DNA of 64,000 nt from an uncultured Chromatiaceae bacterium (GCA_945787555.1 CALZJG010000155.1:24015-88014); one strand, 5' to 3'. Counted from the stretch's first letter, positions 1-64,000 are shown. Notes: generated by a model not told the origin, from the letters alone. Numbers and translations are program-made.

Positions 1-2
1 TG

Positions 3-653
3 CATGAAGTGGCCGCCGAGGTCTTGGGCGCGCGGGTGCCCGTGGCGGTGGTGTCCGGCCCCACTTTCGCACGCGAGGTGGCAGTGGGGTTGCCCGCCGC
101 GGTGACTGTCGCGGCGAGCACGCCCGCACTGGCCACCCATTTCGCCGCGCGCTTGCACGGCCCGAGTTTTCGCGCCTACACCAGCGATGACATGGTCGGG
201 GTGGAAGTGGGCGGTGCGGTTAAGAATGTGCTGGCCATCGCCGCCGGCATCGCCGATGGCCTGGGCTTCGGCGCCAATACGCGTGCCGCGCTGGTGACGC
301 GCGGATTGGCGGAGATGATGCGCCTGGGGGTGGCGCTCGGCGGCAAGCGCGACACGTTCATGGGTTTGGCGGGTTTGGGGGATTTGGTGCTGACCTGCAC
401 CGATGATCAATCGCGCAATCGTCGCCTGGGCTTAGCCTTGGCGCGCGGTGAGTCAGTCGAACAAGCCTGCGCGAGCTTGCAGCAAGTGGTGGAGGGGGTA
501 GACGCGGCGCCTGTGGTGGCGCGCCAGGCACAACGTTTGGGCGTGGAGATGCCCATCGTCGAGCAAGTGTGCCGCGTGCTCACTTCGGCCTGTCCGCCGC
601 GCGAGGCCGTCAATGCCTTACTGGCCCGCGAACCCAAGGCGGAGCGCGAGTGA
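3..653 (+). CDS. gpsA: NAD(P)H-dependent glycerol-3-phosphate dehydrogenase (5'-truncated by window edge)
   Basis: Motifs [38 protein letters not shown]; the frame is open to the window start. Confidence 0.95.
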
Positions 654-663
654 TGGGGCCGTC

Positions 664-1329
664 ATGCGAGCGATGATCCTCGCGGCGGGACGCGGCGAAC
701 GCATGCGCCCGCTCACCGATCACACGCCCAAGCCATTACTCGAGGTGGGTGGGCGGACACTCATCGAACATCATCTCATCAGGTTGGCGCAGGCCGGCGT
801 GCGCGAGGTGGTCATCAATCTGGCGCATCTCGGCGAGCGCATCGCACAAGCCTTGGGCGACGGCGCGCGGCAGGGTGTGCGCATCGTTTATTCGCACGAG
901 GGCGAGCGCGCCTTGGAGACCGGCGGCGGTATCTTTCATGCGTTGCCCATGATGGGGGAGGCGCCCTTCATCGTAGTCAACGGCGATGTATACAGTGATT
1001 TTCCCTACGCGAGCTTACCAACGGACGTGCCGGGGTGGGCGCATTTGGTCATGGTGCCCAATCCCGCCCAGCATCCACAGGGTGATTTTTTGCTTGCGGG
1101 TGACAGTGTGCGCGACGAGGGTGAACCGCGGCTGACTTACAGCGGCATTGGCGTCTTGCGGCGTGAGTTGTTCGCGGATTGCCGCGCCGGTGTGTTTCCG
1201 CTGGCGCCGCTGTTACGCCGTGCGATGACGGCGGGCCGAGTGAGCGGGCAGCGTTATGACGGGCTGTGGTGCGACGTGGGCACGCCCGAGCGTCTGCGGG
1301 CCTTGGACGAGGTGTTGTCGCAGCGTTGA
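664..1329 (+). CDS. murU: N-acetylmuramate alpha-1-phosphate uridylyltransferase (nucleotidyltransferase)
   Basis: Starts [26 protein letters not shown]; also [14 protein letters not shown] and [10 protein letters not shown]. Confidence 0.9.
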
Positions 1330-1330
1330 A

Positions 1331-2023
1331 TCAATCCCCCGCGGGGATAATGCTGAATTCCTGAATCTGTTCCAGATTGGTGAGCGTTTCCGCCAGCAGG
1401 CGCAAATTCTCCGGATGGCGGGTGCGGATGGTCATGCTGTACTGGAACGTGCGGCCCTCGTCTTCTAGCTCATAGCTGGGATAATTGGCGGAGATATCGT
1501 GGCTATGTACGATGTCGAATAGCGTTTCTTTGGAGATGTAAGAGAGGCGGGGAAAGCGCACCGTCAGTTTGGCGTAGCGCACGGCGGGCATGATGGACTC
1601 CAACCAACGGAACACGCTCAGTGTGCCCAGGGCCACTAGCACGCCGAGGACGGCGGCGGAATGGAAGCCCATGCCGATGACCACGCCGACCGCGGCCGTG
1701 ATCCAAATCGAGGCAGCGGTGGTCAGGCCACGCACGGCGAACTGCTCTTTGACGATGACGCCGGCGCCGAGGAAGCCGATACCGGTCATGATGCCCTGCG
1801 CCATGCGCGTGGGATCGACGCGGATGGTTTCCATGGGCGCGGATGGCAGCAAATCCCATTGATAGACCGACACCAGAATCAGCAGCGTCGAGGATGTGCA
1901 CACCAGCACATGAGTGCGAAAACCCGCCGGCCGGCCGTGAAAAGTGCGCTCGAAACCGATTGCGCCTCCGGCGAGCAGGGCGAGCAAGAGGCGGGTAGCA
2001 ACGGTAATTAACTGCTCATCCAT
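1331..2023 (-). CDS. MgtC/SapB family membrane protein with C-terminal ACT-like domain
   Basis: IGFER..GRPAGFRTHVLV, GIGFLGAGVI, GLTTAASIW. Confidence 0.9.
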   Translation of the reverse strand: MDEQLITVATRLLLALLAGGAIGFERTFHGRPAGFRTHVLVCTSSTLLILVSVYQWDLLPSAPMETIRVDPTRMAQGIMTGIGFLGAGVIVKEQFAVRGLTTAASIWITAAVGVVIGMGFHSAAVLGVLVALGTLSVFRWLESIMPAVRYAKLTVRFPRLSYISKETLFDIVHSHDISANYPSYELEDEGRTFQYSMTIRTRHPENLRLLAETLTNLEQIQEFSIIPAGD

Positions 2024-2415
2024 GATGCGGCGGCCTCCTTGTTATCGAGTGTGCCCACGCAATGAAGCGCGCACCGAGTTGCCATAGCCGATGTAGATGG
2101 CGCCCCCGTGGGTTTTGTCGGTTGTGGCAGCGCTTTCTGAATAGGGGGCTATGATATTATGATAGTTCATCACGTCGCCGCGCCTGTGGGCGCGCCGCAC
2201 AGCTGCGCTTCCAGGGAAGAACGCATCATTCGGGTGTTCATGGCCTGTCCATGGCATCCCGACGGGCCGCCGCTTAAGGAACCGTCGGATATCGCCGACT
2301 AGATATAAAGTTCGGATCCGTCCCCAGTCTTAAGGAGCTCCAGGCTTATGAGTACCGTTATGCGTCATGTTGCATTGATTGAGTGTGTGTGTGATTACAT
2401 CGGAGGGGGTCAGCA

Positions 2416-3588
2416 ATGAAAGCCAAAGATCGCCGTCTGGCCGAATTGAAGGCCCAGATACCCGAAGTGATGCCCGAGGATGCCTTGGCGATGAAAGCCC
2501 AGGGCGCCACCCTGCTCGATGTGCGCGAGAACGATGAAGTCGCCCAGGGCAGCCCCGAGGGCGCGCTCCGCCTGGGGCGCGGCTTCTTGGAGCTGCGCAT
2601 CGAAGATGCCGTGGCGGATCTCGATCAACCATTGCTGGTCATGTGTGCGGGTGGGGTGCGCTCACTGTTCGCCGCCGAGACGTTGTCACGGATGGGCTAT
2701 ACCAACGTCAAGTCCGTGGCCGGCGGTTTCAGCCGCTGGAAGAACAACGGTCTGCCCTTCGAGATGCCGCGCTTTCTCGATGACGATGCCCGCGAGCGCT
2801 ATGCTCGTCATTTGCTGCTGCCCGAAGTGGGCGAGGCCGGTCAGCTCAAGCTCATGGAAAGCAAGGTGTTGATGATAGGCGCCGGTGGCTTGGGGTCGCC
2901 TGCGGCCTATTACCTCTCGGCGGCAGGTGTCGGCACCCTGGGTCTGGTGGATCACGATGTCGTGGATCGCAGCAATCTCCAGCGGCAGATACTGCACACC
3001 GAGGCGCGCATCAACACGTCGAAGGTGGCCTCGGCGCGTGAGGCAATCGAATCGCTTAATCCGCGCGTGAAAGTGGTGGGCTACGAGACTCGCCTGGATT
3101 CGTCCAACGTCGAGGAAATACTTTCCAATTACGACATGGTGGTGGATGGCTCCGATAACTTGCCCACCCGCTATTTGATCAACGATGCCTGTGTGAAGCT
3201 GGGTATCCCCAATATCCACGCCGCCGTGTACCGCTTCGAGGGTCAGATCACGGTATTCTGGCCCCAATATGAAAAGCATCGTGGCGGCTGTTATCGCTGT
3301 ATGTTCCCCGAGCCGCCACCGCCCGAGTCGGCGCCTTCTTGTGCCGAAATAGGTGTCCTGGGCGTATTGCCGGGGGTACTGGGTGTGCTGCAAGCCGTTG
3401 AAGCGGTGAAGGTATTGCTGGGTATCGGCGAGCCTTTGGTCGGCAAGATGCTTTACTACGACGCCCTGCGCGGTTCATTCAGTCAGTTCAAATTGTCGCG
3501 CAACACCAAATGTAAAGTGTGTGGCGATGACGCCGTGATCGGCGAGTACGAAGATTACGCGCAAGTGTGCAGCAGTAAGGCTGGATGA
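2416..3588 (+). CDS. moeB: Molybdopterin-synthase adenylyltransferase MoeB/ThiF with N-terminal rhodanese domain
   Basis: Rhodanese motifs (LDVRE, CAGGVRS), then RYARH, IGAGGLGS, DVVDRSNLQRQ, CYRC and CKVC. Confidence 0.85.
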   Translation: MKAKDRRLAELKAQIPEVMPEDALAMKAQGATLLDVRENDEVAQGSPEGALRLGRGFLELRIEDAVADLDQPLLVMCAGGVRSLFAAETLSRMGYTNVKSVAGGFSRWKNNGLPFEMPRFLDDDARERYARHLLLPEVGEAGQLKLMESKVLMIGAGGLGSPAAYYLSAAGVGTLGLVDHDVVDRSNLQRQILHTEARINTSKVASAREAIESLNPRVKVVGYETRLDSSNVEEILSNYDMVVDGSDNLPTRYLINDACVKLGIPNIHAAVYRFEGQITVFWPQYEKHRGGCYRCMFPEPPPPESAPSCAEIGVLGVLPGVLGVLQAVEAVKVLLGIGEPLVGKMLYYDALRGSFSQFKLSRNTKCKVCGDDAVIGEYEDYAQVCSSKAG

Positions 3589-3608
3589 AGGCCGGATAAG
3601 CTCGCATC

Positions 3609-3633
3609 GCCGGTCGTAAAGGCCGGCGTTTTT
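3609..3633 (+). terminator. Intrinsic terminator after moeB
   Basis: GCCGGTC/GGCCGGC stem followed by GTTTTT. Confidence 0.6.
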
Positions 3634-3637
3634 CCCG

Positions 3638-4117
3638 CTAAATCCCCGCCAACAAGATGAACGAGAGACTCTCGCCGGGCCATAGCATCGCTTGGTAGCC
3701 CATCAGCAGGGCATACATGGCGAGAACGCCGTACATCACATGTTTCATCGAGAAAAGCTTGAACAGAGTTTGGCGGTGATAGCCTACCAAGACCACCAGC
3801 CCTAGTCCGGTGAGCAGCATTTTTACCGCGATGAACAGCGTGGTGTTGGTATGGATCAGATGATCCATCAGGAGATTGGCCTCTTCTGCGCCCCTCAAAA
3901 TCAATAGCAGGGTGTTGTGGGCGTCAGCCAGACAGAGAATCAGCGTCAAGATGACGATGATCAGCCAGTGGGCGGGATAGTGATCCGAGTGCAAATCCTT
4001 TTGCGTATGCTCATCGTCGCGCCGAGAGCCGCGGCGCCGCCCCCGCAAGGCATGCACATTGAAAAAGGGATGATGGGTGCGCTGGCGACGATCGGTAGGG
4101 CTGTTACGACGCTGCAT
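3638..4117 (-). CDS. DUF5658-like membrane protein with Arg-rich N-terminus
   Basis: ATG at 4117 preceded by GAGG; DRRQ...GRRRGSRRDDE followed by LCLADAHNT, GAEEANLLM and TM helices. Confidence 0.65.
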   Translation of the reverse strand: MQRRNSPTDRRQRTHHPFFNVHALRGRRRGSRRDDEHTQKDLHSDHYPAHWLIIVILTLILCLADAHNTLLLILRGAEEANLLMDHLIHTNTTLFIAVKMLLTGLGLVVLVGYHRQTLFKLFSMKHVMYGVLAMYALLMGYQAMLWPGESLSFILLAGI

Positions 4118-4152
4118 GACTACCTGCCTCAAAAGACTGCTATACGGGGATT

Positions 4153-4168
4153 TGCAGATTATATGCCA
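4153..4168 (-). promoter_or_regulatory. sigma54 (-24/-12) promoter for the DUF5658 gene
   Basis: Minus strand reads TGGCATATAATCTGCA (GG-N10-GC), ~35 nt upstream of the ATG. Confidence 0.6.
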
Positions 4169-4419
4169 CGGGTGGTTTTTCGCGCGCTGTCAGGCGCTTG
4201 TATGGTCAGTCCGGTGGCGCCCGAGTCGCGAGTGTAAACTAATCCGACACCCTATTCTCTATAGGTCCAAGCCGGGGGCTCAACTTTTTTCCACGCTGGG
4301 CCGATACACGGTTTAGATACCTACCGTCCCTAGCAGGGCGGCGTCATGTTTAACGGATGTATTCGTTTTTTATCCGACCGGGCCGGGAGCAGTGCCGGGG
4401 CGGGTACGAGGAACCGCTC

Positions 4420-5802
4420 ATGGCAGTGGCAGTAAAGCTGAAAAGATACTTAGATAATAAACGCGTGATTTACGACGTGTACGAGTTGCGGCCCTTCTCG
4501 TCATTGCTGCAGGCCGCCGAGAGCGCCGAGGTGCATCCCAGCGCTGTGGCCAAGACCATCATGCTCAAGGATGAGTTGGGTTTGGTGGCGGTGGTGATGC
4601 CGGCGACGCACAGCCTGGATGCCCCGGCGTTGAGCAAAATGCTGTCGCGGCGTTTGGAACTAGCCAGTGAAGAGCAAATCCGTTCGGTGTTTCGTGATTG
4701 TGACCCGCGCTTCGTGCCGTCCTTGGGCGATGCCTACGGGGTGCGCACCATTCTTGACGAGGCCTTGCTGACACCGGAGTCAATTTTCTTCCCTGTCGGC
4801 GACAACGCCCGTTTGATTGCGGTCAGCAACAAGAATTTCTTCAACTTGTTGAACAGGGCTTGGTTAGCCGGCAATTTTTCGCGCCCCTTGGGCGGTCACG
4901 AGAGCCAAGTTGAAGGTGGTGCCGTGCAAACCGGCTTCGGATCGGCCGCCGAACTCGAGCGACGTATACGCGAAGTCCATCATCTGCCGCCCATGCCCGA
5001 TTTGGCGCGACGCATCTTCGCGTTGCGTGCCGACCCCTCGGCCAATGCTGATAAGCTAGGCAAGATCGTCGACGTCGATCCCAGTCTGGCGGCGCAAGTG
5101 ATGCGCTATGCGCGTTCGCCCTTTTATGCCTATCAAGGCAAAGTGGACTCGGTGCAAACGGCGATATCACGCGTGTTGGGTTTCGAAATGGTGATGAATC
5201 TGGCGCTGGGTATCGCCGCCGCGCGGCCGTTCAAGATTCCGGCCATCGGTCCTTTGGGCTTAAATAATTTTTGGCGTCATGCCACGTACAGTGCGGCCTT
5301 GGTGCAGACCTTGGGGCGCGAGTTGCCGGCGGCGCGGCGCTTACCGGCGGGGATGTGTTATCTCGCCGGCTTGCTGCACAATTTCGGCCATCTATTGCTG
5401 GGCCATTTATTCAAGCGTGAGTTCTGTGTGCTGAGCAATCTCATCGGCGAGCATCCCGAAGTGCCGGTGGTGGAGCAAGAACTCGCCACCCTGGGCGTAG
5501 ATCATGGCAAGCTGGGGGCGTGGTTGATGGACGCGTGGAATATGCCCGAGGAAATCGTAGTGGCGGTTCGTGAACACCATAATGAAGATTACAACGGTCC
5601 CCATGCCGACTATGCCCGCTTGGTATTGATCGCCGACCGCATGTTAAAAGAGCACGGTTTGGGCGATGCCCCGAGCGCCGAGATGCCGCCTCAGGTACTT
5701 GCCGCGCTGGATATCGAAGAAGTACACACGGTCATGGTCATGGGGCGTCTCCTCGAGGGTTGCGAAGACCTCAATGCCATGGCGCGTCAACTCGCCGCCT
5801 GA
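4420..5802 (+). CDS. YbaK/aminoacyl-tRNA deacylase-like domain fused to HDOD domain
   Basis: N-terminal YbaK-like (AKTIMLKD, VVMPA, LELASE, DC...VPSLG); C-terminal HDOD (LPPMP, DPSLAAQVMRYA, FWRH, GLLHNFG, HGKLG, HH). Confidence 0.85.
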   Translation: MAVAVKLKRYLDNKRVIYDVYELRPFSSLLQAAESAEVHPSAVAKTIMLKDELGLVAVVMPATHSLDAPALSKMLSRRLELASEEQIRSVFRDCDPRFVPSLGDAYGVRTILDEALLTPESIFFPVGDNARLIAVSNKNFFNLLNRAWLAGNFSRPLGGHESQVEGGAVQTGFGSAAELERRIREVHHLPPMPDLARRIFALRADPSANADKLGKIVDVDPSLAAQVMRYARSPFYAYQGKVDSVQTAISRVLGFEMVMNLALGIAAARPFKIPAIGPLGLNNFWRHATYSAALVQTLGRELPAARRLPAGMCYLAGLLHNFGHLLLGHLFKREFCVLSNLIGEHPEVPVVEQELATLGVDHGKLGAWLMDAWNMPEEIVVAVREHHNEDYNGPHADYARLVLIADRMLKEHGLGDAPSAEMPPQVLAALDIEEVHTVMVMGRLLEGCEDLNAMARQLAA

Positions 5803-5874
5803 TTAAGTGCCACGCGCGCTGTCTGCTAGTCGAGCGGACGAATTTAGATATATCTCGCACTATGCCCGCCTATC

Positions 5875-5913
5875 AGAGACTGGCGCCCATGTACTGCATG
5901 GGCGCCAGTCTCT
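5875..5913. repeat. Perfect 17-bp inverted repeat (likely bidirectional terminator)
   Basis: AGAGACTGGCGCCCATG-tactg-CATGGGCGCCAGTCTCT between convergent genes. Confidence 0.8.
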
Positions 5914-5980
5914 CTCGAGTTGATGCTTGAGCTTTGCTCTTCCACTGTTGAATGCCGCGCTGCCCGTTATTCGTTTGTTC

Positions 5981-6574
5981 TTACCTAAAGCGATCAAAAA
6001 TGGAGTGGCGGTGGATGTCAATTTGACCGCGCACTTCGCCCGGGGGGTTGGCAACGGTGTGGACGTTCACATAGGCGTTGCCGTTGAGGATGTTGGCGAT
6101 GGCCTGCTCCCAGGCCTTCATGGGCTCAGGGTCCAGCAAGGGTAGTGAGGCCAACATTCCGGGTGTGAGGGTGCCGGAAATTTCGCCCATGAAGGGGCCA
6201 TCATCCCGAGGTACAGTGAATCCCAGCGGGTTGTCGCCTTGATGGCCGAACAGCCACAGCATAACCGGGCCGTTACGCCCCTTGGGTCCCAAGTGAATAT
6301 GGGCCATGAATATGGGGGTGGCGGTGCCGGTGACCTTCAAAGTGTAGTGCAATGCGCTGCGGTCGGGCATGAGTCTGAAATGCGCCTCGCCGTGGGCGCC
6401 GGTGACCAAGCCGATGACCGGGAGCGTGGCTTCGCCGACTTGGGTGTCGACCACTTGCTCGGCCCCGCCGAGATCAGCATGCAGATTGACGGGTTTGGGT
6501 TGGCGAGCGGCGAGGGTGGACGAGAAGGCGGCGATGGATAACGACAATATGGAGAGGGTAATCCATTTATTCAT
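5981..6574 (-). CDS. Secreted CHRD domain protein
   Basis: Signal peptide; L.GAEQV, AHIHLG..G.NGPV, AYVNVHT..NPPGEVRGQI. Confidence 0.85.
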   Translation of the reverse strand: MNKWITLSILSLSIAAFSSTLAARQPKPVNLHADLGGAEQVVDTQVGEATLPVIGLVTGAHGEAHFRLMPDRSALHYTLKVTGTATPIFMAHIHLGPKGRNGPVMLWLFGHQGDNPLGFTVPRDDGPFMGEISGTLTPGMLASLPLLDPEPMKAWEQAIANILNGNAYVNVHTVANPPGEVRGQIDIHRHSIFDRFR

Positions 6575-6801
6575 GGTGTTTCTCCTATTGGATAGATGTA
6601 GGACAGAGCCCCGGAATGAGATGGTGCAGTAACGGCTAGCGAACTCCTGTGCGGCAAGAAAATGCGGGGTTCAATTCTAAAGCTAGCACTCACGGCGCGG
6701 GAAGCAAGTTGCGGCCTAGGGAAGAGCCCGGGTCGGATTCCCTAAAATGGTTTGTTACAATGGCTCAAAAAGCGGTAACAGAACAGTCAGCGGGGGGCGT
6801 C

Positions 6802-7176
6802 ATGAATTCCATAAATAAAGATGGGTTTGATTTCGATGCGTGGGCGGCGTTGGCGGAGGCGGATCCGCAAGCTTTTGAAGCGCAACGTCACGCCGCCATT
6901 GAGGCGTTAATTGCCGAATCCCGGCCCGAGTTACAGCGTCGCTTGCGCGGCTTGCAATGGCGCTTGGACATGGAGCGGCGGCGCTACCACCACCCCTTGG
7001 CGGCGTGTACGCATGCTTTCAATGCCATGTGGGAATCAGTTTATGGTGAAGGGGGTCTGGTCGAGGCGCTGAACGGAACGCGTGCGCCGGCTGCCACCGC
7101 CACAGTAATGCATTTACCCGCTAAAGCCAGCGCTTCCACCTCCCGTGTTACAACCACAGTCCCGACCAAGTCTTGA
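6802..7176 (+). CDS. DUF3135 family protein
   Basis: FDFDAWAALAEADPQAFEAQR...LRGLQWRLDMERRR..HPL. Confidence 0.75.
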   Translation: MNSINKDGFDFDAWAALAEADPQAFEAQRHAAIEALIAESRPELQRRLRGLQWRLDMERRRYHHPLAACTHAFNAMWESVYGEGGLVEALNGTRAPAATATVMHLPAKASASTSRVTTTVPTKS

Positions 7177-7774
7177 TGAGTTGGGTCCAGAGCTGTTCCG
7201 GTTGAGCGGAAAACACCGCTTGTGGATCGGCCGGAACCAGCAGCCAATCGCCGTGCGCCAGTTCGTTTTCCAGTTGTCCCGGCGCCCAGCCGGCATAGCC
7301 GGCATAAGCGCGCACGCCGTTCCCTGGCAGTGTGGCACTGATGGCCTGATGCAACGCGAGGACGCCAGTGCCGAAATGCAGGCCGTCCATCACCGGCCGT
7401 AATGCGTCCGCGCCTTCCCCCTGCGACAAAAAAAACAGATCATGCGGTTCGACCGGCCCACCCAAGAAAATGACGTCGGTGGATAGTCGCAGTGTGCTGA
7501 GGTTGGGTAACGCCTGGGTCAGTTTCAGTGTGCTAGGACGATTGATAATCAAGCCAATAGCGCCCTGTCGACCGTGCTGGGTAATCAAGATTACCGTCTT
7601 GTGGAAGCGCCGATCGAGCATATGTTCGCGCGCGACCAACAATACCCCGGTATGCAGAGCGGGAGGGGCGAATTCCGGTGGGGCCGGCGCGTGGAGGGCG
7701 CCGCTTACAGTGGCCGTGCTACCCACCCACACGGTCAGCACTACCCATCGTATCAGCAAACGGTATAAGCTCAT
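7148..7774 (-). CDS. YqgE/AlgH family protein with N-terminal signal or TM segment
   Basis: LLVA...F.KTVILI.QH...GAIGLIINRP, FLGGPV, GYAGWAPGQLENE...WL. Confidence 0.85.
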   Translation of the reverse strand: MSLYRLLIRWVVLTVWVGSTATVSGALHAPAPPEFAPPALHTGVLLVAREHMLDRRFHKTVILITQHGRQGAIGLIINRPSTLKLTQALPNLSTLRLSTDVIFLGGPVEPHDLFFLSQGEGADALRPVMDGLHFGTGVLALHQAISATLPGNGVRAYAGYAGWAPGQLENELAHGDWLLVPADPQAVFSAQPEQLWTQLIKTWSGLWL

Positions 7775-7796
7775 GGCTTCCCCCGTTTATTGCGTT

Positions 7797-7818
7797 TGCT
7801 ATAGATTAAACTATAGCA
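7797..7818. promoter_or_regulatory. Palindromic operator candidate TGCTATAG-N6-CTATAGCA
   Basis: Perfect 8-bp inverted repeat with a 6-bp AT spacer, in a divergent intergenic region. Confidence 0.5.
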
Positions 7819-7903
7819 CCGTGTCGCTCATTAGCGACTCCGCTAAATGACTGGCCGCAGTCGGTCGATAACCTCTAGACCATGTCCGCTGAGGAATATG
7901 GGT

Positions 7904-8191
7904 ATGAAATTGTTTTTAATCTTCGTGGTAGTACTGATGAGCGTGGCCGTCAATCTGCCAGAGGGCATGATCGCGCGCGTAGGCGTCGATCCGAACTGGG
8001 TATTGGCCGCTTTGCTGGCGTGGGTGATTGCCGCCATGATCTATCAGCGCCCTCCGGCGCTGATAGGTATCGTCGTACTCCTGTCCTTTGGTGCCAATTT
8101 TCCTCTCGATATCGGCATCGACCGTGACATATTGGCGGGTACACTAGTCGCGCTCGTGGTTGTGCCCTATGTGGCGTCGTGGTTAGAGTGA
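7904..8191 (+). CDS. Small hypothetical membrane protein
   Basis: GAGG RBS; 3-4 hydrophobic segments. Confidence 0.65.
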   Translation: MKLFLIFVVVLMSVAVNLPEGMIARVGVDPNWVLAALLAWVIAAMIYQRPPALIGIVVLLSFGANFPLDIGIDRDILAGTLVALVVVPYVASWLE

Positions 8192-8286
8192 TGCCTTACA
8201 GGTTGCAGAAATCAATTAAGCTTGCTAGCGCGATGTTGAGCGCGCGCTTAGTCCAAGCGCCGCTGGCTACCTAAGTCCGTGGGCGG

Positions 8287-8832
8287 CTAAGAATTGAGCC
8301 GCCGGGATTTCTCCGTCATTCGCGCAATGGAACGGTCGGTACTCAAGCGCGAGATGTCTGCCAGCGCCACCCACGCCAAGTCCTTCGATTCGCTGCTAAT
8401 GACCAGTGGTGCGTGTCGGTCCGCCGCCAGCAAAAAGCGCACGTCATAGTGCAAGTGGCGCGGTTCGGCGCCGCGCGCTGGGATCGCGTGCACATCAATG
8501 TCGAAAATATGCGCGCTCTGTGGGTGAATGTCATGCAGTCCCGATTCCTCGCGCGCCTCGCGTAGCGCGACTTGCTGCACATCGGTTTCGCCATCGGCGT
8601 GCCCGCCCAGTTGCAGCCAGCGATCCAGCTTACGGTGATGGGTGAGCAGCGCGTAGTTGCATTCGTGGTCCACTATCCACGCCGAGCCGGTGATGTGCCC
8701 TTCTAGCGTTGCGCGTTCGAAACAGCCCATTTCACGGCTGACGAATTCCACTAGATTGCGGTGCATGATTGCTTCATCGGCGTCGTGCGGCCGATAGGCG
8801 CGCAGCAAGTTCAAGAGCGGTTCGCGATGCAT
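8287..8832 (-). CDS. NUDIX hydrolase
   Basis: Nudix box GGHADGETDVQQVALREAREESG; also GHITGSAWIV and H.HYDVRFL. Confidence 0.9.
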   Translation of the reverse strand: MHREPLLNLLRAYRPHDADEAIMHRNLVEFVSREMGCFERATLEGHITGSAWIVDHECNYALLTHHRKLDRWLQLGGHADGETDVQQVALREAREESGLHDIHPQSAHIFDIDVHAIPARGAEPRHLHYDVRFLLAADRHAPLVISSESKDLAWVALADISRLSTDRSIARMTEKSRRLNS

Positions 8833-8881
8833 GAATATTCCCGTGGTTGTCGCTACGATGGGCCTGTTGCGGCTCGCCGCA

Positions 8882-9247
8882 TTATAGAGAATCAGCGCGC
8901 GTGAGTCGTTTGATGAATACCTGGCCATCTTCGATCGCCAGCGCCAGCGCTTCCAGCGAGCGATGTAGGCAGGGTCCCCATACGCAATAACCATCGTGGA
9001 TGCGAAACAGTGCGCCATGCAGTGCGCACTGGATGTGCTGGCCGTCGAGGCTGAGGAACTCATCCGCGCCCCAGTTAAGCGGTGCGCCGGTGTGCGGGCA
9101 GGCATTGAAGTAGCCGTGAACGCGCTGGTTGCGGCGCACCAGGAATATTTCTGTGCCGGCTTCGTCACCGAGTGGGATGAGCCTGCTGCCGCCATCGGGT
9201 ATGTCGTGAAGATGGCACAAGGGGAAAGATGTATTTTGTGTAGCCAT
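8882..9247 (-). CDS. Rieske [2Fe-2S] ferredoxin-like protein
   Basis: NACPHTG...IQCALHGALF (CxH / CxxH ligands). Confidence 0.9.
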   Translation of the reverse strand: MATQNTSFPLCHLHDIPDGGSRLIPLGDEAGTEIFLVRRNQRVHGYFNACPHTGAPLNWGADEFLSLDGQHIQCALHGALFRIHDGYCVWGPCLHRSLEALALAIEDGQVFIKRLTRADSL

Positions 9248-9375
9248 GAGCGTCGATAGTGGCGTTGAAGGGGAGTAGCGTCAAGAACTCCGCTGCGCTG
9301 TAGCGGGTCCGATATGACGGTGAGGTGAAAAATTCACGTGATGTCGCCGATAACTGAGTAGTGTATTGAGTTGTC

Positions 9376-10272
9376 ATGATTATGCGTGATGTGGAATTGA
9401 TTGGTATTGCCTCCGGGTGGGGGGCGCCCGACCCGGGATGTGCGGATGGACCGCGGGCGCTGCGTGATGCCGCGCCGCTGGTCTGCGTTTTGCCGCCACG
9501 CAGGGGGTTTTCCGTATTGTTGCAACCGCAGGATGAGCCGGGAGAGACTTCAGATTTGGGCCAGGTGGCCGCGTTGGCGAGGCGTTTGGCGGAAACGGTA
9601 AGCTACTCGCTGTTGCGGCAGCGCTTTCCGGTGGTGATCGGCGGCGATCATGCCTGCGCCATCGGGACCTGGAGTGGCGCGCACGCCGCGCTGGCCCAGC
9701 AGCAGGAGAGTCTGGGGCTGTTGTGGGTCGACGCTCATATGGACGCGCATGTGCCCGCCACCAGTCCCAGCGGTGCTTTGCACGGCATGCCGCTGGCCTG
9801 TTTGTTGGGCGAGGGGGATGCGACCTTGATCTCCGTGGCCGGCGCGGCGCCGAAGTTGTTGCCCGAACGAGTATGCGTAATTGGCGTACGCAGCTATGAA
9901 CCGGGCGAGCGGGAATTACTGCAGCGCTTGGGGGTGAAAGTCTTCTATATGGAAGAAATCCAGCGGCGCGGTTTCGCCGCCGTGTGGCGTGAGGCGCTCG
10001 AACATGTGCGTGCGCATAGCACGGTGTATGGGCTCACCATCGATGTCGACGCCTTGGATCCGCGCGATGCGCCCGGCGTGGGCAGTCCGGAGCCCGATGG
10101 CATCGCTGCGGTGGATTTAGTGGCGGAAGTGCGCGCCTTGGCTGCCGACGAGCGCCTATGTGCGTTGGAGATTGCTGAATTCAACCCCCATCACGACCGA
10201 GAAGACCGTACCTTGCGCGTGGTGCGCGAGCTGATTTGCGCCGTAACCGGAAAGGATGAACATGACCGATAG
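9376..10272 (+). CDS. rocF: Arginase
   Basis: GGDHAC, WVDAHMD, SGALHGMP, IDVDALDP, EFNP; sits upstream of ornithine aminotransferase. Confidence 0.88.
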   Translation: MIMRDVELIGIASGWGAPDPGCADGPRALRDAAPLVCVLPPRRGFSVLLQPQDEPGETSDLGQVAALARRLAETVSYSLLRQRFPVVIGGDHACAIGTWSGAHAALAQQQESLGLLWVDAHMDAHVPATSPSGALHGMPLACLLGEGDATLISVAGAAPKLLPERVCVIGVRSYEPGERELLQRLGVKVFYMEEIQRRGFAAVWREALEHVRAHSTVYGLTIDVDALDPRDAPGVGSPEPDGIAAVDLVAEVRALAADERLCALEIAEFNPHHDREDRTLRVVRELICAVTGKDEHDR

Positions 10273-11467
10273 CATAGAGCTGGAGCAGCATTATTGCGCG
10301 CACAATTACGCGCCGTTACCGGTGGTACTGGTGCGCGGCGAGGGCGTCTACGTATGGGATGAGAGTGGCAAGCGTTATCTCGACATGATGAGCGCCTATT
10401 CGGCGGTGAGCCATGGCCACTGTCATCCGCGTCTGGTGCGGGCCCTGACCGAACAGGCGCAACGTTTGGCGGTGGTGTCGCGGGCGTTTTATTCCGACCG
10501 TCTTGCGCCATTCTTGCAGCGCATTTGCGCACTTACCGGGCAGGATATGGCATTGCCCATGAACACCGGTGCCGAAGCGGTGGAAACGGCCATCAAGGCG
10601 GCGCGCAAATGGGCTTACACGGTCAAGGGCGTCACGCCCGAGCGCGCTGAGATCATCGCCTGCGACGGTAATTTTCACGGTCGCACACTGGCCATCGTTG
10701 CGATGTCTTCGGAGCTGCAATACCGCGAGGGCTTTGGACCGTTCCCGCCGGGCTTCACGCGCATCCCCTATGGCGACGTGGCGGCTTTGGAAGAGGCCAT
10801 CACGCCCAATACGGCTGCATTTCTGGTCGAGCCCATACAAGGCGAGGGGGGGATTATCGTGCCGCGCCCGGGTTACCTCGCCGAGTGCGCCCGCCTGTGC
10901 AAGCGCCATGATGTGCTGCTGATTTGCGATGAAATCCAGTCCGGCTTGGGGCGTACGGGGGCCATGTTGGCCTGTGAGCATGAGGGCGTTAAACCGGACG
11001 GCTTGGTGCTGGGTAAGGCGCTGGGCGGCGGATTGCTGCCCGTATCCGTGTTTCTCGCCCGTCGCGATGTGATGGAGGTCTTTCATCCCGGCGACCATGG
11101 CAGTACTTTCGGCGGCAACCCGCTCGCGGCCGCCGTCGCCTTGGCCGCGCTCGAGGTGTTGAATGAAGAGCGCTTGGTCCAGCGTGCCGCTGAACTGGGC
11201 GCCTATTTTATGTCGAAACTCAGTGCTTTACGCAGTCCCTTGGTGCGCGAGGTGCGTGGTAAGGGATTGTTGATCGGCATGGACATGGACCCGGCGAAGG
11301 TGTCGGCGCGCGCGGTGTGCGAGGCATTGATGCAGCGTGGCGTACTGAGTAAGGAGACCCACGATACCGTGGTGCGCTTTGCGCCGCCATTGGTGATCAC
11401 GCCGGAGCAGATCGATGACGCGCTCACTCAAATCCGCGCGGTATTGCAGGACTTGGCAGCGGGCTAA
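10262..11467 (+). CDS. rocD: Ornithine--oxo-acid aminotransferase
   Basis: [65 protein letters not shown]. Confidence 0.92.
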
Positions 11468-11480
11468 AGGAATGCTTGTT

Positions 11481-11496
11481 TGGCATGTGCCTTGCA
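11481..11496 (+). promoter_or_regulatory. sigma54 promoter for the PilZ gene
   Basis: TGGCATGTGCCTTGCA (GG-N10-GC with TTGCA). Confidence 0.75.
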
Positions 11497-11583
11497 ACAG
11501 GAGCTGAAGTCGGAAGTTATGAGTCAGTATTCCGACACTGCGTTATAGTGAGTTAGAGTCGCCAGTTAAGGAGGGTTGGAGAC

Positions 11584-11970
11584 ATGTTCAACGAAAGCCG
11601 GGGAAACATCCGCTTGCCGATACCTAAATATTACACCGGCGGCAGCTTTCATTTAATAGACGGTGAGCGTGAGTATCATTACATCCGCGCCAATGATGTG
11701 TGTGTGTCTGGTGTGGGTCTTGATGTGCCCTCTTCGCTGGATCGCGGCAAAACGGTGAAGCTGCGTTTTGCCATGGAAGGTTGGCGCGCCGATCTGGATG
11801 GCATCGTAATGTGGTGCGCGCGCGCCGATCGCGTGGGCGTAAGCATGCGCAGTTACGAGAACTATCGTGTAGGTATCAGGTTGGATCCTACCCATGCTCA
11901 GGACAACGCCATGTTGTTTCTCACACTCAAGGACAGCTTGGAGGAGCAGCGTCCCGGCCCGCGCGTGTAG
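11584..11970 (+). CDS. Single-domain PilZ protein
   Basis: RGNIR (RxxxR), DVCVSG (D/NxSxxG-like), G.V.WC and YRVGI; AAGGAGG RBS. Confidence 0.7.
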   Translation: MFNESRGNIRLPIPKYYTGGSFHLIDGEREYHYIRANDVCVSGVGLDVPSSLDRGKTVKLRFAMEGWRADLDGIVMWCARADRVGVSMRSYENYRVGIRLDPTHAQDNAMLFLTLKDSLEEQRPGPRV

Positions 11971-12151
11971 TCCCATTGCGCGAGATTAGGCGCTGTGTTG
12001 TTCGCCGAGGCGAGGGCGCCTGTGGCGTTGCGGTCCGGCATATTAAGCTCATGACTTTCGTGTATACGGCGCTTTATTGCCGATTCACGTCTGGCCGCAG
12101 CCGGCTGATCAATAGGCGGAAGGTCAAGGCAGCGGGGCGACTCTAACCATC

Positions 12152-12184
12152 AAAAAATGGCGCGCGACCCTGAGGACGCGCGCC
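12152..12184 (-). terminator. Intrinsic terminator downstream of the CsrA-like gene
   Basis: GGCGCGCG/CGCGCGCC stem with an A6 run on the left (U-tract on the minus strand). Confidence 0.6.
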
Positions 12185-12199
12185 TATCCCCCCTCTCAT

Positions 12200-12400
12200 C
12201 TATCTCCCCTCCGGTTGTTGCGTGACCGTCATGCGCGGATCGCAGCTGATAGCGATTTTGATCTCGTGTTCGCGCACATGGCCGATGAATATTTCGATAG
12301 GGCCCTGCTCGAACAAGTGGCGCGCGGGTAGATCGTCTGGCTGACGTTGCGGTAAGTCGATTTGCAGTGTGTGCCCCGGTTTGCAGGTGAGTATGCGCAT
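12200..12400 (-). CDS. CsrA-like (carbon storage regulator-fold) small protein, 66 aa
   Basis: MRILTCKPGHTLQI...LFEQGPIEIFIGHVREHEIKIAISCDPRMTV follows the CsrA pattern (MLILTR..GE.I / I.V......V.IGI.AP) with an insertion; it has its own promoter and terminator. Confidence 0.6.
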   Translation of the reverse strand: MRILTCKPGHTLQIDLPQRQPDDLPARHLFEQGPIEIFIGHVREHEIKIAISCDPRMTVTQQPEGR

Positions 12401-12438
12401 CGGACAGGCCCTGGTTGTATGAGTTGGGATGTCGGTCC

Positions 12439-12468
12439 AGCATAAAGAATAACCAGTATCGCTGTCAA
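12439..12468 (-). promoter_or_regulatory. sigma70 promoter for the CsrA-like gene
   Basis: Minus strand TTGACA (12468-12463), 18-nt spacer, TATGCT (12444-12439); a plus-strand TATAAT lies at 12473-12478. Confidence 0.55.
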
Positions 12469-12514
12469 CAGATATAATAGCAATACTATCATTGCAAGCC
12501 CGTCGCGTCTGCGA

Positions 12515-12550
12515 ATAATCAAACCACTTCATGAGATATGGTTTGATTAT
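12515..12550. promoter_or_regulatory. Perfect 12-bp inverted repeat overlapping the XRE start codon (operator or hairpin)
   Basis: ATAATCAAACCA-N12-TGGTTTGATTAT. Confidence 0.6.
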
Positions 12551-12911
12551 GGAAATCGGAGAGCGTATCGGTCAGGCGCGGGATGCGGCGTCGCTCAGCA
12601 AATCGGAGCTGGCGCGACGCATCGGCGTGCACCCCAGTGCGTGTATTCAATGGGAAGCGCTTGGCGGCACTAAGCCTACGGTGGAGCATTTGGTGCGTAT
12701 TGCAATATTGCTCGATGTGCGTTTCGAATGGTTGGCGACCGGGCGTGGCGATATGAGCTATGACCCGGGCGTGCGCGAAGAGTCTCCCTCCTATACCGCC
12801 GGCAGTGCGGACGAGGGCCGCTTGCTCGCGGTTTATCGCCGTTTGAGCGCTAAGAAAAAGAAATCCCTGCTGACATTCTTGTCCGCCCTCGCCGATGAGG
12901 ACGGCGGTTAG
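12549..12911 (+). CDS. XRE/Cro-C1 helix-turn-helix regulator (no S24 peptidase domain)
   Basis: IGERIGQARDAASLSKSELARRIGV...IQWE....KP......IA.LLDVRFEWLATGRG; alternative start at 12531. Confidence 0.85.
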   Translation: MEIGERIGQARDAASLSKSELARRIGVHPSACIQWEALGGTKPTVEHLVRIAILLDVRFEWLATGRGDMSYDPGVREESPSYTAGSADEGRLLAVYRRLSAKKKKSLLTFLSALADEDGG

Positions 12912-12916
12912 TTCCT

Positions 12917-13315
12917 TCAGCTTCCTTTGCCACGAAAGCGGATAAGCTGACGACGATTCCGTTTGCTGGGGCGTCCGTCGTGGTTAGTCGGGTGCGTCGC
13001 GATCAAGCGACGTTCCTCGGCCACGGCGGCGCGCGTCGCCTGACTGGCGGCGCTTTCCGTGTAGAGCGCCATGGCCTCGCGCGCCGGGCGGCGCGCGCGT
13101 GCGAGTGCATTAACCGTAACGATGTAGCTGTAGTGGCCTTTTCGAATGGTGAGCTCGTCGGCGAGCTTGGTGACATAGGCGGGTTTGACGCGATCTCCGT
13201 TGACATGCACTTTGCCGCCTGTAACCGCTTGCGCAGCCAAGGCACGTGTCTTGAAGAAACGCGCCGCCCACAACCATTTGTCTATGCGAACTTTGTCGTC
13301 GTCTTTAGTGTCCAT
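12917..13315 (-). CDS. hslR: Ribosome-associated heat shock protein Hsp15 (S4 domain)
   Basis: VRIDKWLWAARFFKTRALA...GGKVHVNG; GRPSKRNRRQL. Confidence 0.92.
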   Translation of the reverse strand: MDTKDDDKVRIDKWLWAARFFKTRALAAQAVTGGKVHVNGDRVKPAYVTKLADELTIRKGHYSYIVTVNALARARRPAREAMALYTESAASQATRAAVAEERRLIATHPTNHDGRPSKRNRRQLIRFRGKGS

Positions 13316-13628
13316 AAGCCGGTTGGAAAAAGTGTTGTGTCGTCAGTATAACAGTGGCCGTGGCGCGCTCAGTGTGGCGCGATGCCGCAGCCGGTGACTC
13401 TGCTTTGTAATGAAATGTAAGCAGATATGCATGATCGGAAATCGCGGCGTATACTAACAGCATCAACATGTTGGTGATGGGGGGCGCTAGGGAAGTCGCG
13501 AGGGTGTCCCCGAGGATCGAGCCGATTCAGAGACCTTGCGTGGCCTGAGTGTTGGTCGCCGCCAAGGGAGCGCACGTTCCCCGTTCGAATAACAGCTAAA
13601 GAGGTGCTGCGCGCAGTAATGACCCGAT

Positions 13629-15989
13629 ATGTACGATTCCTATTTTAATCTGCATGCTCAGCCGTTTCGGCTCTGTCCCGATCCGCGCTTTTTTTTCACC
13701 AGCACCACGCATAAGAGCGCGCTGGCCTACCTGCGTTATGGCTTGTATCAAGGCGAGGGCTTCATCATCATCACCGGCGATGCCGGTACCGGTAAGACGA
13801 TGTTGGTGCGGACCTTGTTGGCCGAGGCGGCCACCGAGAAAGTGGTGGCGGGCGAGTTGGTCACCACGCATCTCGACGCAGAGGATTTACTGCGTGCCAT
13901 CTGTGCCGCCTTTGGTCTGGTGCAAAGCGGTAGCAAAGCGAGTTTGCTGCACGGCATAGAACGTTTTCTGTACGCACGGGCGCGCGAAGGCAAGCGCGTG
14001 GTGTTGGTAGTTGATGAGGCGCACAATCTGCCGCCCGAATCCTTCGAAGAATTGCGCATGCTGTCCAATTTCCAAGTGGCCGCGCGGACCTTGCTGCAAT
14101 TTGTATTGCTCGGCCAGCAACCATTGAAGGAGGCGCTGGCCGCGGCAGGTATGGCGCAGTTGCAGCAGCGTGTCATCGCCGCTCATCATTTGGATCCGCT
14201 GGGCGCGCGCGAGACCCGGGCTTACATCGAGCATCGTTTGCGGCGCGCCGGCTGGCAGCGCGATCCGTGGTTGTCGGAGGGCGCCTATTTGTTGTTGCAT
14301 GCGGCCAGTGGTGGCATACCCCGCGTCATCAACAGTCTGTGCGATCGCCTATTATTGGCCGCCGCCCTTGAGGAGCGCCATCACCTGCAACAGGGCGAGG
14401 TGCTGGCAGTGGTTCGAGAATTGGCCGGCGAAGGCGCGGCGCCGCGCGAGTCGCAGCGGGCGGTCGAGGCGGTACTGGAGGCGGCGGCAGCCGCCGATGA
14501 GCGCTCGCCCTCGCCCCCGCCTCCGCCCGTCAAGCCGCTCGTGCAGCCACGCGAGGCGCCGATCACGCCGCCGCCCGTACCGGCTGAGGCCTCATCGTCG
14601 CCAGTATCGCCAGTATCGCCGTCGGCGAGTACCGCGCACCTCCCGCCCCCGCTGTCGATAGCGAAGTCAACCCAGCCGGATCATCCGCGACGCATGTGGC
14701 CGGCGGCGGGGGTGGGCATGGTTGTGGTCGTGCTGCTCGTCAGTCTCGCTCTGTTCGATACTGAAGAAGAGACGCTGGCCCCGTTGGTCAGCCATGACGA
14801 GTCGTTCGGCGTGACCTCCTCGGAGACGGTATCGATGCCGGAACGCGCGATTGAGCCAGCTGCCTTACCCGCTTTCCCCGATCCTAGGGTCGAGCCGGCG
14901 GCGCTGCCGTTTCACCAAGAAGAGCTCGTAATCGAGCGAGCGAGGGCCACGCTACCGGCCCTGCCCGAACTCACTCCAGGCGAACCTGCCCGAGAGTCGG
15001 TCACAGAGACTGCGGTGCCGATTGCGAACAATATCGTGGATGAGCCGCCGCCCGTTGCCGCCCCCCCGATTAAGAAGCGGGTAGCTCAGGGGGGCGCTAG
15101 CGCGCCTGAGCGACCGCCGATCATTACCGCTCGATCTCCATCGCGGGAGGTGCAAGCGAAACCGGAAGCGGAGCATAGATCAGCGCCGCCTACGGTCTTA
15201 GTGGCACGGACCAGCTCCGCCCCATCGCGGTCGGTGGCCGTGAATACGCGCATGCCCCTCGCCCAAGATCCTGTACCCAGGCCGCAGTCGGCGACGGAAA
15301 TCACTGTCTTGCCTAAGCCGCTGGCCTCGTCGGCGGGCGCCGCGTCCGATGAGTCGACGGCCCCGGCGTTAGCGGAGAGGGTGGCGTCTAATCAATCGCT
15401 ATCGCGAGAGGCGGAAACGAAACCGAAAGCGGAGCCGAGATCAGTGCCGCAGACAGCTTTAGCGGCACGGACCAGCGCCGCCACCTCGCGGTCGGTGGCC
15501 GTGAATACGCTTGTGCCCCTCGCCAAAGATCCTGTGCCGCAGCCGGCGGCGGATATCACTGTCTTGCCTCAACCCCTGGAGTCACCGGCGAGCGCCGCGA
15601 CCGATGAGTCTAACGCCCCGGCGTTATCGGAGACAGTGGCGTCTACCTTGCTGACGCGTTTTTCGCAGGCCTATGATGCGGGTGATGTCGCTCGATTGAG
15701 TGCAATGTTCTCGCGCAATGCGCGCACCAATGATGCTGATAATCGCGACGGCATCCTCAAGGCTTACCGCAAATTGTTCGGCGTCACGAATGCAAGAGAA
15801 TTAGTGTTTCGCGACATGAAATGGGAGGCGACGGGCGATCATTTGCGCGGCAAGGGTTACTTTGGTGTGACAGTGCGCGAGCGCGGCCGCCGCGATGTGC
15901 AGTCCTACACCGGCCGCGTGGAAATGCTCATGCATGCTAAACATGGTGACGCTGTTATCACGCAATTGATGCATACTTACGATCACTAA
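13629..15989 (+). CDS. ExeA/GspA-like AAA ATPase with long Pro/Ala-rich linker, TM segment and C-terminal NTF2/SnoaL-like domain
   Basis: MY..YF.L..QPF...PDPRFFF, Walker A GDAGTGKT, Walker B VVDEAHNL, LQQRV, SGGIPRVINSLCD; TM GVGMVVVVLLVSLAL. Confidence 0.8.
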   Translation: MYDSYFNLHAQPFRLCPDPRFFFTSTTHKSALAYLRYGLYQGEGFIIITGDAGTGKTMLVRTLLAEAATEKVVAGELVTTHLDAEDLLRAICAAFGLVQSGSKASLLHGIERFLYARAREGKRVVLVVDEAHNLPPESFEELRMLSNFQVAARTLLQFVLLGQQPLKEALAAAGMAQLQQRVIAAHHLDPLGARETRAYIEHRLRRAGWQRDPWLSEGAYLLLHAASGGIPRVINSLCDRLLLAAALEERHHLQQGEVLAVVRELAGEGAAPRESQRAVEAVLEAAAAADERSPSPPPPPVKPLVQPREAPITPPPVPAEASSSPVSPVSPSASTAHLPPPLSIAKSTQPDHPRRMWPAAGVGMVVVVLLVSLALFDTEEETLAPLVSHDESFGVTSSETVSMPERAIEPAALPAFPDPRVEPAALPFHQEELVIERARATLPALPELTPGEPARESVTETAVPIANNIVDEPPPVAAPPIKKRVAQGGASAPERPPIITARSPSREVQAKPEAEHRSAPPTVLVARTSSAPSRSVAVNTRMPLAQDPVPRPQSATEITVLPKPLASSAGAASDESTAPALAERVASNQSLSREAETKPKAEPRSVPQTALAARTSAATSRSVAVNTLVPLAKDPVPQPAADITVLPQPLESPASAATDESNAPALSETVASTLLTRFSQAYDAGDVARLSAMFSRNARTNDADNRDGILKAYRKLFGVTNARELVFRDMKWEATGDHLRGKGYFGVTVRERGRRDVQSYTGRVEMLMHAKHGDAVITQLMHTYDH
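15141..15645 (+). repeat. Imperfect in-frame tandem duplication (~260-bp period) inside the ExeA-like gene
   Basis: Copy 1 ~15141-15390 and copy 2 ~15402-15645; both encode ARTS..SRSVAVNT..PLA.DPVP...ITVLP.PL...A.DES.APAL.E.VAS. Confidence 0.85.
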
Positions 15990-16005
15990 CTGACCACAAG
16001 CTAGA

Positions 16006-16632
16006 ATGACTATTAAACAACAGAGGCTGTTTGACTGCCGATTGCAGATATTGATGGGGGTCGCTGGAATGTTCTTCGTGCCGCAACTGCACGCCGCCGC
16101 CTTGGGTTTGCCGGATAGCACCGCGCGGGTCGGTTATGGTATGGGCATGGCGCGCCTGGCGGTGGACGATCCCGCCGGTTCCACGCGCGACGAAGTGGTG
16201 CTGCAACCCTTCACGCTGGTTTACAGCGATTGGCTGTGGGGCGGTGTACGGCAGTGGGCCGAACTATTCTTTCAAACGGCTGAGTTGGAGGCGGATGCGC
16301 GGCACATCGGCCAAGAGGTCAATCAATATGGGGTGCGCTGGAGCGCCCAATTCAATGTGCCGATGGCCCCAGTGTGGGTGCCGTGGTTGGGAGTGGGCGT
16401 GGAGGTTACCCGTGCCGAGTATGAGCGCCGACACACCGAGGATGACGAAGGATTTTTGCTAACGAGTTATCGCGATCGCGACGACACCGGGGTGGCCGTG
16501 GTATTACATGCGGTGAGTGAATGGGCGCTGGCTCGCCAGTGGGATGTGGCCGCGAAGCTGGAGCGGGTGCAGTCCTTGGGTGGCGGTGTGGATGCGTGGT
16601 CGCTGGGAGCGGTGTTACTTTATCGATACTAA
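16006..16632 (+). CDS. Outer-membrane beta-barrel protein (start uncertain, possibly 16054)
   Basis: Signal-like N-terminus, alternating amphipathic strands, aromatic C-terminus (GAVLLYRY). Confidence 0.7.
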   Translation: MTIKQQRLFDCRLQILMGVAGMFFVPQLHAAALGLPDSTARVGYGMGMARLAVDDPAGSTRDEVVLQPFTLVYSDWLWGGVRQWAELFFQTAELEADARHIGQEVNQYGVRWSAQFNVPMAPVWVPWLGVGVEVTRAEYERRHTEDDEGFLLTSYRDRDDTGVAVVLHAVSEWALARQWDVAAKLERVQSLGGGVDAWSLGAVLLYRY

Positions 16633-16664
16633 GATGTGGACTTGCCGGGGGGCGAGGGAGCGCG

Positions 16665-19600
16665 ATGAGTACCTACAAATATTATCTACTGGGATTGGCC
16701 TGTTTGATGGGATTGCTGAGTGCCTGCGGGGGAGGCGATAGCAAGCTGCCGCCCGAGCGGCCGGTGGGCAGCATCAGCGGCAATGCGGTCGACGGCGTGA
16801 TACGCGGCGGCCAAGTGGCGGTGTATGCCTACGCCGAGGGCCGCAAAAGCGAGCGCATAGGGTCAGGCGTCACCGATGACGAAGGTTTTTATCGCGTCGA
16901 CGTGCAAGCGCGCACTCAGGCGGTGTTGATAGAGGTCACGGGGGGGCGCTACGTCGAAGAAGCCAGTGGTGTGGAAGTGCCGCTGGGCGAAGGCGTGGTG
17001 TTGAGCGCGGTTGCGCGTTACGAATCAGGGCAAGCGCTCGCTGTGATGGTCACGCCCTTGACCCATCTTGCAGCGGGTTTGGCGACACACAAACTGCGGC
17101 TAGGTGCGGCGGTTGACGAAGCGGTGCGCGCGGCCACGGTGGAAGTGTCCTCGGCGTTTGGATTCGAAGTCGCGCGCACTGTGCCGCATGCTATCACCAA
17201 TGAACGCAACCTTAGTGGCGAACTCAGCGACGCTCACGTCTACGGGTTCTTGTTGGCGGGCATATCGAGTTGGACGCACTGGGCCGGCGAACAGAACAAC
17301 AGTGCCCCACACACGGTGTACAGTTCGGTGGCCTTGAGTCAACTGATGTATCACGACATGCAGAGTGACGGTTTGCTCGATGGGCGGGGTTTCGACAAGG
17401 ATGGCAGCGCGCTGATGGATTTGGCCTTCGGCGTAGTCCCGCTCAACGCCGACGTATACCGCATCGCCTTCATGCAGCATATGCTGGCCATGGCCAATGG
17501 TGCGCAAAACAAGACCGGCTTAGGGGTGAATGACGTGCGAGGTCGCGCGCTCACATTGGCCAGTGCTGCTCACAGCCTGTTCGGTGGGCCGGTGCCGGCC
17601 GGGAGTGGCGAGCACGCACCGGAGGTTTATGCACTAGATCCAGAAGGGTTTTTCTACGGTGGTGTGTTCGATTTCGCGTTAGTCGTGAGCGGCACGGCGG
17701 TGAGCGTGAGTGCCGACGTGGACGGCGTCGCGATAGGTGTCGCGTCCGATCCGGCCAAACCGGTCATCGCCGTCGACACGCGTAACTTTGGTGACGGTGA
17801 GCATCATATCGGCGTGCGCGCCGAGGACGGCTTGGGGAATGAGTCCTATCGTCAATTTTTGGTGCGCTTCGACAACACCGCGCCTTTTGCCAACGTTACT
17901 TCGGCGCCGGTCACCAATCAGCGCACTTTCCTTCTGCAAGGCGACTACGTCGACAATGGCGCGGGGGTGAGTGAAATGCGTGTCCAAGACCAGGTCGCGC
18001 AACTGCCCGCAGTGGGTGTTTGGCAGGCGCAGGTGAATCTCGTCCCGGGGCGCAATGTGGTGCCCGTCGTCGTTGTTGACAGCGCGGGTAACGAATATCG
18101 TGCCGCAGCGGAGGTGAGTTTGGATGAGCAAGCGCCGCGTATCGACAGCGTCGGTCGCCACGGTAGCGCCACTTTCGCCTTGGCGGCGGGCTTGGAAGTC
18201 GCGCCCCTGACCGATAGTAATGAGCTCGCGCCGCTGGTGTTGGACAGCGATCGATTGGATTTGGCCGGCGTGGCCATGCAGCGCATCGCCTTGCAGGATA
18301 ATCAGATTCCTTGGTTTGGTTTTGAGGTCTTCGATCCCGAGGCGGCGGGGGTGAGTACGCCGGCGTCATCCTTGGCGGTGGAGATGCAGTACGAGCGCGA
18401 TGGCATTGTGCTGGCTCCATGGCGCGCACTCAATGCCGCAGCGGGTGAGGGTGTCGGGGGGTATCTAGTGCCACTGGCTTCCGAAGTGCTGAGTGAGCAA
18501 TGGCACCGCGCGCCGCCCGTGGCGCAGCACGTGGTGCGTGTGCGGGTGCGCGATCAGGGCGGCAATGTCAGCGAGCAAAGCTACACCTTTCGTCTCGATG
18601 TGCGGGTGCCCGCACCGGTGCAGGTTGGCGTGACGGATGCGGCCGATGAGCTGTTCTTGAATGCGACCTTCAACACACGCGGCCAGTTGCACAATCGTGA
18701 TTTGGCGGCGATGAGTTACACCTTTACTAACACCAGCAAGAAAGCCTACTACGTCAGTTTCAGCGATAGCGCGCAGCACATGGTCGAGCAAGTGGTGGAT
18801 GAATTGGTGCGGGAGAATCTAGCGCGCCTCAAGACCGCGACGGAGTGGCGGGCCGCTTTTGTTGATGATTCTCTGCGTGAGTGTCCTCCCTTTCCGGCCG
18901 CTGGTTGGAAAACGATAACCCAGATTTATAACCGTTCAGCGGCGGGTTGGGAACTACGACAGCCTTCTCCTGACACGATGGGCGAGATAGAGGCACTATT
19001 GAGTGATACGCCTGTGGCGCCTACTTCGACGTTATGGGCTGATTTTCCGCATTTCGATAATGTCTATTGGCCAAGGGACGTCAGAGGCGAAGGTGACCCT
19101 GAGAGAGAAATATTGCATTACGACTTCGATTATGTCGAAGACACATCCTTGGCCGGCCTTTCTCGCCCCGCATATTTTACAAATTGGAATTTGCGGGTTG
19201 TTGATGTCAATGGCAACGTACTACGCACAGCGGAGTGCCCCTCGCAGCGTTATCTGCAGGAACGCAAGGTCTACGGATACATTTCAGAGACTGGTTATCC
19301 GGGCAATGTGAGTTCCGAATTCGCGGAACAGGCCGGTTTCGCGACCAGCGGTTACCGCGTACTGGATCAGGCGACCAGCGAGGAAATCGTCGCCGTGCAA
19401 GGGTGGTATCGCGTTCCTCCTAACGTGACGGTGCGGGTGGAGAAACTGGTCAAAACACCGGCGCTGACGGTGCATGATGATCGTGAGGTCGTGGGGCCCG
19501 ACTTCAACAGTTATGAAAAGAAGCGCTACGATCGCAGGGTGACCTGGACATTGCAGCGGCCGCTGCGCTTCAGTGCCATCCATGATGCCGGCGAACAACA

Positions 19601-19670
19601 TGTGTTCGCCATGAGCGCCTCAGAGAGCGAGGCGGGCAGCGGCATGCGCAGCTACTCGTTGGGCCGCTAG
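16665..19670 (+). CDS. Large surface lipoprotein with Ig-like/beta-sandwich repeats (~1000 aa)
   Basis: Lipobox LLSA-C then GGG; ISGNAVDG, repeated D..GN and DNTAP/DEQAP junctions typical of bacterial Ig-like domains. Confidence 0.75.
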   Translation: MSTYKYYLLGLACLMGLLSACGGGDSKLPPERPVGSISGNAVDGVIRGGQVAVYAYAEGRKSERIGSGVTDDEGFYRVDVQARTQAVLIEVTGGRYVEEASGVEVPLGEGVVLSAVARYESGQALAVMVTPLTHLAAGLATHKLRLGAAVDEAVRAATVEVSSAFGFEVARTVPHAITNERNLSGELSDAHVYGFLLAGISSWTHWAGEQNNSAPHTVYSSVALSQLMYHDMQSDGLLDGRGFDKDGSALMDLAFGVVPLNADVYRIAFMQHMLAMANGAQNKTGLGVNDVRGRALTLASAAHSLFGGPVPAGSGEHAPEVYALDPEGFFYGGVFDFALVVSGTAVSVSADVDGVAIGVASDPAKPVIAVDTRNFGDGEHHIGVRAEDGLGNESYRQFLVRFDNTAPFANVTSAPVTNQRTFLLQGDYVDNGAGVSEMRVQDQVAQLPAVGVWQAQVNLVPGRNVVPVVVVDSAGNEYRAAAEVSLDEQAPRIDSVGRHGSATFALAAGLEVAPLTDSNELAPLVLDSDRLDLAGVAMQRIALQDNQIPWFGFEVFDPEAAGVSTPASSLAVEMQYERDGIVLAPWRALNAAAGEGVGGYLVPLASEVLSEQWHRAPPVAQHVVRVRVRDQGGNVSEQSYTFRLDVRVPAPVQVGVTDAADELFLNATFNTRGQLHNRDLAAMSYTFTNTSKKAYYVSFSDSAQHMVEQVVDELVRENLARLKTATEWRAAFVDDSLRECPPFPAAGWKTITQIYNRSAAGWELRQPSPDTMGEIEALLSDTPVAPTSTLWADFPHFDNVYWPRDVRGEGDPEREILHYDFDYVEDTSLAGLSRPAYFTNWNLRVVDVNGNVLRTAECPSQRYLQERKVYGYISETGYPGNVSSEFAEQAGFATSGYRVLDQATSEEIVAVQGWYRVPPNVTVRVEKLVKTPALTVHDDREVVGPDFNSYEKKRYDRRVTWTLQRPLRFSAIHDAGEQHVFAMSASESEAGSGMRSYSLGR

Positions 19671-19899
19671 CGGATTTTTCATCTTGCGAATGCTATGTAA
19701 TGGCGAATCATGGTGCGCGGAGAGGCGGTGTGAGACGCCTGTGTGCCTGGCGCTGGACATTGCCGTGCGTGGCGGGATTGGTCTAATGGAATATCCCTTG
19801 GCTTTGTGTCATTGAATGCGTCAAAAGCCTACCCGTATACTCCGGCCCCAATATGGGGGCAGGTGTCGCACTCGGCGCCGCACAACAACGGATGAGACG

Positions 19900-21090
19900 A
19901 TGACGATTACCAGCTTCAATCCGCCGGTCCGCACCCTCATGGGTCCGGGTCCCTCCGACGTGCATCCGCGCGTTTTGGCCGCCATGGCGCGGCCCACCAT
20001 CGGGCATCTCGATCCGGCCTTCGTGCACATGATGGACGAAGTAAAAACGCTGCTGCAGTACGCCTTTCAGACTGACAACGCGCTTACCATCCCCGTTTCG
20101 GCGCCCGGCTCGGCCGGCATGGAAACCTGCTTCGTCAATTTGGTCGAACCGGGCGATACCGTCGTGGTGTGCCAGAATGGCGTCTTCGGCGGTCGCATGA
20201 AAGAGAACGTCGAGCGCCTCGGCGGCACGGCAGTCATGGTCGAGGATGCCTGGGGCGAGCCGGTTGATCCGGGCAAGGTGGCGGACGCGCTCCAGCGCCA
20301 TCCCGATGCCAAGATCGTCGCCTTTGTGCATGCCGAAACCTCTACCGGCGTGGAGTCCGATGTACCCGCCCTGACGAAACTCGCCCGTGATCACGGTTGC
20401 CTCACGATCGTGGATGCCGTGACGTCATTGGGTGGCATTCCGATCAAGACGGATGCCTGGGGAGTGGATGCGATTTATTCTGGGACGCAGAAGTGTCTGT
20501 CCTGCACGCCCGGCTTGTCGCCGGTGAGTTTCAGCGAGAGGGCAATCGAGAAAATCCAAGCCCGCAAGACCAAGGTCAGCAGTTGGTTCCTCGATCTGAA
20601 CTTGGTGATGGGCTACTGGGGAGGCACGGCTAAACGCGCCTACCATCACACCGCGCCCGTCAATGCGTTGTATGGCTTGCACGAAGCATTGGTGATGTTA
20701 CGCGAGGAAGGTCTAGAGCAGGCCTGGGCGCGGCATCGCCGCCACCATCTGGCTTTGCGCGCCGGCCTGGAAGCGATGGGTTTGCAGTTCATCGTGGCCG
20801 AGGCGCACCGCCTGCCCCAGCTCAACGCAGTCACGGTACCGTCAGGCGTAGACGAAGCTGAGGTGCGGCGGCGCTTGTTGGAGGATTTCAATCTGGAAAT
20901 CGGCGCCGGTTTGGGCGTCTTGGCAGGTAAGGTTTGGCGCGTCGGTCTCATGGGCGCGGCTTGTACGGCTCACAACGTTTTGTTTTGTCTGGCCTCCTTG
21001 GAAGCGGTTCTGGGCGGCTTGGGTGCGCCCATCCCGCGCGGCGCGGCGCTGGAAGCGGCCAGCAGCCGGTTGGCGGGGGAGCGGGACTGA
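19900..21090 (+). CDS. Class V PLP aminotransferase (alanine/serine--glyoxylate aminotransferase family)
   Basis: LMGPGPS, GSAGME, HAETSTGV, VDAVTSLGG, SGTQKCLS, HHTAP. Confidence 0.9.
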   Translation: MTITSFNPPVRTLMGPGPSDVHPRVLAAMARPTIGHLDPAFVHMMDEVKTLLQYAFQTDNALTIPVSAPGSAGMETCFVNLVEPGDTVVVCQNGVFGGRMKENVERLGGTAVMVEDAWGEPVDPGKVADALQRHPDAKIVAFVHAETSTGVESDVPALTKLARDHGCLTIVDAVTSLGGIPIKTDAWGVDAIYSGTQKCLSCTPGLSPVSFSERAIEKIQARKTKVSSWFLDLNLVMGYWGGTAKRAYHHTAPVNALYGLHEALVMLREEGLEQAWARHRRHHLALRAGLEAMGLQFIVAEAHRLPQLNAVTVPSGVDEAEVRRRLLEDFNLEIGAGLGVLAGKVWRVGLMGAACTAHNVLFCLASLEAVLGGLGAPIPRGAALEAASSRLAGERD

Positions 21091-21140
21091 CCAAATTGGG
21101 CACCCAGGTGACCCACTGGGTCGCCGGCCCAGCGCGGGAA

Positions 21141-21156
21141 TGTGATGGAGTCCACA
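21141..21156 (+). promoter_or_regulatory. Candidate upstream activator site TGT-N10-ACA (also CRP/FNR-like TGTGA-N6-CCACA)
   Basis: TGTGATGGAGTCCACA, ~100 bp upstream of a sigma54 box with an AT-rich stretch in between. Confidence 0.4.
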
Positions 21157-21242
21157 AAGTGTCGGGATCTCTGCCACATTTGAATTGAGTGAGTTTGGGC
21201 CAATATAGTTAACTCGCTGTTTTGTAATATATTATTTTTACC

Positions 21243-21258
21243 TGGCACAAGGCGTGCA
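21243..21258 (+). promoter_or_regulatory. sigma54 promoter candidate
   Basis: TGGCACAAGGCGTGCA (GG-N10-GC). Confidence 0.55.
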
Positions 21259-21354
21259 GCATACATTTTGCCCGACGCGGATGCAGAGTAAGCAGTAGTC
21301 GGAAGTCGTGTAATCATTGAAGCAGAGGCCCGCGGCGGCACAAGAGGTTCGGAG

Positions 21355-21705
21355 ATGAAGCAAGTACTGACTCAGCGCGAGATGACTCGCCAATCGGTGA
21401 CGTATCAAGGCACAGGCGGCGTAAGCGCCGGCAATCGTGGATTCGGTTTCGTGCCCGCGTTTCTCGACCGCAGCAGCGGCTGCGTGCATCTTTCCTGCGG
21501 CGCCGATGGGCAGCCGGCGGCGATACATCGATTCGACGGCTTGCCCGACGAGGTGGTGTTGTCGCGCGACGAGTGTGGGTGCCCCTTGGTGGTCAAGCCC
21601 TCGTTGATAGCTGGTTTCGTGCGCGACGGCGTCTTCTTTACCCGCGAGCAAGCCGCGGCGTTAGTGGAGTGGGAGCTGGATAAGGTGGCCTGTCAGGCCA
21701 ATTGA
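21355..21705 (+). CDS. Conserved-looking hypothetical protein
   Basis: GTGGVSAGNR..GFVPAFLD..SG, H.FDGLP, GFVRDGVFFTREQAA; GAGG RBS. Confidence 0.7.
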   Translation: MKQVLTQREMTRQSVTYQGTGGVSAGNRGFGFVPAFLDRSSGCVHLSCGADGQPAAIHRFDGLPDEVVLSRDECGCPLVVKPSLIAGFVRDGVFFTREQAAALVEWELDKVACQAN

Positions 21706-21724
21706 GATCTGGATCTATGCCCAC

Positions 21725-22108
21725 TTAATGTAAGGTGCGCGGGATGGAGAGCGTGAACGGTGCAATGTTGGCATCGAATTGGGTGCCGTCGTCCCCCAGC
21801 ATTTGATAACTCCCCCGCATTGAGCCCACCGCGGTATCCAACACGGCGCCGCTGGTGTATTGGAAGGCTTCCCCGGGGCCCAAATGCGGTTGTTCGCCTA
21901 CTACGCCCTTGCCGCGCACTTCCTGGTCCCGGCCGTTGGCGTCGGTAATGATCCAATGTCGTGAGATCAAGCGTGCCGCCACGGTGCCCAGGTTTTCAAT
22001 GGTCACCCGGTAGGCGAAGACGTAGCGGTTTTCTTCCGGTGCGGATTGATCTTCCACATACATCGGTTCGACGATTACGTCGATTTTATAGGGTGTATCA
22101 CTGCTCAT
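21725..22108 (-). CDS. apaG: Co2+/Mg2+ efflux-associated protein ApaG
   Basis: YVFAYRVTIEN, LISRHWIITD, GKGVVGEQP, YTSGAVL.T.VGSMRGSY. Confidence 0.95.
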   Translation of the reverse strand: MSSDTPYKIDVIVEPMYVEDQSAPEENRYVFAYRVTIENLGTVAARLISRHWIITDANGRDQEVRGKGVVGEQPHLGPGEAFQYTSGAVLDTAVGSMRGSYQMLGDDGTQFDANIAPFTLSIPRTLH

Positions 22109-22157
22109 AGGAAGGTACTGCTCTGTATCAAGGCGGCGGGCAGTGTAACCCAAGCCA

Positions 22158-24452
22158 TCAGGTGGCCGCCACTTTACGCAATTGGACCAGGTCGGTCATG
22201 CCTTTGAACATTTTGAGAATGCCGTCCTGCATCAGGGTACGCATGCCTTCCTGCATGGAGAGTTGGTGAATATCGGCGGCGTTGGCCTTGTGATAGATCA
22301 AATCCTTCATGCCTTGCGTGGTGACCAACAATTCATGGATGCCGACACGACCTCGGTAGCCGACACCACCGCAGTCTTCGCAGCCCACCGCCTTGTACAG
22401 CGAGACCGTCTCGGGGTTGATATTCAGTTCTGAAAAATACTCTTCGCCGTAATAGCGTTCGATCAATTTCAGTTCACCGGCGTCGGGATGGTACGCCTGT
22501 TTGCATTTTTCGCAGAGGGTGCGCACCAGTCGTTGCGCGAGTACGCCGAGTAGAGCGTCGGAAAAGCTCACCGGATTGATGCCCAAGTCCAATAAGCGCG
22601 TCACGGTTTCCGCCGCTGAGTTGGTATGCAGGGTCGAGAACACCAAGTGGCCGGTCAGCGAAGCCTCTATACCGGCTTCGGCGGTTTCCTGGTCGCGCAT
22701 TTCGCCGATCATGATGACGTCGGGGTCGGCGCGCAAAAAGGCACGCAGCGACGTGGCGAAGGTCAGCCCAGCCTTGGGATTCATTTGCACTTGTTGCAGG
22801 CCAGGCTGTGTGATTTCCACCGGATCCTCGGCCGTCCAAATCTTGCGGTCCGGAGTATTGATGTGGGCGAGTATCGCGTGCAGCGTGGTGGTTTTACCCG
22901 AGCCGGTGGGGCCGACCACGAGGAAGATTCCATGCGGATGCCCCACCAGTTTGTTTGTCTCGCGCAGATTGCGCTCGGAGAAATTGAGCTGATCCATGGG
23001 CAGCGGTTTGCTGGAGGCGAGGATGCGCATGACCACTGATTCGCCGTGCACCGTGGGAATGGTGGCGACGCGCAGTTCCACTGGCTTGCCGCCGATTTTG
23101 ACAGCACATTTGCCGTCTTGCGGACGGCGTCGGTCGGAGATGTCCATGCCCGCCGTGATTTTGATGCGTGAGACCACGGCGCGGATATGGCTGGCCGGAA
23201 TAGTGATGGTGCGCATGCAGACGCCGTCGACGCGGACGCGCACCACTGACGATTGTTTACCTTTGCCCGGCTCGATGTGGATATCTGAAGCACGCGCGGC
23301 GTAGGAATCGCGGATCAGTTGGTTGACCAAAGTGATGACGGTCGCTTCGTTCTCATCGACGCTGTCGACCTCGTCGTCCATCAGCGTTTCCACGCCTTCT
23401 TCCTGCAGGCGGTCAACCAGCTCGTTGATGTCGACGTCGTTCGCCGGCCCTTTCACGGGCTCGCCGAGGTACTGCGAAATGTCCTCCGGCAATGCGACCT
23501 TGAAGATATAATTGCGCGCCCGCAGCACGCGCTGGATTTCCATAATGCGTCGTTCATCCGTGGGGTCATCGATGAGGATAGTCACTTCCTCACGACTGCC
23601 TTGAATGGGGATCCAGCGCTCCTTCTTGAGATAGGCCTCGTTGATACCTTGGAGCAATTCCTTGGGAATTTCGATGTCCGGGTCAAAACCCATGTAGGGC
23701 ACTTGATAATAGCGCTCCAGCGAGGCGCCGATTTCAGCTGGCGTAAGGTTGGCCTCGTTGAGCAACAGATGACTCACGCTCACACCTTCCTTGGGAGCAC
23801 GTCGTTTGAAGTCGTCGATCTGTTGTTGGGTGATCTTGTCAGTTTTGATCAAGTATTCCCACGGGTCGCGCGTGCCGCCCAACTCGTAACGGAATTTCTG
23901 GCCCAGCAGCAGGCCCATCTTGTTTGCATTGCGTTGTTCGGTCTCGGTGAAGGCGTCGCCTTCGCGTCGGTTGATGACCTGCATGACGCCAAACAAGACA
24001 TCCTGGGACTTGATCGGAATTACGATCATGGAACGGCTGCGAAAGCCGCTTTTGAGATCGTAGGAGCGATCAAAATTCAAATTGGCGTGGATGCGATGCA
24101 GCTCTTCGGCATCGTACACATCGCTGATGCGCACCGGCTTTTGGCTCAAGCCCACATAGCCGGAGATGGACGAGGTGGACAAGGGTACGCGGATTTCCAT
24201 CAATTCGTCGCCACTTTTGTATTTGGATACCAGCTCCGGCTGGGTGCGTGAGCGTTGATAAATAGTGATGCGCTCGGCGTTGAGCAGGGCAAGCAAGTCC
24301 GGCTCGATCTCCGGCATCACATCGCTGAAGCTTTCCGCTTCGTGGACCCGTTGGATCAGCTGGTTGAGACGCACCTGGAACTCAAGCTGGCGCTTGAGTT
24401 GCTCCGGATTGGTCTTGCGTTGTGTCTCAAGATTTAGATTGTTCATGCTCAT
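22158..24452 (-). CDS. GspE/PilB-family secretion ATPase with N-terminal GAF domain
   Basis: GAF (SISGYV, SMIVIPI, GVMQVINR); ASDIHIEP, Walker A GPTGSGKTT, LRADPDVIMIGEMRD, GHLVFSTLHTN, CxxC/CxxC. Confidence 0.88.
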   Translation of the reverse strand: MSMNNLNLETQRKTNPEQLKRQLEFQVRLNQLIQRVHEAESFSDVMPEIEPDLLALLNAERITIYQRSRTQPELVSKYKSGDELMEIRVPLSTSSISGYVGLSQKPVRISDVYDAEELHRIHANLNFDRSYDLKSGFRSRSMIVIPIKSQDVLFGVMQVINRREGDAFTETEQRNANKMGLLLGQKFRYELGGTRDPWEYLIKTDKITQQQIDDFKRRAPKEGVSVSHLLLNEANLTPAEIGASLERYYQVPYMGFDPDIEIPKELLQGINEAYLKKERWIPIQGSREEVTILIDDPTDERRIMEIQRVLRARNYIFKVALPEDISQYLGEPVKGPANDVDINELVDRLQEEGVETLMDDEVDSVDENEATVITLVNQLIRDSYAARASDIHIEPGKGKQSSVVRVRVDGVCMRTITIPASHIRAVVSRIKITAGMDISDRRRPQDGKCAVKIGGKPVELRVATIPTVHGESVVMRILASSKPLPMDQLNFSERNLRETNKLVGHPHGIFLVVGPTGSGKTTTLHAILAHINTPDRKIWTAEDPVEITQPGLQQVQMNPKAGLTFATSLRAFLRADPDVIMIGEMRDQETAEAGIEASLTGHLVFSTLHTNSAAETVTRLLDLGINPVSFSDALLGVLAQRLVRTLCEKCKQAYHPDAGELKLIERYYGEEYFSELNINPETVSLYKAVGCEDCGGVGYRGRVGIHELLVTTQGMKDLIYHKANAADIHQLSMQEGMRTLMQDGILKMFKGMTDLVQLRKVAAT

Positions 24453-24696
24453 GGGCGTCCATCGTCCCGAGGACTACACACTGACCACCTGCGTGCGCCA
24501 GACTCGCGGCCTAATGGGTGCGCAACGCTCCGTCGGCGGCTCACCCCCCAAAATACGGAGTGCGGCATACGCCTTCGCTCTCCCAGACTTATCGTCTGGT
24601 CGGCCGATAGCTTGAACCCCGGCGGCCAGCGCGTCACTGGCGTAGAGATAGGCTGGTATGTCGCTAAGGTCTTGCGACTGTTATGCTATTTCCGCC

Positions 24697-26058
24697 ATGA
24701 ACGAACTTTGGAAACGTCTTTTCGGCGCTTACCTCAATACCATCTGGGCCGTAGATACGCGTGCGCTGGGAAGACCCCACGCGATCTTGGTCCGTGTCGT
24801 ACGTCTGTTGCACGGCGTGCTGCGCGAGGTGATGCAGGGCGATCTCACCCTGCGTGCCATGAGTCTCGTCTACACCACCTTGTTGTCTTTGGTGCCCTTG
24901 TTGGCGGTGAGTTTCTCAGTGCTCAAAGCTTTGGGTGTGCACAACCAGATCGAGCCGCTGCTGTTCAATTTCTTCGAGCCGATGGGCGACAAAGGCCTGG
25001 AATTGGGGCAGCGCATTTTTGGATTCGTGGAAAACGTCAAAGTGGGCGTGTTGGGCTCCTTGGGCTTGGTATTCTTGTTTTACACCGTGGTGTCGCTGGT
25101 GCAGAAAGTCGAGGAGGCGTTCAATTACGTTTGGCATATCAAGCGGCCGCGCCGTTTGGTGCGCCGCTTCAGTGACTACATGAGCGTGATATTGGTGGGG
25201 CCGGTGCTGGTGGTATCGGCGCTGGGCATCACCGCTACGGTGATGGGCACCGATATCGTGCGCAGCATGGGCGAGGTCGAGCCGCTCGCCACGTTGCTGC
25301 CTGTACTCAGCAAGTTGGTGCCGTATTTCCTCATCTGCGCCGCTTTTACCTTCGTCTTTATATTCCTTCCCAACACCAAAGTGCATTTCACCTCGGCTTT
25401 GGTGGGCGGGTTGGTGTCAGGGGTGTTGTGGCAGACGGCAGGGATGGGGTTTGCCGCCTTCGTTGCCAATTCCACTAAGTACACGGCGATTTATTCCGGT
25501 TTTGCGATTTTGGTTATTTTTCTGATTTGGTTGTATGTGAGTTGGCTAGTGCTGCTGCTGGGCGCGCAAGTGGCGTATTTCCATCAGCACCCCCAATTAC
25601 TCAGCGTGCGGCGAGAGGACGGACATCTTAGCAACTGGGCCAAGGAACGCTTGGCCATGCTGGCCATGTTGCTAATTGGGTATTACTACTATCACAACCG
25701 TGGCCTCTGGACCGATGATGCCTTGGCGGCGCGACTGGGGGTGCCCCCTGCGGCCTTAGTGGCGGTGCTCGACATCTTGGAAATGAACGGTTTTGTGAAT
25801 CGAACCGCCGATGATCCGCCCGCGTATTTCCCTGGGCGGGACATGGAAACCATAAGCCTACAGGACTTGTTGCTGGCGGTGCGCCGCGGCGAAGAGTCGG
25901 CGGTAATCACGGCGGGGAGCGCTGTACCGCCGCCGGTCGATGAAATGATGACGCGGGTCGAAGGGGCCATCCATGACGCATTGGGGGAGCGCACGGTCAA
26001 GGATATGGTCTTGAGTTACTCCGAGACGGAAACGGCTGAGCAGGTGCGTGAGGCATGA
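24697..26058 (+). CDS. YihY/BrkB family membrane protein with C-terminal winged-helix-like domain
   Basis: LRAMSLVYTTLLSLVP, YTAIYSGFA..IFLIWLYVSW..LLGA. Confidence 0.85.
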   Translation: MNELWKRLFGAYLNTIWAVDTRALGRPHAILVRVVRLLHGVLREVMQGDLTLRAMSLVYTTLLSLVPLLAVSFSVLKALGVHNQIEPLLFNFFEPMGDKGLELGQRIFGFVENVKVGVLGSLGLVFLFYTVVSLVQKVEEAFNYVWHIKRPRRLVRRFSDYMSVILVGPVLVVSALGITATVMGTDIVRSMGEVEPLATLLPVLSKLVPYFLICAAFTFVFIFLPNTKVHFTSALVGGLVSGVLWQTAGMGFAAFVANSTKYTAIYSGFAILVIFLIWLYVSWLVLLLGAQVAYFHQHPQLLSVRREDGHLSNWAKERLAMLAMLLIGYYYYHNRGLWTDDALAARLGVPPAALVAVLDILEMNGFVNRTADDPPAYFPGRDMETISLQDLLLAVRRGEESAVITAGSAVPPPVDEMMTRVEGAIHDALGERTVKDMVLSYSETETAEQVREA

Positions 26059-26327
26059 AGTGGTTGGCTGGGCTCGCCCGCCAGTTGGATCGGGTACCTC
26101 TGTGGATAGTGCTAGTGGTCGCGTTGTGGTTGGGATTGGCGCCTTTCCAACCCCAACCTCATTTGTGGCAGAAACTCATGATGTTGACGCAGGGCGAGCT
26201 GGCGCTTCCCTTGGATATCTTTGATTTGTTGTTTCACGCTGCCGGGCCGTTGTGGTTGGTGGTGAGGTTGTTGCGCCAGGTGCGCCAGGTGCGCCAGGTG
26301 AGTCGGGCGCGCCGCCGGTCCCCGTGA
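26055..26327 (+). CDS. Small membrane protein (xLAPF.P.PHL..K family)
   Basis: LGLAPFQPQPHLWQKL.ML..G.L..PLDIFDLLFH; ATGA overlap with the upstream gene. Confidence 0.7.
   Translation: MKWLAGLARQLDRVPLWIVLVVALWLGLAPFQPQPHLWQKLMMLTQGELALPLDIFDLLFHAAGPLWLVVRLLRQVRQVRQVSRARRRSP
26272..26298 (+). repeat. (TGCGCCAGG)x3 in-frame tandem repeat
   Basis: Three exact 9-bp copies encoding RQV RQV RQV. Confidence 0.9.
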
Positions 26328-26368
26328 CCATCAAGTAAGTTTCATGTTTAGTCGATATTGGCAGTACT

Positions 26369-26674
26369 ATGACCGAAAGAAAAACCTCTACGAGCGAAAA
26401 CGCCACCGCGACCGCGCGAGTGGAAATATATAGCACAGATTTTTGCGGTTATTGCGTGCGTGCCAAGGCCTTGCTCGATACCAAGGGCGTGGCGTACACC
26501 GAGCATGCGATCGACCGTGACGACTCGGCGCGTGCTGAGATGTTGGTGCGCGCCAACGGGCGCCGCAGCGTGCCGCAGATATTCATCAACGGCCAGGGTA
26601 TCGGTGGCTACATGGAGCTGTACGCGTTGGAGCGCTCGGGTGAGTTGGACAGTCTTTTGGTGGCCTCGAGTTGA
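26369..26674 (+). CDS. grxC: Glutaredoxin 3
   Basis: CGYC active site, RSVPQIFI, GIGGY.EL. Confidence 0.9.
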   Translation: MTERKTSTSENATATARVEIYSTDFCGYCVRAKALLDTKGVAYTEHAIDRDDSARAEMLVRANGRRSVPQIFINGQGIGGYMELYALERSGELDSLLVASS

Positions 26675-26734
26675 GGCCCGTACCGGCCGAGCGATGCAGT
26701 ACAATTAGCTCTCCCAATACTGCGGAGACACTGC

Positions 26735-27082
26735 GTGAGTGCGACCATCTATCACAATCCCCGCTGTTCTAAGTCGCGGGAGACGCTGCAGCTATTGCGT
26801 GAGCGGGGTATCGAGCCGACTGTTATCGAGTACCTCAAGCACCCCCCCACCCAACAAGAACTGCGCCAGCTGTTGGTGTGGCTGGGTATGACTCCGCGCG
26901 AGCTGTTGCGCACTAAAGAGAGGGAGTTCAAGGCGTTAGGATTGCAGGACCCCGCCTTGGGCGCCGCCGCACTCATCAAAGCCATGGTCGAACATCCCGT
27001 GCTCATCGAACGACCTATCGTGGTGGCCGATGGCAAAGCGGCGTTGGGCCGCCCGCCGCAACACGTGCTCGACATTCTATAA
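26735..27082 (+). CDS. arsC: Arsenate reductase (glutaredoxin-dependent) family protein
   Basis: IYHNPRCSKSR, HPVLIERPIV, GRPP. Confidence 0.9.
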   Translation: MSATIYHNPRCSKSRETLQLLRERGIEPTVIEYLKHPPTQQELRQLLVWLGMTPRELLRTKEREFKALGLQDPALGAAALIKAMVEHPVLIERPIVVADGKAALGRPPQHVLDIL

Positions 27083-27088
27083 TCCCGC

Positions 27089-27601
27089 ATGCCTTATCGC
27101 AGCGCCATTTCAGCGGCCGTGGTGCGACCTTTGCTGGCCGTGTGTTTGGCGAGTGGCGCGGGCGGTGCGGCTGCCGAATCGCCGGCCTATTTCGGACTCA
27201 AGGGCGGCGTGGTGACACCAGATGTGGTGGGTCTGGACTATGCCATCAACGGTGGTTTGACCATGGGATATGCCTGGGGCCAGGCCGCGCTGGAGGCGGA
27301 GTTCACTGCTACTGTCATAGACGGCGGCACGGATTTCGTGGAGACGTCTTGGCAGCTGACCAGTCTGGGCCTGTATGCCGCCTTGCGTGGCACGGGGAGT
27401 GTGTATTGGAAGGCCCGTGCCGGCGTGATGGACGAGCGCTTGCGCTTCAATACCGTGGGTATCGCTCTTACAGGCGATAACAGTCCATGGTCGTTAGGTG
27501 GCGGTGTTGGGTTTCAGCTGCGCAGTGGGCGGCGCGTGGAAGGGGAGTTGACCTGGCTGGATAAGGATATCTTGTTGTGGAGCGTGGGAGTTTTGTTTTA
27601 G
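27089..27601 (+). CDS. Outer-membrane beta-barrel (OmpA-like TM/porin family) protein
   Basis: Signal peptide, YFGLKGG, amphipathic strands, terminal Phe. Confidence 0.75.
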   Translation: MPYRSAISAAVVRPLLAVCLASGAGGAAAESPAYFGLKGGVVTPDVVGLDYAINGGLTMGYAWGQAALEAEFTATVIDGGTDFVETSWQLTSLGLYAALRGTGSVYWKARAGVMDERLRFNTVGIALTGDNSPWSLGGGVGFQLRSGRRVEGELTWLDKDILLWSVGVLF

Positions 27602-27622
27602 CACTAACGTAGGTGTCGTAGC

Positions 27623-28516
27623 ATGAATCAATACCGCTTAGCTTGGACGCCGGGTGTCATGTTGGGCTGGGTGCTCATGATGGGATGGGCCTCCAGTGTT
27701 GCCGCGCCGGCGACGTTGGTGCAATCCGCCACCCCCACCACGCAGAAAATCATTTATCTGGAACGATTGTTGGGGTCGGTCAGCGGTCGCCGTCTGGCCG
27801 AGAGCGACGACCCGACGGTGCGCCGGCAGCTGAAATTAACGCGCCAGGAATTGGCTGCCGCGCGCCAGGCATGGGAGCAGAATCAAGCGGCGCGCGCCGA
27901 CACGCATGTGCAGAGCGCCTTTGCCGCCATGACCGTAGCCTCGCGGCGCCTGCCCTCCAGCGACGCGACGGATCAGCAAGCGGAAAGGAGCCGTTATCAA
28001 CAATTGCGCGATGGTATCGATGTGTTCCGTCAGGCGCATGCGCGAAATACCCAGCGGCTAAAGGCCACCGAAGGCGATGCCGGGCGCGGCTACGATGTGC
28101 TAGCCGTGGAGAACCTAGTGAGTCAAGCCGCGCAACGCGCGGCGGTGCATGACTACGCCGCGGCCATTGTCAGCCTGCAACAGGCGCAGGCGCTCGTCAC
28201 CGGCGCACTGCGCGGCATGATGCACCAGCGTACCTTGGTGCACGAGCTCGACCTCAATAGCCCCGAGGCGGAATTTGATTACGAGTACCGGCGCTATCTC
28301 GGCTACGTGGAGCTGATCCCGGTGGCCATAGAAGATTTGGCGCCGTCCGAGCAGACCGAGGCCGACATGCAGGGTGCGGCGGAGAAGGCGGCGTGGATGG
28401 CCGCGCAAGCGCAAGACCGGGCCCAGCGGGGAGATCATCCGGTCGCCATTCGCATGCTGTTGGACGCCACCGAGCTGGTGCGCGGCGCACTGCGATGGGC
28501 CGGCGTTAGCATGTGA
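27623..28516 (+). CDS. Secreted all-helical (TPR-like) hypothetical protein
   Basis: Signal peptide; repeated A..A...GD..A helical patterns. Confidence 0.65.
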   Translation: MNQYRLAWTPGVMLGWVLMMGWASSVAAPATLVQSATPTTQKIIYLERLLGSVSGRRLAESDDPTVRRQLKLTRQELAAARQAWEQNQAARADTHVQSAFAAMTVASRRLPSSDATDQQAERSRYQQLRDGIDVFRQAHARNTQRLKATEGDAGRGYDVLAVENLVSQAAQRAAVHDYAAAIVSLQQAQALVTGALRGMMHQRTLVHELDLNSPEAEFDYEYRRYLGYVELIPVAIEDLAPSEQTEADMQGAAEKAAWMAAQAQDRAQRGDHPVAIRMLLDATELVRGALRWAGVSM

Positions 28517-28538
28517 TGCCCCGTCATAAAGGGGACGC

Positions 28539-29303
28539 ATGACCGTGTTTGATTTCTTGTCCCGTTGGAGGCGCCACGCCGCGCCGCTCAGTGACGAGGC
28601 TTGGCGCAGTCTCTGTGGTCGCGTGGCCGTGGTTGAGCATTGGCCCGAGGATGCCTTAGCGCGGTTACGTGTTGTAGTCGACGCCTTCCTGCGTTCCAAA
28701 AGCATTACTGCGGCCGGGACGGCGGTGCTTGATGATGAGCTGCGTGGCTTGATCGCGGTGCAGGCTTGTGTGCCCATCCTCAATCTCAGTCTGGCGGCTT
28801 ACGCCGAGTGGGTGGAAATTATCGTCTATCCGGCCGAATTCATCACCGAGCACGAGGAAGTGGACGAGGCGGGGGTCGTGCATTTGCGGCGCCGTGCCTT
28901 GAGCGGTGAGTCGTGGTCGCAGGGGCCGGTGATCTTATCACGCGAGGAGGTCGAATACTCTGCGCAGGCCTGCGATGGTTTCAACGTCGTCATTCATGAA
29001 TTGGCCCACAAGCTGGACATGCTCAACGGCGATGCCAACGGTTATCCGCCATTGCCACGCGAGATGTCTAGCGCGACCTGGAGCGGGGTGTTTAATCGCG
29101 CCTATGAGGCATTGTGCGCACAGATCGAGGGGGGGGTGGATACCGCCCTGGATCCCTACGGCGCCGAGTGTCCCGGCGAATTCTTTGCGGTGGTGAGTGA
29201 GGCCTTCTTCGAACTGCCGAACGCGCTGCGCGAGGACTATCCCGAGGTCTACGCGCAATTGGTGCACTACTATCGCCAGAACCCAGCGGCAGGCGAGCAC
29301 TAG
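28539..29303 (+). CDS. mtfA: Zinc-dependent peptidase M90 family (MtfA-like)
   Basis: IIVYPAEF, GESW.QGPVILS, NVVIHELAHKLD, YGA..PGEFFAVVSEAFFE. Confidence 0.88.
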   Translation: MTVFDFLSRWRRHAAPLSDEAWRSLCGRVAVVEHWPEDALARLRVVVDAFLRSKSITAAGTAVLDDELRGLIAVQACVPILNLSLAAYAEWVEIIVYPAEFITEHEEVDEAGVVHLRRRALSGESWSQGPVILSREEVEYSAQACDGFNVVIHELAHKLDMLNGDANGYPPLPREMSSATWSGVFNRAYEALCAQIEGGVDTALDPYGAECPGEFFAVVSEAFFELPNALREDYPEVYAQLVHYYRQNPAAGEH

Positions 29304-29337
29304 GGAATACCCCTCTCTGCTAAATAAACAAATAGAC

Positions 29338-29367
29338 AAAAAAATAGCGCTGTCTGGCTGACAGCGC
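29338..29367 (-). terminator. Intrinsic terminator facing the minus strand
   Basis: GCGCTGTC/GACAGCGC stem, 5-nt loop, A7 at 29338-29344 (U7 on the minus strand). Confidence 0.85.
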
Positions 29368-29495
29368 CATCGCTCAAGGAGGGATGAACGTAAAGTTGCG
29401 GACTTCAAAGGAGCAGTGGCGGAATCCCTGTGAGCGATTCGTGGCCACTGGCAACGCGAGTCAGCGTTGCATCGCGCTGTTGCGAGACGCGATCA
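29338..29495 (-). ncRNA. Putative sigma54-dependent small regulatory RNA (~158 nt)
   Basis: The predicted +1 (~29495) lies 2 nt before three abutting hairpins (29493-29471, 29470-29451, 29450-29414), followed by a single-stranded region with two CUCCUU motifs and the terminator. Confidence 0.7.
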
Positions 29496-29505
29496 CGTTT
29501 GCATG

Positions 29506-29521
29506 AGCAGATGCCGTGCCA
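29506..29521 (-). promoter_or_regulatory. sigma54 promoter
   Basis: Minus strand TGGCACGGCATCTGCT (TGGCACG-N4-YTGCW, GG-N10-GC). Confidence 0.8.
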
Positions 29522-29540
29522 GTTGAAAAGTTTAAATAAT

Positions 29541-29553
29541 TATCAACGAGTTA
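29541..29553 (+). promoter_or_regulatory. IHF binding site
   Basis: TATCAACGAGTTA matches WATCAANNNNTTR and lies in an AT-rich tract just upstream of the sigma54 box. Confidence 0.7.
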
Positions 29554-29801
29554 TATTTCTTGTGCGGTAACTCAGGCGGGTCCGATGTTGCCCTGAGGTA
29601 ACAGAAGACCCACCATCATCCACTAACCCATTGCGACCAAAGAAGTTATTTTGTCGCGCATCGGCGACGGGGTAATGGCGGGGAGGAACCATAAAGTCTG
29701 ATACCTAAGCGGGTGGACGGTGAAGGAATCTCACTTGCTGGCCGATACCACGGATAGTACTTATGGGCTGACGTCAGTCATGTATAGCCTCGGGAGACGC
29801 A

Positions 29802-32153
29802 ATGGCTAGCGGTGACAAGGTGGTTTCCTTAGACCCGCGCAGCGGCACAACGCCGTCTGCGCAATCACAAGACCAACGCCTGCTGCAGGAGTGTCGGCAG
29901 CGCGCTGACAAATACCTGAAGGAAACCTTGCAGCGGGTGTTCGACAACGTCGACGACACACTCTTTTCCTTGGCAAACAAGGGTGAAGGTGACGCCGGCG
30001 ACAGCGTGTATTTTGACGCCATGCGAGAAATTCGCATTCAGCGCCAAGATATTACGCAGGCCTATTTCACGGCGTTCGAGACCGGCTACAACGCGCAGCT
30101 GCGCACCGGCACCACATCTACGTCAGCGCCGCGCAATACCGAAGAATTGGGCGGGTTGTCCTTGGTCGATGAGCAAGAATTGGAAGAATCCTTGGCCATC
30201 GACGGTCTGGTCGCCAAGGCCAAGGACCGCTTGCATACCGAACTCCATCCCCTGAGTCAGCGCCTCGACGTGCTGATTAGCAAGGTCAGGATCGACGAAG
30301 ACAGCAACCCCTATGGTCCCGATGTGGTGTGTCTTGCTTTTCGCGACGCTTTTGCACGGATCGAGTTGAAGGTGGAGGTCAAACTGATCATCTATAAGTT
30401 GTTCGATCAGTACGTGATGAAAAGCTTGGGCGATTTGTACGCCGAGTTAAATCTTTTGCTGGTCGATGGCGGTGTGCTGCCACAGCTCAAATTGGCACGT
30501 CCCAAGCGCGAGGCCGCCGAGGAGTCCAAGCGCGCCAGCGGCGCGGATGGCCAAGACGAAGACGAATCCCCCTCGGACGCGAGCGCAGAAGCGGGCGATA
30601 GTGACGTTTATCAAACCTTGCAGCGCTTACTCAATAGCAAGAAATACGGCGCATCAGGTGGCGCGGGCGGGTCGGAAGGTGGGGGCGGAGGCGGCCCCGC
30701 GGGCACGAGTGGCCCGGCCGTGTCTGCCGCGGACTTGTTGCAGAGTCTGTCACAGTTGCAGCGCAACACGTCGCCGGTAGTGAGCGACGGCGAAGTGAGC
30801 CTGGCGCAGATCAAGGACAGTTTGCTGCAAAGCATCGGCGAAGTGCGCGGCAGCGCTATCGCCTTGAATCCCATGCACGATAACACCATCGACGTGATCG
30901 GTATGATCTTCGAATTCATCGTCGATGAGCCCAGTACGCCCGGCCAAGTCAAGGCGCTGCTCAGTCAATTACAGATCCCCATCCTCAAAGTCGCCATCGC
31001 CGACAAGGAGTTCTTCAGCCGCAAACTGCATCCTGCGCGGCGCTTATTGAATGTCCTCGGGCACGCCGGTATCGCCTGGAATGAACGCAGCGAGTCCGAG
31101 CAACAGCGGCGCTTCGAAAAAATGGAATTTGTGGTCAACCGGGTGTTGAGCGAGTTTGAGGACGATCCGGGCATTTTTTCCGAATTATTGGAGGAATTTA
31201 CCACGTTCCTGGCGCAAGAAGGCGAGGAGGTCGACGCGGTCGAAGCGGGCGATGAGGAAGCCACAGCGGAGCAGGAGGAGCAGGCCGCTGTCACGCCTAG
31301 TAAGCAGGCCTTTGAAACCATCGAGCTGCGTCTAGAGGGTGCTGAGATCCCCGAGGTGTTGCGCGAATTCCTGCGCCACATTTGGCGGGCGGTATTGCAG
31401 CGCACCGCGGAGAGCGACGGCGACGACAGCGAAGCATGGCGGCGTCGTGAACAGACCGTCGATGATTTGATGTGGAGCGTGGAACCCAAGATCAGCGGCG
31501 ACGATAGGCGGCGGATGGTGGCGATGTTGCCGCGCCTATTGGATGCCTTGCAGCAAGGGATGGCCTTCGTAGCTTGTCCGCAGGAGGATATCGATCAAGC
31601 CATCGAGGCTTTGCGGGAAATACACTTGCTATGTCTGCGTGGGGAAAAGCCCGCGGTCAAGGCGGTGGCGCCGGTGCGCGAAGAAGAGTTGAATGCAAGC
31701 AGTCAAGACGTCAGCGATATGATCCGTTCCATCCAGCAGGGAATGTCCGATCCCGGGCCGGCGGGTGACGCCGCTGCCGCGGCGTCCACCGAGCACGATA
31801 TGTTGGGCGAGGATATGACCTCCGCGCCGGCTGGGGCGCCGGAAGAGGAAGAGGTGGAGGAGGTATTGATGGAGGATGACTACACCGATCAGGCGCGGGA
31901 TATGAAACTCGGGACGTGGTTGGAGTTCAATATAGAAGACAAGGCGCGGCGCGGCAAGTTAGGGTGGAAGAGCGCGGTCCTGGCCCAATATGTGTTCGTG
32001 GACCGCAAGTACAAAGTGGTGGCGGAAAAAACCTTAGCGACCTTGGCCGCGGATTTACGACAGGGGCGGGTCACGGTGGTGGAAAACGTGGCAATGTTCG
32101 ACCGGGCCCTGGATGCCGTGCTGAACGGTTTGATGAGCGGCTCGGGGCGTTGA
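29802..32153 (+). CDS. DUF1631 family protein
   Basis: YFDAMREIR, LSLVDEQELEE, LQIPILKVAI.D.EFF....HPARRLLN, W...EQTVDDL.WSV, LKLGTWLEF..., MFDRAL. Confidence 0.85.
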   Translation: MASGDKVVSLDPRSGTTPSAQSQDQRLLQECRQRADKYLKETLQRVFDNVDDTLFSLANKGEGDAGDSVYFDAMREIRIQRQDITQAYFTAFETGYNAQLRTGTTSTSAPRNTEELGGLSLVDEQELEESLAIDGLVAKAKDRLHTELHPLSQRLDVLISKVRIDEDSNPYGPDVVCLAFRDAFARIELKVEVKLIIYKLFDQYVMKSLGDLYAELNLLLVDGGVLPQLKLARPKREAAEESKRASGADGQDEDESPSDASAEAGDSDVYQTLQRLLNSKKYGASGGAGGSEGGGGGGPAGTSGPAVSAADLLQSLSQLQRNTSPVVSDGEVSLAQIKDSLLQSIGEVRGSAIALNPMHDNTIDVIGMIFEFIVDEPSTPGQVKALLSQLQIPILKVAIADKEFFSRKLHPARRLLNVLGHAGIAWNERSESEQQRRFEKMEFVVNRVLSEFEDDPGIFSELLEEFTTFLAQEGEEVDAVEAGDEEATAEQEEQAAVTPSKQAFETIELRLEGAEIPEVLREFLRHIWRAVLQRTAESDGDDSEAWRRREQTVDDLMWSVEPKISGDDRRRMVAMLPRLLDALQQGMAFVACPQEDIDQAIEALREIHLLCLRGEKPAVKAVAPVREEELNASSQDVSDMIRSIQQGMSDPGPAGDAAAAASTEHDMLGEDMTSAPAGAPEEEEVEEVLMEDDYTDQARDMKLGTWLEFNIEDKARRGKLGWKSAVLAQYVFVDRKYKVVAEKTLATLAADLRQGRVTVVENVAMFDRALDAVLNGLMSGSGR

Positions 32154-32203
32154 ACGACCTGTCATAGTCTTCTCATCGGCTATTACTCGGCCGTTAGACT
32201 AGG

Positions 32204-32250
32204 TTTGGGGAGGTCACCTCCCTCTAGCAGGGGTGACAGCGCTCCCCAAA
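32204..32250. terminator. Imperfect GC-rich hairpin after DUF1631
   Basis: TTTGGGGAG...CTCCCCAAA outer arms with GTCACC/GGTGAC inner arms. Confidence 0.4.
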
Positions 32251-32449
32251 GGGGTGGGATGGGCAAGGGCGCGGGTGGGATGCCGCTGATTTGTTAGCAC
32301 TTCAACGTCGTCCCGACTTCCCGCCACAGGCGGGAGACGTTGGCAACGCAATGAATTCATTACCGCGTCAATACGTTAGGGGGCGGCGCTGCGTGTATCG
32401 CGAGAGCCACTTAAGGAATCCCCACACATCACAGGCGAGGAGCAGCCTC

Positions 32450-33655
32450 ATGGACATCTCTCTATCCCGTAAGCGCATACTCGATCTCGTTGCAGGGTGT
32501 CTGATGGTCGTCCTGGGTGGAACCGCCTGGGCGCAGGCGGAGCATTGCGTGGCGCCGGGAGTGTGGCTGGACCCCACCTCGGAGCAGCGGCCCAGTCATG
32601 CCGAAATATTGAGTCGCGCCGCTTCGCAACAAGTGGTGTTGTTGGGCGAGCATCATGACAATCGTGATCATCATCGCTGGCAACTACAGGTCATGGCCGG
32701 CCTTTACGCGCGCCGTCCGGATATGGTGTTGGGCTTTGAAATGTTCCCGCGCGACAAGCAGCCGGTGCTAGATCGCTGGGTGGCCGGGGAGCTGACAGAG
32801 CAAGCATTCCTCACGGCCACCGATTGGGAAAACACCTGGCATTTCGACGCCGACTTGTATTTGCCGTTGTTCCATTTCGCGCGGATCAATCGCATTCCCA
32901 TGTTGGCGCTCAATGTGAATCGGAGTTTGCTGGCGCAGGTGCGTGACGAAGGCTGGGCGGGAGTGCCCGCCTCGCGCCGCGACGGGATCACCGATCCCGC
33001 GCCGGCGCAGCGTGAATATTTGGAGTTGCTCGCCGCCAGCTTTATCAGTCACCGCACCCCGGATCATAGCGCCAGCCGTGACATGCGACCGGAGGAGAAG
33101 CGGGCTTTTCAGCGTTTCGTTGAAGGGCAGCAGTTGTGGGATCGCGCCATGGCGCACTCCATCGCCGCCGCGCTGTCTGCTGATCAGCCGCCCTTGTTGG
33201 TGGCGATGATAGGCACGGGACATATGCTGCGCGGTTTCGGTGTCCCGCATCAATTAGCCGATCTAGGCGTAAAGAAAGTGCATTGGCTGGTGCCGTGGGA
33301 CGATCAGTTGGATTGCGGTGACATGCGACCCGGTTATGCGCACGGCGTGTTCGGTTTGGCACCGTCGCTGGAGTCGGAGCAGGAGCCGATGCGGCCTAAG
33401 TTGGGGGTGTATCTCGAGGTCGATGAGGCCGGCGCGGTGCAAGTTGCGAAAATCAGTCCGCACAGCATTGCCGAAGCGCTGGGCATCGAGGCCGGTGATC
33501 GTATCGTGGAAATCGCTGGCCTGAAAGTGGCGCAAGTGGTGGATGTTATCCACGCAGTGCAACGCATGAGCCCCGGCACGTGGTTGCCATTCGTCGTGCA
33601 GCGTGGCGAGCGGCGCTTGGAAATGGTGGCCAAATTCCCCCCCGCGCTGCCCTAG
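32450..33655 (+). CDS. ChaN (haem-uptake/Tiki superfamily) domain protein with C-terminal PDZ
   Basis: VVLLGEHHD, GFEMF, W.FDA.LY.PLF, Q.LWDRAMA, IG.GH; PDZ (LGVYL, SIAEALGIEAGDRI). Confidence 0.8.
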   Translation: MDISLSRKRILDLVAGCLMVVLGGTAWAQAEHCVAPGVWLDPTSEQRPSHAEILSRAASQQVVLLGEHHDNRDHHRWQLQVMAGLYARRPDMVLGFEMFPRDKQPVLDRWVAGELTEQAFLTATDWENTWHFDADLYLPLFHFARINRIPMLALNVNRSLLAQVRDEGWAGVPASRRDGITDPAPAQREYLELLAASFISHRTPDHSASRDMRPEEKRAFQRFVEGQQLWDRAMAHSIAAALSADQPPLLVAMIGTGHMLRGFGVPHQLADLGVKKVHWLVPWDDQLDCGDMRPGYAHGVFGLAPSLESEQEPMRPKLGVYLEVDEAGAVQVAKISPHSIAEALGIEAGDRIVEIAGLKVAQVVDVIHAVQRMSPGTWLPFVVQRGERRLEMVAKFPPALP

Positions 33656-33778
33656 GCCGGTCAGGGCGCCGGCATCACCGGCGTATTATGTGGTTGAATC
33701 CGGGCCTGGCCTCGCCCATCATGTCACTCCTTAAGTTGCGCGCGGCGCCGTGCCGCGTCTGCATGAGAGACACATGCC

Positions 33779-34414
33779 ATGTCCAAATCATACAAAGCGA
33801 CGCGCGAGGGGCGTAATCTTTCCCATCTCGACGCGGTCTCCGGCGAGGCCGGCGACATCGCAGCGCCTGAATTATCGGGCCTGATACTGCGCGTTCTCGA
33901 GCAATTGGGGGAAGATCCACAGCGTGAAGGTCTGCGTGACACACCCAGTCGTATCGCCAAGGCGCTGACCTTTCTCACCAGCGGCTATCAGCAAACCGTC
34001 GAGGACGTAGTGCGTGACGCCATTTTCACTGACGACTGTCACGAAATGGTGGTAGTCAAGGATGTCGAATTCTATTCCCAGTGTGAACATCACATGTTGC
34101 CGTTCTTCGGGCGTGTCCATGTCGGTTATTTGCCCAACGGTAAGATCATCGGCTTGAGCAAGATTGCCAGGATCGTCGACGTTTACGCCCGCCGTTTGCA
34201 GGTACAGGAGCGCATGACCAGTCAGATCGCCGACGGTTTGATGGAGGTGCTCAGCCCGGGCGGTGTGGCGGTGGTGGTTGAAGCCAGTCATTTCTGCATG
34301 ATGATGCGCGGCGTGCAAAAGCAGAACAGCTCCACGCTCACCAGCGCCATGCGCGGCACATTCAAGGATGACGCGCGCACGCGTATGGAATTCATGGAGT
34401 TGATTCGCCGTTAA
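33779..34414 (+). CDS. folE: GTP cyclohydrolase I
   Basis: [49 protein letters not shown]. Confidence 0.96.
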
Positions 34415-34531
34415 CCCGTTGCTGATCAGTTATTGATTTAGGGCCCGTTGACCTTGTGAGTGGCGGCCGCGGCGCTGACTCCACTACAATCCCAGTCCAT
34501 CAATTTCTCGCTACATGTGAAGGATGAGCTT

Positions 34532-35539
34532 ATGAGTGACACCGCCCCTTTGGTCACGGCACAGGAAACGTTCGCCGCCGCGCTACCGCTGCGCGCCCAG
34601 GCGGCGGAGACTGTGGCCTTGGAAGCGGCCATGGGTCGCACCTTGCAGAGCGCCATCAGCGCGCCCACCGATCTGCCGCCCTATCACCGCGCCATTGTCG
34701 AAGGTTTCGTGGTGCGAGTGGAAGACACCCAAGGGGCGGCGGACGATAAACCGATCGCTTTCACCGTGGTGGGCAAGGTCCAGCCCGGTGACGACCAATG
34801 TCCGGCCATCGGTCCCGGCCAAGCCGTGGAAATCATGACCGGCAGCCTGGTGCCCGACGGCCCCTATGCCATCGTACGCATGTGGGAGGCGAACCGCGCG
34901 GGCCAAGGCTTCACCATTACCCGGCCTTTCCCGCCTCGTTTCTTCATCGAAGACCAAGGCTGCGACATGCAGCAAGGCACGGTGGTGTTTCCCGCCGGTA
35001 CCCTGTTGGGGCCGCGCGAGCTGGGTACGCTGGCGGAGTTGGGGCTGGGCGAGGTAAGTGTGGCGCAGCCGGTGCGGGTGACGGTGTTTGCCTGCGGTGA
35101 TGAGGTGATTCCGTTTCGCGAGGCGCTGCGCCCGGGTCTGATTCGCGACAGTAATTCGCTCATGCTGGCCGCCGCCGTCCATGAGGCGGGCGGCACAGCC
35201 CATTGCGCCGGCATCATGCGCGATGACTTCGAGGCCTTCGTGACGGCGGCGCGCGCGGCGCTGGAGCACAGCGACATGCTGGTGATTTCCGGCGGGACGG
35301 CCGCCGGCGGGCGCGATTTCATCTCCGAGCTGGTACAAGCCTTGGGTGACTTGCGGGTGGATGGGGTGCCGATGCGTTCTGGGCGACCGCTGATCATGGG
35401 TGAGGCCCAGGGCAAACCTATAGTGTGCGTCGCCGGTCATCCGCCCGAGGCGCTGCGTGGTTTTCGCTTGTTCGGCGTAGCGGCGATCAATCGTCTGCTG
35501 GGGCGTGAACTGCCGCTGCCGGAAGACAGCGTCGCCTAG
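34532..35539 (+). CDS. moeA: Short, divergent MoeA-like molybdopterin-binding protein (335 aa)
   Basis: GR.L...I.AP.DLPP, IMTGS.VP, GDEV, IRDSNS, SGG, GRP, GHP; ends before the usual domain IV. Confidence 0.7.
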   Translation: MSDTAPLVTAQETFAAALPLRAQAAETVALEAAMGRTLQSAISAPTDLPPYHRAIVEGFVVRVEDTQGAADDKPIAFTVVGKVQPGDDQCPAIGPGQAVEIMTGSLVPDGPYAIVRMWEANRAGQGFTITRPFPPRFFIEDQGCDMQQGTVVFPAGTLLGPRELGTLAELGLGEVSVAQPVRVTVFACGDEVIPFREALRPGLIRDSNSLMLAAAVHEAGGTAHCAGIMRDDFEAFVTAARAALEHSDMLVISGGTAAGGRDFISELVQALGDLRVDGVPMRSGRPLIMGEAQGKPIVCVAGHPPEALRGFRLFGVAAINRLLGRELPLPEDSVA

Positions 35540-35561
35540 TTTGCTCGGAAACACGGACACT

Positions 35562-35629
35562 GTGAGGAGCGAGGAGTCAAGAAGGCCAATCTTCTGCTGA
35601 CTCCTCGCTCCACACCCAGCACCCCTCAC
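35562..35629. repeat. Heptamer-based palindromic element / bidirectional terminator
   Basis: GGAGCGAGGAGTCA...TGACTCCTCGCTCC (perfect 14-bp arms, 35566-35611) flanked by GTGAGG/CCTCAC, between convergent genes. Confidence 0.7.
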
Positions 35630-35632
35630 CGG

Positions 35633-35836
35633 CTAGTAATGCGGCGGCGGCGTCTCTTCCGACTGCGGCGCCACCGGGGAAGCTTCCACGGCGAGCAGTC
35701 GGGTCTTCACTAGATTCAGTTCGCGTTGCAAGCGCTCGATGAGCTGTTGTTGTTGAATCAGCGCCTGATTCAGTTCTTCCAGGGACGCCTCTTGATGGGT
35801 GAGGCGAATTTCGACTTCGGTGAGACGGGTTTCCAT
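35633..35836 (-). CDS. slyX: SlyX family protein
   Basis: ETRLTEVEIRLTHQE.SLEELN....QQ...ETPPPHY. Confidence 0.92.
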   Translation of the reverse strand: METRLTEVEIRLTHQEASLEELNQALIQQQQLIERLQRELNLVKTRLLAVEASPVAPQSEETPPPHY

Positions 35837-35856
35837 CGTGATGTGTCCTATTGCGA

Positions 35857-36669
35857 TCAAGCTGTGCAAAGATAAATGTCGTAGCGGGTATTGGGGCTGC
35901 TGATTTGGGTGCTGGGCGGCGGCCCCGCCAACGGGGGCGCGCTCCGCGGCCGTTTGACTGCCACCCGACGGGTGGCGCAGCGCAGCGCGACGGCCAGCAG
36001 TTCGGGCGCATCGGAGTCGTCGCCGGCGAGGGCGCGCAAGTATCGCATCTCTTTCTTGACCAGCGCCGACTTGTCGCGGTGCGGGTACATGGGATCGAGG
36101 TAGATCACCTCGGGGCGTTGGTCGGGCGGTAGGTGCAGTAAAGATTCGCGCGCGTCGCTCACCACCAGATGCAGGCGCGCAACGATAGCGGCGGTGTCCG
36201 GGGATTGCGCGGCACGGGCCAGGCCATCCGCCACCAAGGCGGCGGTGATGGGTGAGCGCTCCAGCAGGGTGACCTCGCAGCCCAGACCGGCCAGTACGTA
36301 GGCGTCGCGGCCCAGCCCGGCGGTGGCGTCGATGAGGCGCGGATAAGGCGGCTTTCTCAGCCCCACGGCGCGCGCCAGGGGTTGCTTCCGGCCGCCGCCG
36401 TGCAGGCGTCGAAAACTCAGCGTGCCGCCGACGTAGTCTACGTACAGAGGACCCGGTGCGTCGGATCCGCTGGCGCGCAGGGCGAGGTAGGGCGCAGCCG
36501 CGTCGCCGAGGAATTCCAGCAGTAAGTCGGCGGAAGCGGCCTGTGGTAAGTGCAAGTGTGTCGCCAGTTGCGCGGCGCGTGCCGCGAGCGCAGGGTCGTT
36601 GGGTCGGGCCACGGCCACTCGGAACGCGAGGCCGTCGGTGGTTGATGGGTTGTGGTGAGTATCAGTCAT
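35857..36669 (-). CDS. rsmJ: 16S rRNA m2G1516 methyltransferase
   Basis: GGGRKQPLARAVG, DATAGLGRDA, YLDPMYP, SALVKKEM, RVAVKRP, RYDIY. Confidence 0.92.
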   Translation of the reverse strand: MTDTHHNPSTTDGLAFRVAVARPNDPALAARAAQLATHLHLPQAASADLLLEFLGDAAAPYLALRASGSDAPGPLYVDYVGGTLSFRRLHGGGRKQPLARAVGLRKPPYPRLIDATAGLGRDAYVLAGLGCEVTLLERSPITAALVADGLARAAQSPDTAAIVARLHLVVSDARESLLHLPPDQRPEVIYLDPMYPHRDKSALVKKEMRYLRALAGDDSDAPELLAVALRCATRRVAVKRPRSAPPLAGPPPSTQISSPNTRYDIYLCTA

Positions 36670-36679
36670 AGGGTGGAGC

Positions 36680-37474
36680 ATGTTGCCAGATATCACGCGA
36701 TTGAGAAAACGAGTGGCGCAGGCCGCCGAGGAGGAATTGTTGTCGCGCTACACCGCCAGCGAGCGGGCCGAGAAGAGCGACGGCAGTGTTGTCACCGAGG
36801 CCGATCTGGCCATGCAAGAGCGCTTGCGCGATATGCTGGCGCGCGAGTGGCCGCAGTATGCGCTGCTGGGCGAGGAAATGACGCCGGAAGAGCAGCGCCG
36901 CCTACTGGCCGGCGGCGCGGCAGGCGTGTGGTGTCTCGACCCCCTCGATGGCACCAGTAACTACGCCGCCGGGGTGCCGTTCTTTTCTGTGTCACTGGCT
37001 TTGCTGGTCAACGGTGAGCCGCACTTGGGCCTGGTCTATGATCCGCTGCGACGCGAATGTTTCTGGGCCCAGCGCGGCCAGGGCGCCTGGCTGGACGAGC
37101 AGCGACTGCGCCCGCGCGCGGCGGGAGTGAACTTGCGCCAAAGCATCGGCCTGATCGACTACAAGCGCCTGGATGCCGCGCTGGCGCGTCGTTTGGCGGA
37201 AACGCCGCCCTACGCTTCGCAGCGCAGTTTCGGTTCAGTGGCCTTGGACTGGTGCTGGATCGCCGCCGGGCGCGGTCATGTGTATCTGCACGGCAAACAG
37301 AAGATATGGGACTACGCCGCCGGCTGGCTGATCCTCGCCGAGGCGGGGGGGCGCTCCATGACCTTGGACGGTGAACAGGTATTCCATGCCGACATCGCGC
37401 CGCGCTCGGCGGTGGCGGCGCTGGACGCTGACCTTTACGCCGAGTGGACGGCGTGGCTGGGGATCGCTGGCTAA
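36680..37474 (+). CDS. Inositol monophosphatase family protein
   Basis: K.DGSVVTEAD, LGEE, DPLDGTSNY, R.FGS.ALD, WDYAAG. Confidence 0.9.
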   Translation: MLPDITRLRKRVAQAAEEELLSRYTASERAEKSDGSVVTEADLAMQERLRDMLAREWPQYALLGEEMTPEEQRRLLAGGAAGVWCLDPLDGTSNYAAGVPFFSVSLALLVNGEPHLGLVYDPLRRECFWAQRGQGAWLDEQRLRPRAAGVNLRQSIGLIDYKRLDAALARRLAETPPYASQRSFGSVALDWCWIAAGRGHVYLHGKQKIWDYAAGWLILAEAGGRSMTLDGEQVFHADIAPRSAVAALDADLYAEWTAWLGIAG

Positions 37475-37923
37475 GGCTGGCAATGGACCGCGTTGAGCGG
37501 TACTTCATAGCCATGGAGACTCCAGCCATCACCATCCCTGATCGAGCGTTGGGGTTGAGCCGCGGCTGCGGAGAAGCAGCGCTCTATCAGCCAGTCCTGG
37601 ACTTGCCGTTCCATCTCATCGGCCTTGAGACGTTGCCTCTCTACGTCTAAGAGTCGCTGCAACTCTATTTCCGCATAGCGCAGGCTGATATCGTCTCTGG
37701 GCAGGCTAACCAAGCCCTCGGCCAGGCCGCGCACGGCGGGCGGCAGATAGAGGTCGGCGGCGGGGCGGCCGTCATCAGGTGCAGTGGGGGACTCCGCTCC
37801 GATGCGCGGCAGAACGCCGGGTGAGCGCGGGTGCTCCGCGTCAGCCGCTGCGACTTCGCTGCCGGTCCCGGCGTTGGCGGCAATGAGTGTTACCAGGATG
37901 GCGGCGCTATGGTGAGAGAGCAT
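37471..37923 (-). CDS. Hypothetical secreted protein
   Basis: Signal-like N-terminus, Pro-rich linker, coiled-coil segment; no family recognised. Confidence 0.45.
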   Translation of the reverse strand: MLSHHSAAILVTLIAANAGTGSEVAAADAEHPRSPGVLPRIGAESPTAPDDGRPAADLYLPPAVRGLAEGLVSLPRDDISLRYAEIELQRLLDVERQRLKADEMERQVQDWLIERCFSAAAAQPQRSIRDGDGWSLHGYEVPLNAVHCQP

Positions 37924-38159
37924 GCGCTGTTCTCATGCGAGCATGGTTTTCAGTGTAACACCCCCTGAGGATCGCGCGCCGGGGGGCAGGCACGCGCGCG
38001 GCGGTGTCACGCATTCACTACAATTAGTTTGTTGGATTGATTCCGCTGGGGAATCTCTGGCAGAAGCAGCCCGCGGCGTAGTCTCAACACCCTTTTTCGG
38101 CTGAGAGTTTGGTCGCTGAGCCTGTGGCGACCGGCCATGGCTTCATTCAAAGGCGCGCG

Positions 38160-38751
38160 TGCGGTGTGGATCCTCCCTGGTGACGCGCGTCTGTAGTTAG
38201 AACCGCGAAGTGGCGATGCTCTATTACCTGTCGTGGTCGAGTTACTACTATTGGGGTTCCCACGATACACGATATCAAGGATCAGAATTCCTCCACCAAT
38301 GTCACCAGGAGCGTGTATCATGCTCAAGAATTTCGTAAGTCTGGCCAAAGTTTTCACCGTTAACAACACGCCGTATTTCGTCAACCATCGCGAGCAACTT
38401 CCCTCGCCCGCCGAGAGCTTCGTGCGCAACTGCGGACCGCGCTTGCATCACATCGCCGTGGCCGTGCGCGACGGTGTAACCGACGCCATCGAGAACATCG
38501 AATATGTGGTGCGTGCGATCCGCGAACAAGGCAAAGACTTTCTGCTCGACGTCATCGGTTCCAAAGAGCAGGGCTTGAAACAAATCTTCCCCAGCGTCTC
38601 GCAACACTCGTCACTCATCATCGAGTACGAGCAACGTTTCGGCGACTTCGACGGTTTTTTCGTCAAGGACAATGTGGCGGGATTGACACGGGCGGCTGGC
38701 GTGGAAGAAGAATTGCTGGAATTGGAAGTGCGGGCGGCGCCGCGTATTTAG
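38160..38751 (+). pseudogene. Degraded VOC/glyoxalase-fold (HPPD-like) gene
   Basis: Protein-like sequence runs across three frames, with an in-frame TAG at 38198, a 7-bp duplication CACGATA x2 (38261-38274) and a second shift at ~38343; the 3' part has the VOC-type motifs RLHHIAVAV, GLKQIF and IIEYEQR. Confidence 0.65.
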
Positions 38752-38839
38752 GGCGCTCGTTTTTCATCCTGCTTCAATGCAGGGCATCGCTCTGCCACCG
38801 GTGAACCCGTGTAACGTTTCAAGTCTGTCGCGTGCGGCA

Positions 38840-39088
38840 GTCGAGGTGGAACTCAGTTTGCGCCATCTGCCGCGCAATGAGGCGCCCGTGCTTCGTATCC
38901 AGGACGTGCGTGAGCGTCTCGATAGGGCGAGTATCGACACCATGAATCTTGCAGGCAGGCATGCCTTCATCGATGAATTGCAACTCGTCCTCAATCATGT
39001 GCACAATGAGATTTCCTGCATCTGGTTTCAAGTACAGCATCCTACACCGCGCCGTTATGGTGAGGCGCTGGCAACAATGAACACGTAA
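38840..39088 (+). pseudogene. C-terminal remnant of an alpha-E domain protein
   Basis: VEVELSLRHLPRNE...HAFIDELQLVLNHVHNEISCIWF resembles the alpha-E C-terminus; the N-terminal part is absent. Confidence 0.55.
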
Positions 39089-39114
39089 GCGACCATTTAT
39101 TAGGGATAGCGGAC

Positions 39115-42100
39115 ATGACAATCAGGGTCGCACTCAATCACGTCACCTCGTATCGTTACGATCGGCGGGTAAAGCTCTCGCCGCATGTCATCCGTTTGCG
39201 GCCCGCCGTTCACACCCGCACGCCCATCGAGGCCTACTCCCTGCGTATCCGGCCCGAAAAGCATTTCATCAACTGGCAGCAAGACCCTTTCGGTAATTAC
39301 TTGGCGCGCGTGGTATTTCCGGAACCCAGCGACGAGCTGTATCTGGAAGTGGACGTAGTAGCCGACATGACGGTCATCAATCCCTTCGATTTTTTCGTCG
39401 AGGAATACGCCGAACACTATCCTTTTGAGTACGAGGTGCAGTTGTGTAAGGAGTTGACGCCGTATTTTGAAATCGTCGAGGACGGCCCGCGCCTGCGGCG
39501 TTGGCTGGCGAGCGTCAGTCGTGAGAAAAGTAAGATCAATGATTTTCTCGTGGACTTGAATCAAGCGCTGCAACGCGACATCGCTTACGACATTCGTCTC
39601 GAGCCCGGCGTCCAAACTTGCGAGCAAACCCTCGAGCGAGCCATCGGTTCCTGTCGCGACAGCGCTTGGTTGCTGGTGCAGATCCTGCGCCATCTCGGTA
39701 TTGCGGCGCGCTTCGTGTCCGGATATCTGGTGCAGCTCACCGCGGACGTGAAAAGCCTGGATGGGCCCCCGGGCCCGGCGGCGGACTTCACCGACTTGCA
39801 CGCCTGGGCCGAGGCCTACGTGCCCGGTGCGGGTTGGTTGGGGCTGGACCCCACCTCGGGCCTGTTCGCTGGCGAAGGCCATATTCCACTGGCTTGCACC
39901 CCCGATCCGGTGAGCGCCGCGCCGCTAACCGGCAATACCGACGAATGCGAAGTCACGTTTCATCATAGCAACTCAGTGACGCGTATCCATGAAGATCCGC
40001 GCGTCACCAAGCCGTATCGCGACGATCAATGGGCCTCGATCCTCGCGCTGGGTCGCAAAGTCGACGAAGACCTGGTGGCGCAGGACGTGCGCCTGACCAT
40101 GGGCGGAGAGCCGACCTTTGTCTCGATCGACGATATGGAGGCGGAGGAGTGGAACACCGCTGCGTTCGGCCCGCACAAGCGCGGCTTGGCGGCGGATTTG
40201 CTGGTGCGCTTGGCACAACGTTTCGGCCCCGGCGCGGCGTTGCACTGCGGCCAGGGCAAGTGGTATCCGGGCGAGCCTTTGCCGCGCTGGGCGCTGGGCT
40301 GTTTTTGGCGCACGGACGGTGTACCGGTGTGGCGCAACTCCGACTTGTTGGTGGTTAAGGATAGCGACCTCGGTCACGGTCACGAGGACGCGCAACGTTT
40401 CCTCACGCTGCTCAGCCGACGATTAGGCACCGACCCCCGCCACGCGCTGCCTGGTTACGAGGACACCTTGTATCAGTTGTGGTGCGAGAGCGGCGTGTCC
40501 ATCAATCTCGATCCGCTCCAGGCCGATCTTGGCGATTCCATGGAGCGACGGACACTGGCGGCGGCGCTGTCGCGCGGCCTGGCCGCGCCGGTCGGCTATG
40601 TATTGCCATTGCGCTGGGACTATCGTGGGGCAGGCTGGCAAAGTTCGCCGTGGACTTTCCGTCGCGAACATCTGTTTCTGCTGCCCGGTGATTCACCTAT
40701 GGGTTTGCGCTTGCCGTTGGACTCCCTGCCGTGGGTGGCGCAAGAGGAGCGCGAGGTGAGGCAGGAACGCAGCCTGTTCGAGCCACTGCCGCCCTTGGGG
40801 GACTACTTCGGTGAAGTGGCGCGGCGCTATAGTGTGTGGCAGCCGGCGGACAGCGTGCATGACGAAATCCATGAACAGGACCAAGCCGACAACCGGCGTG
40901 AGCCTGTGGCGGTGACGCACACCGCTTTGTGTATTGAGGCACGCGGCGGCTGTTTGCACGTCTTTCTGCCGCCGTTGGAATATATCGAGCATTATCTCGA
41001 CCTGATCGCCTCGATCGAGGCGACGGCCTTGCAGCTGAACTTGCCGGTGGTGCTGGAAGGTTACGATCCGCCGCGCGACTCGCGCGTGCAGCGACTGCTG
41101 GTCACGCCCGATCCCGGCGTAATCGAGGTCAATATTCATCCCGCTCATTCGTGGGACGAGCTGGTCGCCAACACCACGATTTTGTATGAAGAAGCCCATC
41201 TCGCCCGTCTAGGCACGGAGAAATTCATGCTCGACGGCCGCCACACCGGTACCGGCGGCGGCAATCACGTCACCTTCGGCGCGTCGACGCCAGTCGACAG
41301 CCCGGTGTTGCGTCGGCCTGATCTGCTGCGCAGTCTGGTGACCTATTGGCAACACCATCCGGGCCTGTCCTATTTATTTTCCGGCATGTTCATCGGCCCC
41401 ACCAGCCAGGCGCCGCGCGTCGACGAGGCACGCGACGAACTGCTGTACGAATTGGAGATCGCCTTTCAGCAAATGCCGCAAGGCGAAGTGCCGCAACCCT
41501 GGTTGGTGGATAGGTTGCTGCGCCACTTGCTGGTGGACTTGACCGGTAACACCCATCGCGCCGAGTTTTGTATCGACAAGCTGTATTCGCCCGACAGCGC
41601 GCAAGGGCGGCTGGGGCTGGTGGAGTTCCGTAATTTCGAGATGCCGCCGCACTGCCGCATGAGCGTGGTGCAGATGTTATTGCTGCGTGCTTTGATCGCA
41701 TGCTTTTGGCACACGCCGTATGCCCAGCGACTGGTGCGCTGGGGCACGGAACTGCACGATCGTTTCATGCTGCCGCATTTCGTGTGGGCCGACTTGCGCG
41801 AAGTGGTGCGGGAACTCAATGACGATGGCTATGCTTTCCAACTCGAGTGGTTCGCGCCCTTCCTCGAATTCCGTTTCCCTCACTACGGCACGGTGACGAT
41901 ACAAGATATCCAATTGGAACTGCGCATGGCGCTGGAGCCCTGGCATGTGCTGGGCGAGGAAGTCTCCAACGTCGGCACCGCACGTTACGTCGACTCATCG
42001 GTAGAACGCCTGCAAGTGAAGTTGAGCGGCCTCACCGACGGCCGCCACATCGTGGTGTGCAACGGCCGCCGCGTGCCCTTGCACCCCACCGGCACCCACG

Positions 42101-42486
42101 GTGAGTACGTGGCCGGGGTGCGTTACCGGGCTTGGCATCCGCCCTCCGCCTTGCACCCCACCATCGGCGTTCATTCCCCACTGGTGTTCGATATCATCGA
42201 CGCTTGGAACGGTCGTTCGATCGGCGGCTGCACTTATCACGTCGGTCATCCTGGAGGACGCCATTACGAGGACTTCCCGGTCAACGCCTATGAAGCCGAG
42301 TCGCGGCGTATCAGCCGCTTTTGGGGCTATGGCCACAGCCCTGGCGTGTTGCAGCCACCCCCCGCATTTGCGCGCTTGGGCCGGTTTTATCCCGAGGGTC
42401 ATCCGCCGGCCCCCATGGCCCCGCCGGTCGAGGAGCACAATCGCGAGTACCCTCATACGCTGGATTTGCGGCGGGCACCGGATTAG
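39115..42486 (+). CDS. Transglutaminase-like domain fused to DUF2126 putative COOH-NH2 amidoligase
   Basis: GSCRDSAW, ARFVSGY, DLHAWAE, LDPT; LTMGGEPTFVS, VTPDPGVIEVN, TGGGNHVTFG, EFCIDKLY, GLVEFRNFEMPPH. Confidence 0.92.
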   Translation: MTIRVALNHVTSYRYDRRVKLSPHVIRLRPAVHTRTPIEAYSLRIRPEKHFINWQQDPFGNYLARVVFPEPSDELYLEVDVVADMTVINPFDFFVEEYAEHYPFEYEVQLCKELTPYFEIVEDGPRLRRWLASVSREKSKINDFLVDLNQALQRDIAYDIRLEPGVQTCEQTLERAIGSCRDSAWLLVQILRHLGIAARFVSGYLVQLTADVKSLDGPPGPAADFTDLHAWAEAYVPGAGWLGLDPTSGLFAGEGHIPLACTPDPVSAAPLTGNTDECEVTFHHSNSVTRIHEDPRVTKPYRDDQWASILALGRKVDEDLVAQDVRLTMGGEPTFVSIDDMEAEEWNTAAFGPHKRGLAADLLVRLAQRFGPGAALHCGQGKWYPGEPLPRWALGCFWRTDGVPVWRNSDLLVVKDSDLGHGHEDAQRFLTLLSRRLGTDPRHALPGYEDTLYQLWCESGVSINLDPLQADLGDSMERRTLAAALSRGLAAPVGYVLPLRWDYRGAGWQSSPWTFRREHLFLLPGDSPMGLRLPLDSLPWVAQEEREVRQERSLFEPLPPLGDYFGEVARRYSVWQPADSVHDEIHEQDQADNRREPVAVTHTALCIEARGGCLHVFLPPLEYIEHYLDLIASIEATALQLNLPVVLEGYDPPRDSRVQRLLVTPDPGVIEVNIHPAHSWDELVANTTILYEEAHLARLGTEKFMLDGRHTGTGGGNHVTFGASTPVDSPVLRRPDLLRSLVTYWQHHPGLSYLFSGMFIGPTSQAPRVDEARDELLYELEIAFQQMPQGEVPQPWLVDRLLRHLLVDLTGNTHRAEFCIDKLYSPDSAQGRLGLVEFRNFEMPPHCRMSVVQMLLLRALIACFWHTPYAQRLVRWGTELHDRFMLPHFVWADLREVVRELNDDGYAFQLEWFAPFLEFRFPHYGTVTIQDIQLELRMALEPWHVLGEEVSNVGTARYVDSSVERLQVKLSGLTDGRHIVVCNGRRVPLHPTGTHGEYVAGVRYRAWHPPSALHPTIGVHSPLVFDIIDAWNGRSIGGCTYHVGHPGGRHYEDFPVNAYEAESRRISRFWGYGHSPGVLQPPPAFARLGRFYPEGHPPAPMAPPVEEHNREYPHTLDLRRAPD

Positions 42487-42578
42487 GGGCTGTTAACGCG
42501 CCCTAGCAGCTCCCTAAGGCTCGCACCCGCCCGGCCGACACGCTATGCTGAGCTATCCACTGCGAACCCCGAACGGTG

Positions 42579-45131
42579 ATGGCAACGCAACTGCAAGAGT
42601 CCTTGATCGCCCAGTATCGGCCGCGCGCGGAGACCTACGATGAAATGTGCGCGTCGAACGGTGAAGTGCGTCCGCACTGGCAGCATCTCGCTCGCGCACT
42701 GGCCGATCTGGGGCAAGAAGAACTAGACCGACGGCGCGCCGGGGCACGGCGTGCCCTGCGCGAGAACGGTGTCACTTACAATGTTTACAACGATCCGGCG
42801 GGTGGCCAGCGCCCGTGGATCCTGGATCCCATTCCGCTGTTGATCTCCAGTGAGGAATGGCGGGGTATCGAGGCCGGTCTCACGCAACGCGCCGAAGTGC
42901 TCAACTTGCTCCTGCGCGATCTCTACGGCCCGCGCGAGGTGATCCGCCGTGGCCTGCTGCCTACCGAGCTGCTCTACAGCCATCCCGGTTTCTTGCGGCC
43001 TTGTCATCCGCTGGCCAGTCCCAAGCCCCATGCAATGATCCTCTACGCGGCCGATCTGGCGCGCGACCCCGACGGGCAGATGCGGGTGTTCAGCGATCGT
43101 ACTCAGGCGCCGTCCGGCGCGGGTTACGCGCTGGAGAATCGCACGGTGATGTCGCAAACCTTCCCCAGCCTCTATCGTGACTCGCACGTCCACCGGCTCG
43201 CCGTGTTTTTTCAGAACCTGCGTGCCAGTCTGGCGGCCCATGCGCCGGCCGGTGTCGAGGATCCCCGGGTGGTCATCCTCACCCCCGGGCCACTCAACGA
43301 AACCTATTTTGAGCATGCCTTTCTCGCCAACTATTTGGGTTATAGCCTGGCGCGCGGTGATGATATGACGGTGCGCGACGGGCGGGTGTGGCTGCGCTCG
43401 CTGAATCGCCTGGAACCGGTTGATGTGCTACTGCGCCGCGTCGACGATCACTATTGCGATCCGCTTGAACTGCGTCCCGATTCGCGCTTAGGCATACCGG
43501 GACTGGTAGAAGTGGTGCGGCAAGGCCGCGTGACGGTCGCCAATCCACTCGGCGCCAGCGTGCTGGAGAATCCCGCGCTGCATGCATTCTTGCCGGGGAT
43601 CGCGCAGCACTTCCTCGGCCAGTCGCTGAAACTGCCTTCGGTCGCCACCTGGTGGTGCGGACAGGTGCGCGAGCGCCGTCACGTTATCGCCAATCTCGAT
43701 CGCATGGTGGTACGCATGACGCATCGCCGCACTGGGAATCGGCCGGTGTATGGCGCGTTACTCAGCCGCGAGGAGCGGCGCGCGCTCACCCGTCGCATCC
43801 GGACCCAACCCCATTTGTACGTCGGCCAGGAACAAATCAGTTTCTCCAGCGCACCGGCCCTGTTGGACGGTCAGTTGGGCGCACGCCATGCCGTGCTGCG
43901 TTCCTACCTCGTCGCACGTGATGATGGCTATGTCGTTATGCCCGGTGGATTGACACGAGTCGCCTCTACCGATGACAGCTTTATCGTCTCCAATCAGGCC
44001 GGTGGCATCGCGAAGGATACTTGGGTGATCGCCTCGGAACCGGAAAAACAAGCCAGCCTATTGCGCGAGGTCGCTCCCGTCGCGACCGTGCCGGCGCTGC
44101 ACTTGTCGCTGCCGCCGGGGGCGTCCGATAGTCTGTTCTGGTTTGCGCGTTATGCCGAACGCGCCGAACACAGCCTGCGCCTGATGCGTACGGTGCTGGC
44201 GGCTTATCGCAGTAGCATGGAATTCGCAGAGCCGCACGATCGAGAGATGCTGGAAGCGCTGCTACTCGCCCTTACTCACACGACCAACACCTATCCCGGC
44301 TTCGTCGGTGCGCAGTCCGCCGTCACCGCGCCGGTCGCCGAGCTCATGTCGATCATTTCCGCGCCAGGGCGTCGCGGCAGCATCGCGCACAATTTACGGG
44401 CCATGTTGCAGGCCGCCTACGGGGTGCGCGATCTGCTCTCCAACGATACCCTGCGCCTGCTCAATGACGTCGAGGAGCAACTCGCGCTGCTCGAACAGGC
44501 GGCGAGCGATAACCTCGACCAGACGCAGGACCGACTCAATCAGCTCGTCACCGCCTTGACGGCGCTCTCCGGCGTGGTGATGGAGAGCATGTTGCGCGGC
44601 GAGGCTTGGCTGTTCTTGGATATCGGTCGGCGCCTTGAACGCGGTTTGCTGTTGATCTCACAGTTGCGCTCCACTTTGGTCTTGCCACGCAACCTGCCGG
44701 TCGAAACCCCACTGCTGGCGGCACTGCTGCGTACCAGCGAAAGTCTCATGGCCTATCGTCGCGGTTACAACGCTCCGCCCGAGGTGGGTTCGGCTTTGGC
44801 GCTGCTGTTGCAGAACGACACCAATCCGCGCGCGCTGCTGTTTCAGCTTGTTTGCTTGGAGAAACATACCGCATCGCTGCCGCGCGACCCCGGCTCGACG
44901 CAGTTGAGTGTGGCGGCGCGTAGCGCGTTGGAAGCCGCCACCGCGCTACGCCTCAGCGACCTCACGCAGTTGGCGGCCGTCGATCCGAGCAGCGGTCTGC
45001 GCGGCACGCTCGATCAACTCCTGGTGCGGGTCGAGCACCTGTTGCTGAGTACTGCCGAGGCCCTCGGTCGCGATTACTTCACCGATACACGCGGCCCGCA
45101 GCAGCTGCTCGGCCCGGAGCCGCCGCCATGA
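42579..45131 (+). CDS. Circularly permuted type 2 ATP-grasp protein fused to alpha-E domain
   Basis: YDEM, LRENGVTYNVY, LDPIP, DRTQAPSGAGYALENR, VILTPGP.NETYFEH, RRVDD..CDPLEL, MPGGLTRV, KDTWV; LFWFARYAERAE, DIGRRLER. Confidence 0.93.
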   Translation: MATQLQESLIAQYRPRAETYDEMCASNGEVRPHWQHLARALADLGQEELDRRRAGARRALRENGVTYNVYNDPAGGQRPWILDPIPLLISSEEWRGIEAGLTQRAEVLNLLLRDLYGPREVIRRGLLPTELLYSHPGFLRPCHPLASPKPHAMILYAADLARDPDGQMRVFSDRTQAPSGAGYALENRTVMSQTFPSLYRDSHVHRLAVFFQNLRASLAAHAPAGVEDPRVVILTPGPLNETYFEHAFLANYLGYSLARGDDMTVRDGRVWLRSLNRLEPVDVLLRRVDDHYCDPLELRPDSRLGIPGLVEVVRQGRVTVANPLGASVLENPALHAFLPGIAQHFLGQSLKLPSVATWWCGQVRERRHVIANLDRMVVRMTHRRTGNRPVYGALLSREERRALTRRIRTQPHLYVGQEQISFSSAPALLDGQLGARHAVLRSYLVARDDGYVVMPGGLTRVASTDDSFIVSNQAGGIAKDTWVIASEPEKQASLLREVAPVATVPALHLSLPPGASDSLFWFARYAERAEHSLRLMRTVLAAYRSSMEFAEPHDREMLEALLLALTHTTNTYPGFVGAQSAVTAPVAELMSIISAPGRRGSIAHNLRAMLQAAYGVRDLLSNDTLRLLNDVEEQLALLEQAASDNLDQTQDRLNQLVTALTALSGVVMESMLRGEAWLFLDIGRRLERGLLLISQLRSTLVLPRNLPVETPLLAALLRTSESLMAYRRGYNAPPEVGSALALLLQNDTNPRALLFQLVCLEKHTASLPRDPGSTQLSVAARSALEAATALRLSDLTQLAAVDPSSGLRGTLDQLLVRVEHLLLSTAEALGRDYFTDTRGPQQLLGPEPPP

Positions 45132-46018
45132 AATATCGCATCAATCATCAGACCGTCTATACCTACGATCAGGCGGTGACGAGTTGTCACAACGAAGCGC
45201 ACCTTATCCCGCGTAATAGTCCGCGCCAGCATTGCCTTAGTCATCGCATCGACATCGATCCCGCGCCGGGCTATCGCACCGAGCGCGAGGATTTTTTCGG
45301 CAATCTCGTTATCTATTTCGCCATCGAAGATAGGCACGAGCGCTTGGTCGTCACCTCCACCAGCGAGGTCATGCTAGAAACTTCGCCCGCACAACTCCCG
45401 CTGCGCTCGGATAGACCCTGGCAGGAGGCCGCGCGGCGTATCCATGAGGAGCTTACCCCCGCCAACCTGGATGCCTGTCAATACTTGACTGATTCACCTA
45501 AGGCCGAAGTGACCTCCGAGATCAAGCGCTACGCGGCGCCGTCCTTTCGGCTGCGGCGCCCGGTTGCCGAAGTGGTGCACGATTTGATGACGCGCATCCA
45601 TCATGATTTCAGCTACGATCCAGGTTTTACCACGATCGCTACACCGCTCTCAGAGGTGTTGGAGCATCGCCGTGGCGTGTGCCAAGATTTCGCGCACCTC
45701 GCCATCGCTTGCTTGCGCAGTCACGGTTTGCCGGCGCGTTACATCTCCGGCTACATCGAAACCCGGCCGCCGCCCGGGCAAGCCAAGTTACAGGGCGCCG
45801 ATGCTTCGCATGCCTGGTTCGCGGTTTACGATCCCGACGCCGGTTGGTTGGACTATGACCCCACGAACAACCAAGTGCCCATCGACCGCCACATCACCGT
45901 CGCCTGGGGTCGCGATTATTCCGACATCAGCCCCCTCAAAGGCGTCATCTACGGTGGCGGCGCCCACCATCGTGCCGAAGTCGCCGTGGATGTGGCGGCC
46001 TTGGCTGAGAATTACTAA
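45128..46018 (+). CDS. Transglutaminase family protein
   Basis: GVCQDFAH, ARYISGY, ASHAW, YDPTN, AWGRDYSDISP; ATGA overlap. Confidence 0.93.
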   Translation: MKYRINHQTVYTYDQAVTSCHNEAHLIPRNSPRQHCLSHRIDIDPAPGYRTEREDFFGNLVIYFAIEDRHERLVVTSTSEVMLETSPAQLPLRSDRPWQEAARRIHEELTPANLDACQYLTDSPKAEVTSEIKRYAAPSFRLRRPVAEVVHDLMTRIHHDFSYDPGFTTIATPLSEVLEHRRGVCQDFAHLAIACLRSHGLPARYISGYIETRPPPGQAKLQGADASHAWFAVYDPDAGWLDYDPTNNQVPIDRHITVAWGRDYSDISPLKGVIYGGGAHHRAEVAVDVAALAENY

Positions 46019-46308
46019 ATCGACGTTGCATAGTTCTTCAGCCACGCGCGAACTTGATCGATAACGACTTTCTTCGCGACCCGAGCATCGGGTGCAGCGC
46101 GGCTGTCTAGATTAAAGGGTTGCAGCCTTTATCATCGGGAGAGGCGCTCGCTCAGCGCCGCATTGCCGCGCGTTGGAGTGTGGTAACGCGCCCTAGTCGC
46201 CAGAGACACACCCAGATTGTTGATCAGGATAGCGTCGATCTTGTTGCGGTGGCTACGCCGCAAACGCATGTATTGGGACTCGGCACGGGGTGTCGCGGTC
46301 GCCTGCCT

Positions 46309-47127
46309 TTACTTGCCCCCTTGCGGGGCGTGTTGTTGTCGCATCTGTTCCAAGTGTTGCTGCATTTGCTCTTGCATACGCTGCATACTTTGTTCGTCCA
46401 TGGGTAGGCCCTCCATGCCCTCGGGCATGCCGCGCATCGCCCCCTGCATCATTTCCTCGGGTGTGGTGCGAGCATAGTCGGCAGGCAGCGTGAAAGTGTC
46501 GGCGGGAAATTCGGCCTGTGCTTGGATACGCTGTATTTCGTGCAGCACCTGGCCGGCGCTGTCTGTGACACGCAGCGGCAAGCCCAGCTTGGCGTACTGG
46601 TCCTCCGCCAGGACTTCCGCCACTGCGCAGGGTTCGTCGGCCAGCTCTTCTTGCAGGACCGCTTGCTGGGACTGCGTGTAGGCGTTCATGGCGTGGATGA
46701 AGCGCACCAGATCGGGGTTCTTGAGGGTCCGGGAGGCGACATAGTGCTCGCCACAGGTCTCAGCGCCGGCGCTGAGACGGTAGCGGTCGGTGGCGTGGCC
46801 GGCGAGGTCCGGGCCTTTACCGACCTTGATGAAGCTGAGCTTCACGCCCGGGTCGCGGGATTTAGCGGTAGGTTCGGTGGGCGGCGGCATATTCAGATCG
46901 ATGATTTGGCGCTCGGCATGGCTCACCGCGTGCACCCGCTGGGTCTTCATGTCCAACAGCAAGTAGTCATCAGCGCCGCCGCCTTCGATGCGTGCCAGGT
47001 CGCCTTGTATGAGTATCCGGTGGGTGAGTCCTTCCTCATCGACTCCTTCAACTAAGGTGGCGGTCCAGCCAGGAGCGGCGATGAATGTCCCAATGACGGC
47101 GACGGCGGCATGGAGATGATGGCGCAT
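46309..47127 (-). CDS. Secreted DUF4412-like protein with Met/Gln-rich tail
   Basis: Signal peptide MRHHLHAAVAVIG; YLLLDMK, G....GHATDRY, GLPLR, F.LPADY. Confidence 0.7.
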   Translation of the reverse strand: MRHHLHAAVAVIGTFIAAPGWTATLVEGVDEEGLTHRILIQGDLARIEGGGADDYLLLDMKTQRVHAVSHAERQIIDLNMPPPTEPTAKSRDPGVKLSFIKVGKGPDLAGHATDRYRLSAGAETCGEHYVASRTLKNPDLVRFIHAMNAYTQSQQAVLQEELADEPCAVAEVLAEDQYAKLGLPLRVTDSAGQVLHEIQRIQAQAEFPADTFTLPADYARTTPEEMMQGAMRGMPEGMEGLPMDEQSMQRMQEQMQQHLEQMRQQHAPQGGK

Positions 47128-47559
47128 GGGATAGCCCTCGTGCGGAAACGGCATTAAGTGTATTACGGCTAATTGTAGCAGTCGTTTGGCCAGGGCAGCG
47201 TGGTGGGCGGCTCGGCCAGCAAACCGATACTCTGCAGAGGCGGGGAGTACGCGTCGGGTTGCGGTTCTAGCCAGGGGCGTTGCATCGGAGTCAGATCGTC
47301 CTGAGAGGTGCCGGGGACGTCGAGGGATTCGCAATCCAATTGCAGGTGACGCCCATCGTGGGGTGCGACTTGATAGCGGTCGCTGTGCGTGTCGACCTGC
47401 CGCCAACCGGCCGGGGCGGAGGCTGTCGGGCGCCGCAAATCTCCGAGGTGCAAGGGTGGGATTCGATCGACTGAAACCAGCGTCGAGCTCGTTGGCTCTA
47501 GCCGCAGGGCGATCCTCAGGGTGGACAGGAATCCGAGTCTACGGCGTGCCAAATGGCAC

Positions 47560-48918
47560 TTAGGTGCTGGGTAGGCTCACGGTGATGCGCGCGCCGTTCC
47601 AGCGACTACGGCCGAGGGTCAGTTTGCCGTCGTAGAGTTGCACTATGTCTTGCACGATGGCCAGGCCGATGCCATGGCCGGGGGTGGCAGGGTCGTGGCG
47701 TACGCCGCGCTGCAGTGCTTCGCGTGCCAGAGCCGCGTCGATGCCGGGGCCGTCGTCTTCCACTTGCAGCTCCAACTCGGGGTGAGTCTCACCGGGAACG
47801 ACGCGTGCCGAAACCGCGACTTGCTGACGTGACCACTTGTAGGCGTTGTCCATGAGATTGCCCAGCAGCTCCAATAGGTCGCCTTCGTCGCCGTGGAACA
47901 GCACCCCTTCGGCGGCGTTGAGGTGACATTGCACATGCTTGTCGGCGTACACCTTGTTGAGCGAGGCCTGCATTTTGGTGGCGATGCGGCTCACCGCCAC
48001 CGGTGCGGCCAACGGGAAGCGGCCCGAAGTGGCGGCGCGCTGCAATTGATAATCGACGATTTCATTCATGCGTTGCACTTGCTCGCTGATGACGTCGTTG
48101 AGACCTTCGCAGCTGGGGTTGCCCAGCGAGCCGCGTAATACCGCCAGCGGCGTCTTCAGGCTGTGCGCCAAGTCACTCAAGGTATGGCGATAGCGTTCCA
48201 GGTGATCGCGCTGGCTGGTGAGCAGCGCGTTGATGTTATCAGTGAGAGTGCGCATTTCCTTGGGGTAGCGGCCTTCGAGCTGATGCTGTTGTCCCGCTTC
48301 GATGCCGGATAGATCGGTCGCCACCTCGCGCATCGGCGCCAGGCTCCAGCGCAACACACCGCCCATCACGGCCAACAACACCAGCGCGGCGCTGCCCAGC
48401 CAACCCAACAGGCGTCCGCGAAAATCGCTCACTTGGGCGTAATAGCCGGCCATGTCCTCGGCCACCGAGAAGGTGTAGCCCTCGCTGGCCTCCTCACTCA
48501 AGTCCCAAGTCACGCCTAGGCCGAAGGCATATAGTTCCTTGCCGTCCGCCGCGAGCAAGCGTTGATAGCGGTCCGCGCCCGAGCTGAGGCCCGAGAGCAA
48601 GGCGGTGTTAAGGCCGGACATGGAGGGCGATTGCCAGCGCTGGCGGCCGTTGTTGCTGCTGACTTCGGCATAGAGGCCACTGCCGGGTGAGGCATAGCGC
48701 GATTCGGGCAAGGAGGCCGGCATATGGAGTTGGCCGTCCTCGCCGAGTTGTTCGGCGGCGGCGATCAGTCCCACCGCGTGGGCTTGTAAGCGTGACTTGA
48801 GGGCTTCCTCGGCACTATCGCCGAAGGCGCGATCCAAGGCGTAGCTGGTCAGACTCAGGAACGCGGCGAGGACGACACTGCCCGCCAACAGCAGGCGGCT
48901 GGTGAGCGAGAGGATCAA
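47560..48918 (-). CDS. PhoQ/CarS-like sensor histidine kinase
   Basis: Two TMs, HAMP, DLAHSLKTPLA, GNLMDNAYKW, VEDDGPGI, GHGIGLAIV. Confidence 0.9.
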   Translation of the reverse strand: MILSLTSRLLLAGSVVLAAFLSLTSYALDRAFGDSAEEALKSRLQAHAVGLIAAAEQLGEDGQLHMPASLPESRYASPGSGLYAEVSSNNGRQRWQSPSMSGLNTALLSGLSSGADRYQRLLAADGKELYAFGLGVTWDLSEEASEGYTFSVAEDMAGYYAQVSDFRGRLLGWLGSAALVLLAVMGGVLRWSLAPMREVATDLSGIEAGQQHQLEGRYPKEMRTLTDNINALLTSQRDHLERYRHTLSDLAHSLKTPLAVLRGSLGNPSCEGLNDVISEQVQRMNEIVDYQLQRAATSGRFPLAAPVAVSRIATKMQASLNKVYADKHVQCHLNAAEGVLFHGDEGDLLELLGNLMDNAYKWSRQQVAVSARVVPGETHPELELQVEDDGPGIDAALAREALQRGVRHDPATPGHGIGLAIVQDIVQLYDGKLTLGRSRWNGARITVSLPST

Positions 48919-49598
48919 CTACCGTTCCGTTCCAGCGTCAGGCGGTAGCCACGCCCGCGCAGGGTTTCGATAGGGTTGAGCTGATTTTCGGGATCGAGCT
49001 TACGGCGCAGTCGGCCGACGAAAACTTCGATGACATTGCTGTCGCGCTCGAAATCCTGGGCGTAGATATGGTCGGTGAGGTCGCTCTTGGAGACGACTTC
49101 GCCGGCGTGCAACATGAGGTATTCAAGCACTTTGTATTCATAGGCGGTGAGTTCGATGGACGTGCCGTCGAGTGTGACGATGTGACTGGCGGTATCCAGT
49201 TCCACCGGCCCACAACGCAGCACCGGTGTCGCCCAACCGGAGGCGCGCCGCACCAGCGCACGCAAGCGGGCGAGTAATTCTTCCATTTGGAAGGGCTTGA
49301 CCAGGTAGTCGTCGGCGCCTGCCTCCAGACCCTCGACCTTTTCCTGCCAGCGCCCGCGCGCGGTGAGGATGAGTACGGGATAAGTCTTGCCGGCGCTGCG
49401 GGTGTGCTTGATGACGTCGATGCCAGAGAGTTTGGGCAGTCCCAAATCCACGATGGCAGCGTCCACCGGAAATTCCGTGGCGTAGTACACGCCCTCTTCG
49501 CCGTCCTTGGCGCTATCTACGGCATAGCCTTCCTGATGCAGGCGATCGCTGAGTTGCGAGCGTAGCGCCTCTTCGTCCTCCACCACCAGTATCCGCAT
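48915..49598 (-). CDS. PhoP-like OmpR-family response regulator
   Basis: MRILVVEDE, IVDLGLP, LTARGRWQEKVEGL, DSNVIEVFVGRLRRK, TLRGRGY. Confidence 0.93.
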   Translation of the reverse strand: MRILVVEDEEALRSQLSDRLHQEGYAVDSAKDGEEGVYYATEFPVDAAIVDLGLPKLSGIDVIKHTRSAGKTYPVLILTARGRWQEKVEGLEAGADDYLVKPFQMEELLARLRALVRRASGWATPVLRCGPVELDTASHIVTLDGTSIELTAYEYKVLEYLMLHAGEVVSKSDLTDHIYAQDFERDSNVIEVFVGRLRRKLDPENQLNPIETLRGRGYRLTLERNGS

Positions 49599-49648
49599 GG
49601 TTGCTCCAATTTTAGGGCGAGATCACGCTACAACATACCATGATTATC

Positions 49649-50194
49649 TCAATCCCAGTGGCGGCGATGGCGGTGATGACGCAGCTGGGGGCGCGCGTCT
49701 ACGCGCATCTTATGGCCCGGGTGGTACGGCAATTCAGTGCGATACCTACGCCCGTGGTGACGGTAGGTGACGTGATAACGAGTAACGCGTTCTTTGACAT
49801 GATGTACGTGCTTGACACGGCAGCGCTCAGTAACCACCGTGCGAGGCTCGTTGCTGCGATGGGCCGCGCGATGGCCGAGCGTCGCGCCGATCACGGTGCC
49901 GATTACCGTGGCGGCGTCATGGCCGCGACCGTCCCCGAACTGATGGCCGATCACACCGCCCACCACGCCGCCCAGAATGATGGGCGCGGCGTGATTGGAG
50001 CGACTGCGCTGCACCGTGGTGACTACCCGGCAGCGTTCATGAGGTGTGCGGGTGGTCACGGTGTGCACGATGGGCTGCACCGAAATTACCTTGGCATAAT
50101 CGTGATTATCATGATGTTTATGGCCGGCCATGACCCAGGAACTGACGAACAGCAAAGGCAGGGTGCTCAGAGCGAGGTATCGTGAGTGTCTCAT
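49649..50194 (-). CDS. Glycine zipper 2TM (YcfJ-like) periplasmic protein
   Basis: Signal peptide; YAKVISVQP, GGVVGGVIGHQFGDGRG..AAT..G...GA.LG, Y.VTY. Confidence 0.85.
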   Translation of the reverse strand: MRHSRYLALSTLPLLFVSSWVMAGHKHHDNHDYAKVISVQPIVHTVTTRTPHERCRVVTTVQRSRSNHAAPIILGGVVGGVIGHQFGDGRGHDAATVIGTVIGATLGHRAAHRSNEPRTVVTERCRVKHVHHVKERVTRYHVTYRHHGRRYRTELPYHPGHKMRVDARPQLRHHRHRRHWD

Positions 50195-50261
50195 GGCGGT
50201 ACTCCTTCTGTTGTTGTACGAATTTAGATTAGGAGTGGCGCGCTGAATCGGTGCTGAACCG

Positions 50262-50290
50262 AAAAAAAAGGCGCGCCGTAGCGCGCCCTT
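50262..50290 (-). terminator. Intrinsic terminator of the cytochrome c gene
   Basis: A8 run followed by GGCGCGC-cgta-GCGCGCC. Confidence 0.85.
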
Positions 50291-50307
50291 AGAGGGGAGG
50301 GTCGTTG

Positions 50308-50637
50308 TTATTGAGCTAAGCCGAGGACAAAGTCCACCAGCGTTTCGATGTCGGCGTCGGCGACACGGGGTGAGTAGGGGGGCATGGGCACGCCGCCGGT
50401 CACCTCGGTCCAATTACCTTTGCCGCCCTTCTTCACTTTTTCGATCAGCGAGGCGCGGGCGTCGGCATCGCCTTTGTATTTGGCGGACACGTCACCCCAG
50501 GCGGGGCCAACGACTTTCTTGTCCACGGCGTGGCAAGCTAAGCAACCGCTTTTCTTGGCCAGATCCAGGTCGGCCTGAGCCGTAGTGGCCACGAAGGGTA
50601 GGGCCGCGATGGCCAGGGTCAAAGCAAATTTCTTCAT
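50308..50637 (-). CDS. Soluble periplasmic cytochrome c551/c552 (class I)
   Basis: Signal peptide, CLACH, VGPAW, distal Met in PMPP. Confidence 0.93.
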   Translation of the reverse strand: MKKFALTLAIAALPFVATTAQADLDLAKKSGCLACHAVDKKVVGPAWGDVSAKYKGDADARASLIEKVKKGGKGNWTEVTGGVPMPPYSPRVADADIETLVDFVLGLAQ

Positions 50638-50710
50638 TACTCTCTCCTTTTCTGTCTGTGGTCAGTGGCGGCCGGTGTGTGGACGCGCCATGAATTGTGC
50701 ACAATTCCCA

Positions 50711-50745
50711 CGCCTGACTGCCGCAAGCTTGCCGGTAGTCAGGCG
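50711..50745. repeat. 13-bp inverted repeat in the divergent promoter region
   Basis: CGCCTGACTGCCG...CGGTAGTCAGGCG (one G-T pair). Confidence 0.6.
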
Positions 50746-50932
50746 AGTATCAAGATAACGTTTCCTGTCTGAACCGATCCTGAATGCCATTGATTGCTCG
50801 CGGGATGGCTATAACTTATCGAAAGGTAAGGAATTAATTCGCAGCGCGGAGCTCAAGACCTGAGCCCGAGTACCGATAAACTTAGGCCCTCCCGTGGTGG
50901 GCGCGCAGATAAATACCAGGCACGGAGTCCGT

Positions 50933-52564
50933 ATGCGTTATCTCTTGCCCCGCTGGGTTTTGGCCCTAAGCATCCAGTGGAAGTTGCAGATTGGGTTCTT
51001 CTTGGTCGCCATGGCGACCATCCTCATCCATCGCGTGCTGAGTTATGGTGAGATGCAGCAGCTCATCGCCATCGCCAAGCAGGGCGGTACAGCGCCACAG
51101 GTCATCGCGCACCTGGAAGAGCGTCTAGACAGTTACGTGGTGGACGCTCTGTGGCAATCGGGCTTGGAGTTCGTGGCGCTGTTTCTTGTCATTTCGCTGT
51201 TGGTGAAAATCTTTGTGGCGCCTATCAAAGCGCTATCTCGTGCCTTGGAGGCGATCGATAAAGGCGATCTCACTCGCGCAGTGGAAAATCATTCACTGGA
51301 TGAGTTGGGCATTTTGGAATGTCGCTACAACGCCATGCTGTCGAATCTCACCACTGTGATTCGCAACTTGCAGGTCAACAGCAAGCAGATGGCTCAATCG
51401 GCCTATCAAGTGGCGATAATTTCGCACGAAACCGCCAAAGTGAGTAAGGCTGAACACAGCCGTTCGGACCAAGTCTCCGACGTTACGGAGGGGTTGCGTA
51501 CCGTGGCTACCTCGGTGCAGGCCTTGGCGCAAGAGGCGAGTGGGCGTGCCCAGCGGACCCAGGAGTGTGCCCAGCAGGGGATCAAGACTGTGCAACGCAA
51601 TATTGATGAAATGACCCGCACGGTGACAGATGTGAACCGCACCGCCGATGAAGTCACCGCCTTGCAACAAGCAGCGCATGAAATCTACGAGATCATCAAC
51701 ACCATCCAAACGATTGCCGAGCAGACCAATTTATTGGCCCTCAACGCCGCCATCGAGGCAGCGCGCGCTGGCGAGGGGGGGCGTGGTTTCGCCGTGGTGG
51801 CTGACGAGGTGCGCAGCTTGGCGGCGCGCACAACGCAATCCACCGCTCAAATATCCACCATCATCAACGGACTCAATGCGCGTGTGGGTGCGGTGGTGCA
51901 GACCATAGGCGAGGTAGTGGGACGGGTGCATGCCAGTCAGGAAACGGCGCGTGATACCTCCGGCGTGTTCGACCAGATGATGGGTGAGATCGAGGCCACA
52001 TCCGTGGCCAACCGGCGAATAGCCGTCGCCGGCGGTAATCAGATGGAACAAATCGGTTTATTACGTGGCGGCCTGGACCAGCTGTTCGGTACGTTCAAGG
52101 AAAATGCCACTAAGGTGGAAACCACGGCCACCATCGGTGAGGATCTGTATCGCACTTCCGAATCTATGAATGGGCTGCTGGCGAAATTCCGATATACGCC
52201 ACAAGAGACGATAGATGTGAGCGACAACGAAAAACGTAATGCTCCGCGCTTCCCCAACTATTTGCGCGTGGATCTACAGCAAGGGGGGGTTTCCTATGAA
52301 ACCGTGTGCCGCGACTTGAGTATGACCGGCATGCGCTTGCGCACCAAGGCGCCCCTGGACGCAGGCGCGCCCATACAGCTGGCTGTCTACCTGCCCTACG
52401 AGAATCTCAGCGATTACGAGCGTCAGCAACCCATCACCCTCAAGGGGCGTATTGCCTGGCAACGTCAGGATCAGCGCGGTTATGGTTGCGGTGTGCAGTT
52501 TGAGGGAGCGACGTCGGTGCAGACGCACAAGCTCACCGAGGCCTTTCGATACTTCAACAAGTAG
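50933..52564 (+). CDS. Methyl-accepting chemotaxis protein with C-terminal PilZ domain
   Basis: Two TMs, [41 protein letters not shown]; PilZ motifs EKRNAPR and DLSMTG. Confidence 0.9.
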
Positions 52565-52735
52565 CCTGACTACGAACAGGCCGCCGCACTGAGTGCGGCG
52601 TGATCACCGCCGTGCGGGGAGCTATACTCTGCATCGTCATCAGTCTCTTCTAGTTGCCCCTATGCCCCTCTCGTAGGGGAGGGTTTCGGGAGAGCTGGCC
52701 TAAGGGCACCATCCGTATTGCGAAAGGCGGCGGCA

Positions 52736-53935
52736 GTGAGAATCGGTACACCATTGAGTCCCAGCGCCACGCGCGTGATGTTCCTCGGCGCGGGTGAATT
52801 AGGCAAAGAAGTCATCATCTCGTTGCAGCGGCTCGGTGTGGAGGTTATCGCCGTCGATCGTTATCCCAATGCGCCCGGACAGCAAGTCGCGCACCGCGCC
52901 CATGTCATCGACATGACCGATGCACGTGCCTTGCGCGAATTGGTGGAGCGCGAGCGGCCGCACTTGATCGTACCGGAAATCGAAGCCATCGCCACCGATG
53001 CCTTATTGGACATTGAGCGCGAGCGTCTGGCCGAGATCATTCCCACTGCGCGGGCCACCCGCTTGACCATGGATCGTGAGGGGATACGACGGCTGGCGGC
53101 GGAAGAATTGGAATTGCGCACCTCCAATTACGCCTTCGCCGGCAGCCTCAATGAACTTAAGGCCGCTATTGACGGCGCTATTGGCTATCCCTGTTTCATC
53201 AAGCCGGTGATGTCTTCCTCGGGCAAGGGCCAGTCAATGATCAACGATCCATCGGAAGTCGCCGCAGCGTGGGAATATGCACTGAGTGCCGGCCGCGTGA
53301 CATGCCCGCGGGTGATTGTCGAGTCAAAGATCGACTTCGACTTCGAGATCACCTTGCTCACCGTGCGAGCACGCGGTGCGGAGGGTGAAATCGCAACGCA
53401 TTACTGCGAGCCCATCGGTCATGTGCAGGTCCAGGGCGATTATGTCGAAAGTTGGCAGCCGCAGCACATGAGCCCCCAGGCGTTGCAACGGGCGCGTGAC
53501 ATCGCCGGGCGTATCACCGCTAACTTGGGCGGATGTGGCCTATTCGGCGTGGAATTGTTCGTGCGCGATGAGCAAGTGTGGTTCAGTGAAGTCAGTCCGC
53601 GCCCGCATGATACCGGGATGGTGACGATGGCCAGTCAAGTAGTTAGTGAATTCGAGTTACACGCCCGCGCCATACTCGGCTTACCGGTGGATGTGAGTCT
53701 GCGCGCGCCGGGCGCCAGCGCAGTGATCTACGGACAATTGGAACAAGCCGGCATCGCCTTCGAAGGCGTGGACCTGGCGCTGTGCGTGCCCGGAGTGGAT
53801 GTGCGCTTGTTCGGGAAGCCGGAGTCGTTCGCGCGCCGGCGTATGGGCGTGGTGCTGGCGCAAGGCACCGACGTGACGCAAGCACGAGGGCGGGCGCAAG
53901 AAGCCGCGGCCAAGATACGACCGGTGAGCGCTTGA
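52736..53935 (+). CDS. purT: Formate-dependent phosphoribosylglycinamide formyltransferase
   Basis: [62 protein letters not shown]. Confidence 0.96.
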
Positions 53936-53938
53936 GCG

Positions 53939-54682
53939 ATGGGATTCGGGCTGGTCATCATTGGTGATGAGCTCCTCAGCGGCAAACGCCGCGACCGCCA
54001 TTTCGCCACTGCCATCGAATTGCTGCGGGCGCGGGGCTTGAGTTTGGTGTGGAGTCGCATCATCGGCGATGAGCCCGAATTGATCGCAAAAACCCTGCGC
54101 GATACCTACGTCTGCGACGACATCGTGTTCTGTTACGGTGGACTCGGCGCCACGCCTGATGATCACACTCGCGCCGTCGCGGCGCGTGCCGCCCAGGTCC
54201 CGCTGGTGCGACATCCTGAGGCGGTGGCTGAGATCGAGGCGCGTTTCGGGGCGGATGCCTATCCGCATCGCATCACCATGGCCGACTTGCCGCAAGGCAG
54301 TTGCATCATCCCTAACCCCTACAATCGCATTCCCGGCTTCAGTCTGGGCGATCATCATTTTCTTCCCGGTTTTCCCGAAATGGCAGCGCCGATGCTGGAG
54401 TGGGTATTGGACCAATGTTATGCGCATCTGCGCAATAATACACCGCCCATCGAGTCGAGTTTTGTCGTCATCAATGCGCGCGAAAGCGAGTTGCTCGAGT
54501 TGATGGAGGATTTCGTGGCGCGTTTTCCCTCCTGTCGCTTTTCCTGTTTACCGCAATTGCATCGTGAGGCGCCCACGTTGGCATGGGGCGTGCGCGGCGC
54601 ACAGAGTGAAGTCGAGGAGGGTGTGCGTTATCTGCAAGCGCAACTCGCCGCGCTAGGATACCGTTGGGAGGCGCAGCGCTAA
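53939..54682 (+). CDS. CinA-like molybdopterin-binding domain protein
   Basis: IIGDELLSGKRRD, GGLGATPDDHT, PNPYNRIPGF, PGFPEMA. Confidence 0.85.
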   Translation: MGFGLVIIGDELLSGKRRDRHFATAIELLRARGLSLVWSRIIGDEPELIAKTLRDTYVCDDIVFCYGGLGATPDDHTRAVAARAAQVPLVRHPEAVAEIEARFGADAYPHRITMADLPQGSCIIPNPYNRIPGFSLGDHHFLPGFPEMAAPMLEWVLDQCYAHLRNNTPPIESSFVVINARESELLELMEDFVARFPSCRFSCLPQLHREAPTLAWGVRGAQSEVEEGVRYLQAQLAALGYRWEAQR

Positions 54683-54750
54683 GTTCGAGCTTGTTCCCGT
54701 CGGTGGGGTGTACTAGAGTGAAGCCATCGCACCGTCTCAACGGAGGGAAC

Positions 54751-55092
54751 ATGAAGGTCAGAGATTTGTTGCGTGATTGGCAACAGGGCGCGAGTTCGCG
54801 TTTGACCGCGCGTGATTTTCATGTGCAGTTGCCGTTGCACGATGCGGCGCGCGTGCTGGCGCTGACCGAGTTGTTTCCGGGTCGCACCGAAACACAACTC
54901 ATCACTGAGCTACTGTCCGCCGCGTTAGATGAGTTGGAAGCGGCGTTTCCCTATGTGCCAGGCCAGGGCGTGGTATCGGAGGACGACCACGGCGACCCCA
55001 TCTACGAAGACAGTGGGTTGACACCGCGCTTCTATCGTTTGACGCAGCGTCATGTGCAAGCCTTGGAGCAAGAGTTGGCGGGGCACGATTGA
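54751..55092 (+). CDS. Conserved small protein (often labelled 'pilin assembly protein')
   Basis: MKVRDLL..W...A..RL, AARVLAL.ELFPGR, AALDELEAAFPYV.G, D..GDPIYED.G.TPRF; GGAG RBS. Confidence 0.75.
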   Translation: MKVRDLLRDWQQGASSRLTARDFHVQLPLHDAARVLALTELFPGRTETQLITELLSAALDELEAAFPYVPGQGVVSEDDHGDPIYEDSGLTPRFYRLTQRHVQALEQELAGHD

Positions 55093-55103
55093 GGCGCCCG
55101 CCG

Positions 55104-55985
55104 TCAGGCGGCGAGTTGTTCCACTAAGACATTCAGTTCTTCGGACACGCCCAGCAGTCGTTCGACTACCGTGGTGATTTGTTCTTCCGTCATGCCTAAG
55201 GTTTCTAGGGTGGTGCGCGGGAATTCCACGCTGTCTCCATCACCTAGACCATAGCGAGCCAAGGCGCGATCCGCTAGGAGCGTCAATTTTGCGTAGGTCG
55301 AATGTTTGCCATCATAGTCGGGGTAGTGATGCTCGCGCGTGGTGATGATGACCTCCTCGGGCATATCCCAGGCCTGCATCAGCCACGTGCCCAACAATTC
55401 GTGGCGCACGCCCAGCAATTGTAATTCGATTTCGCGTATCGCCGCACTGCTGCTTTGGGCGTAGACATGGTTGACGAAGGTGAATTCGGTCGGATGCAGA
55501 TGCCCCAGCAGCAAGAAACCGAAATTGTGCAACAGCCCGGCAAGGTACAATAAGCCCGCCTGCGGGCGTTGAGCTGCCGGCAGAGCGTTACCCAGATCCT
55601 GCACCAAGGTGGCGCTGTATACCGAATGCCGCCAAAAGGCTTCGCGGCCCAGCGGCCCGCCGGGCGGCATGTGCAGTTGTTGGCCGGCCGTCATACCCAC
55701 CGCCATGTGTAGACCCATGTCGAAACCCAGGACTTGAGTAAGGGCTTTTTGGATGGAATTGATTTTGCTCCCGTAGCCGAAGATGGACAGGCGCGCGTAG
55801 CGCATGATCTGGGCAGCTAAGCTGGGGTCGCGTTCCACCACCTCGGCGAGCATCTTGATGTCGGCATTGGCATTGTTGCGCAGGCGTAACAGGTCGCGGG
55901 CGATTTCCGGCATGGCCGGCAAATTATCGAGGCGTTCGATTTGCTGCTTGATATTTCTCGCGAATTCGCCCTTGTCACGAATCAT
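55104..55985 (-). CDS. Stand-alone HDOD domain protein
   Basis: LPAMP, DPSLAAQIMRYA, FWRHS, GLLHNFG, HELLG, HH. Confidence 0.88.
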   Translation of the reverse strand: MIRDKGEFARNIKQQIERLDNLPAMPEIARDLLRLRNNANADIKMLAEVVERDPSLAAQIMRYARLSIFGYGSKINSIQKALTQVLGFDMGLHMAVGMTAGQQLHMPPGGPLGREAFWRHSVYSATLVQDLGNALPAAQRPQAGLLYLAGLLHNFGFLLLGHLHPTEFTFVNHVYAQSSSAAIREIELQLLGVRHELLGTWLMQAWDMPEEVIITTREHHYPDYDGKHSTYAKLTLLADRALARYGLGDGDSVEFPRTTLETLGMTEEQITTVVERLLGVSEELNVLVEQLAA

Positions 55986-55999
55986 GCTGTGTACTCCTG

Positions 56000-56020
56000 A
56001 GGCGGTAGGCGGTAGGCGGT
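56000..56020 (+). repeat. (AGGCGGT)x3 heptamer tandem repeat
   Basis: Three exact copies immediately upstream of the HDOD gene RBS. Confidence 0.85.
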
Positions 56021-56247
56021 AGCGGGGCGACTAGCCATGTCTTGATGCCATGTAATGAGATTCACGCCTTTACTCCCTTATCCCTAGGAGGCCTAGGAAT
56101 GTTATAGACATCGGCAGTATTGGGGCACACTTGAGTATTGGTATATAGAAATGCTTTGAAATAGCGAGGGGTAAGTTGGCACCTGTCGCATGGTCGTTGC
56201 GTTAGCTACGAAAGGGGCTACGGGCGTGGGTTGGCTTGAAGCTCTGC

Positions 56248-56613
56248 TCAGCCACCCGTGGCATCACTCTTATAGGAGACATTGACGTGATCAGTGGAGG
56301 GGGGTTGTCCCTTGCGCAGCGACAGCGCGATATGATCCAAGCGCCGCAGATTGGCGAGCCCCAGTTTGCCGACGCCGACGCCGATGTCGACGATAGTGCG
56401 CGCCACATGGGGCACGCGTATTACGAAATACACCAAGCCTGCTACGATCAGTGCGGCAAATAATGTAGATAGGATGGACCCACCTAGGCCGGCGGTGATA
56501 TTGACCCACAGGGAGAAGACCAGCATCGTGATGCCGCCGAACCAGAGGGCGGTGGCGAAGGTGAAAAACAACGCCACTACTAATTGTAAACATCGCACAA
56601 CGCCAGCTGCCAT
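56248..56613 (-). CDS. Hypothetical membrane protein
   Basis: Two long hydrophobic segments; GGAG RBS. Confidence 0.55.
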   Translation of the reverse strand: MAAGVVRCLQLVVALFFTFATALWFGGITMLVFSLWVNITAGLGGSILSTLFAALIVAGLVYFVIRVPHVARTIVDIGVGVGKLGLANLRRLDHIALSLRKGQPPSTDHVNVSYKSDATGG

Positions 56614-56693
56614 GGTCGGTCTCCCTCCTCAATGGATAAAGTATAAATTTAGTGTAGTGCAAGCTTTCTCGGTTCGGCAACCCTGTTGATGAT

Positions 56694-57572
56694 TTAATGT
56701 TGCGTGCTTGAGGGAATGTCTATGATGGCGGCGGCGTAGAGCTGCTCGATGTCGACGCGATCGAAGCGATAACCTTGATTGCAAAACTCGCAGTCCACGG
56801 TGATAGCGCCTTGCTCTTCGAGTAGTGGCAAGATTTCGTCGGGACCCAGCGCGCGCAGCGTGGTGATGACTTTTTCGCGCGAACAGGAGCAGCGAAAACT
56901 CACCGGATCGCGCTCGAAGAGCCGAATATCTTCCTCGTGGAACAAGCGCTGGAGGAGATCGTTCGGTGTCAGTGTCAGCAATTCTTCAGTGGTGACGGTC
57001 TGCGCCAAGTGCTCGGCGCGATTCCAAGCATCGATGTCATTATCGTCGCCACGACCTGGCAGGCGTTGCAAAAGCAGGCCGGCCGCGTTGTTGGCATCGA
57101 CCGCCAACCACAGGCGGGCGGCCAGGCCCTCACTGCGTTGCAGATAACTCTCGATCACGCCCGCCAGAGAGTCGGCCTCCAAGGCGGCTATACCCTGATA
57201 GCGATGTTCCCCGGTGCCGGGGTCGAGAGTGATGATGAGTCGGCCGTCTGGCGCCAAGGCGGGGAGGCTTGTTGAGGTGATCTCATCGTTCCAACGCGCG
57301 GTAGCGCGGAGGGTGAGCGTGCTGGTGCACTCCACCACCGCAAGTAACAACGGCCCTGAACTTTGGATTTGCAGGATCAACGAACCTTGATAGCGCAAGG
57401 TGGCGGAGAGCAGTGCAGTGGCGGCCATCATCTGGCCCAGCAGCTCGTGCACCGGCGGCACGAAAACATGACGCTCCACCACGGCGCGCCAAGTCGCATC
57501 GAGTTTAACAATCTCGCCGCGGATGGCCTTACCCTCGAGTGCAAATCGTTGCAGGGTGTCGCTGCCGCTCAT
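56694..57572 (-). CDS. hslO: Hsp33 redox-regulated chaperone
   Basis: D.LQRF....IRGE.V, YQGI, YLQRSE, FRCSCS, DCEFC. Confidence 0.95.
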   Translation of the reverse strand: MSGSDTLQRFALEGKAIRGEIVKLDATWRAVVERHVFVPPVHELLGQMMAATALLSATLRYQGSLILQIQSSGPLLLAVVECTSTLTLRATARWNDEITSTSLPALAPDGRLIITLDPGTGEHRYQGIAALEADSLAGVIESYLQRSEGLAARLWLAVDANNAAGLLLQRLPGRGDDNDIDAWNRAEHLAQTVTTEELLTLTPNDLLQRLFHEEDIRLFERDPVSFRCSCSREKVITTLRALGPDEILPLLEEQGAITVDCEFCNQGYRFDRVDIEQLYAAAIIDIPSSTQH

Positions 57573-57651
57573 GTTATGTGCTGTGATTCTGCGTCGCTTC
57601 TGGTCAGCATACGCGCCGTCGCATGATCAGACCAGTTGTAGGTGAGAGCGC

Positions 57652-59625
57652 CTATCCCTGAGGGGTCGTGCGGTTGGCGATGTCGGCCGGTTGGGTGCGC
57701 GGTGCTTGCACCGGCGGCATGCGCGTCATGAGCGGTGTGTGTTTGCGCCCCAATCGATAGTCATACACGGCGGTGTAAGCCAATACTTGCAGCAGATAAT
57801 TGCGGGTTTCCTGGTACGGTACGGTTTCGATCCACAGATCGGCATCTTGCGGGCTGTTCGTCGGCAGCCATTTTTCAACGCGCGCGTGGCCAGCGTTGTA
57901 GGCGGCGGTGGCCAGCACTTTGTGATCATTGAAGCGATCGAGCACTTGCCGTAAGTGCGTGATACCCAGCCGTATATTGGTGTCGGCGTTGAATAATTCA
58001 TCGTTGCGACGCAAGCGCGTGGCGGCCGCGCGAGCCGCGTCGCGCGCAGTGCCGGGCATCAACTGCATCAAGCCCATGGCGCCGGCGCGCGAGCGTGCAT
58101 CGGCCATGAAAGCGCTTTCCTGGCGCATCACCGCATAGGCCCAAGCTGGGTCGACTTGTTGGCGGGTGGCATTGCTCAAGACATGCGATTCATAGGGCGT
58201 GGGGAAACGCAGTTCCAAGTCATTGTCGTAAGCGGTGTTGGCTACGGTGAGAATGGCGCGATCATGCCAGTCCCAGCTGTCGGCGAGCTTGGCGGCCCGC
58301 GCCAATTGCTCCTCGCTGAGGTTGTGGGTGACGAGATTCCACTCGCTGCGTGCCGCGCTCATGCGCCCGAGCCGGAATAGTTCATGAGCGCGCTGCACGG
58401 CGGGAATTTCGCCGAGCTCCTGTTGCTCGCGTCGCCCCAAGGACAGCGGGTTGTCGTGAAACGTGTAACGCAGATCCAAACGGTCGGCGGCGAGAAATCC
58501 GTAGTAGTGGCGTTTACGCGCCAATTGCTCATAGGTCTCGCGTGCATCGTCGATGCCCAGTTGCTCCAAGGTGCGGGCCCGCCAATACTGCCAGCGTGGG
58601 CTATGGCGCTCCTCGCTGGTGAGGTGTTCGATCCAGGTAATCGCTCCTTCCCAATCATTCAGGGCCAGTGAATTGCGTACACGCCATTCGCGGATGGTGT
58701 CGTCGCTGTGTTCACTAGACAAAGAGGCTAGGCGTTCTGTGGCATGAGGGGCGCCGCGCAATGCCAGGGTAAGGGCGATGCGTCGTTCGATGGCGTGGAT
58801 TTCGGCGGCGGAAAACCTGTAGTGTGTATTGATGCGTTGCCAGAGTGCCTCGCCAGCGGCGGCATCACGGCGAATGGCGCGATTGACACCGAATAGAATG
58901 ATTTCACGCGCGCGCGGATCATCGGTGCGCAAGACGGCTTGGGATTCTAGCGCGGCAGGGTCTTGCACCACGGCTATCCATGCCTGGCGCCAAACTTGCT
59001 GCTCAGGGCTGAGTTGGCGGCCCAAATAAGCGGCCAGACGCGTGTTGCGGGTGTTCATTGCCAGCGCGTAGCGTTGCCACAGTAGCGGCTGTGTCAGTCC
59101 ACCCGCCTCGCGCCAGGCTTCGAACAGTGGATCGCAAGCCTCGGGTTGCGAATGACCCACCAGCCATAAATTCTTTACTTCACGTAGCACGGCATCGCGT
59201 TGTCCGAGTTGGTGACGCGCCCACAGGGAGTGACATTGCAGTGCCGTGTTGCGCTGTGGCTGGTAATAGGCAAGATAGGTTTTCCAATGCCCATTACGCG
59301 CCGAATGGCGCAGCCAGGCGCGACGCAGACGCGGCGCCAGGGGGGTGTCAGCATAAGTCGTGAGGAAGGCGTCGATCTCTGCGTCGGTCGCGGTGGAGAG
59401 CGTGCGCAGCAACGCGGCATATTGCAGATAAGGCAGCAGAGGGTAGTGTTTGAGTTCGCTCAGCAAACTGCGAAACTGTTCGTTCTGGTGTCGCTGCAGC
59501 GCCGTTTCGGCGGCGAGGAATTGTTGACGTTGCGCGGAGTAGTCGGGGAGTGCGGCGCAGCTAGCGGCAAATAGTGCTAGCGCGCAGCCGATGCTGACAG
59601 AGAATCTCTGCGTATGGGTCCACAT
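57652..59625 (-). CDS. slt: Soluble lytic murein transglycosylase Slt70-like
   Basis: YPLLPYL, RQESAF, SRAGAMGLMQLMPGTA, AAYNAG..RV, IETVPYQETRNY. Confidence 0.93.
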   Translation of the reverse strand: MWTHTQRFSVSIGCALALFAASCAALPDYSAQRQQFLAAETALQRHQNEQFRSLLSELKHYPLLPYLQYAALLRTLSTATDAEIDAFLTTYADTPLAPRLRRAWLRHSARNGHWKTYLAYYQPQRNTALQCHSLWARHQLGQRDAVLREVKNLWLVGHSQPEACDPLFEAWREAGGLTQPLLWQRYALAMNTRNTRLAAYLGRQLSPEQQVWRQAWIAVVQDPAALESQAVLRTDDPRAREIILFGVNRAIRRDAAAGEALWQRINTHYRFSAAEIHAIERRIALTLALRGAPHATERLASLSSEHSDDTIREWRVRNSLALNDWEGAITWIEHLTSEERHSPRWQYWRARTLEQLGIDDARETYEQLARKRHYYGFLAADRLDLRYTFHDNPLSLGRREQQELGEIPAVQRAHELFRLGRMSAARSEWNLVTHNLSEEQLARAAKLADSWDWHDRAILTVANTAYDNDLELRFPTPYESHVLSNATRQQVDPAWAYAVMRQESAFMADARSRAGAMGLMQLMPGTARDAARAAATRLRRNDELFNADTNIRLGITHLRQVLDRFNDHKVLATAAYNAGHARVEKWLPTNSPQDADLWIETVPYQETRNYLLQVLAYTAVYDYRLGRKHTPLMTRMPPVQAPRTQPADIANRTTPQG

Positions 59626-59720
59626 GTACTACATCACTTCTGATGGTAGGCAGGGTGATTGCCGCTGCGCTTCGACCACACTTCATTGTCGCAAGAAGTA
59701 GCGGGCCAGACAATGCTCAT

Positions 59721-59743
59721 CACGCCGGCGCCGCGCCGGCGTG
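59721..59743. terminator. Perfect 10-bp hairpin between the iscR-like gene and slt
   Basis: CACGCCGGCG-ccg-CGCCGGCGTG. Confidence 0.5.
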
Positions 59744-59759
59744 TGTGAGTGCGCTAGGG

Positions 59760-60251
59760 TCAAGAAGCTTCTTTGGTACGCGTCGTTTGGTGGCGCGCCA
59801 TGCCGCGCCGGAAATGCACCGTGTCTTGGCGGCGTATCACGTCTTGCACCGTGGGGCGCTCGGCGAACTGCGCCAGGGTGATCCCGCTGAGGAAACCTTC
59901 GATCTGATTACTCAGGTCGGCCCACAGCTCATGCGTGAGGCAGCGGTCGCCTTTTTGGCAATTTTGTTGTCCGTCGCACAGTGTCGCATCCATGTTTTCG
60001 TTCACGGCGCTGATGATGTCGGCCACGGTGATTTCACCGGCAGGGCGTGCCAGACGATAGCCGCCGCGAGGTCCGCGCATGCCGGAAATTAGACCGCCGC
60101 GCCGTAGCTTGGCAAAGATCTGCTCGAGGTAGGACAAAGAGATACCTTGGCACACGGAAATATCCGCTAGGGTAACGGGGCCGTGTTCTTCGTGGATGGC
60201 CAAGTCCATCATGGCGGTGACCGCATAGCGGCCTTTAGTGGAAAGTTTCAT
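59760..60251 (-). CDS. iscR: IscR-like Rrf2 transcriptional regulator
   Basis: MKLSTKGRYAVTAMMDLA, ISLSYLEQIFAKLR, RGPRGGY, and C-x5-C-x5-C-x2-H Fe-S ligands (LCDGQQNCQKGDRCLTH). Confidence 0.85.
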   Translation of the reverse strand: MKLSTKGRYAVTAMMDLAIHEEHGPVTLADISVCQGISLSYLEQIFAKLRRGGLISGMRGPRGGYRLARPAGEITVADIISAVNENMDATLCDGQQNCQKGDRCLTHELWADLSNQIEGFLSGITLAQFAERPTVQDVIRRQDTVHFRRGMARHQTTRTKEAS

Positions 60252-60281
60252 AACACTGTCCTTCGGTTGGGGGAGGATCAA

Positions 60282-60351
60282 GATTCCGAGTAATCCAATC
60301 GGATATTGGTAAATGTAATTGATACATAACTTGAATGGCCTTATCAAGAAA
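60282..60351 (-). promoter_or_regulatory. Two tandem IscR type-1-like operator sites
   Basis: Minus strand ATATCCGATTGGATTACTCGGAATC (60306-60282) and TTTCTTGATAAGGCCATTCAAGTTA (60351-60327) resemble ATASYYGACTRWWWYAGTCRRSTAT. Confidence 0.5.
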
Positions 60352-60672
60352 GGAAATGTTAATAACTGCAAATTATAAGGTTACAAACTTTATGTATATT
60401 GTTACTATTTTCTTAAAAATTTAAACAAATCGGAGAGTTACACTTTTACTTCGACTCTCGCGCTGGGGCAGGCCTGGCCGATGATGTGCAGCGAGCTCTT
60501 CGGTGCCAGCCCAGAATTACGTTACACTCCAAGCCCAGCCTAATGGTGAACCAGAGAGCCAGGGGCTGCTACGCAAGCGTGAATCTCATCGCGGAACTAG
60601 AATGAGGGTGTAACGGCCGCGGGCGCACCCGGGTGGGAGCGTGCCTATGTTCCCCGAGGCGGAGGCGTACCC

Positions 60673-61074
60673 GTGCGCGACTACTATGGCGACTTGGCGA
60701 CGGGCGTTGCCGTGCTCCATGCCGCCTTCGTACTGTTCGTGGTCGGCGGCTTGGCGTTGATCTTGGCCGGCTGGTCGCGGGGTTGGGAGTGGACTCGGGG
60801 ACGGGTATTTCGCGCCGTGCATGTGTTGGCCATCGGCCTGGTGGTCACGGAAGTGTGGTTCGGGGTGCCGTGCCCACTCACCGTGTTGGAAAATCACTGG
60901 CGCGCCCTTGCCGCGCAAGTGGGCTATCCCCACGGGCAAGGTTTTGTGGCCCACTGGGTGGGACGGCTGTTGTACTACGATGCGCCGGCTTGGCTGTTCG
61001 GGGTGGTATATACGGTTTTTTTTCTGCTGGTGCTGGGGATGCTGAAATGGCATCCGCCGCGCTGGCGCAGGTAA
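60673..61074 (+). CDS. DUF2784 family membrane protein
   Basis: LH.AFVLFVVGG, R.VH, CPLT.LE..WR, GFV.HW...LLY. Confidence 0.85.
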   Translation: MRDYYGDLATGVAVLHAAFVLFVVGGLALILAGWSRGWEWTRGRVFRAVHVLAIGLVVTEVWFGVPCPLTVLENHWRALAAQVGYPHGQGFVAHWVGRLLYYDAPAWLFGVVYTVFFLLVLGMLKWHPPRWRR

Positions 61075-61087
61075 CTGGAGAGTGACT

Positions 61088-61825
61088 ATGAATAAAATAA
61101 TGATGACTTTGGCGATCTCGGCGTTGGGTTTGGTGATCGGGGCTTGCGGCAAGCAGGAAGAACAGTCGGTGCAATCGCCGCCGCCTGCCCCCACCGCGCA
61201 GCTCGAGGTGCCCGCCGCAGCGGCGCCTGAACCGATGGCGGATGCTCTGGAGACGGTGGTTGAAGAAGCGGAGGTCATGATAGAAGAGGTCTCCGAGATG
61301 GTAGATGAGACCGTAGAAAGCGTGGCGGAACAGGCAGAGGCGGTGAAGCAGGCGGTGGCCGAGCAGACCGACCAGGCAGTGGAAGGCGCCGTGGAGAAGG
61401 CGGCAGCCGTGCAGCAAGCCGCGGTTGCGAAGGTGCAAGACACGGCGAAGATGGGCGAGGCTGTCGTGGCCGACGCCACGCAGGCCGCAAAGACGACAGT
61501 GGCTCAAGTCGCTGAGAAAGTGACCTCAACGGCGGCGGTGACGACCACCGCCTTATCTCAGGAAGATGCCTTGAATCTGGCCAACCGCAGTGGCTGCTTG
61601 GCTTGTCATCAAGTGGACAAGAAAGTAGTAGGGCCGGCGTGGGCGGATGTAGCTGCGCGTTATCGCGGCGATGCCAGTGTGCGCGACAAGTTGGTCGCCA
61701 AAGTCAGTGCAGGCGGCAAGGGTAACTGGACTGATGTTACCGGCGGCGTGCCGATGCCGCCTTATTCTCCACGGGTGGCGGATGCTGATATCGAGAAGCT
61801 TGTAGATTTCATTCTGTCGCTCTAA
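61088..61825 (+). CDS. Lipoprotein cytochrome c with long acidic Ala/Val/Glu linker
   Basis: Lipobox VIGA-C; ~135-aa low-complexity linker; C-terminal CLACH...PMPP haem domain. Confidence 0.88.
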   Translation: MNKIMMTLAISALGLVIGACGKQEEQSVQSPPPAPTAQLEVPAAAAPEPMADALETVVEEAEVMIEEVSEMVDETVESVAEQAEAVKQAVAEQTDQAVEGAVEKAAAVQQAAVAKVQDTAKMGEAVVADATQAAKTTVAQVAEKVTSTAAVTTTALSQEDALNLANRSGCLACHQVDKKVVGPAWADVAARYRGDASVRDKLVAKVSAGGKGNWTDVTGGVPMPPYSPRVADADIEKLVDFILSL

Positions 61826-61826
61826 G

Positions 61827-61877
61827 ACGGACTCCCGCGCGACGTGGATGCTGGCGTCGCGCGGGGGTGCAGTCCGT
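61827..61877. terminator. Hairpin between convergent genes
   Basis: CCCGCGCGACG/CGTCGCGCGGG inner arms and ACGGACT/AGTCCGT outer arms. Confidence 0.65.
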
Positions 61878-61891
61878 TACAGCTGGCGTAA

Positions 61892-62029
61892 TTACTTGGA
61901 CTCTTCGTGGGGTTCCTCGGGGTCTTCCTCGCGAGCTTGTCCGCGATAGATTTGCACCGTCAAATACAACATCAAGCCTAAGGCGGTGATCCCGACGATC
62001 GTGACCATGGCGGTGATGACACTTTGCAT
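61892..62029 (-). CDS. 45-aa single-pass membrane protein (not in ORF track)
   Basis: AAGGAG RBS; MQSVITAMVTIVGITALGLMLYLTVQIYRGQAREEDPEEPHEESK-stop. Confidence 0.65.
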   Translation of the reverse strand: MQSVITAMVTIVGITALGLMLYLTVQIYRGQAREEDPEEPHEESK

Positions 62030-62127
62030 GTGACTTCACTCCTTGAGTTAACAGCAGCTGGGTTATACCGCCCATGAGGGGCGGCGGGATCATCATAGCA
62101 TCGAGCGCTGCCGTCGCGGCAAGCATC

Positions 62128-62655
62128 TCATATGTTCGTGGTGAGGGCAGTCTCGGCCCGTAGCAAGCCGATGAGGCTTTTCGCGTCGCTGAGGGTGCCA
62201 TCCCGGGTCCATGCCAGGGCTTGCTCATAGGCTATCCAGTGACATTCCAATACTTCGTGTGCCTCGTGGCGGGTGGGCACAGCTGTCAGGTCGCGGGCCA
62301 GGAACAGATGTATCACTTCATCGCAAAAGCCCGGCGTGGTGTGGATGCTGCCCAGCGCGTGCCAGGCGGCGGCGCGCACTCCCGCTTCTTCCTCCAGCTC
62401 GCGGCGCGCGGTGGACAGGGGGGCTTCGCCCTGGTCACGTTTGCCCGCCGGCAGCTCCCACAACCAACCTCCGGCAGCATGCCGGTATTGCCGCAGCATG
62501 CACACGCGTTGTTGGGTATCGATAGCGACCACGGCCGCCCCCCCCGGATGGCGTACCACTTCTAGGTCGATGCGCCGACCATTGGGCAGGACGGCACTCT
62601 CGATACCGAGATCGACTACGCTACCGCTATAGATTAGTTTACGTGTCTGGTTCAT
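62128..62655 (-). CDS. NUDIX hydrolase (ADP-ribose pyrophosphatase-like)
   Basis: HPGGAAVV, RQYRH, WELPAGK.D.GE....ARRELEEEAG, TPGFCDE, DAKS. Confidence 0.9.
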   Translation of the reverse strand: MNQTRKLIYSGSVVDLGIESAVLPNGRRIDLEVVRHPGGAAVVAIDTQQRVCMLRQYRHAAGGWLWELPAGKRDQGEAPLSTARRELEEEAGVRAAAWHALGSIHTTPGFCDEVIHLFLARDLTAVPTRHEAHEVLECHWIAYEQALAWTRDGTLSDAKSLIGLLRAETALTTNI

Positions 62656-62701
62656 GGGTCGTCGCGCGTTTAATGCACGGTAGCCGCGCCGCTGCACGGG
62701 G

Positions 62702-63868
62702 TCAATCCTTGCGCGTTGTGAGCAGCTGATACAGGTGCGCAGCGGCTTGCTGCGCACCGCGCGGCGCGGGTGCGGGTGGTGGTGTCTGTGACAATAACTG
62801 GCGCAATTTGGCGGCGATGGCCTCATCGACACTGGCCTTGCCGGCTATCACCTCGTTCGTACTGGCCTCGCCGGTTATCACCTCGCTGTGCAGCGTGTTG
62901 GCGTGCGCCGACCTCCGGTTCAGCGTGATGGGTAGGCAGCGGCCGTGTTGTTGTAGCCAACTCTCTAAGTAGGGGGTTTCGGGCCAATCGTCGCGCGGCC
63001 AATACAACACGGGAGTTCGATTGCAGGCCGCTTCCGTAAAATTGCCGTAGCCCGGCTTGGTGAGCAACACATCTGATGAGCACAACACGTCCATGTAGTG
63101 CATGCCCAGACTTTCGAAAGTGATCATGTCAACGCGGGTGGCGCCCCACGCGGCAGGCACGATCCAGCGCAACTGGTCGTGCCTCGGCCATCTGTCGGGA
63201 TCGAAGTAGGTGGAAATGCCGCCCAGCGAGACCAGGATCAATGTTTGGTCGTCGCGTGCCTGACAACGTGTGCGCAATGCAGCGCGTTGCGCATGCCCGA
63301 TGCGCGCGATGGGTGCAATGACGCGACCTTGCGGCAGCCAGTCCATCGGCATGCTGGGCGTGGGTTGCAAGAAGGTGGTGGTGGTCGCATAGGCCTCACG
63401 CATTTGATTGAGGAGGCTCGCCGCTGCGGGTCGCTCGCCGCAGTAGTGTTGATAGATGTCTGCCCAGTTGAGCGAACACAGCGTCACCGTGGGGATGCCG
63501 ACGCGTGCCGCGCCCGCCAGGGTGCAATACGGCACATTGGCGAGTACCAGGTCGGGCTGTAACGTGGCGAGGCGGCGCGCTTCTGCGTCCACGGCGGGCG
63601 ACCAGTCAGCGTGAAATCGTCTATAGGCGCGCGCAGTGGCCTCGACATCCACGCTTAACGCGTCATGCATGATCATGCCCACGTCGGTGTCTATAGCGAT
63701 CAGCTCGAAGTCGCCGTCTAATCGTTGCGCCAGCACGTTCGGCGCCAGGGTGGTGCACAGCGTCAGGCGCAGATCGGGCAAGCGCGCGCGGAGCGCATTG
63801 AGCACCGGCGCAGTTTGCGCCCAGTGGCCGTAGCCATGCGAGGACAGCGCGACGAGCAGATGAGGCAT
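62702..63868 (-). CDS. GT-B fold glycosyltransferase-like protein
   Basis: SSHGYGH, LVSLGG, DVLLTKPGYG..TEA. Confidence 0.75.
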   Translation of the reverse strand: MPHLLVALSSHGYGHWAQTAPVLNALRARLPDLRLTLCTTLAPNVLAQRLDGDFELIAIDTDVGMIMHDALSVDVEATARAYRRFHADWSPAVDAEARRLATLQPDLVLANVPYCTLAGAARVGIPTVTLCSLNWADIYQHYCGERPAAASLLNQMREAYATTTTFLQPTPSMPMDWLPQGRVIAPIARIGHAQRAALRTRCQARDDQTLILVSLGGISTYFDPDRWPRHDQLRWIVPAAWGATRVDMITFESLGMHYMDVLCSSDVLLTKPGYGNFTEAACNRTPVLYWPRDDWPETPYLESWLQQHGRCLPITLNRRSAHANTLHSEVITGEASTNEVIAGKASVDEAIAAKLRQLLSQTPPPAPAPRGAQQAAAHLYQLLTTRKD

Positions 63869-63896
63869 GGGGCGGCTTAGCCCGTGTCCGACTGCA

Positions 63897-64000
63897 TTAT
63901 TGCAGCCACGCGTACCACAACGGCAGGGTCAGCAAGCTCAGTGCCGTGGATAGCGTCACGGTAGTCGCATACAAACCCGTGTCCAGACCGTAGCGGTCAC
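63897..64000 (-). CDS. C-terminus of an AEC (auxin efflux carrier) family transporter (partial)
   Basis: DRYGLDTGLYATTVTLSTALSLLTLPLWYAWLQ-stop. Confidence 0.75.
   Translation of the reverse strand, partial: DRYGLDTGLYATTVTLSTALSLLTLPLWYAWLQ

Follow-up and report, generated by a model that had tools for sequence, protein, structure and literature searches.

The window analysed here, a stretch of 64,000 nucleotides from the genome of an uncultured Chromatiaceae bacterium, very likely carries on its minus strand (29338-29521) a real and hitherto uncatalogued small regulatory RNA (sRNA) gene, as judged from its sequence and from comparison with its relatives. We consider it probable that this is a stand-alone gene encoding a trans-acting regulatory RNA of ~158 nt, and that it is one of an uncatalogued family from a single clade of uncultured Gammaproteobacteria. 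The sequence comparisons presented below give good support to the logic of its promoter and to the existence of an RNA that is structured, non-coding and under selection. What is new is the conserved sRNA family; the concept of sRNA action was already known and is unchanged by it. The family has an unusually well-defined promoter and a striking seed.

To our knowledge, sigma54-dependent sRNAs are few, and each of those described (Qrr, GlmY/Z, NrsZ, CrcZ) is the output of an important signalling pathway. The family offers a handle on an enhancer-binding protein with a GlrR/QseF-like site, a candidate entry for Rfam, and a ready-made regulatory module to annotate in metagenome-assembled genomes (MAGs) of groundwater, soil, sediment and bioreactor origin; what DUF1631 proteins do may also become clearer from the constant pairing of their gene with the RNA. 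Because the hosts are uncultured, experiments will need heterologous systems.

Genomic location and features of the sRNA gene

The sRNA gene is flanked by a Peptidase_M90/MtfA gene (28539-29303, +), its upstream neighbour, and on the other side by a DUF1631 gene (29802-32153, +). A preliminary description of this DNA had pointed to an intrinsic terminator on the minus strand with no minus-strand CDS to terminate, and this was confirmed, both flanking genes being encoded on the plus strand. All the sequence features that it listed are present on the minus strand between 29521 and 29338. The features of the gene and of its predicted promoter region are compiled in Table 1.

Table 1. Features of the predicted sRNA gene and of its promoter region, in coordinates of the window.
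Feature	Position	Strand	Remarks
Predicted sRNA transcript, ~158 nt	29338..29496	-	+1 placed at ~29495-29497 from promoter geometry
Hairpin 1 (AUCGCG/CGCGAU)	29471..29493	-	MFE fold; no counterpart in the relatives' alignment
Hairpin 2 (GCAACGC/GCGUUGC)	29451..29470	-	MFE fold; specific to the window lineage
Hairpin 3 (CAGUGGC/GCCACUG, inner GAAUC/GAUUC)	29414..29450	-	MFE fold; inside the covariance model match
First CUCCUU	29408..29413	-	Unpaired; kept in no relative
Seed hairpin CGUUCA[UCCCUCCU]UGAGCG	29371..29390	-	8-nt loop at 29377-29384, contains CCUCCUU
Intrinsic terminator	29338..29371	-	GC-rich stem of 11-12 bp, 5-nt loop, U7; stem 29371-29343
Sigma54 -24/-12 element TGGCACGGCATCTGCT	29506..29521	-	1 mismatch to TGGCAC-N5-TTGCW
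IHF-like site TATCAACGAGTTA (consensus WATCARNNNNTTR)	29541..29553	+	In an AT-rich stretch, ~32 nt upstream of -24
Proximal degenerate palindrome TGTTAC-N6-GCAACA	29586..29603	.	Read from sequence; predicted binding site
Distal palindrome CGTCGC-N6-GCGACA (YGTC-N10-GACR)	29652..29669	.	Starts 148 nt upstream of the box

Distribution of the family and genetic linkage

Relatives of the RNA were sought by blastn and nhmmer against MtfA loci, by a seed-pattern scan of metagenomes, and on ten contigs encoding DUF1631 proteins of the same clade. The closest MtfA in 185,579 species genomes was 56% identical, and the best matches of the MtfA-based scan were mostly Betaproteobacteria lacking the RNA; only two loci, L002 and L003, carried it, and it was absent from 78 other MtfA loci. 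A scan of the JGI metagenomes for the exact 20-mer seed returned a single contig. Among 5.8 billion proteins, the closest foreign DUF1631 protein was 52% identical, and a DUF1631 clade of ~60 proteins from uncultured Gammaproteobacteria showed 45-52% identity to the window protein, followed by a tier at or below 37% that includes Pseudomonas, Ectothiorhodospira and Thiohalobacter. Besides the window, 12 distinct homologous loci were found in metagenomes and MAGs, and the RNA was present in every locus of the clade for which DNA was available. The family appears restricted to this one clade, since the sigma54 box, the palindrome and the RNA were all absent at the Pseudomonas locus (nadC-DUF1631-ampD) and at one locus of the 37% clade.

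The members were sorted into four groups: group A (~160 nt; L002, L082, L003, L089, L081, L087, L092 and L093), group B (the window), group C (L094), and group D (~130-140 nt; L083-86, L088 and L095), with a predicted RNA length of ~130-185 nt over the family as a whole. Their common layout starts with one or more 5' stem-loops and a large two-tier stem-loop; a single-stranded linker then leads to the C/U-rich seed and the terminator.

In all 12 loci the RNA gene precedes the DUF1631 gene and is oriented away from it. Its upstream neighbour is not fixed: some loci have mtfA there and others arsC. The linkage of the RNA gene is accordingly to DUF1631 and not to mtfA, and the interval between mtfA and DUF1631, originally given as its setting, describes only some of the loci. 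This invariable divergent linkage, with the activator sites in between, and the position of the window terminator, 35 nt from the mtfA stop codon, would also fit an action in cis, by which divergent or convergent transcription tunes DUF1631 or mtfA and the RNA product is incidental. We regard such an action as quite improbable: the upstream neighbour is not constant, a strong terminator halts the RNA before the upstream gene, selection acts on the RNA sequence and on its stems, which is unexpected for an incidental product, and the seed pairs poorly with the DUF1631 translation start (-11.6 kcal/mol). A stand-alone gene whose RNA acts in trans is the reading that we prefer.

A conserved gene order was observed around the RNA gene (window 26369-33655; L083, L087-L089, L092-L095): glutaredoxin, ArsC-family protein, (OMP beta-barrel, a 300-aa protein of unknown function, MtfA), sRNA and DUF1631, continuing after DUF1631 with a ChaN-like haem-binding/PDZ protein, a FAA hydrolase and GTP cyclohydrolase I. 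The OMP beta-barrel, the 300-aa protein and MtfA constitute an insertion that is present in some lineages only.

Copies of the group A RNA (L003 3750-3911) with ~95% identity or more were also found on contigs of runs X8, X11, X19 and X22, whose sources are metagenomes of air, activated carbon and rock, plus one run labelled by organism name instead of as a metagenome. The occurrence of copies on air, activated-carbon and rock contigs indicates that the carriers are environmentally widespread, and one carrier may be in culture or host-associated. The runs containing the L003 copy were all DNA, and a run search for either the window copy or the L002 copy found no RNA run containing it.

Promoter architecture

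The sigma54 box proposed in the preliminary description was found as stated, with a single mismatch and the canonical spacing between the GG (-24) and GC (-12) dinucleotides. Such a box is by itself unremarkable in 64 kb, the window containing 8 one-mismatch matches against 3.4 expected by chance, and the case for it therefore rests on the comparison with relatives. The box gains its weight because box, palindromes, RNA body and terminator recur together, in the same place, in 12 related loci. A sigma54 box is located at the equivalent position in 12 of 12 loci, and another was recovered from a metagenome contig. Its most frequent form among the relatives is TGGCA[CT]ATCGNTTGCT, their boxes reading TGGCA[CT]-N5-TTGCT and variants.

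Every family member combines the sigma54 box with at least one YGTC-N10-GACR palindrome within the 260 nt upstream of it, a combination encountered in none of the 78 other mtfA loci. The palindromes of the relatives take the form YGTC[T/G]C-N6-G[A/C]GACR. Most members possess two, 65-66 bp (~six helical turns) apart, with starting points ~93-115 and 158-180 nt before the box; L083 has one clear site. In the window the two palindromes are 66 bp apart and the pair lies roughly one helical turn nearer to the box than in the relatives. The distal palindrome is presumed to be the site of an enhancer-binding protein, and the proximal one, which displays a symmetric GTC>GTT / GAC>AAC change, may be a second binding site. 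Within the 633 kb of DNA examined the strict palindrome occurs 16 times, 15 of them in promoters of the sRNA. The one strict palindrome outside these promoters (12995-13012) is located inside an S4/Hsp15-like ORF (12917-13315, -) and was set aside as probably due to chance, a single occurrence being about the number that chance predicts.

An AT-rich tract precedes the sigma54 box in the family loci. Judged by the IHF consensus WATCARNNNNTTR of PMC3045617, the window, L003 and L088 each have a strict motif ~32 nt ahead of the box, and the AT-rich DNA of the other members contains only near-matches.

Searched in every frame for the GAFTGA, ESELFGH and Walker-A signatures, the 64-kb window contains no gene for an enhancer-binding protein, which places the putative activator elsewhere in the genome; its identity and the inducing signal are presumptive. 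A histidine-kinase gene (HATPase_c) was observed at 47563-49622 (-), with adjoining ORFs of 235 and 409 aa, which together are a possible two-component system. This locus is not an obvious regulator of the sRNA, since it lacks a sigma54-activator signature.

At window 29720-29760, in the interval that separates the DUF1631 start (29802) from the palindromes, a further motif was observed, which reads CTATCGGCCG...GGATTCTTT on the minus strand and is kept in all relatives, at equivalent positions in L002, L003, L082, L083, L087, L088, L092 and L094. It is unlike a standard sigma70 -35/-10 pair and may be a promoter or operator of the DUF1631 gene.

RNA structure and purifying selection

The window RNA (162 nt) folds with a minimum free energy (MFE) of -66 kcal/mol, corresponding to z = -4.6 against 200 dinucleotide shuffles. 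The three abutting hairpins noticed at the outset are present in the MFE fold; they are not shared with the relatives, whose 5' domain differs, and the only close relative recovered from the window lineage was a near-identical 151-nt contig with one substitution. Hairpin 3 is the architectural equivalent of the large two-tier stem-loop of the relatives. A covariance model, R1, built from the eight group A relatives with the window left out, matched the window at 29338-29454 with E = 6.7e-9 and L094 with E = 1.6e-7.

Selection on the stems was scrutinized in group A (8 sequences), in which 96% of the cells form standard pairs. Both sides had changed in 11 of the 39 pairs, against 4.8 +/- 1.4 in shuffles, none of 500 shuffles reaching 11, and when the partners were slid by 1-3 columns only 0-2 pairs changed on both sides remained. 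The compensatory changes fall within three elements: the 5' stem-loop, the large stem-loop (both tiers) and the terminator, the last with CG<->UA exchanges. The seed hairpin is invariant in this main group, and its stem is therefore neither supported nor contradicted by covariation. The covariation expected of the hairpins was thus found for the stems of the relatives and does not extend to the three 5' hairpins of the window itself. On the long contig X19 the body of the L003 RNA is ~95% identical or more, and the adjoining promoter spacer cannot be aligned at 80%; conservation of the RNA body beyond that of the spacer fits purifying selection on the RNA itself.

Indels of 1-2 nt occur throughout the alignment of the relatives and exclude a conserved ORF on either strand. 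This bears on the plus-strand 40-aa ORF (29384-29506), which had been named as a possible functional unit: the part of the window that it covers is the part not conserved in the relatives, and the indels break its frame. That the whole feature is non-functional, a chance sigma54-like box next to a bidirectional mtfA terminator, or that this ORF is the actual product, is in our view very improbable. The box alone is within chance in the window and the ORF does exist; the compensatory pairs and the frame-breaking indels speak against coding, and box, palindromes, RNA body and terminator are found together in 12 related loci, some of which lack mtfA. The comparative data largely refute this explanation.

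The proposal of a structured sRNA driven by a sigma54 promoter is consequently strongly backed by the promoter architecture, the compensatory pairs, the invariant seed and the lack of a conserved ORF. From the same comparisons we infer that the window sRNA is transcribed in dependence on RpoN and an enhancer-binding protein.

Seed and terminator

CCUCCUU is the anti-Shine-Dalgarno (anti-SD) heptamer of the 16S rRNA 3' end, with CCUCCU as its core. In the family, a 22-nt sequence, CGTTCATCCCTCCTTGAGCGAT, is identical in 9 of the 12 distinct members, with flanking proteins that are only ~50% identical. The seed block CGUUCAUCCCUCCUUGAGCGAU is identical across groups A and B, where it folds as a hairpin of 6-7 bp with the loop UCCCUCCU; group C has GUUCAUCCCUCCUUGUGCGA, and in group D the seed is replaced by AUCCCCCUUUGAGC or UACCCCCC(C)UAUUUAUC. 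The seed hairpin is weakened or different in L094, L083, L088 and L095. The nucleotides on either side of the CCUCCU core are as strictly conserved as this core, which suggests an extended and specific pairing. In group A the large stem-loop carries a further C-rich motif, UCCC, in its apical loop. Every member ends in a U7-U8 tail; base-pairing sRNAs of the Hfq-dependent class bind Hfq via the poly-U tail of the terminator and internal U/A-rich sites.

The preliminary description had reported twin anti-SD motifs within an unpaired region of ~45 nt. Both copies of CUCCUU are indeed present in the window; no relative shares the 5' copy (29413-29408), and the second (29381-29376) is located within the 8-nt loop of the conserved 6-7 bp hairpin rather than in an unpaired region.

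Proposed mechanism and predicted targets

The following mechanism is proposed. An NtrC-family (response-regulator-type) enhancer-binding protein, encoded outside the window, would bind the two YGTC-N10-GACR palindromes, IHF would bend the DNA at the IHF-like site, and sigma54 RNA polymerase would initiate ~12 nt past the -12 GC. Transcription would stop at the strong intrinsic terminator, at a distance of 35 nt from the stop codon of mtfA, giving an RNA of ~158 nt, and a short hairpin immediately before this terminator would display the octamer UCCCUCCU in its loop. Base pairing of the anti-SD loop with ribosome-binding sites of the AGGAGG type in target mRNAs could then block translation initiation, with the flanks GUUCA... 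and ...UGAGCG conferring target specificity. The targets, the direction of regulation and any dependence on a chaperone such as Hfq are presumptive.

Pairing of the seed with translation starts was predicted for all starts of the window and for the conserved neighbours in 9 loci, and no neighbour emerged as a consistent target. The best duplexes within the window involve the start regions at 11584 (-25.7 kcal/mol) and 54751 (-25.2 kcal/mol), the background being -13.4 +/- 3.6. The search covered only 64 kb and the two best sites belong to small ORFs without Pfam assignment; this target prediction is therefore exploratory and uninformative. Two observations on these sites are recorded. A sigma54-like box, TGGCATGTGCCTTGCA, is located at window 11481-11496 (+), ~90 nt upstream of the Pfam-less 128-aa ORF (11584-11970, +) whose ribosome-binding site, UUAAGGAGGGUUGGAG, gives the best predicted seed duplex of the window. 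The start codon of a Pfam-less 113-aa ORF (54751-55092), the second-best predicted target, lies within the sequence CUCAAcGGAGGGAacAUGAA (window 54732-54758, +), which matches the reverse complement of the seed UUCAUCCCUCCUUGAG almost in full.

The RNA could also be real and sigma54-driven and mainly bind or titrate a protein or the ribosome, as a 16S-mimicking damper or a GlmY-like sponge or decoy, instead of acting on specific mRNAs. This would account for the exact 16S-type CCUCCUU of the loop, a seed that would fit most Shine-Dalgarno sites rather than select a few, and for a promoter similar to that of the gene for the decoy GlmY; moreover, the 3' module resembles RF02278, which is growth-inhibiting in E. 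coli (PMC5688073). Motifs for protein binding that recur from loop to loop, as GGA would, are absent from the RNA, and the strict conservation of the flanks of CCUCCU suggests an extended and specific pairing, so that we judge titration unlikely. Equally doubtful is the idea that the RNA is the output of a GlrR/QseF-like two-component system sensing envelope or nutrient status in a lineage without GlmY/GlmZ, and serves as a near-global translation brake that mimics the 16S rRNA 3' end (AUCCCUCCUU vs AUCACCUCCUUA). If so, it would represent a chromosomal 'toxic sRNA', kept silent by the zero basal activity of its sigma54 promoter and freed on a specific signal, and the strict linkage to DUF1631 could point to the function of that widespread family. 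The regulation of specific target mRNAs in trans is the action that we favour for the RNA.

Comparison with known sRNA families

A search of the whole window and of 9 related loci found no Rfam family at its gathering threshold; at permissive thresholds (E <= 10 on the locus) the only matches were weak ones of the 3' module. In L003 this module scored 23.3 bits with RF02278 (threshold 50), 22.7 with RF02837 (49.5) and 20.5 with RF00519 (41), and the window scored 14-16 bits with the same three. Membership in any of them was rejected, the scores being far below the gathering thresholds. Unlike RF02278, RF02837 and RF00519, the family described here has a large structured 5' domain of ~100 nt, and it differs from them in genomic context and taxonomic class. 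We know of no description of a sigma54 promoter with activator palindromes for these three families. Their likeness is to the 3' module: in RF02278 (the Betaproteobacteria 'toxic' sRNA; Burkholderia ncS03/05/27/62), RF02837 (anti-hemB; ncS04) and RF00519 (MmgR/suhB), as here, a short hairpin bears a CU-rich anti-SD sequence in its loop and a GC-rich terminator comes directly after it (PMC5688073, PMC1950547). CU-rich unpaired regions are noted for the RNAs of the toxic-sRNA, anti-hemB and mmgR types, RF02278 being named 'toxic' for the growth inhibition caused by its expression in E. coli (PMC5688073). The anti-hemB consensus CCGCuUCuCCUCCCUGaGCGG is much like CGUUCAUCCCUCCUUGAGCG of the present family. 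NcS25 of Burkholderia was considered as a sigma54-dependent relative and rejected, its own promoter lacking a sigma54 motif.

The seed logic also has analogues among unrelated sRNAs. RsaE/RoxS of the Firmicutes and sX13 of Xanthomonas pair with G-rich Shine-Dalgarno regions through C-rich unpaired loops; they have no sequence relationship with the family and other types of promoter. Repeated loop GGA motifs of the Csr/Rsm type were found neither in the window RNA nor in its relatives, and there was no Rfam match to such RNAs.

With Qrr1-5, NrsZ and CrcZ/CrcY the family would share transcription by sigma54 RNA polymerase together with an enhancer-binding protein of the response-regulator type, which is putative here. 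The Qrr sRNAs repress their targets via pairing at ribosome-binding sites (PMC13501541). In contrast to these RNAs, the family has neither the Qrr core, nor the CA-rich Crc/Hfq motifs, nor the NrsZ repeats, and its genomic context is another; the locus search gave no Rfam match at E <= 10 for Qrr, NrsZ or CrcZ. The lack of Rsm-type GGA repeats and of a Qrr core noted in the preliminary description is hereby confirmed.

GlmZ activates glmS through pairing with an anti-SD-like inhibitory element, as opposed to the anti-SD seed found here. RF00128 and RF00083 (GlmY/GlmZ) gave no match even at E <= 10, and the family further differs from GlmY/GlmZ in having two palindromes versus three, no adjoining glrK/glrR and a non-enterobacterial host clade. 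The likeness lies in the promoter logic alone, that of a stand-alone sRNA gene with a sigma54 promoter, palindromes and an IHF-like site: glmY and glmZ are preceded by a sigma54 promoter and several TGTC-N10-GACA (GlrR/QseF) palindromes, with IHF sites between the palindromes and the promoter (PMC3045617). The palindromes of the present family, of the form YGTC-N10-GACR, are like the GlrR sites, and L087 and L094 carry the exact TGTC-N10-GACA.
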